Below are positions 1 through 64,000 of a stretch of DNA of 64,000 nucleotides, piece by piece (the stretch's first letter is position 1; every line of letters starts with the position of its first letter). The notes below the pieces were generated by a model. That model was not told where the DNA came from. It was given only the letters and a program-made list of their open reading frames with translations, and ran no database searches. This DNA is from Flaccisagitta enflata (lineage: Eukaryota). The stretch is taken from NCBI GenBank assembly GCA_965153355.1, contig OZ231126.1:30876001-30940000 (forward strand). Direction: 5' to 3'. Made by a program: the position numbers and the translations under genes.

Positions 1-30
1 ATACCTAACTATGATGAAGACATTTTATCG

Positions 31-761
31 TCATTTCCTTTTTTTCGACCACATGGAGCATTGTTCAACGGGGTTCATGGGAGACCCTCTAGGGCAATTA
101 AAGGCACGAGCAAAGTCAGGCTGCAAGGCGATGGTGCCAGAGACTCTCGGTTCCCCCGGCAAATGAGGGTCGGAGCTGAGTGTTTGTTCTAATTGGAAAG
201 ACGTAGTCTTATCACACCAGGCTTGGGCAAAAGCCACGTAAAAGAGTTGTTGAGAGGTGAAGCGTTCGAATCCCGGCAATGGCTCTTCTTTGCCAATGAT
301 CGAGGAGAAAGAGGAGGAAGAAGTAGTTTTGATTCGAGATCTTTCGTAGGCCAATTTGGCCAACTTGAGTCCGCCGGCGTCGGCGACGTTTTCACCCAAA
401 CTCAGTAGCGGGTTTACGGCTTTTCCGCCGGCCGTAAATTTTTGATAATGTTTGACGTAACATTGACTTTTTCGTTCGTAATGCATCGCGGACGTGTTGC
501 TCCACCAGTTGACCATGTTACCTTCGGCGTCGAATTGCATGCCCGACCGATCGAAGCCGTGGGTTATTTCGTGGCCGATAATGGCGCCGATCGCGCCGTA
601 GTTCATGTAAGACGGCGACTCGATGTCGAAGAGCGGCGTTTCGAAGACGCCGGCTGGGAACTCGATGCTGTTCTTGGCCAGGTCGTTGAAGGCGTTGACG
701 ACGGCCGCGTTGATGTTGTGCCACTCTTCACGCTCGGTCGTGTCGCCGAGGAAACGCGAGG
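31..761 (-). CDS. M13 peptidase exon 7 (catalytic domain, stop codon)
   Basis: attcAG acceptor at 762-763; VNAFN, EFPAG, HEITH (HExxH), ENVAD (third Zn ligand), DPH..R, C-terminal CSMW, TGA at 31-33. Joined CDS is 34+234+182+272+406+328+731=2187 nt. Confidence 0.97.
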
Positions 762-1454
762 CTGAATTAGAAATGGGGGGGGGGAGGAAGAAGATGTGGT
801 ATTATTGTAGGGAAAAAGAGGAGGTGGTGGAGAAATCGGTGGTGAAGGCAGATGAAGAGGCAGTGGAGGAAGAGGAAGAGGCAGTTACAATATTCGTAGG
901 GAGGCAGAAGGAAATGGCGGAGGTAGAGTGGAATTAGGAGAAGGAGAAGGAAAATGAGGTGGCAGTAAAGTTCAAGAAAGAAGGAGGGGGGGAATTTTGG
1001 GAGGAATATGGGATGGAACAAGAACTAGGGGTGGAAAACATCTAAAAAGAACTTTGTGACCGACCGACTGAACAACTGACGCGTTGGACGAACGGATCAA
1101 CCGACTAACTTAATGGATGGACGGACCGACCGAAAAGCGGCTTGCAGAAAGGAAGAGGGGAAAAAATTACTTCCAATCACATAAGAGTTTTGAACCGAAT
1201 AATTACTATTAGAGAAATTTCTGGATGAACTTTGGAGAAGTGACTTGTCGTTTTAAAGTATAATGATTGATGGAGAAAAATAACAGACAACGCCTGATTA
1301 CAGGCTTTTCTCATACCGCTCGCGCTGTATAGTGTATCCTCTGCACATGAAGCATTTCTAGTCGAGTCTTCGCGACTGTATAATCTATAAGCCGCTTTAC
1401 AGTTGATCAGTCCGTCCGTTCCTTGGTTACAAGCGTTTAATGCTTTTAATGCTT

Positions 1455-2003
1455 TTTTAGTCGCGTGCACGCGACTCTACACCTTGCCGTGTCGGTCGGT
1501 ACGTCGGTACGTCGGTACGTCGGTAGGTCACGTTTTTAAAATTATGAATTTTTATGTTTTTTTAAGGTATTTTTAGGTACTCTAGGGTATTTCAGGGTAC
1601 TTTAGGGTACTTCAGGGTACTTTAGGGTATTTTAGTTATTCTAGGTACTTAAGGTATTTAAGGGTACTTTCACATATCTTTGGGTACTTTTTGGTATTTT
1701 TGAGTATTCTTGAGTATTTATAGGTATATTTAGGTGTTTTTGGGTATTTTTGGGTATCATTGGGTATTTTTGGGTATTTTGGGTATTTTGTCAACTTTTT
1801 GTTGGGCACTCGTTATTGGTTCAGAATGTAAATTTTTTTTGGGACAGACGTTATGTAGTATGAAGTTGTAGTATGAAGTTATGTAGTATGAAGTTGTATG
1901 TATTTATATAGTATGAAGTTATGTAGTATGAAGTTGTGTAATATGAAGTTGTGTAATTGTGTTGTAACTTAGCACGCGACTGTTGGCCTGTTGGGCTTGT
2001 TTT
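1455..2003 (+). mobile_element. HINE/DINE-1-like family A with internal 10-bp and 13-bp minisatellites
   Basis: T-run, AGTCGCGTGCACGCGACT palindrome, GTCG/GTAC repeats, (GGGTATTTTT)n, (GTAGTATGAAGTT)n, 3' CACGCGACT, hairpin, CTTGTT. Confidence 0.7.
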
Positions 2004-2331
2004 ACTTTTAATGCTTACCGTCCCTGCCCACGCAAGCGACTAGCAAGTTGCGTATTGATGATATGCCAATTTGAGTTTCAAATATAAATAAATAAACAAT
2101 CCGTTAAACAACCGACAGATCGACTTCGAACATTCTTTTTTTCAATGAAAGATGCCTCTATAGAATTAGATCTAGCGTTAAGAGAACTAAACCAACTTTT
2201 CAAATATGCCCAAGTGAACGCTTTCTCTTATAATGAGAATTCTAATCATCGAACAAGCTCAAATGTAATTGGTAAATAATGGCCCGATACACACAGATAA
2301 TCTGTATTCAAACTTTTTAAAAGAAACGCAC

Positions 2332-2423
<92 letters not shown>

Positions 2424-2542
2424 TCTCTCTCTCTCACACTCTCTCTCTCTCACACTTTCTCTCTCTCTCACACTTTCTCTCTCTCTCACACTTTCTCTCT
2501 CTCTCACACTTTCTCTCTCTCTCACACTTTCTCTCTCTCTCA

Positions 2543-2626
<84 letters not shown>

Positions 2627-2630
<4 letters not shown>

Positions 2631-2995
2631 CATGGTTAAAAAGGTGCCACCTTAGCCCGCATGAGGAAAGCTATATTTGTGGTGCTCAGGAACTAGCACT
2701 GATAACCAAGTTTCATGAGAAACATACACTAAAGAACGGTGATGATGACAAATGTCGCATCTGCAAGAAAGATCAAGAAACTGTTATTCATATACTTGGT
2801 GCTTGTGATGTGTTGGCCAAAAGGGAATATTTCATGAGGCACAACAATATACCTATTGTTATCGTTGGATTCGGTACCGTCACAAAAAACCTGCACAACG
2901 GACTGACAAAAATACCCGGATGTCCCGACCAATTTATGCGCCAAAAGATTTGCCTCCTTGGATTGAAAAGAATTTTACAAGATGTCTTAAGATGA
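2627..2995 (+). mobile_element. 5'-truncated, internally deleted RLE-type non-LTR retrotransposon (R4/Dong-like) C-terminus
   Basis: WL....L....E..I..AQ..AL.T; CRICKKDQETVIHILGAC..LA...Y..RHN (CCHC + RHN); terminal IPIVIVGFG...QKICLLGLKRIL; PD..D endonuclease core missing. Confidence 0.8.
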
Positions 2996-3118
2996 AGATA
3001 AAGAGCAAGACCAAAGATACTTTTTCCAAACATTAATCTCCTATGAGAACAAGCGTTTCTCCGGAGAAATGAACAATGAACCCAGAAATGCGCTTCTGGA
3101 GATGATCCTTGAATCATG

Positions 3119-3327
3119 TTTTTAGTCGCGTGCTACGTTACTCTACACCCCGCTTTGTCGGTCCGTCCGTTGGTCCGTCCGTTGATCCGTCGGTCCGTCC
3201 GTCACACTTTACTTTTTTTTTGGGTTTTCGCGGTCTTTGGCCTCACTGCTCCTGCCCAAATGATCAAGTGACCTCAAATACAGCTCCTGCCCACCGACAC
3301 GCGACTGGGGTAGCCGTGTATCCGGCC

Positions 3328-3333
<6 letters not shown>
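3119..3333 (+). mobile_element. HINE/DINE-1-like family A
   Basis: TTTAGTCGCGTG...(GTCC)n...CACGCGACT...GCCGTGTATCCGGCCTTGTTT. Confidence 0.72.
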
Positions 3334-3374
<41 letters not shown>

Positions 3375-3407
3375 ACTCACTCACTCACTCACTCACTCAC
3401 TCACTCA

Positions 3408-3456
<49 letters not shown>

Positions 3457-3994
3457 CAATAAGTACGTCATGATTAATTTTAGGCCATTTAACAACCGTT
3501 TCCAAATTCTGAATTTGTTTTTCAAAGTTTCGAGTTATGTTCATTTTCAGTAAGTCCATCACTGTCAGACACTCACTTAACCTATTGTTTTTTTGGGTTT
3601 TTTTTTCATTATCAAATTGGTTCATCATTTTTTTTTCGTGGTTTTTTTCCGAAAAAAAGCCGAGATGACGTCAGTTGTCCATTTAAGCTCCTGTTGAGAC
3701 AATAGCTGAATAAAAGCAGTCTAGACCAACGGACTAACACACTAACGGACGAGGCGCAACTTTGGATGCGAGAAGACAAGGCTGCCTCAAACGATTTAAA
3801 AAAAGCGTGAGGGACGGATGGACGGACATAACCGATACAAGTGGACACCCCCCCCAAAGAAATATACAGTGTCCAAATCAATTAGTGAAACTAATTCTTC
3901 AACCAATCAAAAAAAAAAACCGTACCCTTCTTTCATCAAAATCAACGACAACGGTAAGTCATGTCAATGACAACATCAACGACAAGAGGGTGAT

Positions 3995-4355
3995 TCACTT
4001 TCAGACCTTCCTTGAAATGAAACTGTGACAAGTGAAGTTGATCCAGTTTTTCAAATTGGTGACAAGAACAACAACAAAAACATCAACAACACATCGTACA
4101 TTCTTTAAAATAGAACTGCGACCAGTTGATCCAGCTTTGAAAGATGGTAACAACAACAACAACAACACCACATCGTACCTTCTTTAAAATAAAACTGCAA
4201 CCAGTTGATCCAGCTTTGGAAGGTGGTGTCAACAACAACAAACAACAACACATCGCACCTTCTTTAAAGTAAAACTGTTACCAGTTGATCCAGCTTTGAA
4301 AGATGGTGTCAAAAACAACAACAACAACAACAACAACAACAATAACAATAACAAT

Positions 4356-4393
<38 letters not shown>

Positions 4394-4455
4394 CGCATCG
4401 TACCTTCTTTAAAGTAAAACTGCGACCAGTTGATCCAGCTTTGGAAGATGGTGTC
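3995..4455 (-). repeat. Tandem copies of the exon 6 3' end, donor site and (AAC)n
   Basis: Unit CATCGTACCTTCTTTAAA..AAACTG..ACCAGTTGATCCAGCTTTG.AAGATGGT at about 4092, 4171, 4251 and 4396 (true exon); degenerate copy near 4000. Confidence 0.9.
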
Positions 4456-4731
4456 GTCGTCATCGACTCTGAACCCGGCCACGGATTCGTCCATCACGGA
4501 GACATTCATCAGCTGTTCCGGGTATCCCATTTTGGTCAACATTTGACGCGCTTTGTTGACGGCTTTTTCCTTCGTCTCGTCGCTCATCCAAGCCAGTCGC
4601 TGAATTTGCTCCATGAGAATGTTTTTGATGTTCTCGATCATCACTTCGACGGCGTGTTTGGCGTCCGGAGAGAAGTGCTCCTCGACGTACAAGGCACCCG
4701 TCGACGCCGGCATCATCTCGGTTGTAACCAA
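4404..4731 (-). CDS. M13 peptidase exon 6
   Basis: acacAG acceptor, G|GTACG donor; 'GALYVEEHF...WMSDETKEKAVNKARQM..KMGYP' is a canonical M13 segment; phases 0/1. Confidence 0.95.
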
Positions 4732-4806
4732 CTGTGTCATAAATTTAAAATCAGTGGTTAATAGTTAAGTTAATATTTGTTTCGAGTGTTTAGTCGCGTG
4801 CTACGC

Positions 4807-5286
4807 TTGGGTGCTTCACATAGCATAAGTTGCTTATTTCTTTTCATCCTTTTGACCTAATGTGGAGTGGCCAATTTTAGGGCTCTTACCATTTTTCTTT
4901 TATCAAAAATCGTTTATCTTCCGTTTTCTAGAAAATTGTTTTTGAGAGCCTAATTTGTATATTGCAGTAGGGGAAAAAAATATGCTGATCTTTTTTGAAT
5001 TAGCTTTTACAAATTTTTGCTCTTTAAAGAATTGTTAATTTGCCTTTTCACAATCACTTTCGTAACTTATGCTGTGATATTTTAATCTATTTCTATAAAA
5101 ATCATGATTTTCTAAAGCTAACAATTGTTCCTTTTGTAACAAGACTGCACAGGATTTTGCTGAGGAAACTTTAAGGTCAAAACAAAAACGGAAGATGAAG
5201 GAATTTTGGAAAAAAGAATACAGTCATCCATATTGGGTTAGCGGGACGAGAAGAAAATCAAATTTTTTGCTATGCGAAGCCCCCAA
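4807..5286. mobile_element. MITE with 9-bp TSD (Mutator/Merlin-like) inside a family A HINE (4788-5474)
   Basis: TIR TTGGG(T/G)GCTTC(A/G)CATAGCA; TSD GTGCTACGC at 4798-4806 and 5287-5295. Confidence 0.8.
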
Positions 5287-6516
5287 GTGCTACGCCACTC
5301 TACACCCCACTATGTCGGTCAGTCGGTTGGTTGGTCGGTTGATCCCCTTTTTACTTTTTCGGCGTTTTTGCGCTTTTTGAGCATACGGCTCCTGCCCAGA
5401 TGCCCTAGCGACATAATCCAGCACTGCTCCTGCCCACCCGCACGCGACTAGGGTTGCCGTGTATCCGGCCTTGTTAAAACGCGAATGGCCCCCACATACT
5501 TTTTGCATCATTATTAAGACAATAATAAAACTGTAATGCTTTCAGTGGACGAATTGTTTCTAAAAGGACACTTGGTGCATATATTTTTATCATTCTCTGA
5601 CTTAAAATGTGATTTAAACTATGCAATTCACATGAAAACAAAAAGGAGAATGATATTTTTTAGTGAGTTTCTGCTTACACTTTTTTTTTCATTTTCTAAA
5701 GTCAAAATTCTAAAAAAGCCAAACACAGAAATTTTGAAAACATAGTTCTCTTTGTAATCGATTTGAGAGGAGAACTATGTTATTTGTTTTTTCATTTCCT
5801 TTGCAAATTTATAATTTCGATCAGCCTAGCCCGCTGTCAGTGACCAAAAACAAAAAAAGCAATTGTCAATAATTTTTTTTAGTAGCATTGGCTAAACTTG
5901 ATCCTCTGGCTAAATAAGCGCAAATTTGTCTTTTAGATATCAAGTCTGAGCCGTCTCAATCACTTTTATTCACTGGCTTGCATTTTCTTGCATTTTCAGT
6001 TTATACATTTTTTCCATTTCGATCTTCTTTGAAAAACACAATTGTCGCCTTCGGAGGGAAGCCGCCATACATAAATTTTTCTATAGATCAAGCAGAGATT
6101 GCCAAAGATCTCTAAATCAATCTATGCCATGATAAACGAAGCCATCCAAATCCCTGCTGCAAATCGTTCAAACATAAATAATTCAGTTAAAAGCAAGAAA
6201 AAAAAATAGGAACTTTCCATCAACCAATTCCGTGTAAACATGAGAAGTGTCTCGGCGCCTACACGCTTTAAAACCCAATTTCCCAAATATTATCATAAAA
6301 CGTAAAACCATTTATGGACGGTTGATTGGATTGCCAGAAAAAGCAATGACAAAAGAAAACAAAATAATCGTCGCAAAAAACAAAACCTTGATTTCCTATC
6401 CCTTCATCTGTATCTATCGTCTGAATGTCGGCCTGTGTCAGTCAGTCAGTCCGTCTGTCTCTCTGTGGTAGAAAATGTGGGCCATTACATTACTTCAAAA
6501 AATTTCTTGTTGAGTG

Positions 6517-6907
6517 CAGACGGGACCCAAATAAGAGCGGAGGAGGGACCCAAAGTTTTACATGCCCCCCCTACAGCTCACATAGTTCAATCAATTGCCT
6601 CACTTGCAGTGGCGGTTGACACTTTAGGTGAATACAAATTGTGCCACCTTGGCGATTTTTCAATTTCCACCTTGAACCCCCCAAACCACTCCAAAAGCTC
6701 GGAAAATTGAATATTTTTTTTTCTCAAATTTTGATCCAAATTTGGCCCTTTGAGGTGGAAATTGAAAAATCGCCATGGTGACGCCAATTGTATCCACCTA
6801 AGGTGTCAACTGCCACTGCAAATGAGAAAATTAATTGAACCATGTGAACTGTAGAGGGGGCATGTAACAATTGTGTCCCTCCTCCGCTCTTATTAGGGTC
6901 CCTTCTG
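6517..6907. mobile_element. Palindromic Tc1/mariner-type MITE
   Basis: About 165-bp imperfect TIRs starting CAGA.GGGACCC; TA on the right, TG on the left. Confidence 0.75.
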
Positions 6908-6976
6908 TACGTATGTATGTATCTGTCTGTCCGCCTAAACAATCAAAAAAACGTCTACACTGAACCAAAGTCTCAC

Positions 6977-7382
6977 CTGCACGCAGTATTCTCGATATTT
7001 CTCTTTGGAGATCATCTCGTAAGGAAACGACCCGGGCAGAATATACGCGAGTTTATTAATCATCTGCAAAATGAGATAACTCTGGACTTCCGTTTGATCG
7101 ACGGTTTTCAGCAGACGATTCAGACGACGGAAGTATTCGATGTCCGTCACGATGACGTCGTAATTCGCGTCCACTTTATAACCCGCCGTCGTAAACAATC
7201 GCATCAAATCCACGCTGTCGAATTCGCGGCATAAACTGCCCAAGTTTCGTTTGCCGTAAAGCGCCGTTAAATTGAGTCTGGATTCGTCGTCTTGGCCTTT
7301 CGAGAATTCGGCCAATTTCTGCTCGAAGCTGATGGCTTTCACCGCGAATTTATCGGCGTCCGCGGTGCTCATGTCCAGATAA
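6977..7382 (-). CDS. M13 peptidase exon 5
   Basis: tttccacAG acceptor, CAG|GTGAGA donor; 'ISFEQKLAE', 'VIVTDIEYFRRL', 'REYCV'; phases 2/0. Confidence 0.9.
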
Positions 7383-8568
7383 CTGTGGAAATACAGATGA
7401 AACAATAATCAAGAATAGCAGCCCAAAGGCAGTAAGTGGTCAGCGGTACCCGTGCCCTGCTTAAGTAGTATGTGATTTAGGTTGAGGGGGAGCAGGGCAG
7501 CGGCCCCGAAGGGGACAAAGTCCTGTAGAACACAGGGGGAATCTGTCCGTCCATCCATCCTTCTGTATGCCTTCCTTCTGTCCAAGATGCCCGGCTTTTC
7601 AAATTCTCATTGAATAACATGGAGAAATGACAAAAAGCAGTATATGGACAACAGTACCCGTGCCCTTCTTAGGAAGTTTGTAGGTTAAGTTGGGGGGGAG
7701 CAAGCCAGGATCTTAGTCTCCAAGGCCAGTATTTGGTCTCAGAGACTAATTTCTTGGTCTCAGAGGCCGGGAGTTGAGTCTCTGAGACAAGCCCGGGCGA
7801 TTCGTATTGGGTATTGTATCGGTTTTACAATACTGAAAGGTATTGGGTTTACCCAATACTACCAATCAATTTTGTAAAAAATACAATACAATACAATATG
7901 ATACAATACACTACAATTTTTTTAAAAATTTTTATGTTAGTATGGTATATGAACTCATGATAATAAAAGATGAAAAAAAGAGTATTTTTGATAAAAAAAA
8001 CTTATTAAATGCATGGTCATTTATATCAATATTTCAGTTTTAAAAAAAAAATTTCGGATTCCCTTTTGAAATATCAATCAGTCATGCATACATATCTTCA
8101 AAAAACATTGATAACCCTATATTGATATTTATTCAATTATCATACTAATTCTGAGAAAAAAAATGAAATATTGGTATTGGTATTGGTCAATATTTTGTCA
8201 AATCGCAAAACCCTAGAAAAAAAATTGTTGACTCTTTACGAACATTCAGTCAAACCCAACAAAACTAGAACCTGAAAACATTGAAAGAAGGATTTGATTT
8301 AAAACAAGGCTGTATACACTCCCCCTCAGTCGCGAAAGGATGGGCAGGAGCGGAATAGCAAAAAAAATGCTCATTCTCGATTCTAAATGTTATACATATT
8401 TTGTTTAGGTTACCGACAGACAGACCAACCGACCTACCGACACGGCAAGGTCTAGAGTCGCGAGTCCGCGACTACATATACCTTTTCCTTTCACAACCAG
8501 ACAGTTATCATCTGTCTCATATGGTCCAGTACTTATGCGAATTGATTTTCTCGGTTAGTAAAGAGGAA

Positions 8569-8690
8569 AAACAAGGCCAAGTAGGCCAATAAGGTGCGAC
8601 GTGTGGATCGTCGAACGAATGCGTTACCCGACCAACCGACCAACCAACAGACGGACACAGCCAGTTATAGAGGTGCTTTGTCGCACCTAA
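8569..8690 (-). mobile_element. HINE-like family D (second copy at about 51933-52067, +)
   Basis: AGGTGC-GACAAA-GCACCT palindrome, GGTY repeats, GGCC-TACTT-GGCC hairpin, TTGTT. Confidence 0.65.
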
Positions 8691-8746
8691 CAAGAGAGAT
8701 AGAGAAAGAGAGAAAACCATGTGACGCAAAAATGATAATCGGCGTG

Positions 8747-9485
8747 TGTCAGCGTTTGCCACGAGTCTCAGTTTCTCCAAGCAGCTGTGAGTCTTTAATA
8801 GAAGTGTTTTTCCAGAGTTCTGATGCGGAACCTTCTTTTGATCCAATCTAGAATGGAAGAGGCGCATTGAAGATTGTAGAGATCACAAAGTTCTGAATGG
8901 GAAAGAAAAAGGAGAAAGGAGAAGAGGGGGGGGCGCTAATTACGGCGGGCATTATGTTAAAAGGGGCCGGTCCATGTCAATATAAGAATGCCCTATACCT
9001 GAGGATCCGTAGAATGATGGTTTCTGGATGGGGGATGACGGAAGGGAGGATAATGCGCACAACATGGATTCAAGGAAAGTCAATTAGATATGAAAAGAGC
9101 TTGCTCGCTTATCTAGGGGAAAAAAGGAGAAATCATGATCTAAACACTGATATATACAGTAAAGGCAATGAGAGAAAAGGCACAGGAAAAATGAGTCCAC
9201 ATTTGAGTCTTGGGAAGATGGCTGAGTCCGGGGATGGATGATGGAGGAGGAGGATGAGGCCGGGGATCGAGCCAGAGGATGGCGGAGGAGGATGAGGAGG
9301 AGGATGAAGATGAGGACGGGGATTGGGCCGAGGAAGGAGGAAGAGGATGAGGACCGAGCTGGAGGAGGAGGAAGAGGACGGATGAGGAGGATGCGGCGAG
9401 GAGGAGGATGAGGAGGAGGATGATGAAGAATGGCGGAGGCGGACCTGGAGAGATATACACATGATACACGTGCTGTTTAGTGACA
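8747..9485 (-). repeat. 3' LTR (739 bp)
   Basis: Differs from the other LTR at about 2 substitutions and 1 homopolymer indel by eye; preceded on the minus strand by a short purine-rich run (AGCAGATGCAGGGGC, weak PPT). Confidence 0.93.
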
Positions 9486-11467
9486 GCCCCTGCATCTGCT
9501 AATAAGCAGATTACGTGATTTCTCGAAGGGGGGTTGTTAAGGGAAAAAATTTAGCGAGCAAGCCATGGACCGGGGGAGGGGGGGGAAGGAAGATCAGAGA
9601 AAAGACGATGTATGCATCTGGGATAAAATCCGCCGATTTTTTTCAAATGCGGTTTTTTGCATGAAAGTGAATGAGCAGCTAGTGCACTGCTATGGAAAGC
9701 TTCTAAGATGAGTGCAAACTACATAAGCCCCATCAAATCAAATTTTGATATAGCGTTAAAAAGGTGCCATCACTGATATCTTCCCCATGATTAGTAGCTT
9801 ATCCAATGATACAACTGTTGAATCATGTCCATCGTGTTTTCACAGTGACCTGGCTGTTCATGGGCAGAAAACAGAAATTTGGTCCCATCGAAAATGACCC
9901 ATCTGTTTGCTTTAAAAATTCCACATCAAAATTGGCGAAAAAGTGTTGGCGATTTTTCTTTTCTTTTCCTTGCTTTCTGTTGAAATCCATCCGTCCAGGC
10001 TCAGAAATATTAAAATCAAATTTCTTAGATTTTTTTAAGTAAAAAAAAAAAATATGTGACGTCGGAAACTTTTAACGCTGAAGTTTAAGACTGTGATCTA
10101 TCAGCATGTTATTGGCGTTATGGACAACATGTAACGAAAAAAGGCATATTAAGTAACGCAATAGAATAGATACACAAAAGCATAGACTATGTACAGAAGA
10201 ACAAACACAAAAAGTCTGGATGGTGAGGCAGGAATGCGAAGGAGGAGGAGGTGGCGAACATCGTTCCGCGAGGTCTTTTATAGAGTTCCACGGGGCGGAT
10301 GGCGCAGGGATGAGGAGGAGGGAGGAGGCGGCGAACATCGTTCCACGAGGCCTTGTTATAAAGTTCCACGGGGCGGATGGCGCGGACACGAGGATGGGAG
10401 GAGGATGGTAAATGGAGGCGAGGAACGGGGATGAGGAAGAGGACAAGGCTTTTCACCGCAGACCAGATTGGAGATGGATGACGAATCCGGAGCTGTAGTG
10501 TACGCCCGCGCACCTCGACAGTATAGGATGGAGGATGATTAGAGGTGTCCAGTGTGGAGGAATATAATGCCGGGGAATATATGTTACAAAACTGAGCACT
10601 ATGGGCGAGTCTTCCTTCCAGAGCGAAGCGAAGCAAAGCGATACATGTACGAGCAGAGGCGGATGAGGATGATGAGGATGAGGAGTTGGGGCTTTTCTTT
10701 CACCGTAATTGATGGCAGAAGGAAGGATGGTCGTGTGTCTTTGAGGATCGGGGAAGAAGTGAAGGACTTGGACAGGATGATGGAAGTCTCGGATAGGAAG
10801 ATGGGGACTTGAGTGGGAAGGCGACGGACTTGAGCTTTAAGGAACTGAAGACTTTTACGGGAGGATGGGCGATGTCGGGATGACGTGAGAGACGGATCTT
10901 TGAGGAATGGAGTTGACATGAGGGGAGGAGGGCGTTGACGGGATGATGGAAGAGGAGGAGGAGGTGGATGGCGAGGAGATAGCTTGGCTGGAGGGTGTTG
11001 ACGTTGGGGAGATGGATGCTTGGGGCCACCTACGACACTTTGGTCTGAAAGGTGTGCCCCTAGCTTATGATGGATGGTAGGGTCGGGCCGAATTCGCGGG
11101 GAGAGGGACGAGATGAAGAGGAGAGGAGGACGAGGATTTGACTACGATTCACCAAAGTAAGACGATAATTACGCCAATATTAGGCCACTGACAATATGCG
11201 TTGTGACGATGATAAATAAGGTATGTCAATGAGCAGGATGGGTGATAAAGTTGGAACCGGGATTGCGATGGGAATGGGTGAAGACACAAGAGAAAGGCAG
11301 GGCTGATGATAAGGGCGGGATGATAACTTTCGGTTTCTGCCACTAAGATCCCTGACTAGAAGATGAGGCGCCGGGAATATCTTGACGAGATAATTGGAAT
11401 GAGCTCATCTGCCGAAAGAAAAAGAGAGAGAGGGAGAGAGAGGGAGAGGAAGAGGGAGAGAGAGAGA

Positions 11468-11558
<91 letters not shown>

Positions 11559-11723
11559 AAAGATAGAGCGGAATAAAGGAGTAACAGAGGATTTTTCTTT
11601 TTCGAAGAAAGGGATGTAGATTAAACAACAGCGGAATGCGACATGGGTGAAATTGAGGACGATGGAAGAGACGTGATTACATGTGAATAGATGAAATGGC
11701 GAGGGGGCTGTGACGAGAAAGGG

Positions 11724-11899
<176 letters not shown>

Positions 11900-12188
11900 G
11901 AAAGAAAGATCAATGGGCCAGAAAGGTGAAGTTGAGATACAAATGGATAGTCCAGGGTTAAAGATGACATGTCGTTGTTGACGTCGAGGTACACCAGGAG
12001 GGGGGGGGGTTTGATGACTAGGATGAGGGTGATTGATAAATGGCGATGTCGAGATAGTCGATTTGAATTTAAGACGATTGGGCGTGGAATTGCAAACAAC
12101 GGCGGGGCTCAGGAGAGAGAGAGAGAGATGGAGAGAGAGGGAGAGAGAGAGAGAGGGAGAGGGGGAGAGAGAGAGAGAGAGGGAGAGG

Positions 12189-12234
<46 letters not shown>

Positions 12235-12295
12235 TAGAGAGAGCGAGCGAGGCAGAAAGAAGAGAAAAAGAAGAGAAAGAAGATGAGGATACAGA

Positions 12296-14874
12296 TTATA
12301 ATAATTCATTTTCCTCCTCAGTTTCAGACTCAGTACTGGTGTCGTCGTCGTTATCTCTTCCGTAGATTTTTTCGGCGAGATTGTGTTTGATTGTGGGAAT
12401 GTCCATTAATGCTTGCATTGGAGGGTCATTGATCCTGAGATGGGCATCTTTTGCATTTTGTCTTGATCTATCTGAGGGGTTGTTGGCGTTGAGGATATTT
12501 CTGCCGTGAAACATGGTGATGTGACCTTTTCTCGCACATATTGAGCAGGAGATTTCACTTTTCTCAGGACAATCCTTTGCATTATGTGTCATGTCCATAC
12601 AGTGGAAACACATACGGGCCTTGTTCGCGATGGCGATTCTTTCTGGAAGTGAAAGGATGAGGAGGCGATTACAGAGCGTCGTCTTATGGAGACCTTGGCA
12701 GTAAGCACATATCTCTGTTTTTTCTTCTTTTCTTGGGGATTCTCTCAATCCTTGAGTAAAAGTCATAGGGCCATACTGCTGGCTGTTGTTAGCGACTTCT
12801 CTGGCTTCTGTCACATGAATCTTGACGACTTGGGTTTCTTGTTCCGGCAGTTGGGTGTTTATGAGGAGTCTAATACGAGTGTGAACGAAGTCAAGCAGCT
12901 TTTGATAGCCATCTCCGTCCTCATAATCCTCAAAGAATTTCTCGATGTAGTATGGAATTCTCGCGGCCATAATCTCGAGTAGGCTTGTCCTTCTGTTGAG
13001 CAGCTCCATTGAACTGACTGCTACTGCTGAACTTTCCGCTTCCAGCATATTCATGTACAAATCTTGATATGCTGTAAGGCTGTCCTTTACCACAACGCCA
13101 CCTTCTTTTAACCTTGCTAGCGCTTCGGCTGCTGAATCCACGTCTTGGCTGTAGATTGAGTCCAAGTGCGTTCTGACTTTGGCGTAAGCCACATGACCTT
13201 ATGGGTCATTTGCTGTCGGTTTTGCTGCGTTGATGGCTTTCCTTGCTGCTCCGGCGAACCAATGGCCCGCCAACTCTGTCACTTTTTCGTTGCCAGAAAT
13301 CCCTTTGACGCACCCAAAGGCTGAATCGAATGAATTCATGAGCATGTTATACTGTCCTTTCTTTTTGGGGTCATATTTTTGGAATGGCTCTTTTGGGCGC
13401 ACTCCTACAACGTTTCTTCTCACGGCGTTGATCTCAAGAGAGTGGATAAGTTTTGAGAAGTCGGGCTGGAATGCCGCCGGGGGTGCTGAAATCCGCGCCG
13501 GAAGTGCTGGAATCGGCGCCGGGGGTGCTGCGGGGAATGCCTGATCTCCCACGGTGTTAGGAAGTTTTTTGTTTTGGGAGTGGCGTCTTTTCTGACCACT
13601 TCCGGTTGGAATGGCAGCGTTGTTGGCGTCGTTTTCTATGGATAGGATGGCGTCGTCGTCATCTTCATCCGCAGATTCGTTAGCTTCATTGATTTCACGC
13701 CGGATTTTTTCTATTTTATTTATCATCTCATGATTCTTTGCTTGAATTGTTTTCACATTTTCTTGTTCTTCTCTTCTTCTCTTCTTCTCTTTTTCTCGCG
13801 CTGTTTTTGTCGCTGCATCTCTTGGATCGCCTCTAAGCTTTTCAACTCTTCGCGAAGTCTTTTATTTTCTGCTTCCTCTTTCCGCAGGATGTCGCTGTCG
13901 TACTCATTGTCTTTTTCTATTGCGGCTGCGTGAGATTCACCCGTGTTTTTGATATTGTTGACAGCGTCGATGTGATTGGCGTCATAGTCAGGCTGTTGTT
14001 GTTGTTGGTGGCCGACCCATTCTGCCACTTTCTTTTCACCATCTTTGCGCTTTTCCATTTCGGCTTCGTCGTCTGTCTCTGCGTTTTTTTCTTTTGCGCC
14101 ATCTTTTCCATTGTCCACTTTTCTTGCGTCACTTTTGGTTGGCGCGTCGGCGTTGTCGTGAGTCTTTGTTGGTTGTTCACTCTCTTTTACATTGTTGTTT
14201 TTAGCCCCAGCAGTCTCTCCACGATTTCCTAGATTGGCTGCCGATGGCGGATTATTCTTGTTTTTTCCGGGTGACATGACGCTGGAAATAAGTCCTTTTG
14301 CCGAATCTGACGCGCGTTGTGACCTTCGCCGCAGTGCATTCGAGAACTCTGACTGTGACGGTGGTGCGGCGGCGAATAACGGGTCTCCTTGATTATGCTC
14401 TGATAGGATGGCTTGGCGGGTGATAATGAACTTTTTAGTTATGTTGCTAACGCGACTGCCCGCTGTTCGCCGGTGGCGCTTCTCCCTTGCCGATTCGCCG
14501 GGGAACCAGTGGGTCGTGACGGCCTTGTGATATTCCCAGATTTTGTCAATCAGTTCTGATCTCATATCGTCTATGTCGATGAAGGCGTCTTCCGCATCTG
14601 CGTCGTTGTTCCCTCCATAAGTTTTGAGGGCGTCGTCGTGTTTTAGGGCGAAGAATCGAGCCATTATTTTCAACATCTCTGCGGCTGCTTTGGCTTCTCG
14701 AGAATTCTCGTCGTTGTCCGTGAAGTCTGCTGTCAGGACGGAAGCCACCGATCCGGATGAGCCCAGAGCGCCGGCCTCCACTGCTTGGACCAACGCGTTG
14801 AAGTCGGAGAATTTCCGGATTTTCGCCTCAAACGTCGCCTTTTCTTGAGCGGCTTCTTCTGCTGTTTTTGCCAT
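12296..14874 (-). pseudogene. gag: BEL/Pao gag (about 856 aa when repaired), with one frameshift and one in-frame stop
   Basis: ORFs 13753-14874, 13199-13756 and 12296-13192 join. An extra copy of the 8-bp unit GAGAAGAA near 13765-13790 explains the shift; TAA 13199-13201 is in frame. DUF1759-like block (F..YD...Y..LMNSF...EKV..L...AGAARKAI...Y....HLDSIY) and three knuckles CX2CX3HX4C, CX2CX4HX4C, CX2CX4HX4H. Confidence 0.9.
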
Positions 14875-15026
14875 GATAATTTACGTATAAGATCGATGGG
14901 ATGATGGGGATGACGATTAGCAGGTAGTCCTGTAATGGGTGGTTGTCTTTTGGACTGATGATAGAAGTAAGGTGTTTTTTTTTACGGGTTTGACTTTATC
15001 TATTTAGCCGATTGCAGCTGCGTCGG

Positions 15027-15192
<166 letters not shown>

Positions 15193-15732
15193 GGGAGACA
15201 GAAAGAGAGACAGACAGAGAGACAGAAGATGATGACTTGATGTATCGTTGGAATTGGATTTGGTAATGTCTCTGATGCGCGGAGGAAAATAGCAGTAAGA
15301 GGCCGTCAGATTTATTTGTTTGGGAATTCGACTTTTCTTCAATCATGTTTTGAGAGAAAGAGAACGAGGAAGAAGATGCAAGATATGAAAACAGAAATGA
15401 TGAGAAGGCTGCAGGAATTGGAGGAGGAGGAACCGAGGGAGAAGAGGGGGAAGTGCCGCTGTGTGTGAAAAGCCAGCTGTTTACAATACTCATTAAGTAT
15501 CGGTCCCTATTCTTTGCGTGGAATTGGATGTTAATGGCTTGTTGTTGATGATAGGAGGGAAATCAAGCAGGTGGTATAGTCCTACTATATTTTTCCCGAG
15601 TTGATTAGATGTGAATGAAAGGGGTGAATGAAAGGGGTGATGAGAGGGGTGGTAAAGGATGATGATGATGGTGGTGATGGTGATAATGAAAAAAATAATC
15701 CGGTTGTAAGAAATGCTGTGCAAGGCGGGCGA

Positions 15733-15854
<122 letters not shown>

Positions 15855-18800
15855 GCCAGCGTTCTTGAGACTAGGATGCCTTCATCTCCGAGTGACTGGA
15901 TTTTAGGATGACGAGGCAGGTCAGGAATAACGGTGATGATTTTTGCGATCTTGGTGATAATGGCTGAGAGTGGATGATTGTCTTCCGGGCTGATGATCGT
16001 AGTAAGATAGATGATTTTGACGGATTTGATTTTTTGATGATAGAATGACGGCGATGGCTTTTTTAACTAGATACGGACAAAGAAGAACGAACAGGTATTC
16101 CAATTGTCTTTTTCGTCTTGGCGTTAATGTTAGGGGGTGCATGTAGTGGGAAGAGGTGTAAAAAAGATGATAATGTTTTCTTGTCAGTGATGAGAGGAGG
16201 GATTGTTTTGACGCTATTGATCTCGATAACGAGATGACAGATATTGTTGGAGGATTAACGGGTCACGTCACGTCAAATGTTCAAATGTTGCTTTTTCTTG
16301 GGCCAGCTCTGTCTCGGTTTTCGCCACACCCTGTTAATTCCATCTGGTAAAAGATTTGCGGCAAAGACACCTTTCAAAACCACTTCCCCGTGTTCAGTTA
16401 TTGCATGAAGACTAACGATAAAATAGGGGCAAAAAAATTCCCTTACAAACTTTTCCTCCAACGCCCCATTTGTCATGGGTTGTAAGTACAGGCCACATGA
16501 AGCAATTTCCATAAGATAAGGTAACTTCTTAAGCTTATATCTCCTGAACGAATTGAGCAAATTACCTCAACTTGGGCTCATTTTAAAGAGCAAACAAAAC
16601 TCTTTAAAATGAGCCCAAGTTCAGATCATTTGCTCAATTCATCTAGGAGCAAGAGTCTTCCAAAGTTGATGTAATATTCAGAAAAATGGCAAAGACACAT
16701 ACTACTTTGAGAGTAGGCATCTCTTCAACATAATGAGCAAATGAACTCAACTTGGGCTCATTATAAAGAACAGACAGAGCTCTTTAAATTGTAAAATAAG
16801 TTAAGGTCATTTGCTCAATTCATTATTTTCAGAAAAATGGCTAAGACCATAACAACTTAAAGAGCTTGCATCTCTTAAACAAACAGAGCTTAAGACCTCA
16901 ACATGGGCTCATTTTAAAGAACAGACAGTGCTCTTAAAAATTAGCTCAAATTGAGGACATATGCTCAATTCATTTAGGAGCAACTGTCTTTCAATGTTTG
17001 TTATTTTCAGAAAATGCTAAGTTGCGTGCTGGTGGGCGGCAGCAGTAATGCAATAACCACCCATAAACGCCAAAAAGAAACAAAAAAAGTATAGCTTGAC
17101 CAATCGATGGATGGATAGATAGACAGATGGATGTATGGATGGACAAAGCAGGTTGGTTAGTCACGTGGACGCAATCAAAAAAATTTTGAAAGATTTTTAT
17201 GTGCGCCAACGCACATCAAAAAGAGACTTTGTCACTTGATCGGTTAGTTGGTTAGTCGTGATGGAAAGTTGATAGATGGGCAAATTTGCGAATTGCACCA
17301 ACTAGCCACTCATTGATGAGGCTGACAAAGCCTGATATGAGGTTATAAATGAATAATATGAGGTCTTAAACGCCTGATAAGAAGTTTGGGAGGCTTTTTT
17401 TAATTGTGGACAGGCAACCTTATGATCTTAAGGCTTTGTCTGTCAGTCTGTTGGTCCGTTGGTGTGGGGTCATCAAGTTGAAAAGTGGGATAACAAGTGT
17501 TTTAGATACAATTTGTGTATGTTTGTGTGTGTGGGATAGGGTTTGGGGTGTGGATGGGGGGTGTGGATGCCGCTGCCCACCTGTCCGCAACAAGATTATA
17601 ATCCCGCGTCACTTGTTTTAGTCCAAAAGACTGGCTTCTGGGTCTGAGAGGCTTGATTTTGGGTCTTGGAGGTCTGATTTGCAGTGTGAAAGGCCTGATT
17701 TGGGATCTGAAGGTCAAGATCTGTTGTCTGAGAGGCTAGATTTGAGGTCTTAGAGCTCTGATTTTAGGTAAGAAGGTCATGGAGGACCAGTTTGAAGCTG
17801 GGGGGGGGTATGTACAGAAAACCCATGAAATTAGGTGGAATCATCCTCGAGTTTCATCCTCTTCAACGTCACTGCCATCATGCTTTTTGGGCAGCGGCCC
17901 CAAAGGGCCAATGTCCTGTAGAACACAGGTGGGGAATTTTGAGACGTCCTTCCGTCCACCCCCCCCATGACCATCAAGGCCTCAAATTAGCCCTCCCAGG
18001 CCTTAGCCCTCTAGGCTTCAAATCAGCCCTCTTGCCTTGAAATTAGCCTCCCCCATGCCTCAAATCTGCCCTCCAGACCTCAAATCTGCCCTCCAGACCT
18101 TCAATCAGCCCTCCATGCATCAAATTCACCCCTGTGTTTTACAGGACATCAGCCTTTTAGGGCCACTGCCCTGCTCTTACTCCACTGGATCACTCCCAGC
18201 AGGGCATCGGGTACCGCTGACCATGTGCGATCCTTGGATGATTAGTTCCTTTCCATTTCTGTATTATGCGGCAGACTAAGTGATAAGCTTTTAGGGCAGT
18301 GACCCCAAAGGGCCGATGTCCTGTAGGACATGGGTGAATTTCCCGATGTCCATCCATCTGTCCGTACATACATCCCCCTTCTAAGACCCATATTAACCCT
18401 CTGAGACCCTATAATAGCCCTCTCAGGCTTACAATCAGTCCTCTCAGGCCCAAAACTCAGCTTTCTCAGGCCTAAAATCAGCCATCTCAGGTCCAAAATT
18501 AGCTCTCACAAGCCAAAAATCAGTCCTTTCAAACTTAAAATCTGACCACTTAGGTCTCAATCCAGCCCTCAAAGTAACCATCTCAGGTCTATATCTGCCC
18601 TCATCCCTGATCTCATTTGAGCCCGTAAACCCCCTAAATCAGCCCCTACATGCCTCATTACTGTGCTCCAATCAAACATTCAGCTTTTAAACGTGCTTTC
18701 TCAGGACTATAGAAATTCACCCCTGTGTCCTACAGGACATTAGCCCTTTGGGGCTGCTACCCTGCTCTCACTTCACTTCTTCAGCAAATCACTCCGAGCA

Positions 18801-18952
18801 GGGCATGGGGCACCGCTGACCATGTGTGAACCTTGGATGACTATCTTAGAATTGGTTCCTTCTCAGTGAGAGGTTAAACAAATGGTAATGGCAGCAGTCC
18901 TGAAGGGGCCAATGACCTATTGTTCCACACATTTTTTCTGGTTTTCTGTATA

Positions 18953-19307
18953 CAGTTAAACCCTGCTCTAACGGATTTCAAGGGACTAACATATTTTATA
19001 TATTTTAGATAGAATTTTGTTGGAGCTAATATAGAAAATTAGAGAAAACAAGTTGAAGGGTCTGTGAATTTGTATCCATCATAGGCGGAATTCGGTTGGC
19101 ACAGTTAAACCCCGCTATAACGGATCCAAGAGTAATAAAAATCCGCCTTTAAAAGATTTTAAAAATTTAGTCCCTAATGTCAATTTCTTTTCATTTATAT
19201 ATTGTAATAAAGGAAATCCGGCTTTAGTGAATAAAATTTGTTGGTCCCTTGACATCCGTTATTACAGGATTTAACTGTAGTGGGTCCGTTAGATCGGGCT
19301 TCAACTG
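18953..19307. mobile_element. Tc1/mariner (pogo/Tigger-like) MITE containing a related MITE at 19102-19277
   Basis: TIR CAGTT(A/G)AACCC.GCT.TAACGGA, TA flanks; relatives at 50111-50287 and 61369-61545. Confidence 0.8.
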
Positions 19308-19680
19308 TATACCCCCAGCCTCAATCCAGGCCTCTCAGACCCCAAATCAGGCCCCTCAAACCACAAACCTGGCCCCTTGATTTCCAAATCAGGCCTTTCT
19401 CACCGCAAATCAGACTTCAGGACCCCAAATCAAGCTAAAAATCAGGTCTTTTGGACTAAACAAGGCCGGATACGCAGATACCCTAGTCGCGTGCATGTGG
19501 GATGGGGCAGTGATGAAGGTCACTGGGGCATTTGGGCAGGAGCAGTGAGCTTAAAATACCCAAAAACGCCAAAAAAGTAACAAGTCAGCAGTAACCAATG
19601 CCCTGCTCACTGCTTGGAGTGATCAGCTGATGAAGTGAAGTGAGAGCAGGGCAGCGGCCCCAAAGAGCTGATGTCCTGTA

Positions 19681-20119
19681 CAGTACCATAGGAGCAATGA
19701 GAACCTCAGATGGAGGGTCATTTCCTGCTTCACTATTCTAATGAAGTAGCTTCAATTATGGTTTTTCTGAAAGCTGATGAGCAAGAGCTTTGAGTGAATA
19801 TAGTTTTATTCCTCTAGCTCTAACTGTTGACCAAAAAGAAAAAAAGTGCAGCACCACTCGGGATTTGAACCTGTGACACTGAAGAGGGAGAAATTATCTT
19901 TCTCAAGTTCATCACTCTATCAATAGAGCTATCACGCCACATGCAATTTGAAGACATCAATTGGCGGTTTTGTTATGAATCACTTGGTTTGGAATTTTGT
20001 GTTCACTCAATACCTTGGACCATCAGCTTTCAGAAAAACCAAAGCTTTAGGTTCTTCCTTTAAACAGTGAGAATATAGAGGGCCCTCTTTCTACTGCTCT
20101 TATTGCTCCCATCGTACTG
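19681..20119. mobile_element. Tc1/mariner-type MITE carrying a tRNA-like segment
   Basis: TIR CAGTAC.AT.GGAGCAAT.AGA; TA TSD; removal restores the family B motif GTCCTGTAGGACA. Confidence 0.78.
19850..19937 (-). other. Degenerate tRNA-derived (SINE-head-like) sequence
   Basis: A-box-like TAGCTCTATTGATAGAG and B-box GGTTCAAATCC; no intact cloverleaf. Confidence 0.5.
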
Positions 20120-20407
20120 TAGGACATAGGTGAATTTCCTCACGTCCATCCATCCTGAGAGATCAGATCTTAGGCTTGCGAGGGCAAATTTGAGGCCTCA
20201 TAGGACATAATTCAGGCCAGAGAGGGCTGAATACAGGCCTGGGAGGGCTTACATAGAGTCTGGGAGGGCTAATTTGGGGCTAAAGAGGGTTGATTTTGGG
20301 TGTAAGAAGGCTGGTTTTAGATCTGAGAGAGCCAATTTTGGACCCAAGAGAGGTGATTTTAAATATGAGAGGGTTGATATGAGTCTCTTAGGACTGATTT
20401 CAGACCT

Positions 20408-21120
20408 GAACAGGTCGCCCAAGGGCAATATGTGGTCAGCAATACCCGTTGCCCTGCTTTGAGTGATTGTGAATTTGAGTGAGGGGAAGCAAGGCAGCGG
20501 CCCCGAAGGAGATGAAGTCTTGTAGAACACAGGGGAACTTTCGTTCATCCTGCCTGAAGAAGTGGATGAGATGCTATAGAGGGCTGACTGAAGGCCTTCA
20601 AAAGCCTGAGAATGCTAATCTAAAGCTTCGGAGGGCCGACTTGAGGCTGAAGAGAGCTAGATTTAGGCTTGAAAGGTCGGAGGATTGATTTGAAGCCTGA
20701 GAGCAATAAATTGAGGCTTAGATGGCTAATTTGAGGCCTTAAAGGCCTAGTTTGAGGCCTGAGAGGCCAGGTTTGAGGCCTGAGAATTTGGATTTGAGGC
20801 CTGAGAAGCCTAATTTGAGGCCTGAGAAGCCTAATTTGAGGCCTGAGAGGCCAAGTTTGAGGCCTGAGAGATTGGATTTGAGGCCTGGGAGGCAGGATTT
20901 GAGGCCTGAGAGGCTGGATTTGAGGCCTAAGAGGCTGGATTTGAGGCCTGATAGGCTGAATTTGAGGCCTGAGAGGCCAGATTTTAGGTCACAGAGGCCA
21001 GATTTTAGGTCACCAAGGCCAGATTTCAGGCCCTATGAGGGGGGGACGAATGGACAAACGAACGAACGGACGAACAAAAGTCCCCCTGTGTTCTACAGGA
21101 CTTCCTCCCCTTAGGGGCCC
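20408..21120 (-). mobile_element. HINE-like family B with 21-bp tandem array
   Basis: Inverted GCAGCGGCCCC/GTAGAACACAGGGG blocks around (TTTGAGGCCTGAGAGGCTGGA)n. Confidence 0.7.
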
Positions 21121-22527
21121 AGAAAGCCAGATTTGGGCTGGAAAGGCATCAGGGGGGGGGGCGTACATAGGGATGGACAGACAGACAGACTGAAAATAAA
21201 AGCTTCCATGATTTTGAGCATCATTGCATATTTCTGAAAATAACATCAACTTTAAAAGATGGTTGCTCCTAAACAAATAGAGCAAATTATCTCAATTTGA
21301 ACTCATTTTAATGCCCAAGTTGAGGTCTTTAGCTCTATTTGTTTGAGAGATACACGCTCTTTAAGTTGTACTTGAGCTCGTTTTCTAAAGCTTTGTCAGC
21401 TCTTTAAAAGAAGCCCAAGTTTAGATCATTTGCTCAATTTGTCTCAGAGATACAAACTCTCAAACTGTAGCAAGGGTTTTTGCCATTTTTCTGAAAATAA
21501 CATCAACTTTGGAAGACTGTTGCTCCTAAACGAATGGAGCAAATGACCTCAATTTGGGCTCATTTTAAAGAGCAGACAAACTTCTTTAAAATGAGCCCAA
21601 ATTGAGGTCATTTGCTCATTTCGTTTAGGAGATAAAGGCTTTAGAAGTTACCTTATCTAGTGGAAATTGCATTATGTGGCCTGTACTTACAACCTATGAC
21701 AAAAGGGGTTTTGGAAGAAAAGTTTGTAAGCGAATTTTTTTGCCCGTATTTTATCGGAAATCTCCACGCAGTTACTGAGCATGGGGAAGTGGTTGTGAAA
21801 GGTGTCTTTGCCGTAAATCTTTTACCAGATGGATTAACAGGGTGGCCATGGTGATTGATGTGGTATGCGGACAAGGATGGTGAGAATGATGAATAGCGGG
21901 TATTCCCACTGTCGATGACGGTAGGGTGAATGTGAATGTGAATGTGAATGTTTTTTCTTCTGAGGGTAGGGGGATGATTTTTGGATTCTTTAGATGATGA
22001 GTATGAGGATTAGCGGGTATTCCCACTGTTGGTGATAACGGGCTGATTTGGTGATGTAGGGGGTGAATGTTTCTGGCTGGGGGTCGGGGGATGATATTTG
22101 GAGTAGACTGAGTTTGTTGGATTTTGTCTTTGGATGAATTGGGCGCGATGAACAACCGGTAGTCCTATTGTTTCCACGACCAGGAGGATGGCTGAAGACG
22201 TTTTTGTTGGCTGTTTGTTGCTTTTGTTTTTGAGGAAGCTGTAGATGTGCGAGCAGGAAGGGATAATGATGAGGATGGGAAGTTGGGCTTTTCTTTCACC
22301 GTAAGTTGACGGAAGGAGGAGGGATGGTCGGGAGGATGAGGATGAGGATGATGAGGATGGGAGGTTGAAGTTTTCTTTCACCGTAATTGATGGCGGAAGA
22401 AGGGATGGTTGTGCGACTTTGAGGGTTGAAGAAGAGGTGAGCGACTTTGGCGGGAAGATGGAGGTCTCGGATGGGAAGTCGGGAACTTGGATGGGAAGGC
22501 GGTAGACTTGAGCTTTAGGGAACTGAG

Positions 22528-22539
22528 GAACTTTGTGAT
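22528..22539 (-). promoter_or_regulatory. Atypical primer-binding site, complementary to LTR 22675-22686
   Basis: Minus strand ATCACAAAGTTC directly follows the LTR end TGACA; no TGG; perfect 12-bp inverted match inside the LTR. Confidence 0.65.
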
Positions 22540-23277
22540 TGTCAGCGTTTGCCACGAGTCTCAGTTTCTCCAAGCAGCTGTGAGTCTTTAATAGAAGTGT
22601 TTTTCCAGAGTTCTGATGCGGAACCTTCTTTTGATCCAATCTAGAATGGAAGAGGCGCATTGAAGATTGTAGAGATCACAAAGTTCTGAATGGGAAGGAA
22701 AAAGGAGAAAGGAGAAGAGGGGGGGCGCTAATTACGGCGGGCATTATGTTAAAAGGGGCCGGTCCATGTCAATATAAGAATGCCCTATACCTGAGGATCC
22801 GTAGAATGATGGTTTCTGGATGGGGGATGACGGAAGGGAGGATAATGCGCACAACATGGATTCAAGGAAAGTCAATTAGATATGAAAAGAGCTTGCTCGC
22901 TTATCTAGGGGAAAAAAGGAGAAATCATGATCTAAACACTGATATATACAGTAAAGGCAATGAGAGAAAAGGCACAGGAAAAATGAGTCCACATTTGAGT
23001 CTTTGGAAGATGGCTGAGTCCGGGGATGGATGATGGAGGAGGAGGATGAGGCCGGGGATCGAGCCAGAGGATGGCGGAGGAGGATGAGGAGGAGGATGAA
23101 GATGAGGACGGGGATTGGGCCGAGGAAGGAGGAAGAGGATGAGGACCGAGCTGGAGGAGGAGGAAGAGGACGGATGAGGAGGATGCGGCGAGGAGGAGGA
23201 TGAGGAGGAGGATGATGAAGAATGGCGGAGGCGGACCTGGAGAGATATACACATGATACACGTGCTGTTTAGTGACA
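22540..23277 (-). repeat. 5' LTR (738 bp)
   Basis: TG...CA termini; upstream of gag on the minus strand; ATTAAA polyA-like signal at 22587-22592. Confidence 0.93.
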
Positions 23278-23339
23278 GCGTGATAAGTTTGAGGTGAATA
23301 GATAAATCCAGGATTTAAAATCGTTAAAAGTGAAGTTTT

Positions 23340-23357
23340 AGGGAAAATATTTGCAAC

Positions 23358-23389
<32 letters not shown>

Positions 23390-23417
23390 TTGTTGTTGCT
23401 GTTGCTGTTGCTGTTGC

Positions 23418-23469
<52 letters not shown>

Positions 23470-23515
23470 GGTTAGTAGTGAAGTTTATGGCAAAAGTTTT
23501 GCCATGCTTCTGTTT

Positions 23516-23578
<63 letters not shown>

Positions 23579-23618
23579 GTTAGCAGTGAAGTTTATGGCG
23601 AAAGTTTTGCCGTGCTTC

Positions 23619-23670
<52 letters not shown>
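23340..23670. repeat. (TTG)n microsatellite with a duplicated ~40-bp spacer
   Basis: GTTAG.AGTGAAGTTTATGGC.AAAGTTTTGCC.TGCTTCTG at about 23470 and 23579 between TTG runs. Confidence 0.85.
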
Positions 23671-23675
<5 letters not shown>

Positions 23676-23713
23676 CTTGAAAGGTAGTTGCGGGAGAAGT
23701 AGTGTCGATCATA

Positions 23714-23753
<40 letters not shown>

Positions 23754-23817
23754 GTTACATTGCACGAAGTAAACAATGACATAGTCGAAACCATGTCATT
23801 GTTTTTTTCGTGCAAAG

Positions 23818-23892
<75 letters not shown>

Positions 23893-25109
23893 CGAGAGAC
23901 AGACAGACAGACAGACAGAGTACGGACTACAAATCCAACTTGGTTTCCATGTTGACAACGAGTTGAAGTTGGCGCCTGGTGTTCTTGAGTTTTTTAGACA
24001 CATGGTTGTCTACTTAGACTTTCATCATCCTGTAAAAGTGCATGGTTATCTTCTAGTCAACATTTTCACACGATTCCGAATTCTACGCAAAGAAATGACA
24101 AAATTTTCCAGATGGATTTTAGTTGCGTGCACGTGACTCTACAACCCACTTTGTCCGTCGGTCGGTCGGTCGGTTGGTTGGTCATTCTTCTTGAATTGCG
24201 AAATACAAAGAGAGCAATTAGGTTTTTTTCAGCAACGAGAAAGAATATGGAAAGTGCCTCATTTGCCAAACTCGCATAAAAACAACCAACTACTCGACAA
24301 CGAACTTAATTACTTATCTCAAACAATTTTCAGCTCATCGAATTGAGAATCTTTTTTGAATTTGCATATCCCAAACATAACACAACAATGTGTTTTGCAG
24401 AATCAAATGATCATGTATGAATTAAATCTAACTGATTCACGAGCACTTAGCACATTTTTCATTGAAATTTTACTATATATTAAATGATGAACGTTTTATT
24501 GCATTGATTGGGTAGTGGGTATCGGGTATTGATGGGGTATTGTACCCCAATACTTAAGAATATAGTATTGTATCGTATAGTATTGGAATCGCCCCAATAA
24601 TTAGCTAGATTGTATAGTAAATCGTATAGTTAAGAATAAGTCAGAATCGCCCGGGCTTGCTCTGAGAGCAGGATTTGGGTCTCTGAGGCCAGGATTTATG
24701 TGTTTGAGGCTAGAACCTGGGTTTCAGAGGCCAGAATCTGGGTCCCAGAGGTCAAGATTTGGGTCTCTTTAGAAGGCTAGGATGTGGGGTTTAAAGGCCA
24801 GAATCTAGGTATCAGAAGCCAGAATCTAGGTCTAAGGGGCCAAAATGGTAGAACTCAGACCAGAATTCAGGTTTTCTAGCCAGATTTAGACCATTTTGCT
24901 TGGATTTGGGCCATACAGTTTGGATTGGGGCCCCAAAGAAGACGAAGCCCTAAGGGTGGGGCAGGGGGGGGACGGACGGATGGATGGACGTACGTACGGA
25001 CAGACAGATTCCCCCTGTGTTCTACAGGACTTCATCCCCTTCGGAGCCGCTGCCCAAAAGTCAACCCCCCTGAAAATGAAACTCATTTCATTCTAATGGC
25101 AGCAATATC

Positions 25110-26570
25110 TGCATTTGCGGATACATGGCTACCCTAGTCGCGTGCGGGTGGGCAGGAGCAGTGCTGGAGAAGGTCACTAAGGCATCTGGGCAGGAGCCGT
25201 ATGCTCAACTAGTCATCCAAGGATCGCACATGGTCAGCGGTACCCGATGCCCTGCTTGGAGTGATCAAGTGAAGTAGTGGACTGAGAGCAGGGCAGCAGC
25301 CCCAAAGGGCCGATGTCCTGTAGGACACAGGGGGTAATTTCTAGACGTCCTGAGGGGCAATATATAAGGCCTAAGAGGGATTTGAGGTTTAGGGGGAAGA
25401 TTTTGGGCCTGAAGATTAGATATGAGATCCGGGGGTAGGCTTGAGGCATTAGGGGTAGATTGGAGGCCTGGAGGGCTGATTTGAGGCCTGGAATGCTGAT
25501 TTTAGGGCTGGAGAGCAGATTTGAGGCCTGGAGAGCTGATTTGAGAGCTGATTTGAAGCCTGGAGAGCTGATTTGAGGTCTGGAGGGCTGATTTGAGGCC
25601 TGGAGGGCTCATTTGAGGGCTCAGAGGGCCTAAATCAGGCCTGAGAGTGAGGATTTTAGGCCTCAATGGCCAACCGGGGGGGGGGGACGGACGGACGTTA
25701 GGAAATTACCCCCTGTGTCCTACAGGACATCGGCCCTTTGGGGCCGCTGCCCAAAAAGCTCAAAACCGCCGAAAAAGTAACAGGTCGCCCAAGGGCAATA
25801 CGTGGTCAGCGATACCCGTTGCCCTGCTTTGCTTGGTTGTAAATCGAAATGAGAGGCAGGGCAGCGGCCCCGAAGGGAACGAAGTCCTGTAGAACACAGG
25901 GGACTTTCGTTCATTCGTCCATCTGTCCGTCCGCCCCCCCAGGCCCTCTCAGGCCTGAAATCTCAGGCCTAAAATCTGCCATCTCAGGCCTGAAATCTGC
26001 CCTCTCAGGCCTGAAATCTGAGAAGGCAGATTTCAGGCCTGAGAGGGCAGATTTTAGGCCTGAGAGGGCAGATCTTAGGCCTGAGAGAGCAGGTTTTAGG
26101 TCTGAGAGGGCAGGTTTCAGGCCTGGAAAGACAAATTTCAGGCCTGAGAGGGCAGATTCAAGGCCTGAGAGGGCAGATTCAAGGCCTGAGAGGGCAGATT
26201 CAAGGCCTGAGAGGGCAGATTTTAGGCTTGATAGGGCAGATTTTTGGCCTGAGAGGGCAGGTTTCAGGCCTGAGAGGGCAGATTCAAGGCCTGAGAGGGC
26301 AGATTCAAGGCCTGAGAGGGCAGATTCAAGGCCTGAGAGGGCAGATTTCAGGCCTGAGAAGGCAGATTTTAGGCCTGAGAGGGCAGATTTCAGGCCTGAG
26401 AGGGCCTGGGGGGGACGAACGAACGGACGGACAAATGAACGAAAGTCCCCTGTGTTCTACAGGACTTCGTCCCCTTCGGGGCCACTGCCCAAAAAGGGGA
26501 CCAAGCGACCAACGGACCGACCAACGGACCGACATAGCGGGGTGTATAGTCGCGTAGCACGCGACTAAAA
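25110..26570 (-). mobile_element. Family A HINE interrupted by two family B HINEs (about 25207-25756 and 25779-26494)
   Basis: Removing both inserts restores GCTCAAAAAGC.CAAAA.CGCCGAAAAAGTAAAAAGGGGA, as in the intact copy near 5340-5400; inserts sit in A/T runs without TSD. Confidence 0.78.
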
Positions 26571-27799
26571 AGAATCGTCGAATTAAATGAGTGTATGACA
26601 GTTGACAACATTACATCAAAACCAAAAAATGATACGGACAAGAGCCTTGGGAGCTCTCACTGGAGTTTAATGCGCACCCCTCACTACTATCCTTAGAATT
26701 ATCAAAATCCATCTCAACCCTTACCAAAGAGCAACTCATCAGATACAAACCAACAGCAAGAAAAACCTATAATTGTCGGCTATTAATGAAATATACAAGT
26801 GACAAGAAAGAGTACCAGATATCTGCATTGAACGCCACTTCATTCCTCACAGCTATCTGATCTTCCCATTGTAAAATGCCTATAACATCCATAGCCTCAA
26901 ATCAAGATTTTTCCCACTAACTGAGAATAATCCACCAAGTCACTCTGAGTTAACCCCAAATTCTCAGATATATTATTAGTAATCATAATCCAAATTGAGC
27001 AAAACAAATTACCAAAGGATAAATGAATTATCAAAGATAATGTAGCCATCAAAGGCAATGTTGCGAAGAAACCATACCATAAAGGCAAGAATCGAGAGTC
27101 AACCTTACTGGGACCGCCGGCATTCTTAACCAAGGTACTAAACTATATGAAACTATATGAAACTGTATGTATCGATAAAAGGTTTAGGATGCAATTTTTT
27201 TTTTCTTGATGGTTCTTTTTAGTTACGCACACGCAACTCTATAAGAGGCTTCGTTTGTCCGTCCGTCTGTCCATCCGTCCATCCGTCCGTCCTTCCGTCA
27301 GTCGATGAACACGAGTGGAAAAGTGGGAAAATAAGCGTTTTATATACTTATTGTGTATGATTGTCTGTTGGGCTGAGGGGTTGGGCCGAGGCTGAGGGGT
27401 TTGGGTGCGGATGGAGGCTGGATGCCCCTACCCAGCTATCCGCAACGATATTGTGACCCCGCGTCACTTTTTTTCAATCTTTATGTATTACCTAAATGAA
27501 TTTTCAAAATAGTGAAACAATAATGAATAAAAATAAACAGCACTCATGCTATCAATTTTATAATGACTGGTTAAACACAGTGGCTTAGTTGCGAACTTGC
27601 GACTCTGTCAAGGGTTTGGATCGTCCGTTGTTTCGTCGGTCTGTTAGCCAGTAATAATTGAGTCGAAACGAGTAACAACGCGCAGTAAAGTAGTGCGAGT
27701 TAGTCAAGTGTTTGAGTGGAGGGGGGGTGTACGCCCCTGCCTCCCCGTCCGCGGCGATATTGTAACCCCGGGTTACTTCTTTTATCTCGCCATAGTTAC

Positions 27800-28071
27800 C
27801 CGCCGATGACGCGGACGACTTCGCGCAGTTGATTCACTTTCGTCCTGTCTTTGTAGAATTTTGGGTGAGATAACGAGAGTCCTGATTGGTCGAGAGCGAG
27901 GACCAATCGTTCGTCGCCTAAAATGTCTCGAAGTGGCGCGAACTCGAAAAGCGCTTCCGCTTTGAGTTTGAGAAGCGCCACTTGAAGCGCGTGCGTGAGA
28001 TTCCACGAGTCGGCGACGCGGTTTAACGGAAGTGGGTAGGCGCCGACCATGTCGCGTAGAACGGCGACCAC
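27800..28071 (-). CDS. M13 peptidase exon 4
   Basis: ccccAG acceptor, GG|GTAAC donor; VVAVLRDMVGAYPL...LALDQSGLSL matches the M13 N-domain 'LDQ..LgL'; phases 0/2. Confidence 0.88.
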
Positions 28072-28250
28072 CTGGGGTTAGAGGAGAAGGAAGAGGAGGA
28101 GGATGAAGAAGAGGAAAAGGCGAAAGTTGGGAATTGAAAAAAAAAATTGCGAGAGATTCCATGTGGCCAAAGATCAAAAAGAATGAGCCAACAACAACAA
28201 ATAGACTGTGACCAATTCACTGTAACGAGAACGACACACACACACACATA

Positions 28251-28359
<109 letters not shown>

Positions 28360-28361
28360 AC

Positions 28362-28543
28362 CTGTTGTTTGATTTTCTGCTCGTGCTTTGAGGCATCGAT
28401 GCATTGAGTGGCGAGGGTTTTGACTTTCCGTTCTGAACTCTTTTCGTATTTCCGCTTCACCGGCTGGAACACCAACTCTTCCACTTTTCGTGCGTTTTCA
28501 TGGTGCACGTGGTACAACCCCGTGCCCACAGTCTGACCTGGAC
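28362..28543 (-). CDS. M13 peptidase exon 3
   Basis: tctacAG acceptor, CAG|GTCAGT donor; ...SSERKVKTLATQCID resembles the M13 'K.k..Y.sCmd' segment; phases 1/0 fit the neighbours. Confidence 0.85.
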
Positions 28544-28604
28544 CTGTAGAGCGAAATACGAAAACTCGTCTTATAATCTTTTTTGTCTCTGTTGTCGTTA
28601 TTTC

Positions 28605-28703
<99 letters not shown>

Positions 28704-28764
28704 CGTTGTTGTTGTTGTAGTTGTCGTTGTTGTCGTTGTTGTTGTTTTCGTCTCAGCTGTTGCT

Positions 28765-28859
<95 letters not shown>

Positions 28860-28876
28860 CGTTCAAAGATTCTTAC

Positions 28877-29110
28877 CAGGTGGTAATTCTGTTTTCTGCA
28901 CCCAACCGCCGCAACTGTAGTTGTAAAAGTCTTGACAAGGATCGACGGCGAAATTCATGTGTGAAGCAACTCGACGGCCGATTCGACATCGATGCGTCCA
29001 ACACTTGGTCGACAGCCAAATCACGATGCCCACCGCCAACACCACGAACAACAGCAACGCCAACAGCAACCCGTAACGGCAACTCCTCTTCCGCTCCACG
29101 CGGACCACTG
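28877..29110 (-). CDS. M13 peptidase exon 2: basic stop-transfer, signal-anchor TM, DPCxDFYxYxCGGW motif
   Basis: RKRSCRYGLLLALLLFVVLAVGIVIWL...MNFAVDPCQDFYNYSCGGW; polypyrimidine tract plus TAG acceptor; G|GTAAGA donor. Confidence 0.92.
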
Positions 29111-29602
29111 CTATAGAAAAAAGCAAAAAGCAAAAAAAAAAAAACAAAAAACAAAATGAAAAGATTGAACAGGGCAAAAGGTTGTAAAAGGCAAAAAGAG
29201 GCCACAAGAACAGCGAAATTAGACATGGGCTGGATTAGAGGCTAAGTCCGAAAGTAAGAATGGGCAGAGGCATTCTGATTTATAAGATTATGATGGTACC
29301 TCCAGCGTCTTGGGAAAAACTGATAGATGTCAAGAAAATGTTCTCTGCTCAAGTCAGCTCGACCTCTCACTAGAACTGGGTAAATGATGAGAGCTCTCTT
29401 AACCTTTATATGTATGCGTATGTGTGTGTTTCGATCATCGATTAAAAAATATTTTGCTGAATTTAGTCAAATTAGCTTACAAATAAGTCAATCACTTTAA
29501 AGCTTTATAAAGCCTCTATAGTCTTTTTTCTCAAGCCGCAAAAATTTCACATATATATTCACGCAACGATTCATATGGTTAGAAATCCCAGATTTTACTG
29601 AC

Positions 29603-29636
29603 CTGCTTCGCGATTGTCATTCGTCGTAAGAACCAT
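29603..29636 (-). CDS. M13 peptidase (neprilysin/ECE-like), coding exon 1 (MVLTTNDNREA)
   Basis: caacATG at 29636, 34 nt, donor G|GTCAGT; phase 1 matches the exon 2 acceptor; gives the short cytoplasmic N-tail of a type II membrane protein. Confidence 0.7.
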
Positions 29637-30373
29637 GTTGACGACTGTTTGAAGACGACGACGAAAAATTGAAGATGAACCGCACGCGCGATAACTTTTC
29701 AACACGTAACCCCCTCAAAAATCAGCTCCTCTTCTCCCCCCTCTTCCGCTCCTTCGAAAGATTCGGTCAAGATGTCATTTCGTACAATTTCTATTTTTTT
29801 AAAACTTCTGTCAACGATATAATGAGATTTGTTAGAAAAGAAAGAGCGGGACAAAAAAAAAAAAAAAAAAAAACGCAAAAGAATTATTTTTAACACGAAG
29901 ATTTCTTTTCAAGCAGCCTCATCCCGCCCCATTACCAAGGCCAGGTGCAGGGGGATAGAACCATTTCGGCTGAATACTGTTGAGTTCTGTCAACATTACA
30001 TCTTTTGTCAGAATTGTGTGGTGTTTTTTCTTCGCGACGCTTGGATCATCTCGGTGGGTCGATCAACATTTTTTTTCGGTCCGTCCATCTTTCCGTCTAC
30101 CTGACAAAGAGGCCTTGGTTTTTGGTAGGTAAGTGTTTTTTGGCTAAGTTGACCACTTAATTCACTGCCCCTGCCCACCAGATAAAAGCAGCACTCACTC
30201 TGGCCTTCTATCCAGGTCCTCCAACCCCTTCAAAAGTCGAATGAATTGCATCAAGATACTTTTAGAATGAAAAAACAAATCGATTGAGATAAAACACAAA
30301 AACTGTTTTGAAATTTCTTTTGAATTTCGAAGATTTAAGAGGAGAATGTGAAAGGAATAAGAGAGAGAGAGAA

Positions 30374-30466
<93 letters not shown>

Positions 30467-30898
30467 ATATGTCATAAAAATGCCCGCTGGAGTGACTGCT
30501 AAGTAGTGGAGTGAGAGGTGCCAAACCTGTAGACAGGTGAGACGTCCAGGATTTGCAGGTTTTAGCCCAAAATAGCAGATTTGAGGTTTGGGGGCAGGCT
30601 TGAGGCCCAGAGGACAAATTTGAGGCCTGAAGGCTGATTTGAAGCCAGCAGCTGATTTGAGGTCTGGAGGGCTGATTTGGTCTGAGGCACATATAGAGGT
30701 CCGAAGAGCTGATTTGAGCTCTCAAGGGCTAAACTGAGGTCTGAAAGGGCTAATTTGATGGCTCAGGGGACCAAAATCAGGCCTGAGACTGCAGAAATGA
30801 GGCTTCGATTGCAAGGGGGGTGAAGGACGGAAGAAGACAAGACGGAAGGACGGGACGCCCGAGGCCTGAAATCACAGACATCGGTCTCTGCTGCCCCC

Positions 30899-30958
<60 letters not shown>

Positions 30959-30979
30959 AACCGACTTTCCTATGAGTTT

Positions 30980-31056
<77 letters not shown>

Positions 31057-33110
31057 ACACTTACACTTACACTTACACTTGCTACAACATCAAAACTTCA
31101 AACAAAAACTAGACTTTCAAAAACAAGAACCCCCGCGAATCTATCGGCGAACGCCTTCGTCTGACTTGAATGTAATTCTCGAAGTATTATCTCAAACGTT
31201 GGTCATGTTCTTCAAAGCTAGCCCATACCATTCCGTATTCAAACAATATCGCAGGCCAGACTTGTTTTTCGAATGCCATGCCATGTCGGGAAAAGCCAAT
31301 ATGCAACAAAAAATCGATGAGACCGACCGACCGACCGACCGATGCGACCTCTGAAGAACGTTCTCTTTTGAAAAAAAAGTTTTGATCGAATCTAGTCTTG
31401 TGGAATGAAATTTTGCGTAACATAAGGACGGACAGTCGCGGATAGGTCAATAACTAAGTCTAAGACCCGTACCTTCTTCATTCAAGGTGAAATGAGAGAG
31501 TATGAAATGAGATAATATTGGGCCCTTTCAAAAAACAAAAACAAAAACAAAAAAATACACAGCCATCAATCTCGTTTGAAAAAATCTTTTAAGCTTATTC
31601 TCAGAGTCGTCAAATGAGTGATCTGAAATCAATTTTTTCCTTAAAGAGCATTGATTGAAGTTTTTCATATCAAAATTTCACGGACTTAGGTGAAACATTT
31701 TTCATTTCATATCTATTTGTAGTATGAGGAGTTTTAGGGGTAAAATATAGGGAAAAAGTGGTTTGACAAGGTAGTTCCTCTTTAAATTGGTCTCATTTCT
31801 CAACGGCTTGAGCCACAGATTCCAGATTAGTTTCAAATGGAAGATAATTTGATTTAGTTTTAGCTATCAAAAAAAGGAAAACAGTCCTAAACCTATTTTT
31901 CTTACTTTTTATTGAAAAATCTACAAATCAAAGAAATTTTGTCAAAAAGGCCATGAAACTTACTCTGAATGTCAATTCATTAGCCAACCAAAGAAGATAT
32001 GGAAAACTACATCAAATTATCTTTCATTTCAGACCAATCTGGCATTTGTAGTTTAGAAATGAGAGCATTTTAAAAAAAGACACTCTTGAAAGCAAAATTT
32101 CAATTTTGCTTCAGCTGGTAATTCTAATAGCAAAATTACTTCTAAATGAGGCTGTAGGCATACTATCCAACCAAGACCAACAAAATTTTGACACAAACAA
32201 GGCCAAACACGGCTACTTAAAGAGAAAATCAATCTCAAATCATAAGAATGACACAATAGCTTAATACGTTTTTTCAGTTGAGATTGATGACCCTGCACCA
32301 ATTCACAAAGAAAAGGCCGTCTCCTGAAAAGTCAATAATAAGTACGAAGGCCGTCACGCCACCTGAGGAAATATTTCCTTCAGTTCAAAGTCGAGAATGA
32401 AAGTGAAAGTGTCAAAGTGTAAAGAGAGGAAGGTACGAGTCCGTTGGCGAAAATTATAGGACCAAACGATTTCACTTGAACGAGGTTGTTTGTTGATCTA
32501 AGAACGCGTTAATGTGAGCATAATCGGAAAAAAAAGTCAAAGTCAGTCTGCGACTTTTTGACATATTTGAGAGAAACATGGTTTTTATTTTCAAAAAGTT
32601 TGATAGTTGATACTCATCGGACTGATTAAGTTTGTCGAAGAAATTGATAAAGTAAAATTTTTTGATAATTCTCTTTTTTAAGTAAGATCAATAAAGGAGT
32701 GTACTTATGTTTGTTTGAGCATATGAATATATAAAAAAATTGTTTATGAGCATAGCTGCTCATCTCTGAGGGTGCTTTCAATCATTCTAGCTATTATCGC
32801 ACATTTAGTTCAGTCTTTTTTTATATTCTGAGTGCGATAAATAGAAAAACATTTTGATATATATTTTAGCAAGCAGTTATAAAAAAGTGATTGAGTATTT
32901 TTGCTCATCAAGCTCAATTGGCTTAGTTCTTTCTCTCTCTGATTTTCCGTGCAATCAATTCATACAATTGCTCTTGATTTGATCCAAAAAGTAAAGAAAA
33001 TTGAAGAGACTAAAGACAAAAACTTGGTGAAATATGACCAATGCTTACGACTTTTTTCCTCACGGCGACAGTGGCCGTTACTGGTAGCAATAATGGGTTT
33101 GTCATTTTTC

Positions 33111-33221
<111 letters not shown>

Positions 33222-33920
33222 TGAGAAAGAGAGATTCAGAGATTCATGACTAATTGCGCTGCGCTGAAGTGAATAAAAGGAAAGGTATTTAAGTTCAAGA
33301 ATGAGCAAAATCAAAGAAAGTTCACGAAAGAACTGAGGACCATCAAAAGAAGCAAGGTACGACTCAAGAGGATCAATAGCGGAAGCGTGCGTTGGTTGTT
33401 TTGAAAGGCGTCAATCGCCTCGATCCGCGTGATTTTTGAAGAGGCGTAAACGATAATCAGAGAAACAGTTGGATAACGGACGGGCAGACGGACACACAGA
33501 CGTAAGGACAGACGTATGGACAGTCCCTCTTTCAGAACTGCGATGACGCAGCTAAAAAGGGGCTAAAAAAATTCAAATAAGGCTTTTTAAACTTCCGTAA
33601 TCAGGAAAACAAGATTACTCTAGTCGCGTGCGGGTGGGCAGGGGCAGATTATCTTTCTAATTGCGGACACGCAACTATTTATAAGAGGCTTTGTCCGATC
33701 GTTGGTCCGTTGGTTCGTCGGTCCGTTGGTCTGTTCGTATTGATCGGGTTGAAAATTGGAAAACGAGCGTTTTAGATACTTAGTGTATGTTTGTGTGTGT
33801 GTGAGCCTGGGAGGTGTGGGTGGGGCCATGGGGTTGGTGTGTGGACATGGATGTGGGTAGAATGCAAAACGATATTTTGAACCCGCGTCAGTTGTGTAAA
33901 TTTTTAAGTTATCGTTTAAG

Positions 33921-35035
33921 AAACAAGGCCAAGAGAGGTCCAAAATGGCAAAAGACGCGTCCTCTGTAGACGTAAGATATCATCATACAAATTTCTAAGA
34001 TATAAAGATAATAAGATATGAAAATATAAAGATTCAGAGGTAAAGAGAAAAATGTAAACTAATTCCTCTCTACCCCCCCCCCCACGCCTCTCCACCCCTA
34101 CCCCCAACGCCTCCTCACCCCTCCCCCTACACCTCCCCACCCCTCCCCCCACACCTCCTCACCCCTCACCACCATTCCCCCCACGCCTGCCCATCCCTCC
34201 CCCACGCCTCCTCACCCCTCCCCCCACGCCTCCCAACCCCTCCCCCCCACGCCTCCCCCATGCCCCCCACACCTCCCCACCCCTCACCACCCCTCCCCCA
34301 CGCATCCCCACCCCTCCCCCCACGCCTAAACACCCCTCCACCCCACGCCTCCCCACACTCCCCCACGCCTCCCCACACCCCCCGCCTCATCCTCACGCAG
34401 AGACATGAAGGGACTTGGAGGGACTTAGAGAGACATGGAGAGATATGGAGAGACATGAAGAGACATGAGGAAACATATTGCGACATAAGAGACATATAGA
34501 GACATGAAGAGACATGAAGAGACATAAGAGACATAAGAGACATAAGAGACATAAGAGACATAAGAGACATAAGAGACATAAGAGACATAAGAGACAAAAA
34601 AAATAAGAGAGACATAAGAGACATATGAGACATATAAGAGACATAGGAGATATAAGAGACATATAGGAGACATATAGGAGACAAAAGGGACAAAGAGACA
34701 TAAGAGACATAAGAGACATAAGTAACATAAGAGAAATAAGTAACATAAGAGAAATAAGAGACATAAGAGATATAAGGGACATTTTGGAGACATAAGAGAC
34801 ATATAGGAGACAAAAGAGACATAGGAGACAAAAGAGACATAAAGGAGACAAAAGAGACAAAAGAGATGAAAGAGATGAAAGAGACAAATGAAATATAAGA
34901 GACAAGAAGATATATGAAGAAAAATGAAGAGAAAACCTTAAAAATTGCGTTTTGAAATTTTCTCGTGACGGACATCCAGACAGACAGACCAAGGGACACA
35001 CCCTCTTATAGAGATGCGAGGACGCATGTAAAAAC
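33921..35035 (-). mobile_element. HINE-like family E inflated by C-rich and (AGAGACATA)n arrays
   Basis: AACAAGGCC start and TATAGAGATGCGAGGACGCAT.TAAAA end, as in the short copy at 36461-36735. Confidence 0.6.
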
Positions 35036-35454
35036 TCATACTTTCAGTAAAGTTGATTCCTAAGGATAATTAACTGTTATAATTTTTGTCAAAATCAAAC
35101 CGACCGACGAACCCTTCCAGTTCCATTGAAAAGGGTCGTATCAAAATGATTGGACCCAAGAGCCAACAAGCTCGTCAACACGATCAACAAGTGGTCACTT
35201 GAGGTAGAGCAGAGGCAGTGGTAATGCTCACAAACCACTTTTTTGGCAAGTTTCACGTCGTCCAAAAAATCGCATTACCTACGGACGAACCAACTGACTA
35301 ATCTCGGAAAGAGTCGCTTTGAAAGCGACTAAAAAGTGCTTTTCATTCAATTAAAAAAATGTCAAGATGTGATTCATACTTCGCCCGTTTAAAAAAAAAC
35401 AACTGCACAGGTTGGCTAAAGAATTGAATCAACTGAATCGATTGAAAGTGTGGA

Positions 35455-36010
35455 AAATTGGGCAATGTGGTCAATGTGACCAATGTGGTAAATGTGGTCA
35501 AAGTGGTAAATGTGGCCAATGTAGTCAATGTGGCCAATGTGGTAAATGGGGTGAAATGTGGTCAATGTGGTCAAAGTGGTAAATGTGGTCAAAGTGGTAA
35601 ATGTGGTCAATGTGCCAATGTGGTAAATGTGGTCAAGGTGGTGAAATGTGGTCAATATGGCGAAAGTGGTAAATGTGGTCAATGTGGCCAATGTGGTAAA
35701 TGTGATGTAATGTGGTCAATATGGCCAATGTGGTAAATGTGATAAATGTGATGAAATATGGTCAATATGGCGAATGTGGTAAATGTGGTCAATGTGGCCA
35801 ATGTGGTAAATGTGATGTAATGTGGTCAATGTGGCCAATGTGGTAAATGTGATAAATGTGATAAATGTGGTGAAATGTGGTCAATATGGCGAATGTGGTA
35901 AATGTGGTCAATGTGGTCAATGTGGCCAATGTGGTAAATGTGATGTAATGTGGTCAATGTGGCCAATGTGGTAAATGTGATAAATGTGGTGAAATGTGGT
36001 CAATGTGTCC
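35455..36010. repeat. 9-bp minisatellite (AATGTGGTC/AATGTGGTA)n
   Basis: Direct reading; higher-order blocks are repeated. Confidence 0.95.
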
Positions 36011-37401
36011 AATGATCTTGGTATCCTCTTGACACGTGGCTTCGTAGGAACATCCACATTTCTTGAGTGTATCCAAAGGGAATTAAGTATTTTCTGGATA
36101 AATAAAAAGAAAGAAGAAAAAGAAAAAGAAAATAAAAGGAAAAGGGAGAAGGAAAACAAGAACGACATGTGTGGGGCCAATGGCCATATATCGCACATGT
36201 AACCCCGTGGACAGCGATGCGTGGGGTTCATTTGCGCGAACTGCTTTCTGTTCGTGGTTAAAATGCATTCAAAGTCTTTGGCTTTGAAAAACACATTGCC
36301 AATCCTGATCACATAAGGTAGTCTCACTTAATACTTGGCCTACGTGACAAACGACAAAGCGACAGACCGATTCAGCTTCTAGCTATGGTGACTAAGGTTT
36401 AATGAGACTAAAACAGAGAGGATTTATAGGAATAACGTGGGTGAGAAAAAAAAAAAAAGAAACAAGGCCATGTAGGCCAACGATGCGTCCTCTTTGATTG
36501 AAGGTTTTTTAGAAATGAATGTTTTTATGAATGAATGTTTTTTATGAACGAACATCATTAAGAATAAATGAACAACTTAATGAATGAATTACTAAATGTT
36601 TGCTACTTTTATTGGGTTAAAACTTGCATGATTTTGATGTTTTTATTGAACACGTGACCAACCAACTGACCGACCAACCAACCAACTAACCAATGGACAC
36701 AGCCCATTATAGAGATGCGAGGACGCATCTAAAAAAGAAAAGCGGAAAATAAAAGAAAAGCGGAAGGGCGAGATGAAGAAACAAAAATAAGGAAAGACTC
36801 AAAGGAGGAAGTAAAAAAGAAATATCAAAACAAAAAAAGGCTGAGAAAATCAAGAAAAAGGAATGATGAGAAAGAAATGTGGAAAAGAAGGATTTAAAGA
36901 GATAAGAAAAATAAAAAAACACGTTGAATAAGCAAGGCCAAAGGTTGCCCCATGGGATGAGATGGTAGTATCTCAAATTCTTATGCAGGGAAAAAATCAA
37001 GAAAAACTGCTTTGTTAAAGATGCAACATAATCCGTGCGTCGTGACAGCTGACTACAGATTGGTGGAGATGACTGTAGAATCTACAGTAGATGTGTTCTA
37101 GAATGATGATGTGTTCTAGAATGATGCTCATGCAACCATGCGGTGGTCTAGCAATACTAGAATGGTGGTCAAGCGATGGTCAGTTGATGGTGACGTAGTG
37201 GAGGGGTGGCCAATGAGTGGTTAAGTGATAAACAAGTTATTTAAAGGGTGGAGACTAGGTGGTTGTCATTGTATCGCATTGGTCAAGACATGGTCAAGTT
37301 GTATTGTCGAGTGGTAGTCAAAAAGTGGCAAAACTCTCGCCCGCGTACAAGCTCACGCGCAGTCGCGCACGCATGCTCATGCAGACACACGGACACACAC
37401 G

Positions 37402-37457
<56 letters not shown>

Positions 37458-37458
37458 C

Positions 37459-37489
<31 letters not shown>

Positions 37490-37602
37490 TGAACACACAC
37501 ACACACACAGTATTTGCGATTTCGGAATGATTTTGTAGTTGGATTGATATGGGATCATTAATAGGTTTCGATAATTATCTGGGAGTTCAGATAGTCATTT
37601 AA

Positions 37603-38404
37603 GGCAGTTTCTCCTATAAACTGGGCCGGCCAAAATCAAGCGCCTGATTGAGTTAACATTGAAAAAAATAATATAATTTACTGATAGTTGCATCTATCAG
37701 CTTGAATTTTTGATTCCAGGCTCAGAATTTGATACTCTTTTAATTCATACTGAAAAAATCACCTAAAGTCTTAAACTGTGTTTAAATATATAAATTTTTA
37801 TGAAAAACAGTGTGACATAAGTGTGACAAAGTGTTAACTCGATAGGACACTTTTTTAAAAATCAATATCACCGGCTAGAATTGACATGAAGGTCTGAAAT
37901 TTGGCATGTAACCTGGGTTATGTCTTTACTAAATAGGGGGGAAAATTTTTTTTTCATCACACTTAGAAATATGTTGTTTTGTGTATAGCATATTACTACA
38001 TCAAAATTGAATATTTTATCATTTTTGACAAATCAACAATGAGTGAACTTTTTCCATAGTAAATGACCACCGATCACCATGAAATTTTTTATGTTTCTTT
38101 AGGGATAGCAGTCATACAAAAATGACCCATAGTTAGATAGGCTTGACAATTTCTTGGTGCCTTTATCATAGTAGATATGAAGTGTGACACATGTGTGACC
38201 GGGAAAATAGGTTTATTTGGCTCTACTTTTGGCCACCTAACCTATCAAAATCTTGACTATGAAGCTTGTATGTTGGACACTTGGTTCCAGGAGATGTACC
38301 AGAACAGTTATCATCATCAACAAAATAATTAATGGGAGGAAACTGTGTTTATCTGCCTACCAAATCATGTTTTTCAGCTGGCCCACTTTATAGGAGAAAT
38401 TGCC
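37603..38404. mobile_element. TTAA-flanked MITE (Kolobok-like termini)
   Basis: TTAA|GGCA.TTTCTCCTATAAA.TGGGCC...|TTAA. Confidence 0.8.
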
Positions 38405-38899
38405 TTAAAGTCATGTTAAAACGACGTTGTGTGCGTCGCTGAAAGCAAAACTAAATGAATAAATGAATAAACGAATTAATGAATGAACGAATAATTGAAT
38501 GAATAATTGAATAAAGGAATTTGAGTACGTTGAAATTTTAGAATAATCACTACCGCGGTTTCATGAATGCGTGATGGACGGATGAACAGACCGGCCGAAT
38601 GATGCTTCATCTAAAGACATTCGAGGCCTCACAAGTAACAAGGCCGGATACACGGCAATCCAGTCGCGGACGGTTGGGCAGAAGCAGTGATGCGAAAACC
38701 GCTCGGAATTTAAAAATGTGACGGACGGACGATCAGACCGACCTACCGACCGACACGACAAGGCGTAGAGTCTAAAAACGCGAAAGAAGATATCGATCAT
38801 TGATCACGAGAACATTACACACGTTAAAAGTGAGAACTGAGTCTGTTCAATTGTAATCCTAAGATGATCACGTGACAGTTCTTCTGATCGGAGAGAGAG

Positions 38900-38999
<100 letters not shown>

Positions 39000-39595
39000 A
39001 ACAGACAAAGAGATACAGATAGTCAGTCAGATGAACATACAGAAAAACACGCAGGACACACACACAGACAAGTTGGCAGAAGAAAGGGAAAAAAAGAGCG
39101 AGGACTGACAGATATATATATATAGAGAGAGAGAGAAAGAGAAAGAGAAAGAGAGGGAGAGAGAGACAGACAGACAGACAGAAATAATTAGAGAAGCCGA
39201 CAGAAAAACAGATAAAATGAAAAGGTAGATAAAAAAGAAAGAAAGGACGACAGAAAGAGAATTTATACCAAAGATACAAGAATTTTAGAGTTTTGTCGAA
39301 AAGAATGAATGTGTGAGAGATGAGCAAGCCGGGCCTCTCAATTTCAGCTGCCTTTTCCCTCCTTCACCTCGACAACCTCTGCCTCCTCTTTATCATCTCC
39401 TCCTCCTCGACATTATCATCATCATCCTCCTCACCTCCGATATTTTCCCCGTGAAGGGTTCATATCCCGGGATCTAATGTGATGACGACGCTTAGTGTGA
39501 TTAGAATATTGATGATGATGATGATGAAAAAAATTTAAGTGCTGATTGAGATGTAATGATGATAAAGATGACGTTGATGGCGTTGATGGTAGTTT

Positions 39596-39628
<33 letters not shown>

Positions 39629-41389
39629 TGCTGATGATAGGGATGATGGTGATGATGAAAAAACGCTGATTGCTGATGGTGATGTAGTGGTGCTGATGAA
39701 GGCGTTGATGATTACAAGGATGGTGATGGTGATGGTGATGGAACAAAAAATTTGTTTCGATTCTGGTGATCATGATTGATTGTACAATGATGATGATGAC
39801 AACGATAAAAATGACAGCGAAGATAACCGGAATAATGATTAGATAACGGTAACGCAGAAAACCGGGAATATTCACGAGGATGACATTCTGGACATTTCTG
39901 GAAGTTGTTATGATCACAGCATGATCTATATAGTAATGGTGTAAATGTACGCGTTGGCGATGATTTATGATATTTCTATTCCAAAAAGTGATTGTCGTCA
40001 CCCTTTGCACGTTGTAATTGATTGTCTTTATATTAGCACAGAAATGATAAACATCAAAAGTGATTTAAAAGTCGTTTGTCCGCGCTTTGCCGTTAGTTAG
40101 CCCCGATTCACCCGTCACGCCACGGGGGAGGCTTTCATAGGTCAAGAAAAATTCTCGGTCATAATGGCGAGTGGTTTGGACCTCAGGAAGGTTTACAATC
40201 AATCAGTGTTTCCTCTCCGCTACTTATCTTATACCGGAATCAAAGAACTGGTGATAAGGAGGGAAGCCATATCTCTCCAATTACAAGGATATGAGATCTG
40301 AAATTTTTCTGTGGTGTGCACCTATAGTACCCCCACCCCCCATACGGGTTTGGAGATGTTCCGGGCATTTTTTGTTTTTGGTTGTCAAAAATTTTTTATT
40401 TCTTAAAATCACTTTTGAAGGCCAAAAAAGTCGTTTCAAAATTTTATCTTTATGAAAGTTGGACAACATTACTACTCAACCCTACCTTATTTAAGGATGA
40501 GAGCCTTTGGAGCTCTCACTGGTGTTTAATCCGGACCCATCACAACTATCCTTATTAATAGAAAACAATGTAGTCACATGTAGTCAATACCCAGAGCTAC
40601 AAATTTCATTTTTTGAAAAATATTTTTGGCCAATTCTTAAGGGAATGGCACTAAAAAAACCAAAATTTCAAAAAAATGAAAAATTGCTATATTTTCTAAG
40701 ATAATTGGCTTAGCATAATAATTTTTGGCGTGGAAGTAGTCCTGAGAACCCTTCATGTGTATGCAAAATTTCAACTCCCATACCTGAATTTTGAAGGAGT
40801 TATGGGATTTTGAAATTTTGATAATTTTTGGTAAAAAACATTTTTTCTTATAAAAATTTTTTTTGTGAACCATTTTTCATGAAATTTCATAGAGAAACAA
40901 AGTAATTGATATTTTTTTGCTTCCAAAAAAAATTAGGGCACTGCGACCCCTTAACAAAATTTTTTTTTTCTCAAAAATTGCAAAAATTGGCTATTTTTCT
41001 AGGTTGAATAAAAACTGTTCCTGTTATCCGATCAACTTCATTTTTGGAGGGAATATCAAGCTACATCTGCAGTAATTATGTTTCAAATTTCAAGTAAATC
41101 GGATAATTCGTCCCGGAGATATTCAAGTTCAAAGTGGAAAGGGTGAGCTAAAATCACTGTGTTTCTGTGTTATTTAAATGATAAGTCTTTATTGACGGTT
41201 AGCTACAAGTGTCTCAAAAAGGTAATGTTTAATCGATATGTTGCAAAAATTGTTCCAAATAGGTGTGGAATATGTCCCTGCAGCATAACCAACCAAAATT
41301 TTTAGATTTCACAGTCTAAAAAAACCATAGGCACCAAAAAAACTGCAAAAAATGCCTTTTTTGGCATTTTTTGCCACATTTTTGGGGTG

Positions 41390-43530
41390 TAACGCATATA
41401 AAACAACATCCCAATCCCCAAATTTTTTGTGGCATAGTAGTCCATGATAGGACAGATGTCCCCCCAAAAATTCATTCATTTCCGTCACACTTTAAGCACA
41501 AAAATTTTGGTTAAAAATGGCAAAAAATGTGATTTTTTGAATTTTTTAAGCTGTTTTTGGGATGCAATGCATATTAAACGACATCCCCATCCCCAAATTT
41601 TTTGTGGCATAGTAGTCCATGATAGGACAGATGTCCCCCCAAAAATTTATTCAGTTCCGTCACGCTTTAAGCATAAGAATTTTGGTTAAAAATGGCAAAA
41701 AATTTGAATTTTGTAAGCTGTTTTTGGGGTGTAATGCATATTAAACGACATCCCCATCTCCAAACTTTTTGTGGCATAGTAGTCCATGATAGGACAGATG
41801 TCCCCCAAAAAATTTATTCATTTCCGTCACACTGTAAGCACAAAAATTTTGGTTTAAAATGGCATAAAATGCGATTTTTGAATTTTTTAAAGCTGTTTTT
41901 GGGGTGTAATGCATATTAAACAACATCCCCATCCCCAAACTTTTTGTGGCATGGTAGTCCATGATAGGACAGATGTCCCCCCAAAAATTTATTCATTTCC
42001 GTCACGCTTTAAGCACAAAAAATTTGGGGATGGGGATGTCGTTTAATATGCATTCACCCCAAAAACAAAAAAAATCGCATTTTTTGACATTTTAAACCAA
42101 AATTTTTGTGCTTAGAGCGTGACGGAAATGAATAAATTTTTTGGGGGACATCTGTCCTATCATGGACTACTATGCCACAAAAAGTTTGGGGATGGGGATG
42201 TCCTTTGATATGCATAACACCCCAAAAACAGCTTAATTAATTAAAAAAAATCGCATTTTTAGCCATTTCAAACCAAAATTTTTGTGCTTAAAGTGTAATG
42301 GAAATGAATAAATTTTTTGGGGGACATTTGTCCTTTCATGGACTACTGAGCCACAAAAAATTTGAGGATGGGGATGTCGTTTAATATGCATTACACCTCA
42401 AAAACAGCTTAAAAAATTCAAAAAATCGCTTTTTTTGCCATTTTAAACCAAAATTTTTGTGCTTAAAACGTGACAGAAATGAATAAATTTTTTGAGGGAC
42501 ATCTGTCCTATCATGGACTACTATGCCACAAAAAGTTTGGGATGGGGATGTTGTTTAATATGCATTGCACCCCAAAAACAGCTTAAGACGGCGAGCAATT
42601 GATGTCAACATTTAGTGTTTCACCCCATTTTTTCAATTATAGTTGAATGATTATGATGCAACAAATATTTTCATGAGACAAATTGTCTCCAGAAATACTC
42701 TGTGTGTATGTTTCTGCCGTACACTGACCTCAAATGAACCTTTAAATCAGCAATTCACATGAGAAAAGCAAAGAAAATAAGGTTTTTTAAAAAAATTGTG
42801 CTTACATTTTTTATCTCATTGCTGCTGTCAAAATTATAAGACACACAAATGCAAAGAAATTTTGCATTTCCAAGAACATAGCCCCCTCCGTAATCAATTT
42901 TAGAAGGGGGCTACGTTCTTCATTTTTGTGTTTTTTCATTTTCCATGCAAAGTTATAATTTTGACAAGCCTCCTATCAGTCAACAAATATTGAATTTTGA
43001 ATATTTTCAAGCGAAAATATTTAGTTAATATTAGCTTTACTTGCTCTTTTATACTATTTGAATGCAAATTTTGCAATAAAATATTTACTATGATATACCT
43101 CAATGATTCTTTTTATGTTTTTATTTACTTTTATTCTTATAGAATTTTCTTTTTTGACCCCTGTTGACACACTAAATCTTGCCGTCCGATGCTCGCCGTC
43201 TTAAATAATTCAAAAAATCGCATTTTTTGCCATTTTAAACCAAAATTTTTGTGCTTAAAGCGTGACGTAAATGAAAAAAATTTTCGGGGAACATCTGTCC
43301 TATCATGGACTACTATGCCACAAAAAATTTGGGGATGGGGATGTCGTTTAATATGCATTATACCCCCAAAACAGCTTAAAAATTTCAAAAAATCGCATTT
43401 TTTGCCATTTTAAACCAAAATTTTTGTGCTTAAAGCGTGACGGAAATGAATAAATTTTTTGGGGGACATCTGTCCTATCATGGACTACTATGCCACAAAA
43501 AATTTGGATGGAGATGTCATTTAATATGCC
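41390..43530. repeat. Inverted arrays of a ~175-bp tandem repeat
   Basis: CATGATAGGACAGATGTCC at 41443, 41618, 41785, 41960; five reverse copies after the turn at about 42020. Confidence 0.92.
42587..43200. mobile_element. TTAA-flanked MITE inside the 175-bp array
   Basis: TTAA|GACGGCGAGCA...TGCTCGCCGTC|TTAA. Confidence 0.85.
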
Positions 43531-46365
43531 CTAAAAATGTGGCAAAAAATGCCAAAAAAAGGCATTTTTTGCAGTTTTTTTGGTGCCTATTTTTTAAGAG
43601 ATTGTGAAATCCAAAAATTTAGGTTGGTTATGCTGCAGGGACATATTCCACACATATTTGCAACAATTTTTGCAACATATCGATTAAACATTACCTTTTT
43701 GAGACACTTGTAGCTAACTGTCAATAAAGACATCATTTAAATAACACAGAAACACAGTGATTTTAGCTCACCTTTTCTACTTTGAACTTGAATATCTCCG
43801 GAACGAATTATCCAATTTACTTGAAATTTGAAACATAGTTACTGCAGATGTAGGTTGATATTCCCTCCAAAAATGAAGTTGATCGGATGAAAGGAACAGT
43901 TTTTATTCAACCTAGAAAAATAGCCAATTTTTGCAATTTTTGAGAAAAAAAAATTTTGTTAAGGGGTCGCAGTGCCCAAATTTTTTTTGGAAGCAAAAAA
44001 ATATCAATTACTTTGTTTCTCTATGAAATTTCATGAAAAATGGTTCACAAAAAAAAATTTTATAAGAAAAAATGTTTTTTACCCAAAATTATCAAAATTT
44101 CAACATCCCATAACTCCTTCAAAATTCAAGCATGGGAGTTGAAATTTTGCATACACATAAAGGGTTCTCAGGACTACTTCCACGCCAAAAATTATTATGC
44201 TAAGCTAATTATTTTAGAAAATATAGCAATTTTTCATTTTTTTGAAATTTTGGTTTTTTTAGTGCCATTCCCTTAAAAATTAGCCAAAAATAGTTTTCAA
44301 AAAATGAAATTTGTAGCTCTGGGTATTCACTACATGTAACATAAAGATAGAATTTTGAAACAAATTTTTTGGCCCACAAAAGGGATTTTAAGAAATAAAA
44401 AAATTTTGACAACCAAAAACAAAAAATGCCCGGAACAGCTCCAAACCCTTATGGGGGGTGGGGGTACTATAGGTGCACACCACATAAAAATTTCAGATCT
44501 CATATCCTTGTAATTGGAGAGATATGGCTTCCCTCCTTATCACCAGTTCTTTGATTCCGGTACTGTACTTAATCATTTCATAACAAAATGGAAATTTTTT
44601 TGCTTCAAATGCTGTAAAAAGCTGTAAAATTGGCGTTTTGACAGTTTTTTTTTGTCCAAAATTGCCGCTATGGTTAAAAAATGGGCAAAGATGATTATCT
44701 GGCATAAAGACATATTCATGCATCAATAGAGGCCAACCCGTCATCATGTAGTATCATTATATACCGTAAAATGCCGCAAAAAGCTGTAAAAATAGTATTT
44801 AATGGCATAAAATGATACTAAATGATGACAGGTTGGCTAGTATTTATGCATGAATGTGTCTTAGTGCCAGATAATCATTGTTTGCCCATTTTTTGACCAT
44901 AGCCATGGTTTTAGACAAAAAAAAACTGTCAATAATGCAAATTTTACATCTTTTTTCCGCATTTTAAAAAAAATTTTGAAGCAAAAAATTTCTTGTTTCA
45001 GTATGAAGTGATAAAGTGAACCTTCCTGAGGCCCAAACCACTCGCCATTATAACAGAGAATTTTTCTTGACCTATGAAAGCCTCCCCCGTGGCGTGCCGT
45101 GATGGTGATCTCAACTAACAAATTCACAACCTAAATTCGTGTCGACTTCGACGGGCTTTTTATCAATATGAAATGTTGATGTACCGGTTTCCGTCTTTTA
45201 AATTGCGGATACGCAACTCTATAAGAGGCTTTGTCGGTCTGTCCATTGGTCCATCCATCCGTTTGTCCGTCGGTCCATGGTCATCGAGTTGAAAAGTGGA
45301 AAAACAAGCGTTTTAGATACATTTTGTGTATGTTTGTGCGTGTGGGATGGGGGTTGGGGTGTGTGGATGGGGGCTGGATGCCCCTGCCCACCCGTCCGCA
45401 GCGATGTTGTGACCCCTCGTCACTTGTTATGTTTTTGGGCATACGACGAAGGTTGCAGAATCGAGTAGGTGTCACTGGACCACTGACAAACATCATTTAT
45501 CATTTGATAGAACGGATGCAATTTATGGACTAGCCGCTGCCAAACAGGTACAGATCCGTTACTTCAGATGACCAACAAATGACACCGGACAACCTATTTA
45601 CAACACCTGATAAGGCTGATAGCCAACACATGACACCTGTTTAAAAACGCGAAACACCTGAATACTAACGCAAAACACCTAATCACAAACACATTACACA
45701 TAATATCCAACACATGTCAGCCAGCCCGTGGGCCATGGCACCTGATAACCAGTGCTGACATCAGAAACCCCGCGCTGGACACCTGGTAGCCAGCCATTGC
45801 ATTGACACTCGTAGTCAAAATATTGAAACTGATAGCCAACACGGCTGCATTGGGAATTTCTCATTAAATTCCCTCGCCAAGAAACATGACCAAGAATTTC
45901 TGACGGGACCGAGGTAAGGTTGGGGGATCGGTGATTCACCGCCGAAAAAAAGGTGGAGTGATCGCCAATTTTCACCGATTTGGTGATTTGGATTTTTGGT
46001 TTTTCTCAGTTTTTCCCATCCATCCCCTAAGCTGCTCTTTTCATTGCATTTTTTCGCCGTCATGCAGAGGGAAATGCGCATATGCTGGGACAATACTTGC
46101 AATTTACACCAAAAAAATCCCACATAAATCCCTGATTCAGTGGTTACTATAATAACATGAAACAGTACCTCTCAGTATCACTCAGCGACTCTTTAGGAGG
46201 GTTTGTCCCTTGGAAGATCTGTCTGAATAGAACTCTAAGATTTAGGTGATGCAAAATTGACCAAAAAAGCGATTTTCAGAATTACTACCCCTGCCATGCC
46301 ACAATGCAGCCCCTTTCCACTCCTGCCCATCTTCATTACTGCCCCTGCCTACCTGCAAGCGACTA

Positions 46366-46761
46366 CAGAAGGAACCATTATGAGAGCTGTGGAGCACCCC
46401 CCCTCAAAGCCCACGCTATTGCTTCTATTCCTCTAGTCTGGCTGAAGTTTAGCTAGTCTAGTCTAGTTTAGCTGAAGACAATTTTTTCAACCAGGCTTTT
46501 ATTGAGAATTCCTCTAGAATTTCCATAATTGACCTTTTTATACTAAAATCTAGTCTTTTTTTGAAAAGCTCTTGAAATGGGGAAAATCAAAGTTTTGGAA
46601 AGGATTTTTATGGAATTTCAAAAATCACCTTGGTGAAAGAATTTGTAATCGTCTAAGATATAAACCACTACCCAAAATAAAAGGAGATAAGCGTTAGTGT
46701 GAGCTGTAAGGGGGGCACTTCAATTTTGGTCCCTCCACATCTCTTGTAATGGTTCCTTCTG
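46366..46761. mobile_element. Tc1/mariner-type MITE
   Basis: TA|CAGAAGGAACCATTA...TAATGGTTCCTTCTG|TA. Confidence 0.82.
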
Positions 46762-47679
46762 TATTTATAAGTCGTGTATCTGGAGTACTGCCAACACTGT
46801 TCAAAGTTTGTGATGCATGCATACTTCTTATTCATTTTTATCATTTCTACTGTCTCTATTTGTAGCGCACTTCCATTCTATCAATTCCGTTATTTTCAAT
46901 GTGAAAAAAAGATAAAAAAAAGGACTGAAGAGGAAAAAGAAAAAGAGAAAGAAAAGAAAAAGAAGAAAATAAAGAAGAGAGAGAGAGAGGGGGGGGGAGA
47001 GGGAGAGAGAGAGACAGATTAACTGACATCAAAAAACAGTTCAAGAGACATACAGTGTATACACTAAAAAAATTATGAAAATTTTTTTTCTCATCTTTAG
47101 ACCATGGCGTCAGAGTGTGTGGGAACAGGCTAAAGGATTGTGCATAACAAATTAACATACACTTCGTTGATCAGTTTTAGCTAGTAATTAATGGGGGATG
47201 CTGCACTATAACAAGTGATGCGGGGGTCACAATATTATTGTTGATGGATGGGCAGGGGCATGCAACCCCCATTTATACCCTCTCCCACACCATGCTTACT
47301 CACACACACTAATATTCACAACTGTATCATCATTAATGCACATTTTCACATTTTTGACACGAGCATGACCAACAGACTGACAATAGCTCTTATAAAAGTG
47401 CGTATCCGCAACCAAGAATCACTGATAAAAACGGAAAAACGGTGGGGGAAACGGAAAACCGCCGAAAATTGGTGGTGATTGAAAACCCGAGTCACTCCCA
47501 ACCTTAGACCGAGGCAGAATGCAGAAGCTGGGGGCAAAACGATTTTACGACTGTATCTGAGTTCAACGGTCGTTAAAACTGAAGGCCAGCAGCTCTTTCT
47601 TGTCGTAGTAGCATTTCTATCATTGATAATGGTTGTCGTAGTAGCATTCCTATCATTGATAATGGATGTCGTAGTGGCA

Positions 47680-47724
<45 letters not shown>

Positions 47725-50681
47725 AGTGTTCGCAATGTCGAAAAAATAATTTGAAGACGGGAAACTTCGATCTCCTGAGTGAAATTATTTATCCGACCTA
47801 GAAAGAGGACTTGTTATACAGGACGTGTCCAACAAAATGCTGTGGATGTTGTTTCATGTAGTTTTTATCGGACGAGCCCAATTTAGACACAACTGCTAGA
47901 ATGAAGATAACGCCGAGAGCAAAGAGAGGAAGAGAAAACAGTTTTATCTTAGACAACAACAGATTATCTCTGACCACGAGCCAACAACGGAATTCACCAA
48001 AGTTCCGTTTTGAAAAATGCCTAGTAAGTTGTATGCTAGTCTTATACTCCAAGACTCACACTCACAAATCTCACAACTAAGCAACGATAAGCGGGACGTC
48101 AGACTTAACCGATCACGGACTGAGGAAACAAGGCCGGATACGCGGCAATCCAGTCGCAGACGGTTTGGCAGGAACAATAATGCGAAAACTGCTCGGAATT
48201 TAAAAAAAAATTGTTACGGACCGACCGACAGAGCAAGGTGTAAAGTCGCGTGTCCGCGACTAAAAATGCGTATGACGACACAGACCTAGGATTTCTTTTG
48301 TACGGATGATTCATTTTATCAGGAAAAAAGTCGAAGTCAGTCTTCGACTTTTTGACAAATTCGAGAGAAACAGGGTTTTCATTTTCTTATGAGAAAGTTG
48401 AGCATCTCATCCGGCTGATTGAGACAAATATTTTTCGCGTTATGATTTTTTAAAGATTTATTTATGAAAATTGCGAATTGAATTTTTTTTGATTTTTTAT
48501 GATTTTGAGAAGGATCAAAAAAGGAGCGTATTTATGTTTGTTTCAGCATGCAAATACAAGAAAACATGTTTATGAGCATAGCTGCTCATCTGTGAGGGTG
48601 TTTTGGAGGATTCTAGCTCATTTAGCTCATTTAGCTCAGTTTTTTTTTTAAATTTTAAATGTGATAAATGAATAGATATTTTGATATATGCCTAAGACAG
48701 AAAATTTATGAAGAAAAATGAAGTGTTTCACCATACTTTTGTATATCTTGACTGACCAAGGTTGAGTTGGCCACCACACACCGAAAAAAAAAACAAGCAA
48801 CGCGGGGTTACAACATCGTCACGGACGGGTGGAAGGGGCGTACCCCCCTCAACACTCCCATACACAAAAAACACACGTAAGAGCGGAAATGCGCAATTCT
48901 TCATGTTTCGACACAATCATAATAGACCGACGAAAGAATGGACTGATGGATCGACAGCAGAACCATCGGAGCGACCGATAGACCGTCAAAGCCTCATATG
49001 TCACAGTGCCAATGAAGATGAAATTTGATTTTCAATCCTTATGAATTTTTTTAAACAATTATTCTTATTGATATCAAAATCATGATTTTGTTTTTTACAC
49101 TTCTGATTACTCTAAATGTTTTTTAAAAAGATCAACCAACAGAAACATTTAATTGTCTATTGATTAAAGACAAAATCTTTTTAACAAAACATGAATATTT
49201 CCCACAAAAAAGAGAACAAAATGTCAATCAGTTGTTAGGTGAAATTATATCATTACTTTTAGATGTAATTTTTTGTATTTTCAAGAAAATGGCCCTGTTT
49301 TTAAAAATTGCTTAAAAAAGGGCCATGTTTTTGGAAATGCAAAATTTCTGATCCGTATGCAAAAGCATGCTAGATTGCAAAAAAAATTCTTCTTTAAAAA
49401 CCTAATTTTTTCTAATATTTATCTCTATGTTTCATAGATGATAAGAACATTAAAATGAATTTTAATGCAAAAATATTATAACCATAAACTAATAATCATA
49501 TGAAATTAATGGAAAACTGTAAATTAACCACAGTAACAATACTGGAAAAAATGAGTTGACTCATGAAATTTCATAATCATATGAACCGTGACATATGGAG
49601 TCACGAGTCCGCGTCATAAAACCCCACTTGTTATAAAAGAGTCAGATGATCAGCAGTACCTTGGATAAGGCTCATGGCTCATGTATGCTGCCTGCTGCCT
49701 TTTGCCTATTATCCTATGGATCATAGGTATTCGATGCTTTGAAACATGGAGTTGAGAATTCTGAAACAGTTGGAACAGCTGAAACAGTTGGAACCACATG
49801 ATTGAGAATCTGAGCTTTAAGGTTGGGATTTGAGCTTGGGGGCAAGAATTTCTACTTATGGGCTGAGATTTGAAATTCAAGATTGTGATTTTGATGTACT
49901 ACTGGGATTTGGGCCTTAAGGCTGGAATTTTACCCTCTAGACTAGGATCTCAGTCTTGAGGTTGACATTAAAGTCATGTGACTTATATTTGAGCCTCAGG
50001 CTGAGATTTGGGCCTCAAGGCTGAGTTTTGGGAGTAAACTCTTAAGGTTGGGTTTCTAACTTTAAGGGATGGCCAAATTGAGGAGTCAGGTGGAACAATT
50101 CAAATAAATACAGTTACACCCCTCAATAACGGATCCAAGAGTAATAAAAATCTGCCTTAAATGGAAACAAAATTTTAGTTCTTTCACAATTTTTCGTAAA
50201 ATTTTCTATATTAGCAATGATAGAAATACGTCTATAACCGATACAATTTGCTGGTCCCTTCACATCCGTTATTTTGGGTTTCAACTGTATGTGTGAATGA
50301 ATAGGTCATGAGCTGCTGAAGGCCAACATGGCTAACCGGCAAGTTCATTTAATCCGGCTTTGAGAAGAACAAGGCCGGATACACGGCCAATACCAGTCGC
50401 GGACGGGTGGGCAGGGGCGGAAATCCGCGTTTTCGCACTCTCTCAACTCGATCACCACGGACCGACCGACCAACCAACCGACCAACCAACCAACCGACGG
50501 GCGGACAAAGCCTCTAATAGAGTCGCTAGTCCGCGACTAAAAATCCAGTGCATAAATCTGAGTTTTATAAATCCCGACAAGGGAAAAAGCATTATGATTT
50601 TTTGCGCTTTCTATTCGCCTTTTCTTTCCTCGTCTTTGCTTCGCCACTAAATCTTGTTAAGAAGCAACACATTTTCCCTCA

Positions 50682-50752
<71 letters not shown>

Positions 50753-50776
50753 TCTCTCTGTCTGTCTCTCTCTCTC

Positions 50777-50853
<77 letters not shown>

Positions 50854-51656
50854 CCAATTTTTTCATATTTTCCACATGAAGACCAAAACCAGCATTCTTG
50901 CTTTTTTCATTCATTCCTGAATCACACTAAGGCTTCTTTTTTTGAGCTAAAAAAGCAGTTTTGGCTTGACCTTACTACTGATTATCCAATTTACTTGAAA
51001 CTGATTTTTGACAAACAAGTTTTCAGTCGTTGGCTCAGCGACTCTACACATTTCGATTAAAAAAACCGATTCCTGGGATGATTGATAATGCATTAACTTT
51101 TTTCAGGGGAAGAAAAACTTAAAGGTTAATTAATTTCTAAAATCATACTATGCAAGTAAAAAGTGCAACAGGATCGGTGGACATAAGTGTTATTGAATCT
51201 TTTTGGATCAAACAAGAAAATCCTTGTGAGGTCAATATTTTTCCAACTAGTTGAATAAAACAATTGGCTGTTCTGCCTTACGAAAGGGTGTGTCCCTAGG
51301 TGTGGAGGTAGGTAGGTATGTTTGTATGTATGTCTGTTGGTATATAGGTTGCCAACCTAAGGTTGGTATATATCGCGAAATTTTGGATGTCGCAAAATCG
51401 GCTGAAATAGTGATTTCTGAATTCTGATTTCTGAGACGTGGCTTGAGGGACACCACGCCACTGTGGCTGATTGCTGAAGATCTGAGGAATTCACCTTTTT
51501 TCTGAATTTTAATTATGCATGTTTATGGCAAAAGGGGGCACTCCAATCAAATTGCAATGCTTGCAAGAGGTTGCAATGAAAAACATTAGAACAACTTTGG
51601 AAAAGCTTCTGCTTTTTCTTTAGAATATCATAATCAAAAACTCCCTTGTCAAATAA

Positions 51657-51725
51657 TCTTGATTTGGTTCAGTGGTAAGATAAAGGACTGTTACTCAAAG
51701 ATAGGGGTTTGATTCCCATGGGAAA
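51657..51725 (+). other. Degenerate tRNA-like / SINE-head sequence
   Basis: A-box TGGTTCAGTGGTAAGA and B-box GGTTTGATTCCC at tRNA spacing; stems broken. Confidence 0.45.
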
Positions 51726-52582
51726 CTTTTTTTTCTCTTTTAATCATTTCATCAAAAATCAAGTGTAAATTAAGACTCAAACATTTTAAGATGCTAATCT
51801 AAATTAGAAAAGTTGCTTTAATGCTAGTTTGTATATTCATGCTGTAATATCCATTCACCAGTTTTCACACTTACCTCAAAAAAGGATCTTAGGACTTGTG
51901 AGCTAAAGCGGTGGTTTACTGCGGTTAAGCGGTTTTTATGTGCGACAAAGCACCTCTATAACTGGCTGTGTCCGTCGGTTGGTTGGTCGGTTGGTTGGTT
52001 GGTTGGTTGGTAACACATTCGTTCAACAATCCACACGTCACACCTATTGGCCTACTTGGCCTTGTTTTTTTTTGTTTTTTTTTTCTTTTTTTTTAAACAG
52101 AGCAGAGCAACAAAATTTTCCTCCTTTCTAGATCATATGAGTATAGAAATAAAAAGAGGGAAACTATAAAACTCATTTCTGAATTATTTTTCCATGTGAC
52201 TGGGAGGAGGCTTTACTATTTTCCCTAAATTGTAGCATTTGAGATAAACCTGACAGGCTTACCATGAGTTATACATAACAGTAAACTTTCATTTTGACCC
52301 AAATTCACTTGTAAAAAAAAAAATTCCTAATGAGGTTGGATCCCCAGACCTCTTCCTCATTTTTCCATTTCTGTTGATGACTAGATCGGGGATTCAACTG
52401 GTGATCGTCGATGAAGGTGATGGCTGCAAGAATGATTTTCCATCTGCTCTCAATGCCAAACTGGCAAGTTTATGCCCATATGCTTAACAAATCAGACGTG
52501 CCAATTCTGTGTAGCATGGTAGCATTGCTAGGCGGCAGGCAAGCACCAAAGTGCGGCATGTGCGGCAGGCAAAGGGGGAAGG

Positions 52583-53128
52583 AAACAAGGCCAACACCTA
52601 TAAGTCGCGTGCGAGACTTAAATAATTACTTTATTACATAACTGCATAACTAAAATGACTTTCATTGAATTTGATTGATGTAAGGTGACTTAAACTGATT
52701 TAAAATGACCTAAAATGACTTAAAATGACCTAAATTGACTTGAATTGACCTAAAATGACTAAAATGACTTAGTGACTAAAATGACTTAAATTGACTTAAT
52801 ATGACTTAAAATGACTTTAAATGACTCAAATTGACCTAGAATGACTTAAATTGAACTTAACTGACCTAAACTGACTTAAATTGACCTAAAATCACTAAAA
52901 TGATGAAAACTATCAAAATAACTCAAATGACTTAAATTGACTTAAACTGACTTTAAATGACCTAAAATGACTTAAAATGATCTAATTTGACTTTAAATGA
53001 CCTAATTGACTTAAAATCAGTTAGTAGGAATAAAACGAATAAAAAAAGTAAAGTGTGACCAACCGACCGACCGACCGACCGACCGACGGACAAAGCGGGG
53101 TGTAGAGTCGCGTAGCACGCGACTAAAA
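52583..53128 (-). mobile_element. Family A HINE with internal (AAATGACTTA)n minisatellite
   Basis: AACAAGGCC...AGTCGCGTG, 10-bp array at 52650-53020, (CCGA)n, AGTCGCGTAGCACGCGACTAAAA. Confidence 0.72.
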
Positions 53129-53737
53129 AGGAAGAAAGAAAGAAAGAATAGGGGAAAAAAGAAAGAAAGAATAGGGGGGAAAGAAAGAAAGATAGAAAGA
53201 TAGAAAGAAAGAACTTCTTAGATTTTTATCATATCTCCAACAGCGTTGACTGTGTTCAAACCATTTTTAGTGTGTGTAGAGCTGACCACAGCTGCAGCTG
53301 TGAATACTGCCGCCGAAAAACCAAAGGCTGCCGCAGAGCCTTTATGATTTTATTTTGCGCATTATACTGAAGAAGCAACCCAAACAGTAATCAAGAAACT
53401 AAATCCCTGATATACTATTATCTATTTTACATGCCAAGCGGCACCATAAGGTGTACAGGTAGGTAGGTCCGTTGGTTGTTCAGTTTAAAAACACGATTTT
53501 TAGATGACACAAATTAGACATAATATGGGAAAGAGCGGTTTCTTCCTCAATTTTCTGTTATGTTAAAAGTATTCTTATCATATGACATTGAAACTAACAT
53601 TTGGAGTTAGTGGAAGAGGGTAGCAAAGAGAAGGGAGAAATCATTAGCCCTTGCATGGAAAGTGCGGCAGCTTATGCTCAATTTTTCTTGCTATGCGGCA
53701 GCATAGCAGAATCGGCACCTCTGATGCTTATATACAT

Positions 53738-54076
53738 TAGGGTGACCAAAAATATGGTCAAATTCGAATTTCATCTTCCTTGCGGGAGAAATGTGACCAT
53801 TTCCATCACACATGATGACCCTAAAATCTGGTGATGATCAGATAAAGTCTACTCATGACCGCCACTCCCATCATATCCCATAGAAAATGCATAGGAAGGA
53901 TTCTGGTCTTATTCCAGCCCTATATTTTACAATGGGAAAAGGGGTTGGGTGGTGGTCATGAGTAAATTTTATCTGATCATCACCAGATTTTAGAGTCATC
54001 ATCTGTGGGGGAAATGGACACATTTCTCCCACGAGGAACACTAAATTCGGATTTGACCATACTTTCAGTCACCCTA
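53738..54076. mobile_element. Palindromic hAT-type MITE
   Basis: TAGGGTGA termini, about 125-bp arms; 8-bp TSD ATATACAT. Confidence 0.88.
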
Positions 54077-54250
54077 ATATACATAGAATTGTCCGTTTCT
54101 CCTTTACACAATGGTGTAAAAATCTTTTTGATGAGGGATGATGCGGGTATTGTCACTTTTTTTTGCAATAACAAGGCAAAAAATATTTTTTTAGGACTTT
54201 TTTTTTGCTTAACCCCTTATATTATCTGCCTCTAACAGAATTTAACTCCA

Positions 54251-54462
54251 TTTTTAGTTGTGTGCATGCAACTCTACAACCCGCTTTGTCCATCGGTTCG
54301 TCGGTTGGTTGGTTGGTCGGTCATTCGGTCGGTTGGTCGGTTGGTCACACTTTTTTATGATTTTATTACTTTGACCTCACTGCTCCTGCCCAAATGGTCT
54401 GGTGACCTCAAATATGGCCCCTGCCCACCCGCACGCGACTTTGGTAGCCGTGTACAGGCGTT
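54251..54462 (+). mobile_element. Family A HINE (close relative inverted at 56587-56792; others at about 38637, 48128, 50368)
   Basis: Shared body CTCACTGCTCCTGCCCAAATGGTCTGGTGACCTCAAATATGGCCCCTGCCCACC. Confidence 0.72.
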
Positions 54463-54651
54463 TATATTTTGAAAATCTTCCGAGGAGCAGCATTTTCCCT
54501 TATAAAATTTCCGACACACAGAATAAATAATAGACATGTCCACATATTTCTTCAACATCAGTTGTTAGTCAATTATCCGAGTTTAACTCAAATGCTTTGA
54601 CTTTTATAATGGCAAATTCACTGAAACTTTTTTTTATTTTTCCATCAGGTA

Positions 54652-55234
54652 TAAGGCCTTGCGGGTTTGGCCGTGAGAAGGCCGAGACTCGGTTTTGAGG
54701 TCAAACCCGAAATTCGGTTTTGCCTCCAGACCCGACTTTTTTTTCTATGATATTTTTGCTACTATATTGTTCTTTCAATCTTTCATTCATAAAATTATTT
54801 TGTACAGACAAAAGGGAAATACAAGATGTTAACACCCTAAAACTGTAGAACCCCCCCCCTTACAGCCGCAACCGCTGAATGAACTGAAAGAATGGAAGCT
54901 TATATCAATACAAGTAGCCTCATCAGAGCGATTTTGAAATTTCATTCCCAGTAAAGAGTTACAGCTTAAAAACTGGCCAAAATTAACACTTTTTGAATTA
55001 TGCTAAAAATACAATTTTTAACTGATTTTTTAACCATAACTCTTTCCTGAGAATGAAATTCTAATATTGCTCTGATGAGGCTAATAGTATTGATATAAAG
55101 TTCTATTCCCTGTTGTATTTATCTTTCTCTATTCTACGGTTGAGACTGAAAGGGAGGTGCTACAGTTTTTGGGGGTTAACTTCTTGTATTTCACTTTTGT
55201 CTGTATATTTTTCTTACTTTAATGATGATATGAG

Positions 55235-55318
<84 letters not shown>

Positions 55319-55725
55319 TTCTCTTTCTCTCTCTCTTTCTACTTAGTTGCATTTATTTCTGTGTTTATTTCTCATTGTGCTGTTCAAACTTATTTTTTCC
55401 CCTTTTATGCTCATCTTTTTCTCAGCTTTTCTGCTGTCTCAGTGCTGTCTCAGTGTGTTTGTGTCTGTGTCCCTGTCTCTGTGAGTAGGTCTGTTTTTTT
55501 TTTCCTGTGTTTCTTAATTTTCTTTTTTCTTCTGTTTTTTTTTCTTTCTTTCTCTCATTTTTTCTCTCATTTTTTTTTCTCTCATTTTTTTCTGTGGCAA
55601 ATAACCTGACATCTTTTTGTTACAATATTTACTTATAAAAACCCGTCATAAACCCGAGGAAAGGTTTTGAGGTATTCCGAACCCGAACCGAAACCGCGGA
55701 AAAAAACGCCATACGCAAAGCCTTA
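54652..55725. mobile_element. hAT-type non-autonomous element
   Basis: TIR TAAGGC(C/T)TTGCG; 8-bp TSD ATCAGGTA; subterminal ACCCG/AACCG repeats. Confidence 0.85.
54833..55175. mobile_element. piggyBac-like palindromic MITE nested in the hAT element
   Basis: TTAA|C.CCC.AAAACTGTAG...CTACAGTTTTTGGGGG|TTAA. Confidence 0.75.
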
Positions 55726-56237
55726 ATCAGGTACATCAATTTATCAATCATATTTGTTTTATTTGCTCATTGATTCTTTAATTGATTGATTCATTGATTG
55801 ATTCATTTATTCATTCAAGACCTCAAACAATGTCAATACCATTGCTCAAAAAGATGCATCATTGACCTACTTGGTCTGAAAAAATTTGACAAAAATACCA
55901 TTGGACAGCAGACAAGCGTGATATATCTTTGATCAATGCTTGCTTGGGCGCAGCCAAAAAGGTTCGCAAAATGAAGAGAAATACTTTCTATCTGTTTTAC
56001 AAGCACCAATATGCCAGACAAGGATAATTTTTTTTTTCATTGTTAATGCTGGCAATGGAGAAAAACAAGAAAACTAAAGAAAGAAGTTAAAGGTTAAGAA
56101 TGTAAATCACAAAAAAGGAATAAAACAGTGAGCATCTTGGCCGAGGCTGCAAAAGGTGATTACAACCATCACCTTAAGCCTTTCTTTCCTTTCTTTCCTT
56201 CATCTCTTCTCTTTCTTTCTTTCTTTTTTTCTTTCAT

Positions 56238-56285
<48 letters not shown>

Positions 56286-56349
56286 TCCATCTTTCTATCC
56301 ATCTTTCTTTCTTTCTGTCTGTCTGTATTTCTGTCTGTCTTTCTGTCTG

Positions 56350-56383
<34 letters not shown>

Positions 56384-57201
56384 TTTCTTTCTCTCTTTCT
56401 TTGTTTCTTTTTTTCTTTCTTTTTTTTTTGCTTTCTTTTCTTTCCCTTCCATGATTTTCCGACACGCTTTATGCATTTCCGAGGAGCGGCGCTCCTCGCT
56501 CCTTCAAAATATGAACGCCTGGCCGTGTATCCGGCATTGTTTTCTCCCCTCCTCACAGCAAGAGATATAAAAGAGATAAGCTTATGAACAAGGCCGGATA
56601 CACGGCTACCGAAGTCGCGTGTGGGTGGGCAGGGGCCATATTTGAGGTCACCAGACCATTTGGGCAGGAGCAGTGAGGTCAAAGAAGTAAAATCATAAAA
56701 AAAGTAAAGTGTGACGGACCAACGGACCAACGGACCAACCGACCGACCATCGGACAAAGCGGGTTGTAGAGTCGCGTACACGCAACTAAAAATCTTTCAT
56801 TTTTTTCCTCGAAATTTGCTATTTCAGCCATCGTGCAGGCGTGAGACCAGACAGGAGTTGTTGTTTTAATGGACACTTGTTCGAGATCTGAGGAGAATAG
56901 TCGCCGTCACCCAACGCCGTGCCGCGCCGTCCCTTGAGGAAGAAATGCGTTTTGCGGGTAATTAGAGAAGTCTTTTGAGTACAGTAGCACACAATAGCGA
57001 GGGTAGAGGGTAAGGGTAGAGGATGGAGCTATTTTGACATTTCATTAAAAGTACAACCTTATAAGGGATAATTCTTCAGGGCAAGTTACATGAAATCGTG
57101 AATGAAACTGAGGGATTTAGGCAGTCAGGTGAATCATACGCTAGTCCTGAACAAGCCAGGGATTGAAATTGGGAAATTTTTCAAAATTCTAAATTTTGAT
57201 A

Positions 57202-57770
57202 CAGAAGATGTCGTCTAGACTTGGAAATACTGGGGAATTCATTACAGGAAGACAAATAAACTTAAGAGACTGATATTTGGAATGTAGACTAATAAAAAGA
57301 TGCTTTATTGCCCATCGGTGTTAGTTGCCATGGAAACACATTTCTACAAATTCACTCTAAAGTATAAACATTTTGAGAAATTTTTTGAGGGAACATTGTT
57401 AAAAATATAATTGGCTACAACTTTCACTCTTTATGTTCTGTAAGAATATTGCTGGTTAAGCCGTTGCTAGGGAGTGTAACTATGTGTGACAACTCTGTGA
57501 TGCTCCTTAGCAACCGCCAAACGAGCGATATTCTTACAGAACATATTGTGGGAAAGTTGTAGCAAATTTTATTTCAAAAAATGTTCCCTCAAAAAAATTC
57601 TCAAAATATGGATACTTTGGCATGAATACATGGAAATGTGTTTCCATAGCAACCAACACCTATAGGCAATGAAGCATCCTTTTATTAGTTTATATTCCAA
57701 ATATCAGTTTCTTCAGTTTGTTTTCCTGTAATAAATTCCCCCGTATTCCCAAATCTAGATGACATCTACT
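57202..57770. mobile_element. Palindromic MITE (about 270-bp arms)
   Basis: AGATGTCGTCTAGACTTGGAAATAC... mirrored by ...GTATTCCCAAATCTAGATGACATCT; right TSD not visible. Confidence 0.72.
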
Positions 57771-57876
57771 CACTGGGGGGGGGGGGAAACTCAAGAATAT
57801 ACAGGCCTGCATCTACTGTATATCTACGGTTTTGACTATACACAAAAAAAGACACACACACAAACACACTCACACC

Positions 57877-57988
<112 letters not shown>

Positions 57989-58852
57989 GCCAAATTGGAT
58001 CGTTTGAAAGCTTTTTAGCTTGAAAACAATTCAACCAATGTTTTGGTAATAGGCTAAATAATGTTTGACTTAAGCATAAAATTGATAAATCAAAAATAAG
58101 AAGGAAGGAGGAAAAGAAGGAGAGACATAGGAAGAACTATTGAAGTCAAGATCGTATTTGCATATTGCAGTTCTATGATGACAGCTCCGTTGTAATTTCG
58201 TTAATTTGTTATTCAGTCAATTTGAGTTGAAATCATAACTTTAACTTAATTTCTGTTCTATATAGATGAATAAAGATAAGGGAGTACGAGTGATAGGTGA
58301 GTTAAAATATTGTCTCAGATACTCAATTTTCATGTCAGTGGGCCCAAAATATGAGGTATTCCACCAATTTTGAAGCTGTCGCTCAAAAAAAACCCCGCGG
58401 ATGGCCCCAAAAACTGATTTTCGCAATATTTTTGTCGATTTTTGAGCGTTTTTTTTTAAGTTGCTGAAACTTTTCACATTTTGTCCCCCTAGTCATACTA
58501 ATATTGTTCATGACATGTCTTAGAAGTGTAATTGTTCCTATTGAATGAAAATAACTTGATATTTTAGCTATTGTTGGGTGAAAAATGGTAAGAATTCAAG
58601 AAAAATAAGTAAAAATCGGTAATTTTTACTGAAATGATGTTATCTAGCTTTTTAACTAGCTCCTAAGCATCATATTGTAATAACCTAGCAAAATTTAAGT
58701 TCAGAAAGTAATTATGATGAAATGATATCAATCTACTAACTCAATTTTAGTCAAACAAGAAAAAGTTCTAAGGAATGGCGATACAACCAACAAATTCATG
58801 AAATGAGCGTAAGAGGGAAAGTTGAATAAAAAATCAGATCATGCATGAAATT

Positions 58853-60930
58853 TTAAAAAAGAATTGTCCTCATTGTGCTACTACTCCGGTACATCTTGGT
58901 TGATGAGTTGTCCCCAAAGAGTCTCAATGACCTCTCTGTTGAGAAGACCAAATCTTTTCTCTTAATATTTTTGGCCAATGTAACAGAGGGCCTGATTTCA
59001 AGCACATGCTTCTTTTCAAAGTGATCTACTTCTTCTTCAGTTGGGTAGATCCTGTATGTTTTTCCCACATCATCTTTTGCACAAGTTTTCAGAGTGGTGA
59101 GGGCTTGAACACAAATGGTATCTTGCTCCTGGTTGTAAAATTGGACTGACCCAAAGTTCCAACCATCTTCTTCCAAAGTAATAACAAACTCCTCCTCCTC
59201 AAGAGGCCATTGGAAATCCAGTTCAGATTCTGCTGAAGTGGGTGCTGCAGATTTTTTTCTCTTAGTTTGAGACTGGGCAGCAGGAGAATCAAGCAAGTCA
59301 GTTGCTTCATAGACATCTTCAACTGTAATAACTTCTTGATTGAATTGGTCAACAGAATGTAATGCCAGCAAATTTTCATATATTTGTTTGGAACTGATGT
59401 TGTATTGCTTGAAGTAAACAAAGTCACTGGGCAACTCAGAAAACATGATTTTTTTCAATTTGATTTCTCTGCGCAAAATGGCCAGCTTATCTTGCTCCTT
59501 CAACATCTTGATTCGGTTGTAGCATATGTGAACTTCATCTTGAGATGTCAATGGGGCATCATACTTATGTTTCTTGCCATTATCTCAGCACAAAGCCATT
59601 GCTTTGGTTTTTGACTGCTCTCTGGCCAGCTTATCTGCTTCTGGGTCAGTGAGAGCAAGTTTGGACCTCATCAAATCCTTCTGGGCCCTGGAGTAGTCTG
59701 CTTCAATTTCTGCAACATCCTTTTGCCTGGATTTCAACACTTTGTCTTTGAGCATGCTTTCAGCTCCTTTTCCAAATGCTATATCTGCACTTGATTTGAG
59801 TACCAGTATGTCACTTATAGCCTGAAATGCTGAACCTCCTTTAGCTTTGAGCTGTTGTGAGAAATGCCCAAAGTAGTTTTTTCCTGCTTTGTTGTCCACG
59901 GTATAGATGCTTAACCGTTAATGATTAACGGTTAATTCACCATTAATATAATCATTAATCATCGAAATAGTTAAATAGGATTAACCATTAACTGTTCTTC
60001 CATATCAATTATCAAGTCTTTGTTTTGCTATCACCTCATCATAAGATGATGCGAATTTACCAAATTAAAAAGAAAAAAGGAAAAAAAAAAGAATAAAAGA
60101 AAAAAGAATAAAAAAATAAAGATTTCCATTCATTTGTCTACAATCATCCATGCCTGCTTTCTGTCTGGTTATCAATGACTACATGTGTTTGTGCTTTATC
60201 TGTTATTGCCAATGCGAGTGTGTGGGTGTGTGTTGGGTGCTTGTGTGTGGGTGTGTATGCGTGTATGTCACTTTGTGTATGAATGTGTAAAAGATTGTTT
60301 TAGGTGTTCATTTTTGAGTGTGTAGGTTTGCAGGTTTTATCAATGAATAAATTGTGTTTGACAGGGATCAAATTAGTAAATTTGTATACAGAGAATTACT
60401 GTATTGGAAAGGCAAAATTTTTTTCTCAAGAAAACAAAAAGGCAAAATCATGAAAAGTTTTTTTTAATCAGAGTATTAAACTCTCATTTTCTTTTATATC
60501 GAGTTTGTGCATTTCATGACTTTTTAGCAAATTTCCTTTTTTGAGGAAGTGAACTACGAGATTCTTGTATCGTTTGCATGGTACAAAAATTAATTGTTAA
60601 CGGTGATTATTATGAAATTTTGATTGAGGGTCGATGATTAATGATTTGATTAACTGTAAGCATTGATAGTCCACGGGAATTTTTCGAAGTTCGTCCTCCG
60701 TGAATATTTCTGAAAATGGCTTCAAGTGTGTCTTACCAAGAGTGCCTGCTGCTTTCTTTTCACAGTAGTCTTTATACTCAGGTCATATCGCTGAAGGTGC
60801 TTGCGAAATGACTCCAACCATTCTTTCTTGTACTCTGATAAATCCATCAACAAGGGCAGGAAGAGCATGCCTTTCGATTGAGTGAAACCATAGTCCTGGA
60901 TTTGGTTCCATCATCTGTTTATACAGATTT
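58853..60930 (-). pseudogene. Disrupted transposase-like ORF (C-terminal part)
   Basis: ORFs 59585-59899 and 58853-59551 are in frame across one TGA; the frame continues across the 59902-60668 insertion as ...FTEDELRKIPVDNKAGKNYFGHF; family not recognised. Confidence 0.6.
59902..60668. mobile_element. hAT-type MITE inserted in the ORF
   Basis: 8-bp TSD GTCCACGG (59894-59901, 60669-60676); TIR TAT..ATGCTTA; subterminal TTAA-rich repeats. Confidence 0.82.
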
Positions 60931-62054
60931 TAAAAAATTGTGCGAAGAGCTAAATGATGTGGTCTGGGTTGTTGGCCCATCATGAGGGGGGAGAGAGTGT
61001 AACTGAAAAGAAGCTACTGAGCTAGTTTAAATCAACGAAATGTTTTTTTTTTTTAAGAGAAATGATACAGATACATCCAAAACACATATTAGATTCATGT
61101 TTTTGAGAAATATTGATCCTGCCTGGTTAGTGCTTAACTTTTTTTATAAATTTAAACTTAGAATGAACAAAAAAACTTTTAAAATCTGACTTAATGCAAA
61201 AAATCGCCTAAAAATTAGTCGCGATTTGGTTTTGAGCCCATCCGCGGGTTTTTTTTTCACCTACTGAGTTCTGATTGGTGATTTGCCACTAAGTAGGGTC
61301 CCACTCATAGGTTTATTGAGTATCTGAGGCCATTTTTTGAGGTCGGCTCATTTTTGGGAAATCTCGTACAGTTGAACCCCGCTCTAACGGACCCGCCACC
61401 AACGGAATTCCGCCTATAACAGACACAAATTCATGGACCCTTCAAGATAATTTCTTTTATTTCCTCTGTTGGCAATAACAGAAGTCTGCTTATAACAGAA
61501 GAAAATTGTTGGTCCCCTGAAATCCGTTAGAGCGGGGTATAACTGTACTCCCTTAATAAAGAAAACCCTTACTGCAAATCAGATTTATTAGATGACCAAG
61601 CACTTGAAAAATAACCATGTGTTAGAGATTGTGTCCTTTGCTGCGAGACTAGCGATTATATCGCTAATTCTAGCGAATATTGGGGCTTCCTAGTGACAAC
61701 TTTCTGCCATCTAGCGATTGGCGAATTATCTAGCAATTTTCTCTGAGACACCTAGCGAATCTAGCTATTTCTAGTAAATTCTAGCTATTGCGAGCTAATT
61801 TTAGCTATTTTCTAAAAAAATACTCGTTTTTCTAACTAAATTTTACCATTTCTCCTCTTTTCTACTCTGTACTTCAGTTGCAAATCAACTGTGTGATGAC
61901 CAGATTGTGAATTTTTTGAACCTGTTCGTTATCATTTTGACTTTAAGCTACACATCTTTGCTAGTTAATGACTGGTGGTCGAGAAAGGCCCTATGATTCT
62001 GGATTTCAACACAAACTTTGTCAAGAACGATCAGAATGAGCAATAGTGAAAGGG

Positions 62055-62265
62055 TTTTTAGTTGCGGACACACAACTCTATAAGAGGCTTTGTCCATCCG
62101 TTGGTCCATTCGTTGATCCATCCGTCCGTGAGCACAAGTTGAAAAGTAGGCAAGTGAACGCTTTTGACGCTTGTGTGCGGTTGGGGGGTGCGTTGGGTCC
62201 AAATGGGGGTTGGATGCCCCTGCCTACCCATCCGCAACGATATTGTGACCCCGCGTCACTTGTTT
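62055..62265 (+). mobile_element. HINE-like family C (other copies at about 27218-27472, 33655-33895, 45200-45428)
   Basis: AGTTGCG-GACA-C(G)CAACT + CTATAAGAGGC, GTCC repeats, 3' TCCGCAAC, GTGAC-CCCGC-GTCAC hairpin, TTGTT. Confidence 0.7.
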
Positions 62266-63515
62266 GCGTTCTATTCTATATGACTCATACAACACATTTA
62301 TTAACAGGAAACTAATGATTTTTTTGACAATCGACTCCTAGTTATCTTCAGTGGCATATGTAGCGATGGATACATATGACTTTCATTATTTCAGAGTAAA
62401 CCAAATAAAACTGATCAAGGCATTTTTGTCGCTGTCCATTAAAAGAAACTTTAATTACTAAACGTTTCAATTCCCCAATACCTAACCCCTATGCCCTAAG
62501 TTTCCAGTTTAAGTCTCTAAGAAATAAATGGGATAACAATGGTTAACAAATGATATTCTCTAAAGCCCTATCTTCTCTTCCGCCTATAAATAGACAAGTA
62601 ATGGTATGTTTATTGATTTTGTCATGACCTTATTACATATGTTGCCCAACTTTCATATCTTTTCTTGATTTTATTCAAATGCATGTAGTTCAGGATTGAC
62701 CATCCTATGGGACAAAAACTGCGCACTTCCAGAGTCAGTTTACTTTTTGATACTCTACCCTACAAATATCTGACAAATTTGCTATTCTTTTTCCTCGCAG
62801 GGTGCTATAAATGCCTTCTAATGATGAGCAACTTTTGGAAGCATAAACATGGGAAAAATCGGCAACATTTTGACATCGCAATTATGACATAAGGGTTGAA
62901 TTAGGCATTATTTGAATCGAATTGAAATCAAATTTTCTTACTACCCAAAAATACCACCAAATAGCTATCTTCAGTCCAAATTTCATGTTACTGGAGCTAT
63001 TTTTACTATGGAAACTACATCTTTACATTTTCCGCATAATTTTTGCACATGTGTTAGCCTCTAAGGTTAATATTTTTACAACATTGCCCCAGGTAATTAG
63101 CTTATCTTTTGATAACCAATTCATCCTCAGATGATTTGTCATTTTTAACAATTGGAATGAAACAGGCATGTATAAAGTTGAGCATTTTCCCCCCCCCGGC
63201 GGGGGGGGGGGGAATAAAATCAAAGGGTTTGGAGATAGGGAAAAAAAATCAAAAGCTAAAAAAGAAGAAAAAAGAAATTTTTTGAAGATTTAATACTTTT
63301 GATAGTTCCAAATGGTAGTCTCTGATTACTACAAAACATTTTAACACTATTCAAACCTATCATATACTATTTTATTGCTACTTTTCATATCATTTTTCAT
63401 TGCATATTTTTCATTGATCCCTATTTTTGGCCTTATGTAACAATATGGAATTATAAAGATGTTACGCAAATTGACTCCAAGTTTTATGATGCTAGCTTTT
63501 GCATTTTACTCTGTC

Positions 63516-63838
<323 letters not shown>

Positions 63839-64000
63839 GACAGAGGACAGAGAAAAAAGAGACACAGGGAGACAGAGATTGAATTACAAAATTAGACAAC
63901 CAATCAACCTAACATCATGAGATGCACACACAGAAAAACATACACTTGAAAAAGAGACCCATCTACAACTGTTCTCTGGTCGGCGATTAACCGCCTTTAT

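What the first reader, a model, noticed from the sequence alone, without database searches (positions are those of the whole stretch)
22521..22690. Candidate self-priming (tRNA-independent, Tf1-like) reverse transcription signal in a BEL/Pao-type LTR element
Seen: on the element (minus) strand the 5' LTR ends ...TGACA and is followed with no spacer by ATCACAAAGTTC (22539-22528). There is no TGG to pair with a tRNA CCA end. The exact complement, GAACTTTGTGAT, lies inside both LTRs (22686-22675; 8893-8882). It follows a pyrimidine tract and an initiator-like TTCA, and sits about 85 nt upstream of an ATTAAA, which is where a transcription start would be expected. If the RNA starts there, its first 12-13 nt fold onto the PBS; cleavage after ...GUGAU gives a primer whose extension starts exactly with TGTCA. 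A second pairing abuts the PBS: U5 AACUGAG (22566-22560) with leader CUCAGUU (22527-22521), extendable by GCUU/AAGC in the same register. Established: S. pombe Tf1 and related Ty3/gypsy chromoviruses prime from the first ~11 nt of their own mRNA, helped by a U5-leader stem; BEL/Pao elements are generally described as tRNA-primed. Inference: a BEL/Pao lineage that self-primes. I do not know of a described case but cannot search.
Basis: partly seen in the sequence, partly recalled or inferred. Interest (0 to 1): 0.9.

Follow-up and report, generated by a model that had tools for sequence, protein, structure and literature searches.

The report
Possible self-priming signal in BEL/Pao-like retrotransposon
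A young gag-only retrotransposon of the BEL/Pao kind lacks the usual tRNA docking site and instead has, right after its first repeat, 12 bases that pair perfectly with a stretch inside that repeat, so it may start copying itself from its own RNA, but the predicted RNA start was not confirmed.

Summary
A 14.5-kb LTR element lies on the minus strand. Its LTRs are 738/739 bp and 99.6% identical, with TG..CA ends and a 5-bp target duplication (CACGC).

The 12 nt that abut the 5' LTR (22539-22528) are the exact complement of 22686-22675 inside the LTR. A match this long occurred in 1 of 20,000 shuffles. The first 200 nt of leader contain no TGG.

The interior holds only a broken gag. Profile searches place that gag with BEL/Pao Gag (DUF1759 plus CCHC knuckles).

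Self-priming is the best reading (about 0.55) and meets the published in-silico criterion. Three things stay untested: the RNA start, the cleavage, and covariation. I found no related DNA loci.

The "pyrimidine tract + TTCAG" looks like a splice acceptor, and one metatranscriptome contig joins 22791 to 22685, removing a 105-nt GT..AG intron. A PBS variant (30% of depth in one DNA run) has no visible compensating change.

The library searches returned no paper that reports self-priming for BEL/Pao. Verdict: a new variant of a known kind, of moderate interest.

The parts
22540..23277 (-). 5' LTR (738 bp), TGTCA...TGACA
   Evidence: Alignments of the two repeats and blastn at 99.6% identity.
8747..9485 (-). 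3' LTR (739 bp)
   Evidence: It differs from the 5' LTR by 2 substitutions and 1 indel in a C run.
23278..23282 (-). Target-site duplication CACGC, upstream copy
   Evidence: Read directly.
8742..8746 (-). Target-site duplication CACGC, downstream copy
   Evidence: Read directly.
22528..22539 (-). Primer-binding-site position: ATCACAAAGTTC, abutting the LTR with no spacer
   Evidence: There is no TGG in the first 200 nt of leader.
22675..22686 (-). Candidate self-primer GAACTTTGTGAT in the 5' LTR, the exact complement of the PBS
   Evidence: A match this long arose in 1 of 20,000 shuffles.
8882..8893 (-). The same 12-mer in the 3' LTR
22587..22592 (-). ATTAAA, the only poly(A)-signal hexamer in the LTR. 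It lies 83 nt after the 12-mer ends and so marks the likely end of R.
   Evidence: Motif scan. The function is inferred.
22560..22566 (-). U5 arm AACTGAG of a 7-bp stem
   Evidence: Pair probability is 0.7-1.0 for six of the seven pairs (0.38 for the outermost) in folds of 248 and 348 nt. Shuffle p is about 0.024.
22521..22527 (-). Leader arm CTCAGTT of the same stem, directly 3' of the PBS
22686..22790 (-). Candidate 105-nt GT..AG intron inside the LTR. Its acceptor AG ends at the first base of the 12-mer.
   Evidence: One contig of RNA run X18 joins 22791 to 22685 (depth 3.02, 72 nt on the shorter side) and the joint is absent from DNA run X1 (table 5). The pyrimidine tract and GT/AG were read.
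12296..14874 (-). gag-like reading frame in three pieces. There is a frame change within 13861-13753 and an in-frame stop at 13201-13199. It has CCHC knuckles. No pol follows.
   Evidence: ORF lists. Intact relatives are 640-792 aa. The N-terminal piece is 66% identical to P0011. BEL/Pao affinity rests.
9486..9499 (-). Purine-rich stretch GCAGATGCAGGGGC abutting the 3' LTR (weak polypurine tract)
   Evidence: Read directly. The function is inferred.

Best explanation
This is a recently inserted, gag-only (non-autonomous) LTR retrotransposon whose Gag is of the BEL/Pao type. It most likely starts minus-strand DNA synthesis from its own RNA rather than from a tRNA.

The proposed mechanism runs as follows. 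The LTR-encoded segment GAACUUUGUGAU (22686-22675) folds back onto the 12-nt site that abuts the 5' LTR (22539-22528). An RNase H supplied in trans by an autonomous partner cuts after ...GUGAU. The new 3'-OH is extended, and the first base copied is A22540, so the DNA end falls exactly at the LTR boundary. A 7-bp U5/leader stem next to the PBS could stack on this duplex.

Shown here: the complementarity, its exact position, its improbability by chance, the lack of a tRNA-type PBS, and the Gag affinity.

Inferred: the pairing in vivo, the cut, the partner, and where the RNA starts. The primer segment may be internal to the RNA rather than its first bases, because the motif in front of it looks like a splice acceptor.
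For: - The 12/12 complement starts at offset 0 from the LTR end. A match this long arose once in 20,000 dinucleotide-preserving shuffles, even when offsets of 0-5 were allowed.
- The LTR boundaries are fixed independently by TG..CA termini and the CACGC duplication, so "offset 0" is not a matter of choice.
- There is no TGG in 200 nt of leader. The window has no tRNA gene. No Rfam match fell on the LTR/PBS region among the 29 matches with E <= 1, all of which scored below their gathering thresholds.
- The 12-mer lies upstream of the only poly(A) hexamer in the LTR. It would therefore be in R, and about 100 nt of R would remain for strand transfer.
- The finding meets the published in-silico criterion for self-primers: at least 10 bp complementary to the 5' LTR, starting 0-5 bp after it (PMC6317226, methods passage).
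- The duplex energy is -14.7 kcal/mol, and it forms in the minimum-free-energy fold of the 188-201-nt RNA.
- The LTRs are 99.6% identical. In DNA run X1, 838 contigs were laid on the stretch at 90-100% likeness. The family is therefore multi-copy and was recently active.
Against: - No RNA 5' end was mapped. All four runs laid were contigs, and they cover both sides of 22686.
- The tract plus TTCAG in front of the 12-mer behaves as a splice acceptor in one RNA contig and resembles a host acceptor. The Tf1-style "first bases of the RNA" is therefore doubtful.
- In folds of 248 and 348 nt the 12-mer:PBS pairing has probability about 0, while the U5/leader stem, which crosses it as a pseudoknot, has probability 0.7-1.0 for six of its seven pairs. 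The fold z-score is -0.37.
- A PBS variant (22536 T>A on the plus strand) holds 9,379 of 31,110 depth in X1, and it is in the only X16 RNA contig that covers the site. No compensating change at 22678 is listed. However, 7 rows of that table are hidden, and the X1 summary counts one A>T place that no row shows.
- This is a single locus with no pol, so the RNase H that would have to cut is unknown.
- I found no related DNA loci in which to test covariation.
Confidence: 0.55

Rival explanations
1. The 12-bp pairing is a regulatory RNA structure rather than a primer. In the 5' copy the leader site pairs with, and masks, the splice acceptor that overlaps the 12-mer. This keeps full-length RNA unspliced. 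Priming would then use some other, unseen primer.
For: The candidate acceptor AG ends at the first base of the 12-mer, and one RNA contig shows the 105-nt GT..AG segment removed. A host acceptor has the same look. Only the 5' copy has the complementary site downstream.
Against: A masking site could lie anywhere nearby, yet this one starts at the very first base after the LTR, which is what a primer site requires. The rival leaves the element without any recognisable primer site, since there is no TGG in 200 nt. The intron rests on one contig of depth 3. It has a 4-nt microhomology at the joint, so it could instead be a deletion variant.
Confidence: 0.15
2. The site binds a host RNA fragment, for instance a 5' tRNA half. 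The 12-mer has the shape of a 5-nt anticodon stem strand plus a 7-nt loop UUGUGAU with a His-type GUG anticodon. This would resemble the half-tRNA priming known for some Ty1/copia lineages.
For: Half-molecule tRNA primers (1/2 tRNA-Met, 1/2 tRNA-Ile) are described for copia lineages (PMC6317226 passages). That the 12-mer fits the general anticodon-arm pattern is my own reading, not a tool result.
Against: This rival does not explain why the same 12-mer sits in both LTRs, which happens by chance about once in 20,000. In the LTR, the bases after the 12-mer do not complete an anticodon stem. There is no tRNA in the window and no tRNA-like Rfam match. I could not search the host tRNA set because no genome is held.
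Confidence: 0.1
3. Chance, or a relic with no present function.
For: This copy is defective: its gag is broken and it has no pol. Folding statistics are unremarkable.
Against: The match arose in 1 of 20,000 shuffles. The LTRs are 99.6% identical and have an intact target duplication, so this copy was reverse-transcribed recently using whatever primer site it carries.
Confidence: 0.03

Closest known systems
Tf1/Tf2 of Schizosaccharomyces pombe and the Tf1/sushi and Tcn1 groups (Ty3/gypsy chromoviruses)
   Same: There is no tRNA PBS. A short site next to the 5' LTR is complementary to a stretch of the element's own LTR-derived RNA. In Tf1 the first 11 bases pair with the PBS and RNase H cuts between bases 11 and 12 (PMC7175516 passages; PMC6317226 passages).
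   Different: The Gag here is BEL/Pao-type, not Ty3/gypsy. The duplex is 12 bp. The primer segment is not shown to be the RNA's 5' end and may lie behind an intron. The flanking stem pairs U5 with leader 3' of the PBS and so crosses the primer duplex. The element has no RT/RNase H of its own.
TAR lineage of plant Ty1/copia (Houba, Osr-1), self-priming predicted in silico
   Same: The prediction rests on the same kind of evidence: LTR complementarity starting 0-5 bp after the 5' LTR (PMC6317226 passages).
   Different: It belongs to a different superfamily and kingdom. As here, there is no biochemical proof. I could not see the supplementary tables of that paper.
BEL/Pao elements (Belpaoviridae, genus Semotivirus)
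   Same: The Gag domain has DUF1759-like and CCHC parts. The element has LTRs with TG..CA ends and a short target duplication. The host is probably an animal: the window carries a Peptidase_M13 exon.
   Different: The family is described as primed by host tRNA, with an 18-nt PBS to tRNA-Arg or tRNA-Gly (PMC8742986, whole text). This element has no such site and no pol.
TR-GAG elements of plants (terminal repeats plus gag only)
   Same: The architecture is LTR-gag-LTR, and intact relatives encode only a Gag-like protein of 640-792 aa.
   Different: The term is used for plants: all 10 titles listed are plant papers, and I saw the search listing only. This element is in an animal-like genome and is of BEL/Pao descent.
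Retroviral U5-leader stem flanking the PBS (recalled from memory, not checked in any call)
   Same: A short stem between U5 and the leader brackets the primer site.
   Different: Here the stem is only 7 bp, marginal against shuffles, and shows no covariation data.

Membership tests
Self-primed (Tf1-type) LTR retrotransposons | A site at the 5' LTR/leader junction complementary (at least 10-11 nt) to sequence of the 5' LTR | tested here: met
   The match is 12/12 at offset 0. It arose in 1 of 20,000 shuffles. The criterion is from PMC6317226.
Self-primed (Tf1-type) LTR retrotransposons | No tRNA-type PBS | tested here: met
   There is no TGG in 200 nt of leader. The host tRNA set could not be searched.
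Self-primed (Tf1-type) LTR retrotransposons | The complementary segment is the first bases of the transcript | tested here: inconclusive
   Only contigs were available, so no RNA ends could be seen. One RNA contig splices onto 22685, which argues that RNA upstream of the 12-mer exists, but it could derive from the 3' LTR.
Self-primed (Tf1-type) LTR retrotransposons | RNase H cut at the 3' end of the primer segment | not testable with these tools
   This needs cDNA intermediates or biochemistry.
Self-primed (Tf1-type) LTR retrotransposons | The pairing is conserved or covaries among relatives | tested here: inconclusive
   No related loci were found. A PBS variant at 30% of depth has no listed partner change, but 7 table rows are hidden.
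Tf1/sushi clade of Ty3/gypsy | Phylogenetic membership (gypsy-type proteins) | tested here: not met
   Of 6 long relatives of the Gag profile that I scanned, 4 carry Peptidase_A17 and 4 carry DUF1759; 5 carry at least one BEL/Pao family. None showed a gypsy-specific family.
BEL/Pao (Belpaoviridae) | Gag with a DUF1759-type domain and CCHC knuckles | tested here: met
   Direct Pfam scans of the window ORFs gave nothing significant, and scans of the 9 relatives gave only weak zf-CCHC in 5 of 9. The profile search reaches BEL/Pao polyproteins. hhalign gives 98.3% over the DUF1759 plus knuckle region of P0156. The top Atlas cluster is DUF1759 at score 0.93, which is a lead only.
BEL/Pao (Belpaoviridae) | Pol with Pao-type protease, RT, RNase H and integrase | tested here: not met
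   There is no pol-sized frame in the element. Relatives found by word search are Gag-only proteins of 640-792 aa.
BEL/Pao (Belpaoviridae) | tRNA-complementary PBS (tRNA-Arg or tRNA-Gly) | tested here: not met
   There is no TGG. The defining text is in PMC8742986.
Non-autonomous gag-only LTR elements (TR-GAG-like) | LTRs, target duplication and gag, but no pol | tested here: met

The most novel reading that the evidence does not exclude
A BEL/Pao-derived lineage has replaced tRNA priming with priming from an internal segment of its own RNA. That segment sits exactly on a splice acceptor inside the LTR. The same 12-bp duplex would then both hide the acceptor, keeping the genomic RNA unspliced, and supply the primer. 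This would tie the choice between message and genome to the start of reverse transcription.
Probability: 0.12. Interest if true: 0.75.

Novelty: new variant of a known kind. Interest (0 to 1): 0.5.

Why it matters
Self-priming is proven for Tf1. It is predicted for its Ty3/gypsy relatives and for one Ty1/copia lineage. BEL/Pao is the third LTR superfamily and is formally described as tRNA-primed.

A BEL/Pao self-primer would mean one of two things: this way of starting reverse transcription arose several times, or it is older than the split of the superfamilies. The latter idea has been raised in print (PMC3601003 passage).

There is also a practical point. Annotation pipelines that demand a tRNA PBS would miss or misplace such families. 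This family appears abundant in marine plankton sequence data.

Tried and rejected
**Whole genome.** None is held. I therefore could not collect family copies, the tRNA set, or a partner element.

**Earlier findings of this scan.** There was nothing by place, sequence or words.

**Related DNA.**
- The Gag alignment in metagenome contigs gave 70 pattern matches and 0 relatives.
- The leader pattern gave 0 in metagenome contigs and 0 in genome contigs.
- The LTR-end/PBS pattern gave 0 in viral contigs.
- The Gag alignment in viral contigs gave 1 weak zinc-knuckle hit, L001, which I did not use.
- The Gag alignment in genome contigs gave 90 pattern matches and 0 relatives.

**Sequencing runs.** 24 were listed, and the best holder has 0.44 of the sampled words. 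I laid 4 of the 24: X16, X17 and X18 (RNA) and X1 (DNA). All are short contigs, so they show no RNA starts, ends or strands. Parts without cover say nothing. Two X16 contigs begin at 22688 and one X17 contig begins at 22692. These are different places within one study, so they do not hint at a start.

**Leader copy.** I tested the diverged leader copy at 10855-10636 as a second LTR/PBS junction. No complement of 7 nt or more lies upstream of it, so I dropped it.

**Promoter motifs.** There is no TATA box near -30 of 22687. TATATA lies at 22948 and TATA at 22776. These do not decide where the RNA starts.

**Papers.** Searches failed: the papers of Lin and Levin and the Tf1/Tf2 review are not held. 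One search failed on a term format, and I re-sent it. In de la Chaux and Wagner (PMC3118150) the words PBS, "primer binding", tRNA and self-prim do not occur.

Full report
**Anatomy.** Two direct repeats on the minus strand bound a 14.5-kb LTR element.
- The repeats are 23277-22540 and 9485-8747, 738 and 739 bp long. They differ by 2 substitutions and 1 indel, which is 99.6% identity.
- They begin TGTCA and end TGACA, and CACGC flanks the element on both sides. The boundaries are therefore fixed independently of the finding.
- A weak purine-rich stretch abuts the 3' LTR.
- The interior holds only a Gag-like frame, 14874-12296. It is in three pieces, with a frame change within 13861-13753 and an in-frame stop at 13201-13199.
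- There is no pol-sized frame.
- Between the leader and gag lie simple repeats and repeats shared with the flanks. These include an inverted pair, 16327-17025 and 21844-21218, so other elements have probably inserted there.

**The observation.**
- The 12 nt after the 5' LTR (ATCACAAAGTTC, 22539-22528) are the exact complement of GAACTTTGTGAT at 22686-22675, and of the same 12-mer at 8893-8882 in the other LTR.
- Allowing the leader word to start 0-5 nt after the LTR, a complement of 12 nt or more arose in 1 of 20,000 dinucleotide-preserving shuffles of the LTR. One of 10 nt or more arose in 0.1%.
- No TGG occurs in the first 200 nt of leader. ARAGORN finds no tRNA in the window.
- An Rfam scan of 8000-24000 gave 29 matches with E <= 1. 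All score below their gathering thresholds, and none lies on the LTR/PBS region.
- ATTAAA at 22592-22587 is the only poly(A) hexamer in the LTR. The 12-mer therefore lies where R is expected.
- The second pairing, 22566-22560 with 22527-22521, is present. A stem this long so close to the PBS arose in 2.4% of shuffles. That is suggestive, no more.

**What kind of element.**
- Direct Pfam scans of the window's frames gave nothing significant. Scans of 9 close relatives gave only weak zinc knuckles, in 5 of 9.
- Word-based searches found 9 relatives of similar length and 7 longer ones. Six of the longer ones, 640-792 aa, align over most of the query. None has a recorded Pfam domain.
- A profile of 14 relatives, searched against 1.84 billion representatives, gave 4,602 hits at E <= 0.001.
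- I scanned 6 of the longest listed hits. Peptidase_A17 (the Pao protease) is in 4 and DUF1759 is in 4; 5 carry at least one of these families, 2 also carry DUF5641, and 1 has none.
- hhalign places the conserved domain and the knuckle array of the profile on residues 341-617 of one such polyprotein, with 98.3% probability. This overlaps that protein's DUF1759 match.
- The Atlas feature search put DUF1759 clusters first (0.93, 166 shared features), mixed with Ty3-type Gag clusters. That is a lead only.
- The Gag is therefore of BEL/Pao descent. The element itself is a gag-only derivative that must borrow RT, RNase H and integrase.

**How it most likely works.**
- The junction site has no tRNA character and is perfectly complementary to LTR RNA. 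The simplest mechanism is therefore self-priming of the Tf1 kind.
- Here, a cut after U22675 would leave a 3'-OH opposite A22539. The first base copied would be A22540, the last base of the LTR. That explains why the site abuts the LTR with no spacer.
- About 100 nt of R, from 22674 to the poly(A) site, would remain for the first strand transfer.
- The finding meets the criterion used for in-silico prediction of self-primers in plants: at least 10 bp, 0-5 bp after the LTR (PMC6317226 passage).
- The pairing in vivo, the cut, and the enzyme are inferred.

**Evidence against, and the new point about the RNA start.**
- I laid contigs of three metatranscriptome runs and one DNA run on 22000-23400. 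They cannot show RNA ends.
- They do show one RNA contig (X18, depth 3.02, 72 nt on the shorter side) that joins 22791 to 22685. The skipped 105 nt begin GT and end AG on the element strand, and the AG follows a pyrimidine tract of about 35 nt.
- DNA run X1 lacks this joint. The two other joints that X1 shares with an RNA run (22027/22221 and 22072/22182) are not GT..AG on the element strand and look like copy variants.
- A host exon in the same window (Peptidase_M13) is preceded by a similar tract ending TTCAG.
- The 12-mer survives splicing, because the upstream exon also ends TCAG.
- There are caveats. This is one low-depth contig. The 4-nt microhomology would also fit a deletion. The contig could derive from the 3' LTR.
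- The primer segment may thus be internal to the RNA. This does not hinder the mechanism, but it departs from Tf1.
- Folding does not favour the duplex in longer RNAs. Its probability is about 0.3-0.4 in 187-188 nt and about 0 in 247-348 nt. The U5/leader stem, which crosses it as a pseudoknot and so cannot be scored together with it, dominates those longer folds. The fold z-score is -0.37.
- A PBS variant (22536 T>A on the plus strand) holds 9,379 of 31,110 depth in X1, and it is in the only X16 contig over the site. That contig diverges upstream of 22588, so it comes from another subfamily whose 12-mer I cannot see.
- No change at 22678 is listed. However, 7 rows are hidden, and the X1 summary counts one A>T place that no row shows. 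I cannot tell either way.

**Comparison and novelty.**
- Self-priming is established for Tf1/Tf2. It is predicted for Tf1/sushi and Tcn1 elements and for the TAR lineage of Ty1/copia.
- BEL/Pao is described as tRNA-primed (PMC8742986, whole text).
- 9 papers hold "self-priming", Pao, BEL and retrotransposon together. I read passages of 4 of them (PMC6317226, PMC3601003, PMC5443660, PMC5445492), and none attributes self-priming to BEL/Pao. The other 5 I know by title only.
- The pair self-prim plus Belpaoviridae returns only the plant survey.
- The BEL/Pao survey PMC3118150 does not mention PBS or tRNA at all.
- The original Tf1 papers were not available. What I say of the retroviral U5-leader stem is recalled.
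- Within these limits, a BEL/Pao-type self-primer is not in print.
- I rate it a new variant of a known kind. Interest is moderate, because the evidence is one locus and a sequence argument.

Noticed in passing
window 22686-22790 (minus strand): A candidate 105-nt GT..AG intron lies inside the LTR. It has a long pyrimidine tract, and its removal is seen in one metatranscriptome contig (X18) but not in DNA run X1. An intron within an LTR is unusual in itself.
   Followed up: partly
window 10636-10855 (minus strand): A copy of the 5' leader (22534-22236), about 80% identical, sits between gag and the 3' LTR. It is not preceded by an LTR, and its start has no upstream complement. Its origin is unexplained.
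   Followed up: partly
window 16327-17025 and 21218-21844: An inverted repeat pair (75% identity over about 700 bp) brackets about 4 kb inside the element, so it is probably a nested insertion. Palindromic hairpins at 16541-16667 and 21505-21649 give microRNA-family matches far below gathering scores.
   Followed up: no
window 20134-21073 and 25934-26416: The same 21-bp tandem repeat family occurs inside the element and in the flank outside it.
   Followed up: no
window 22936-23028: All three RNA runs (X16, X17, X18) hold contigs that join 22935 to 23029, and DNA run X1 does not. The ends are not GT..AG, and other letters may lie between them. The expressed subfamily probably differs from this copy there.
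   Followed up: no
window 31-801 (minus strand): An exon encodes the C-terminal Peptidase_M13 (neprilysin-like) domain, E = 1e-58. It is preceded by a pyrimidine tract and TTCAG. This points to an animal host. The runs that hold the LTR are labelled marine metagenomes.
   Followed up: partly
window 23702-23877: A long hairpin-forming purine/pyrimidine repeat lies just upstream of the 5' LTR. It gives microRNA-family matches on both strands, all below gathering scores, so it is probably a simple palindromic repeat.
   Followed up: no
window 22688 (minus strand): Two different RNA contigs of run X16 begin exactly at 22688, one base before the predicted start. This could be a graph branch between spliced and unspliced forms, or it could be a true RNA end. 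Contigs cannot tell.
   Followed up: no
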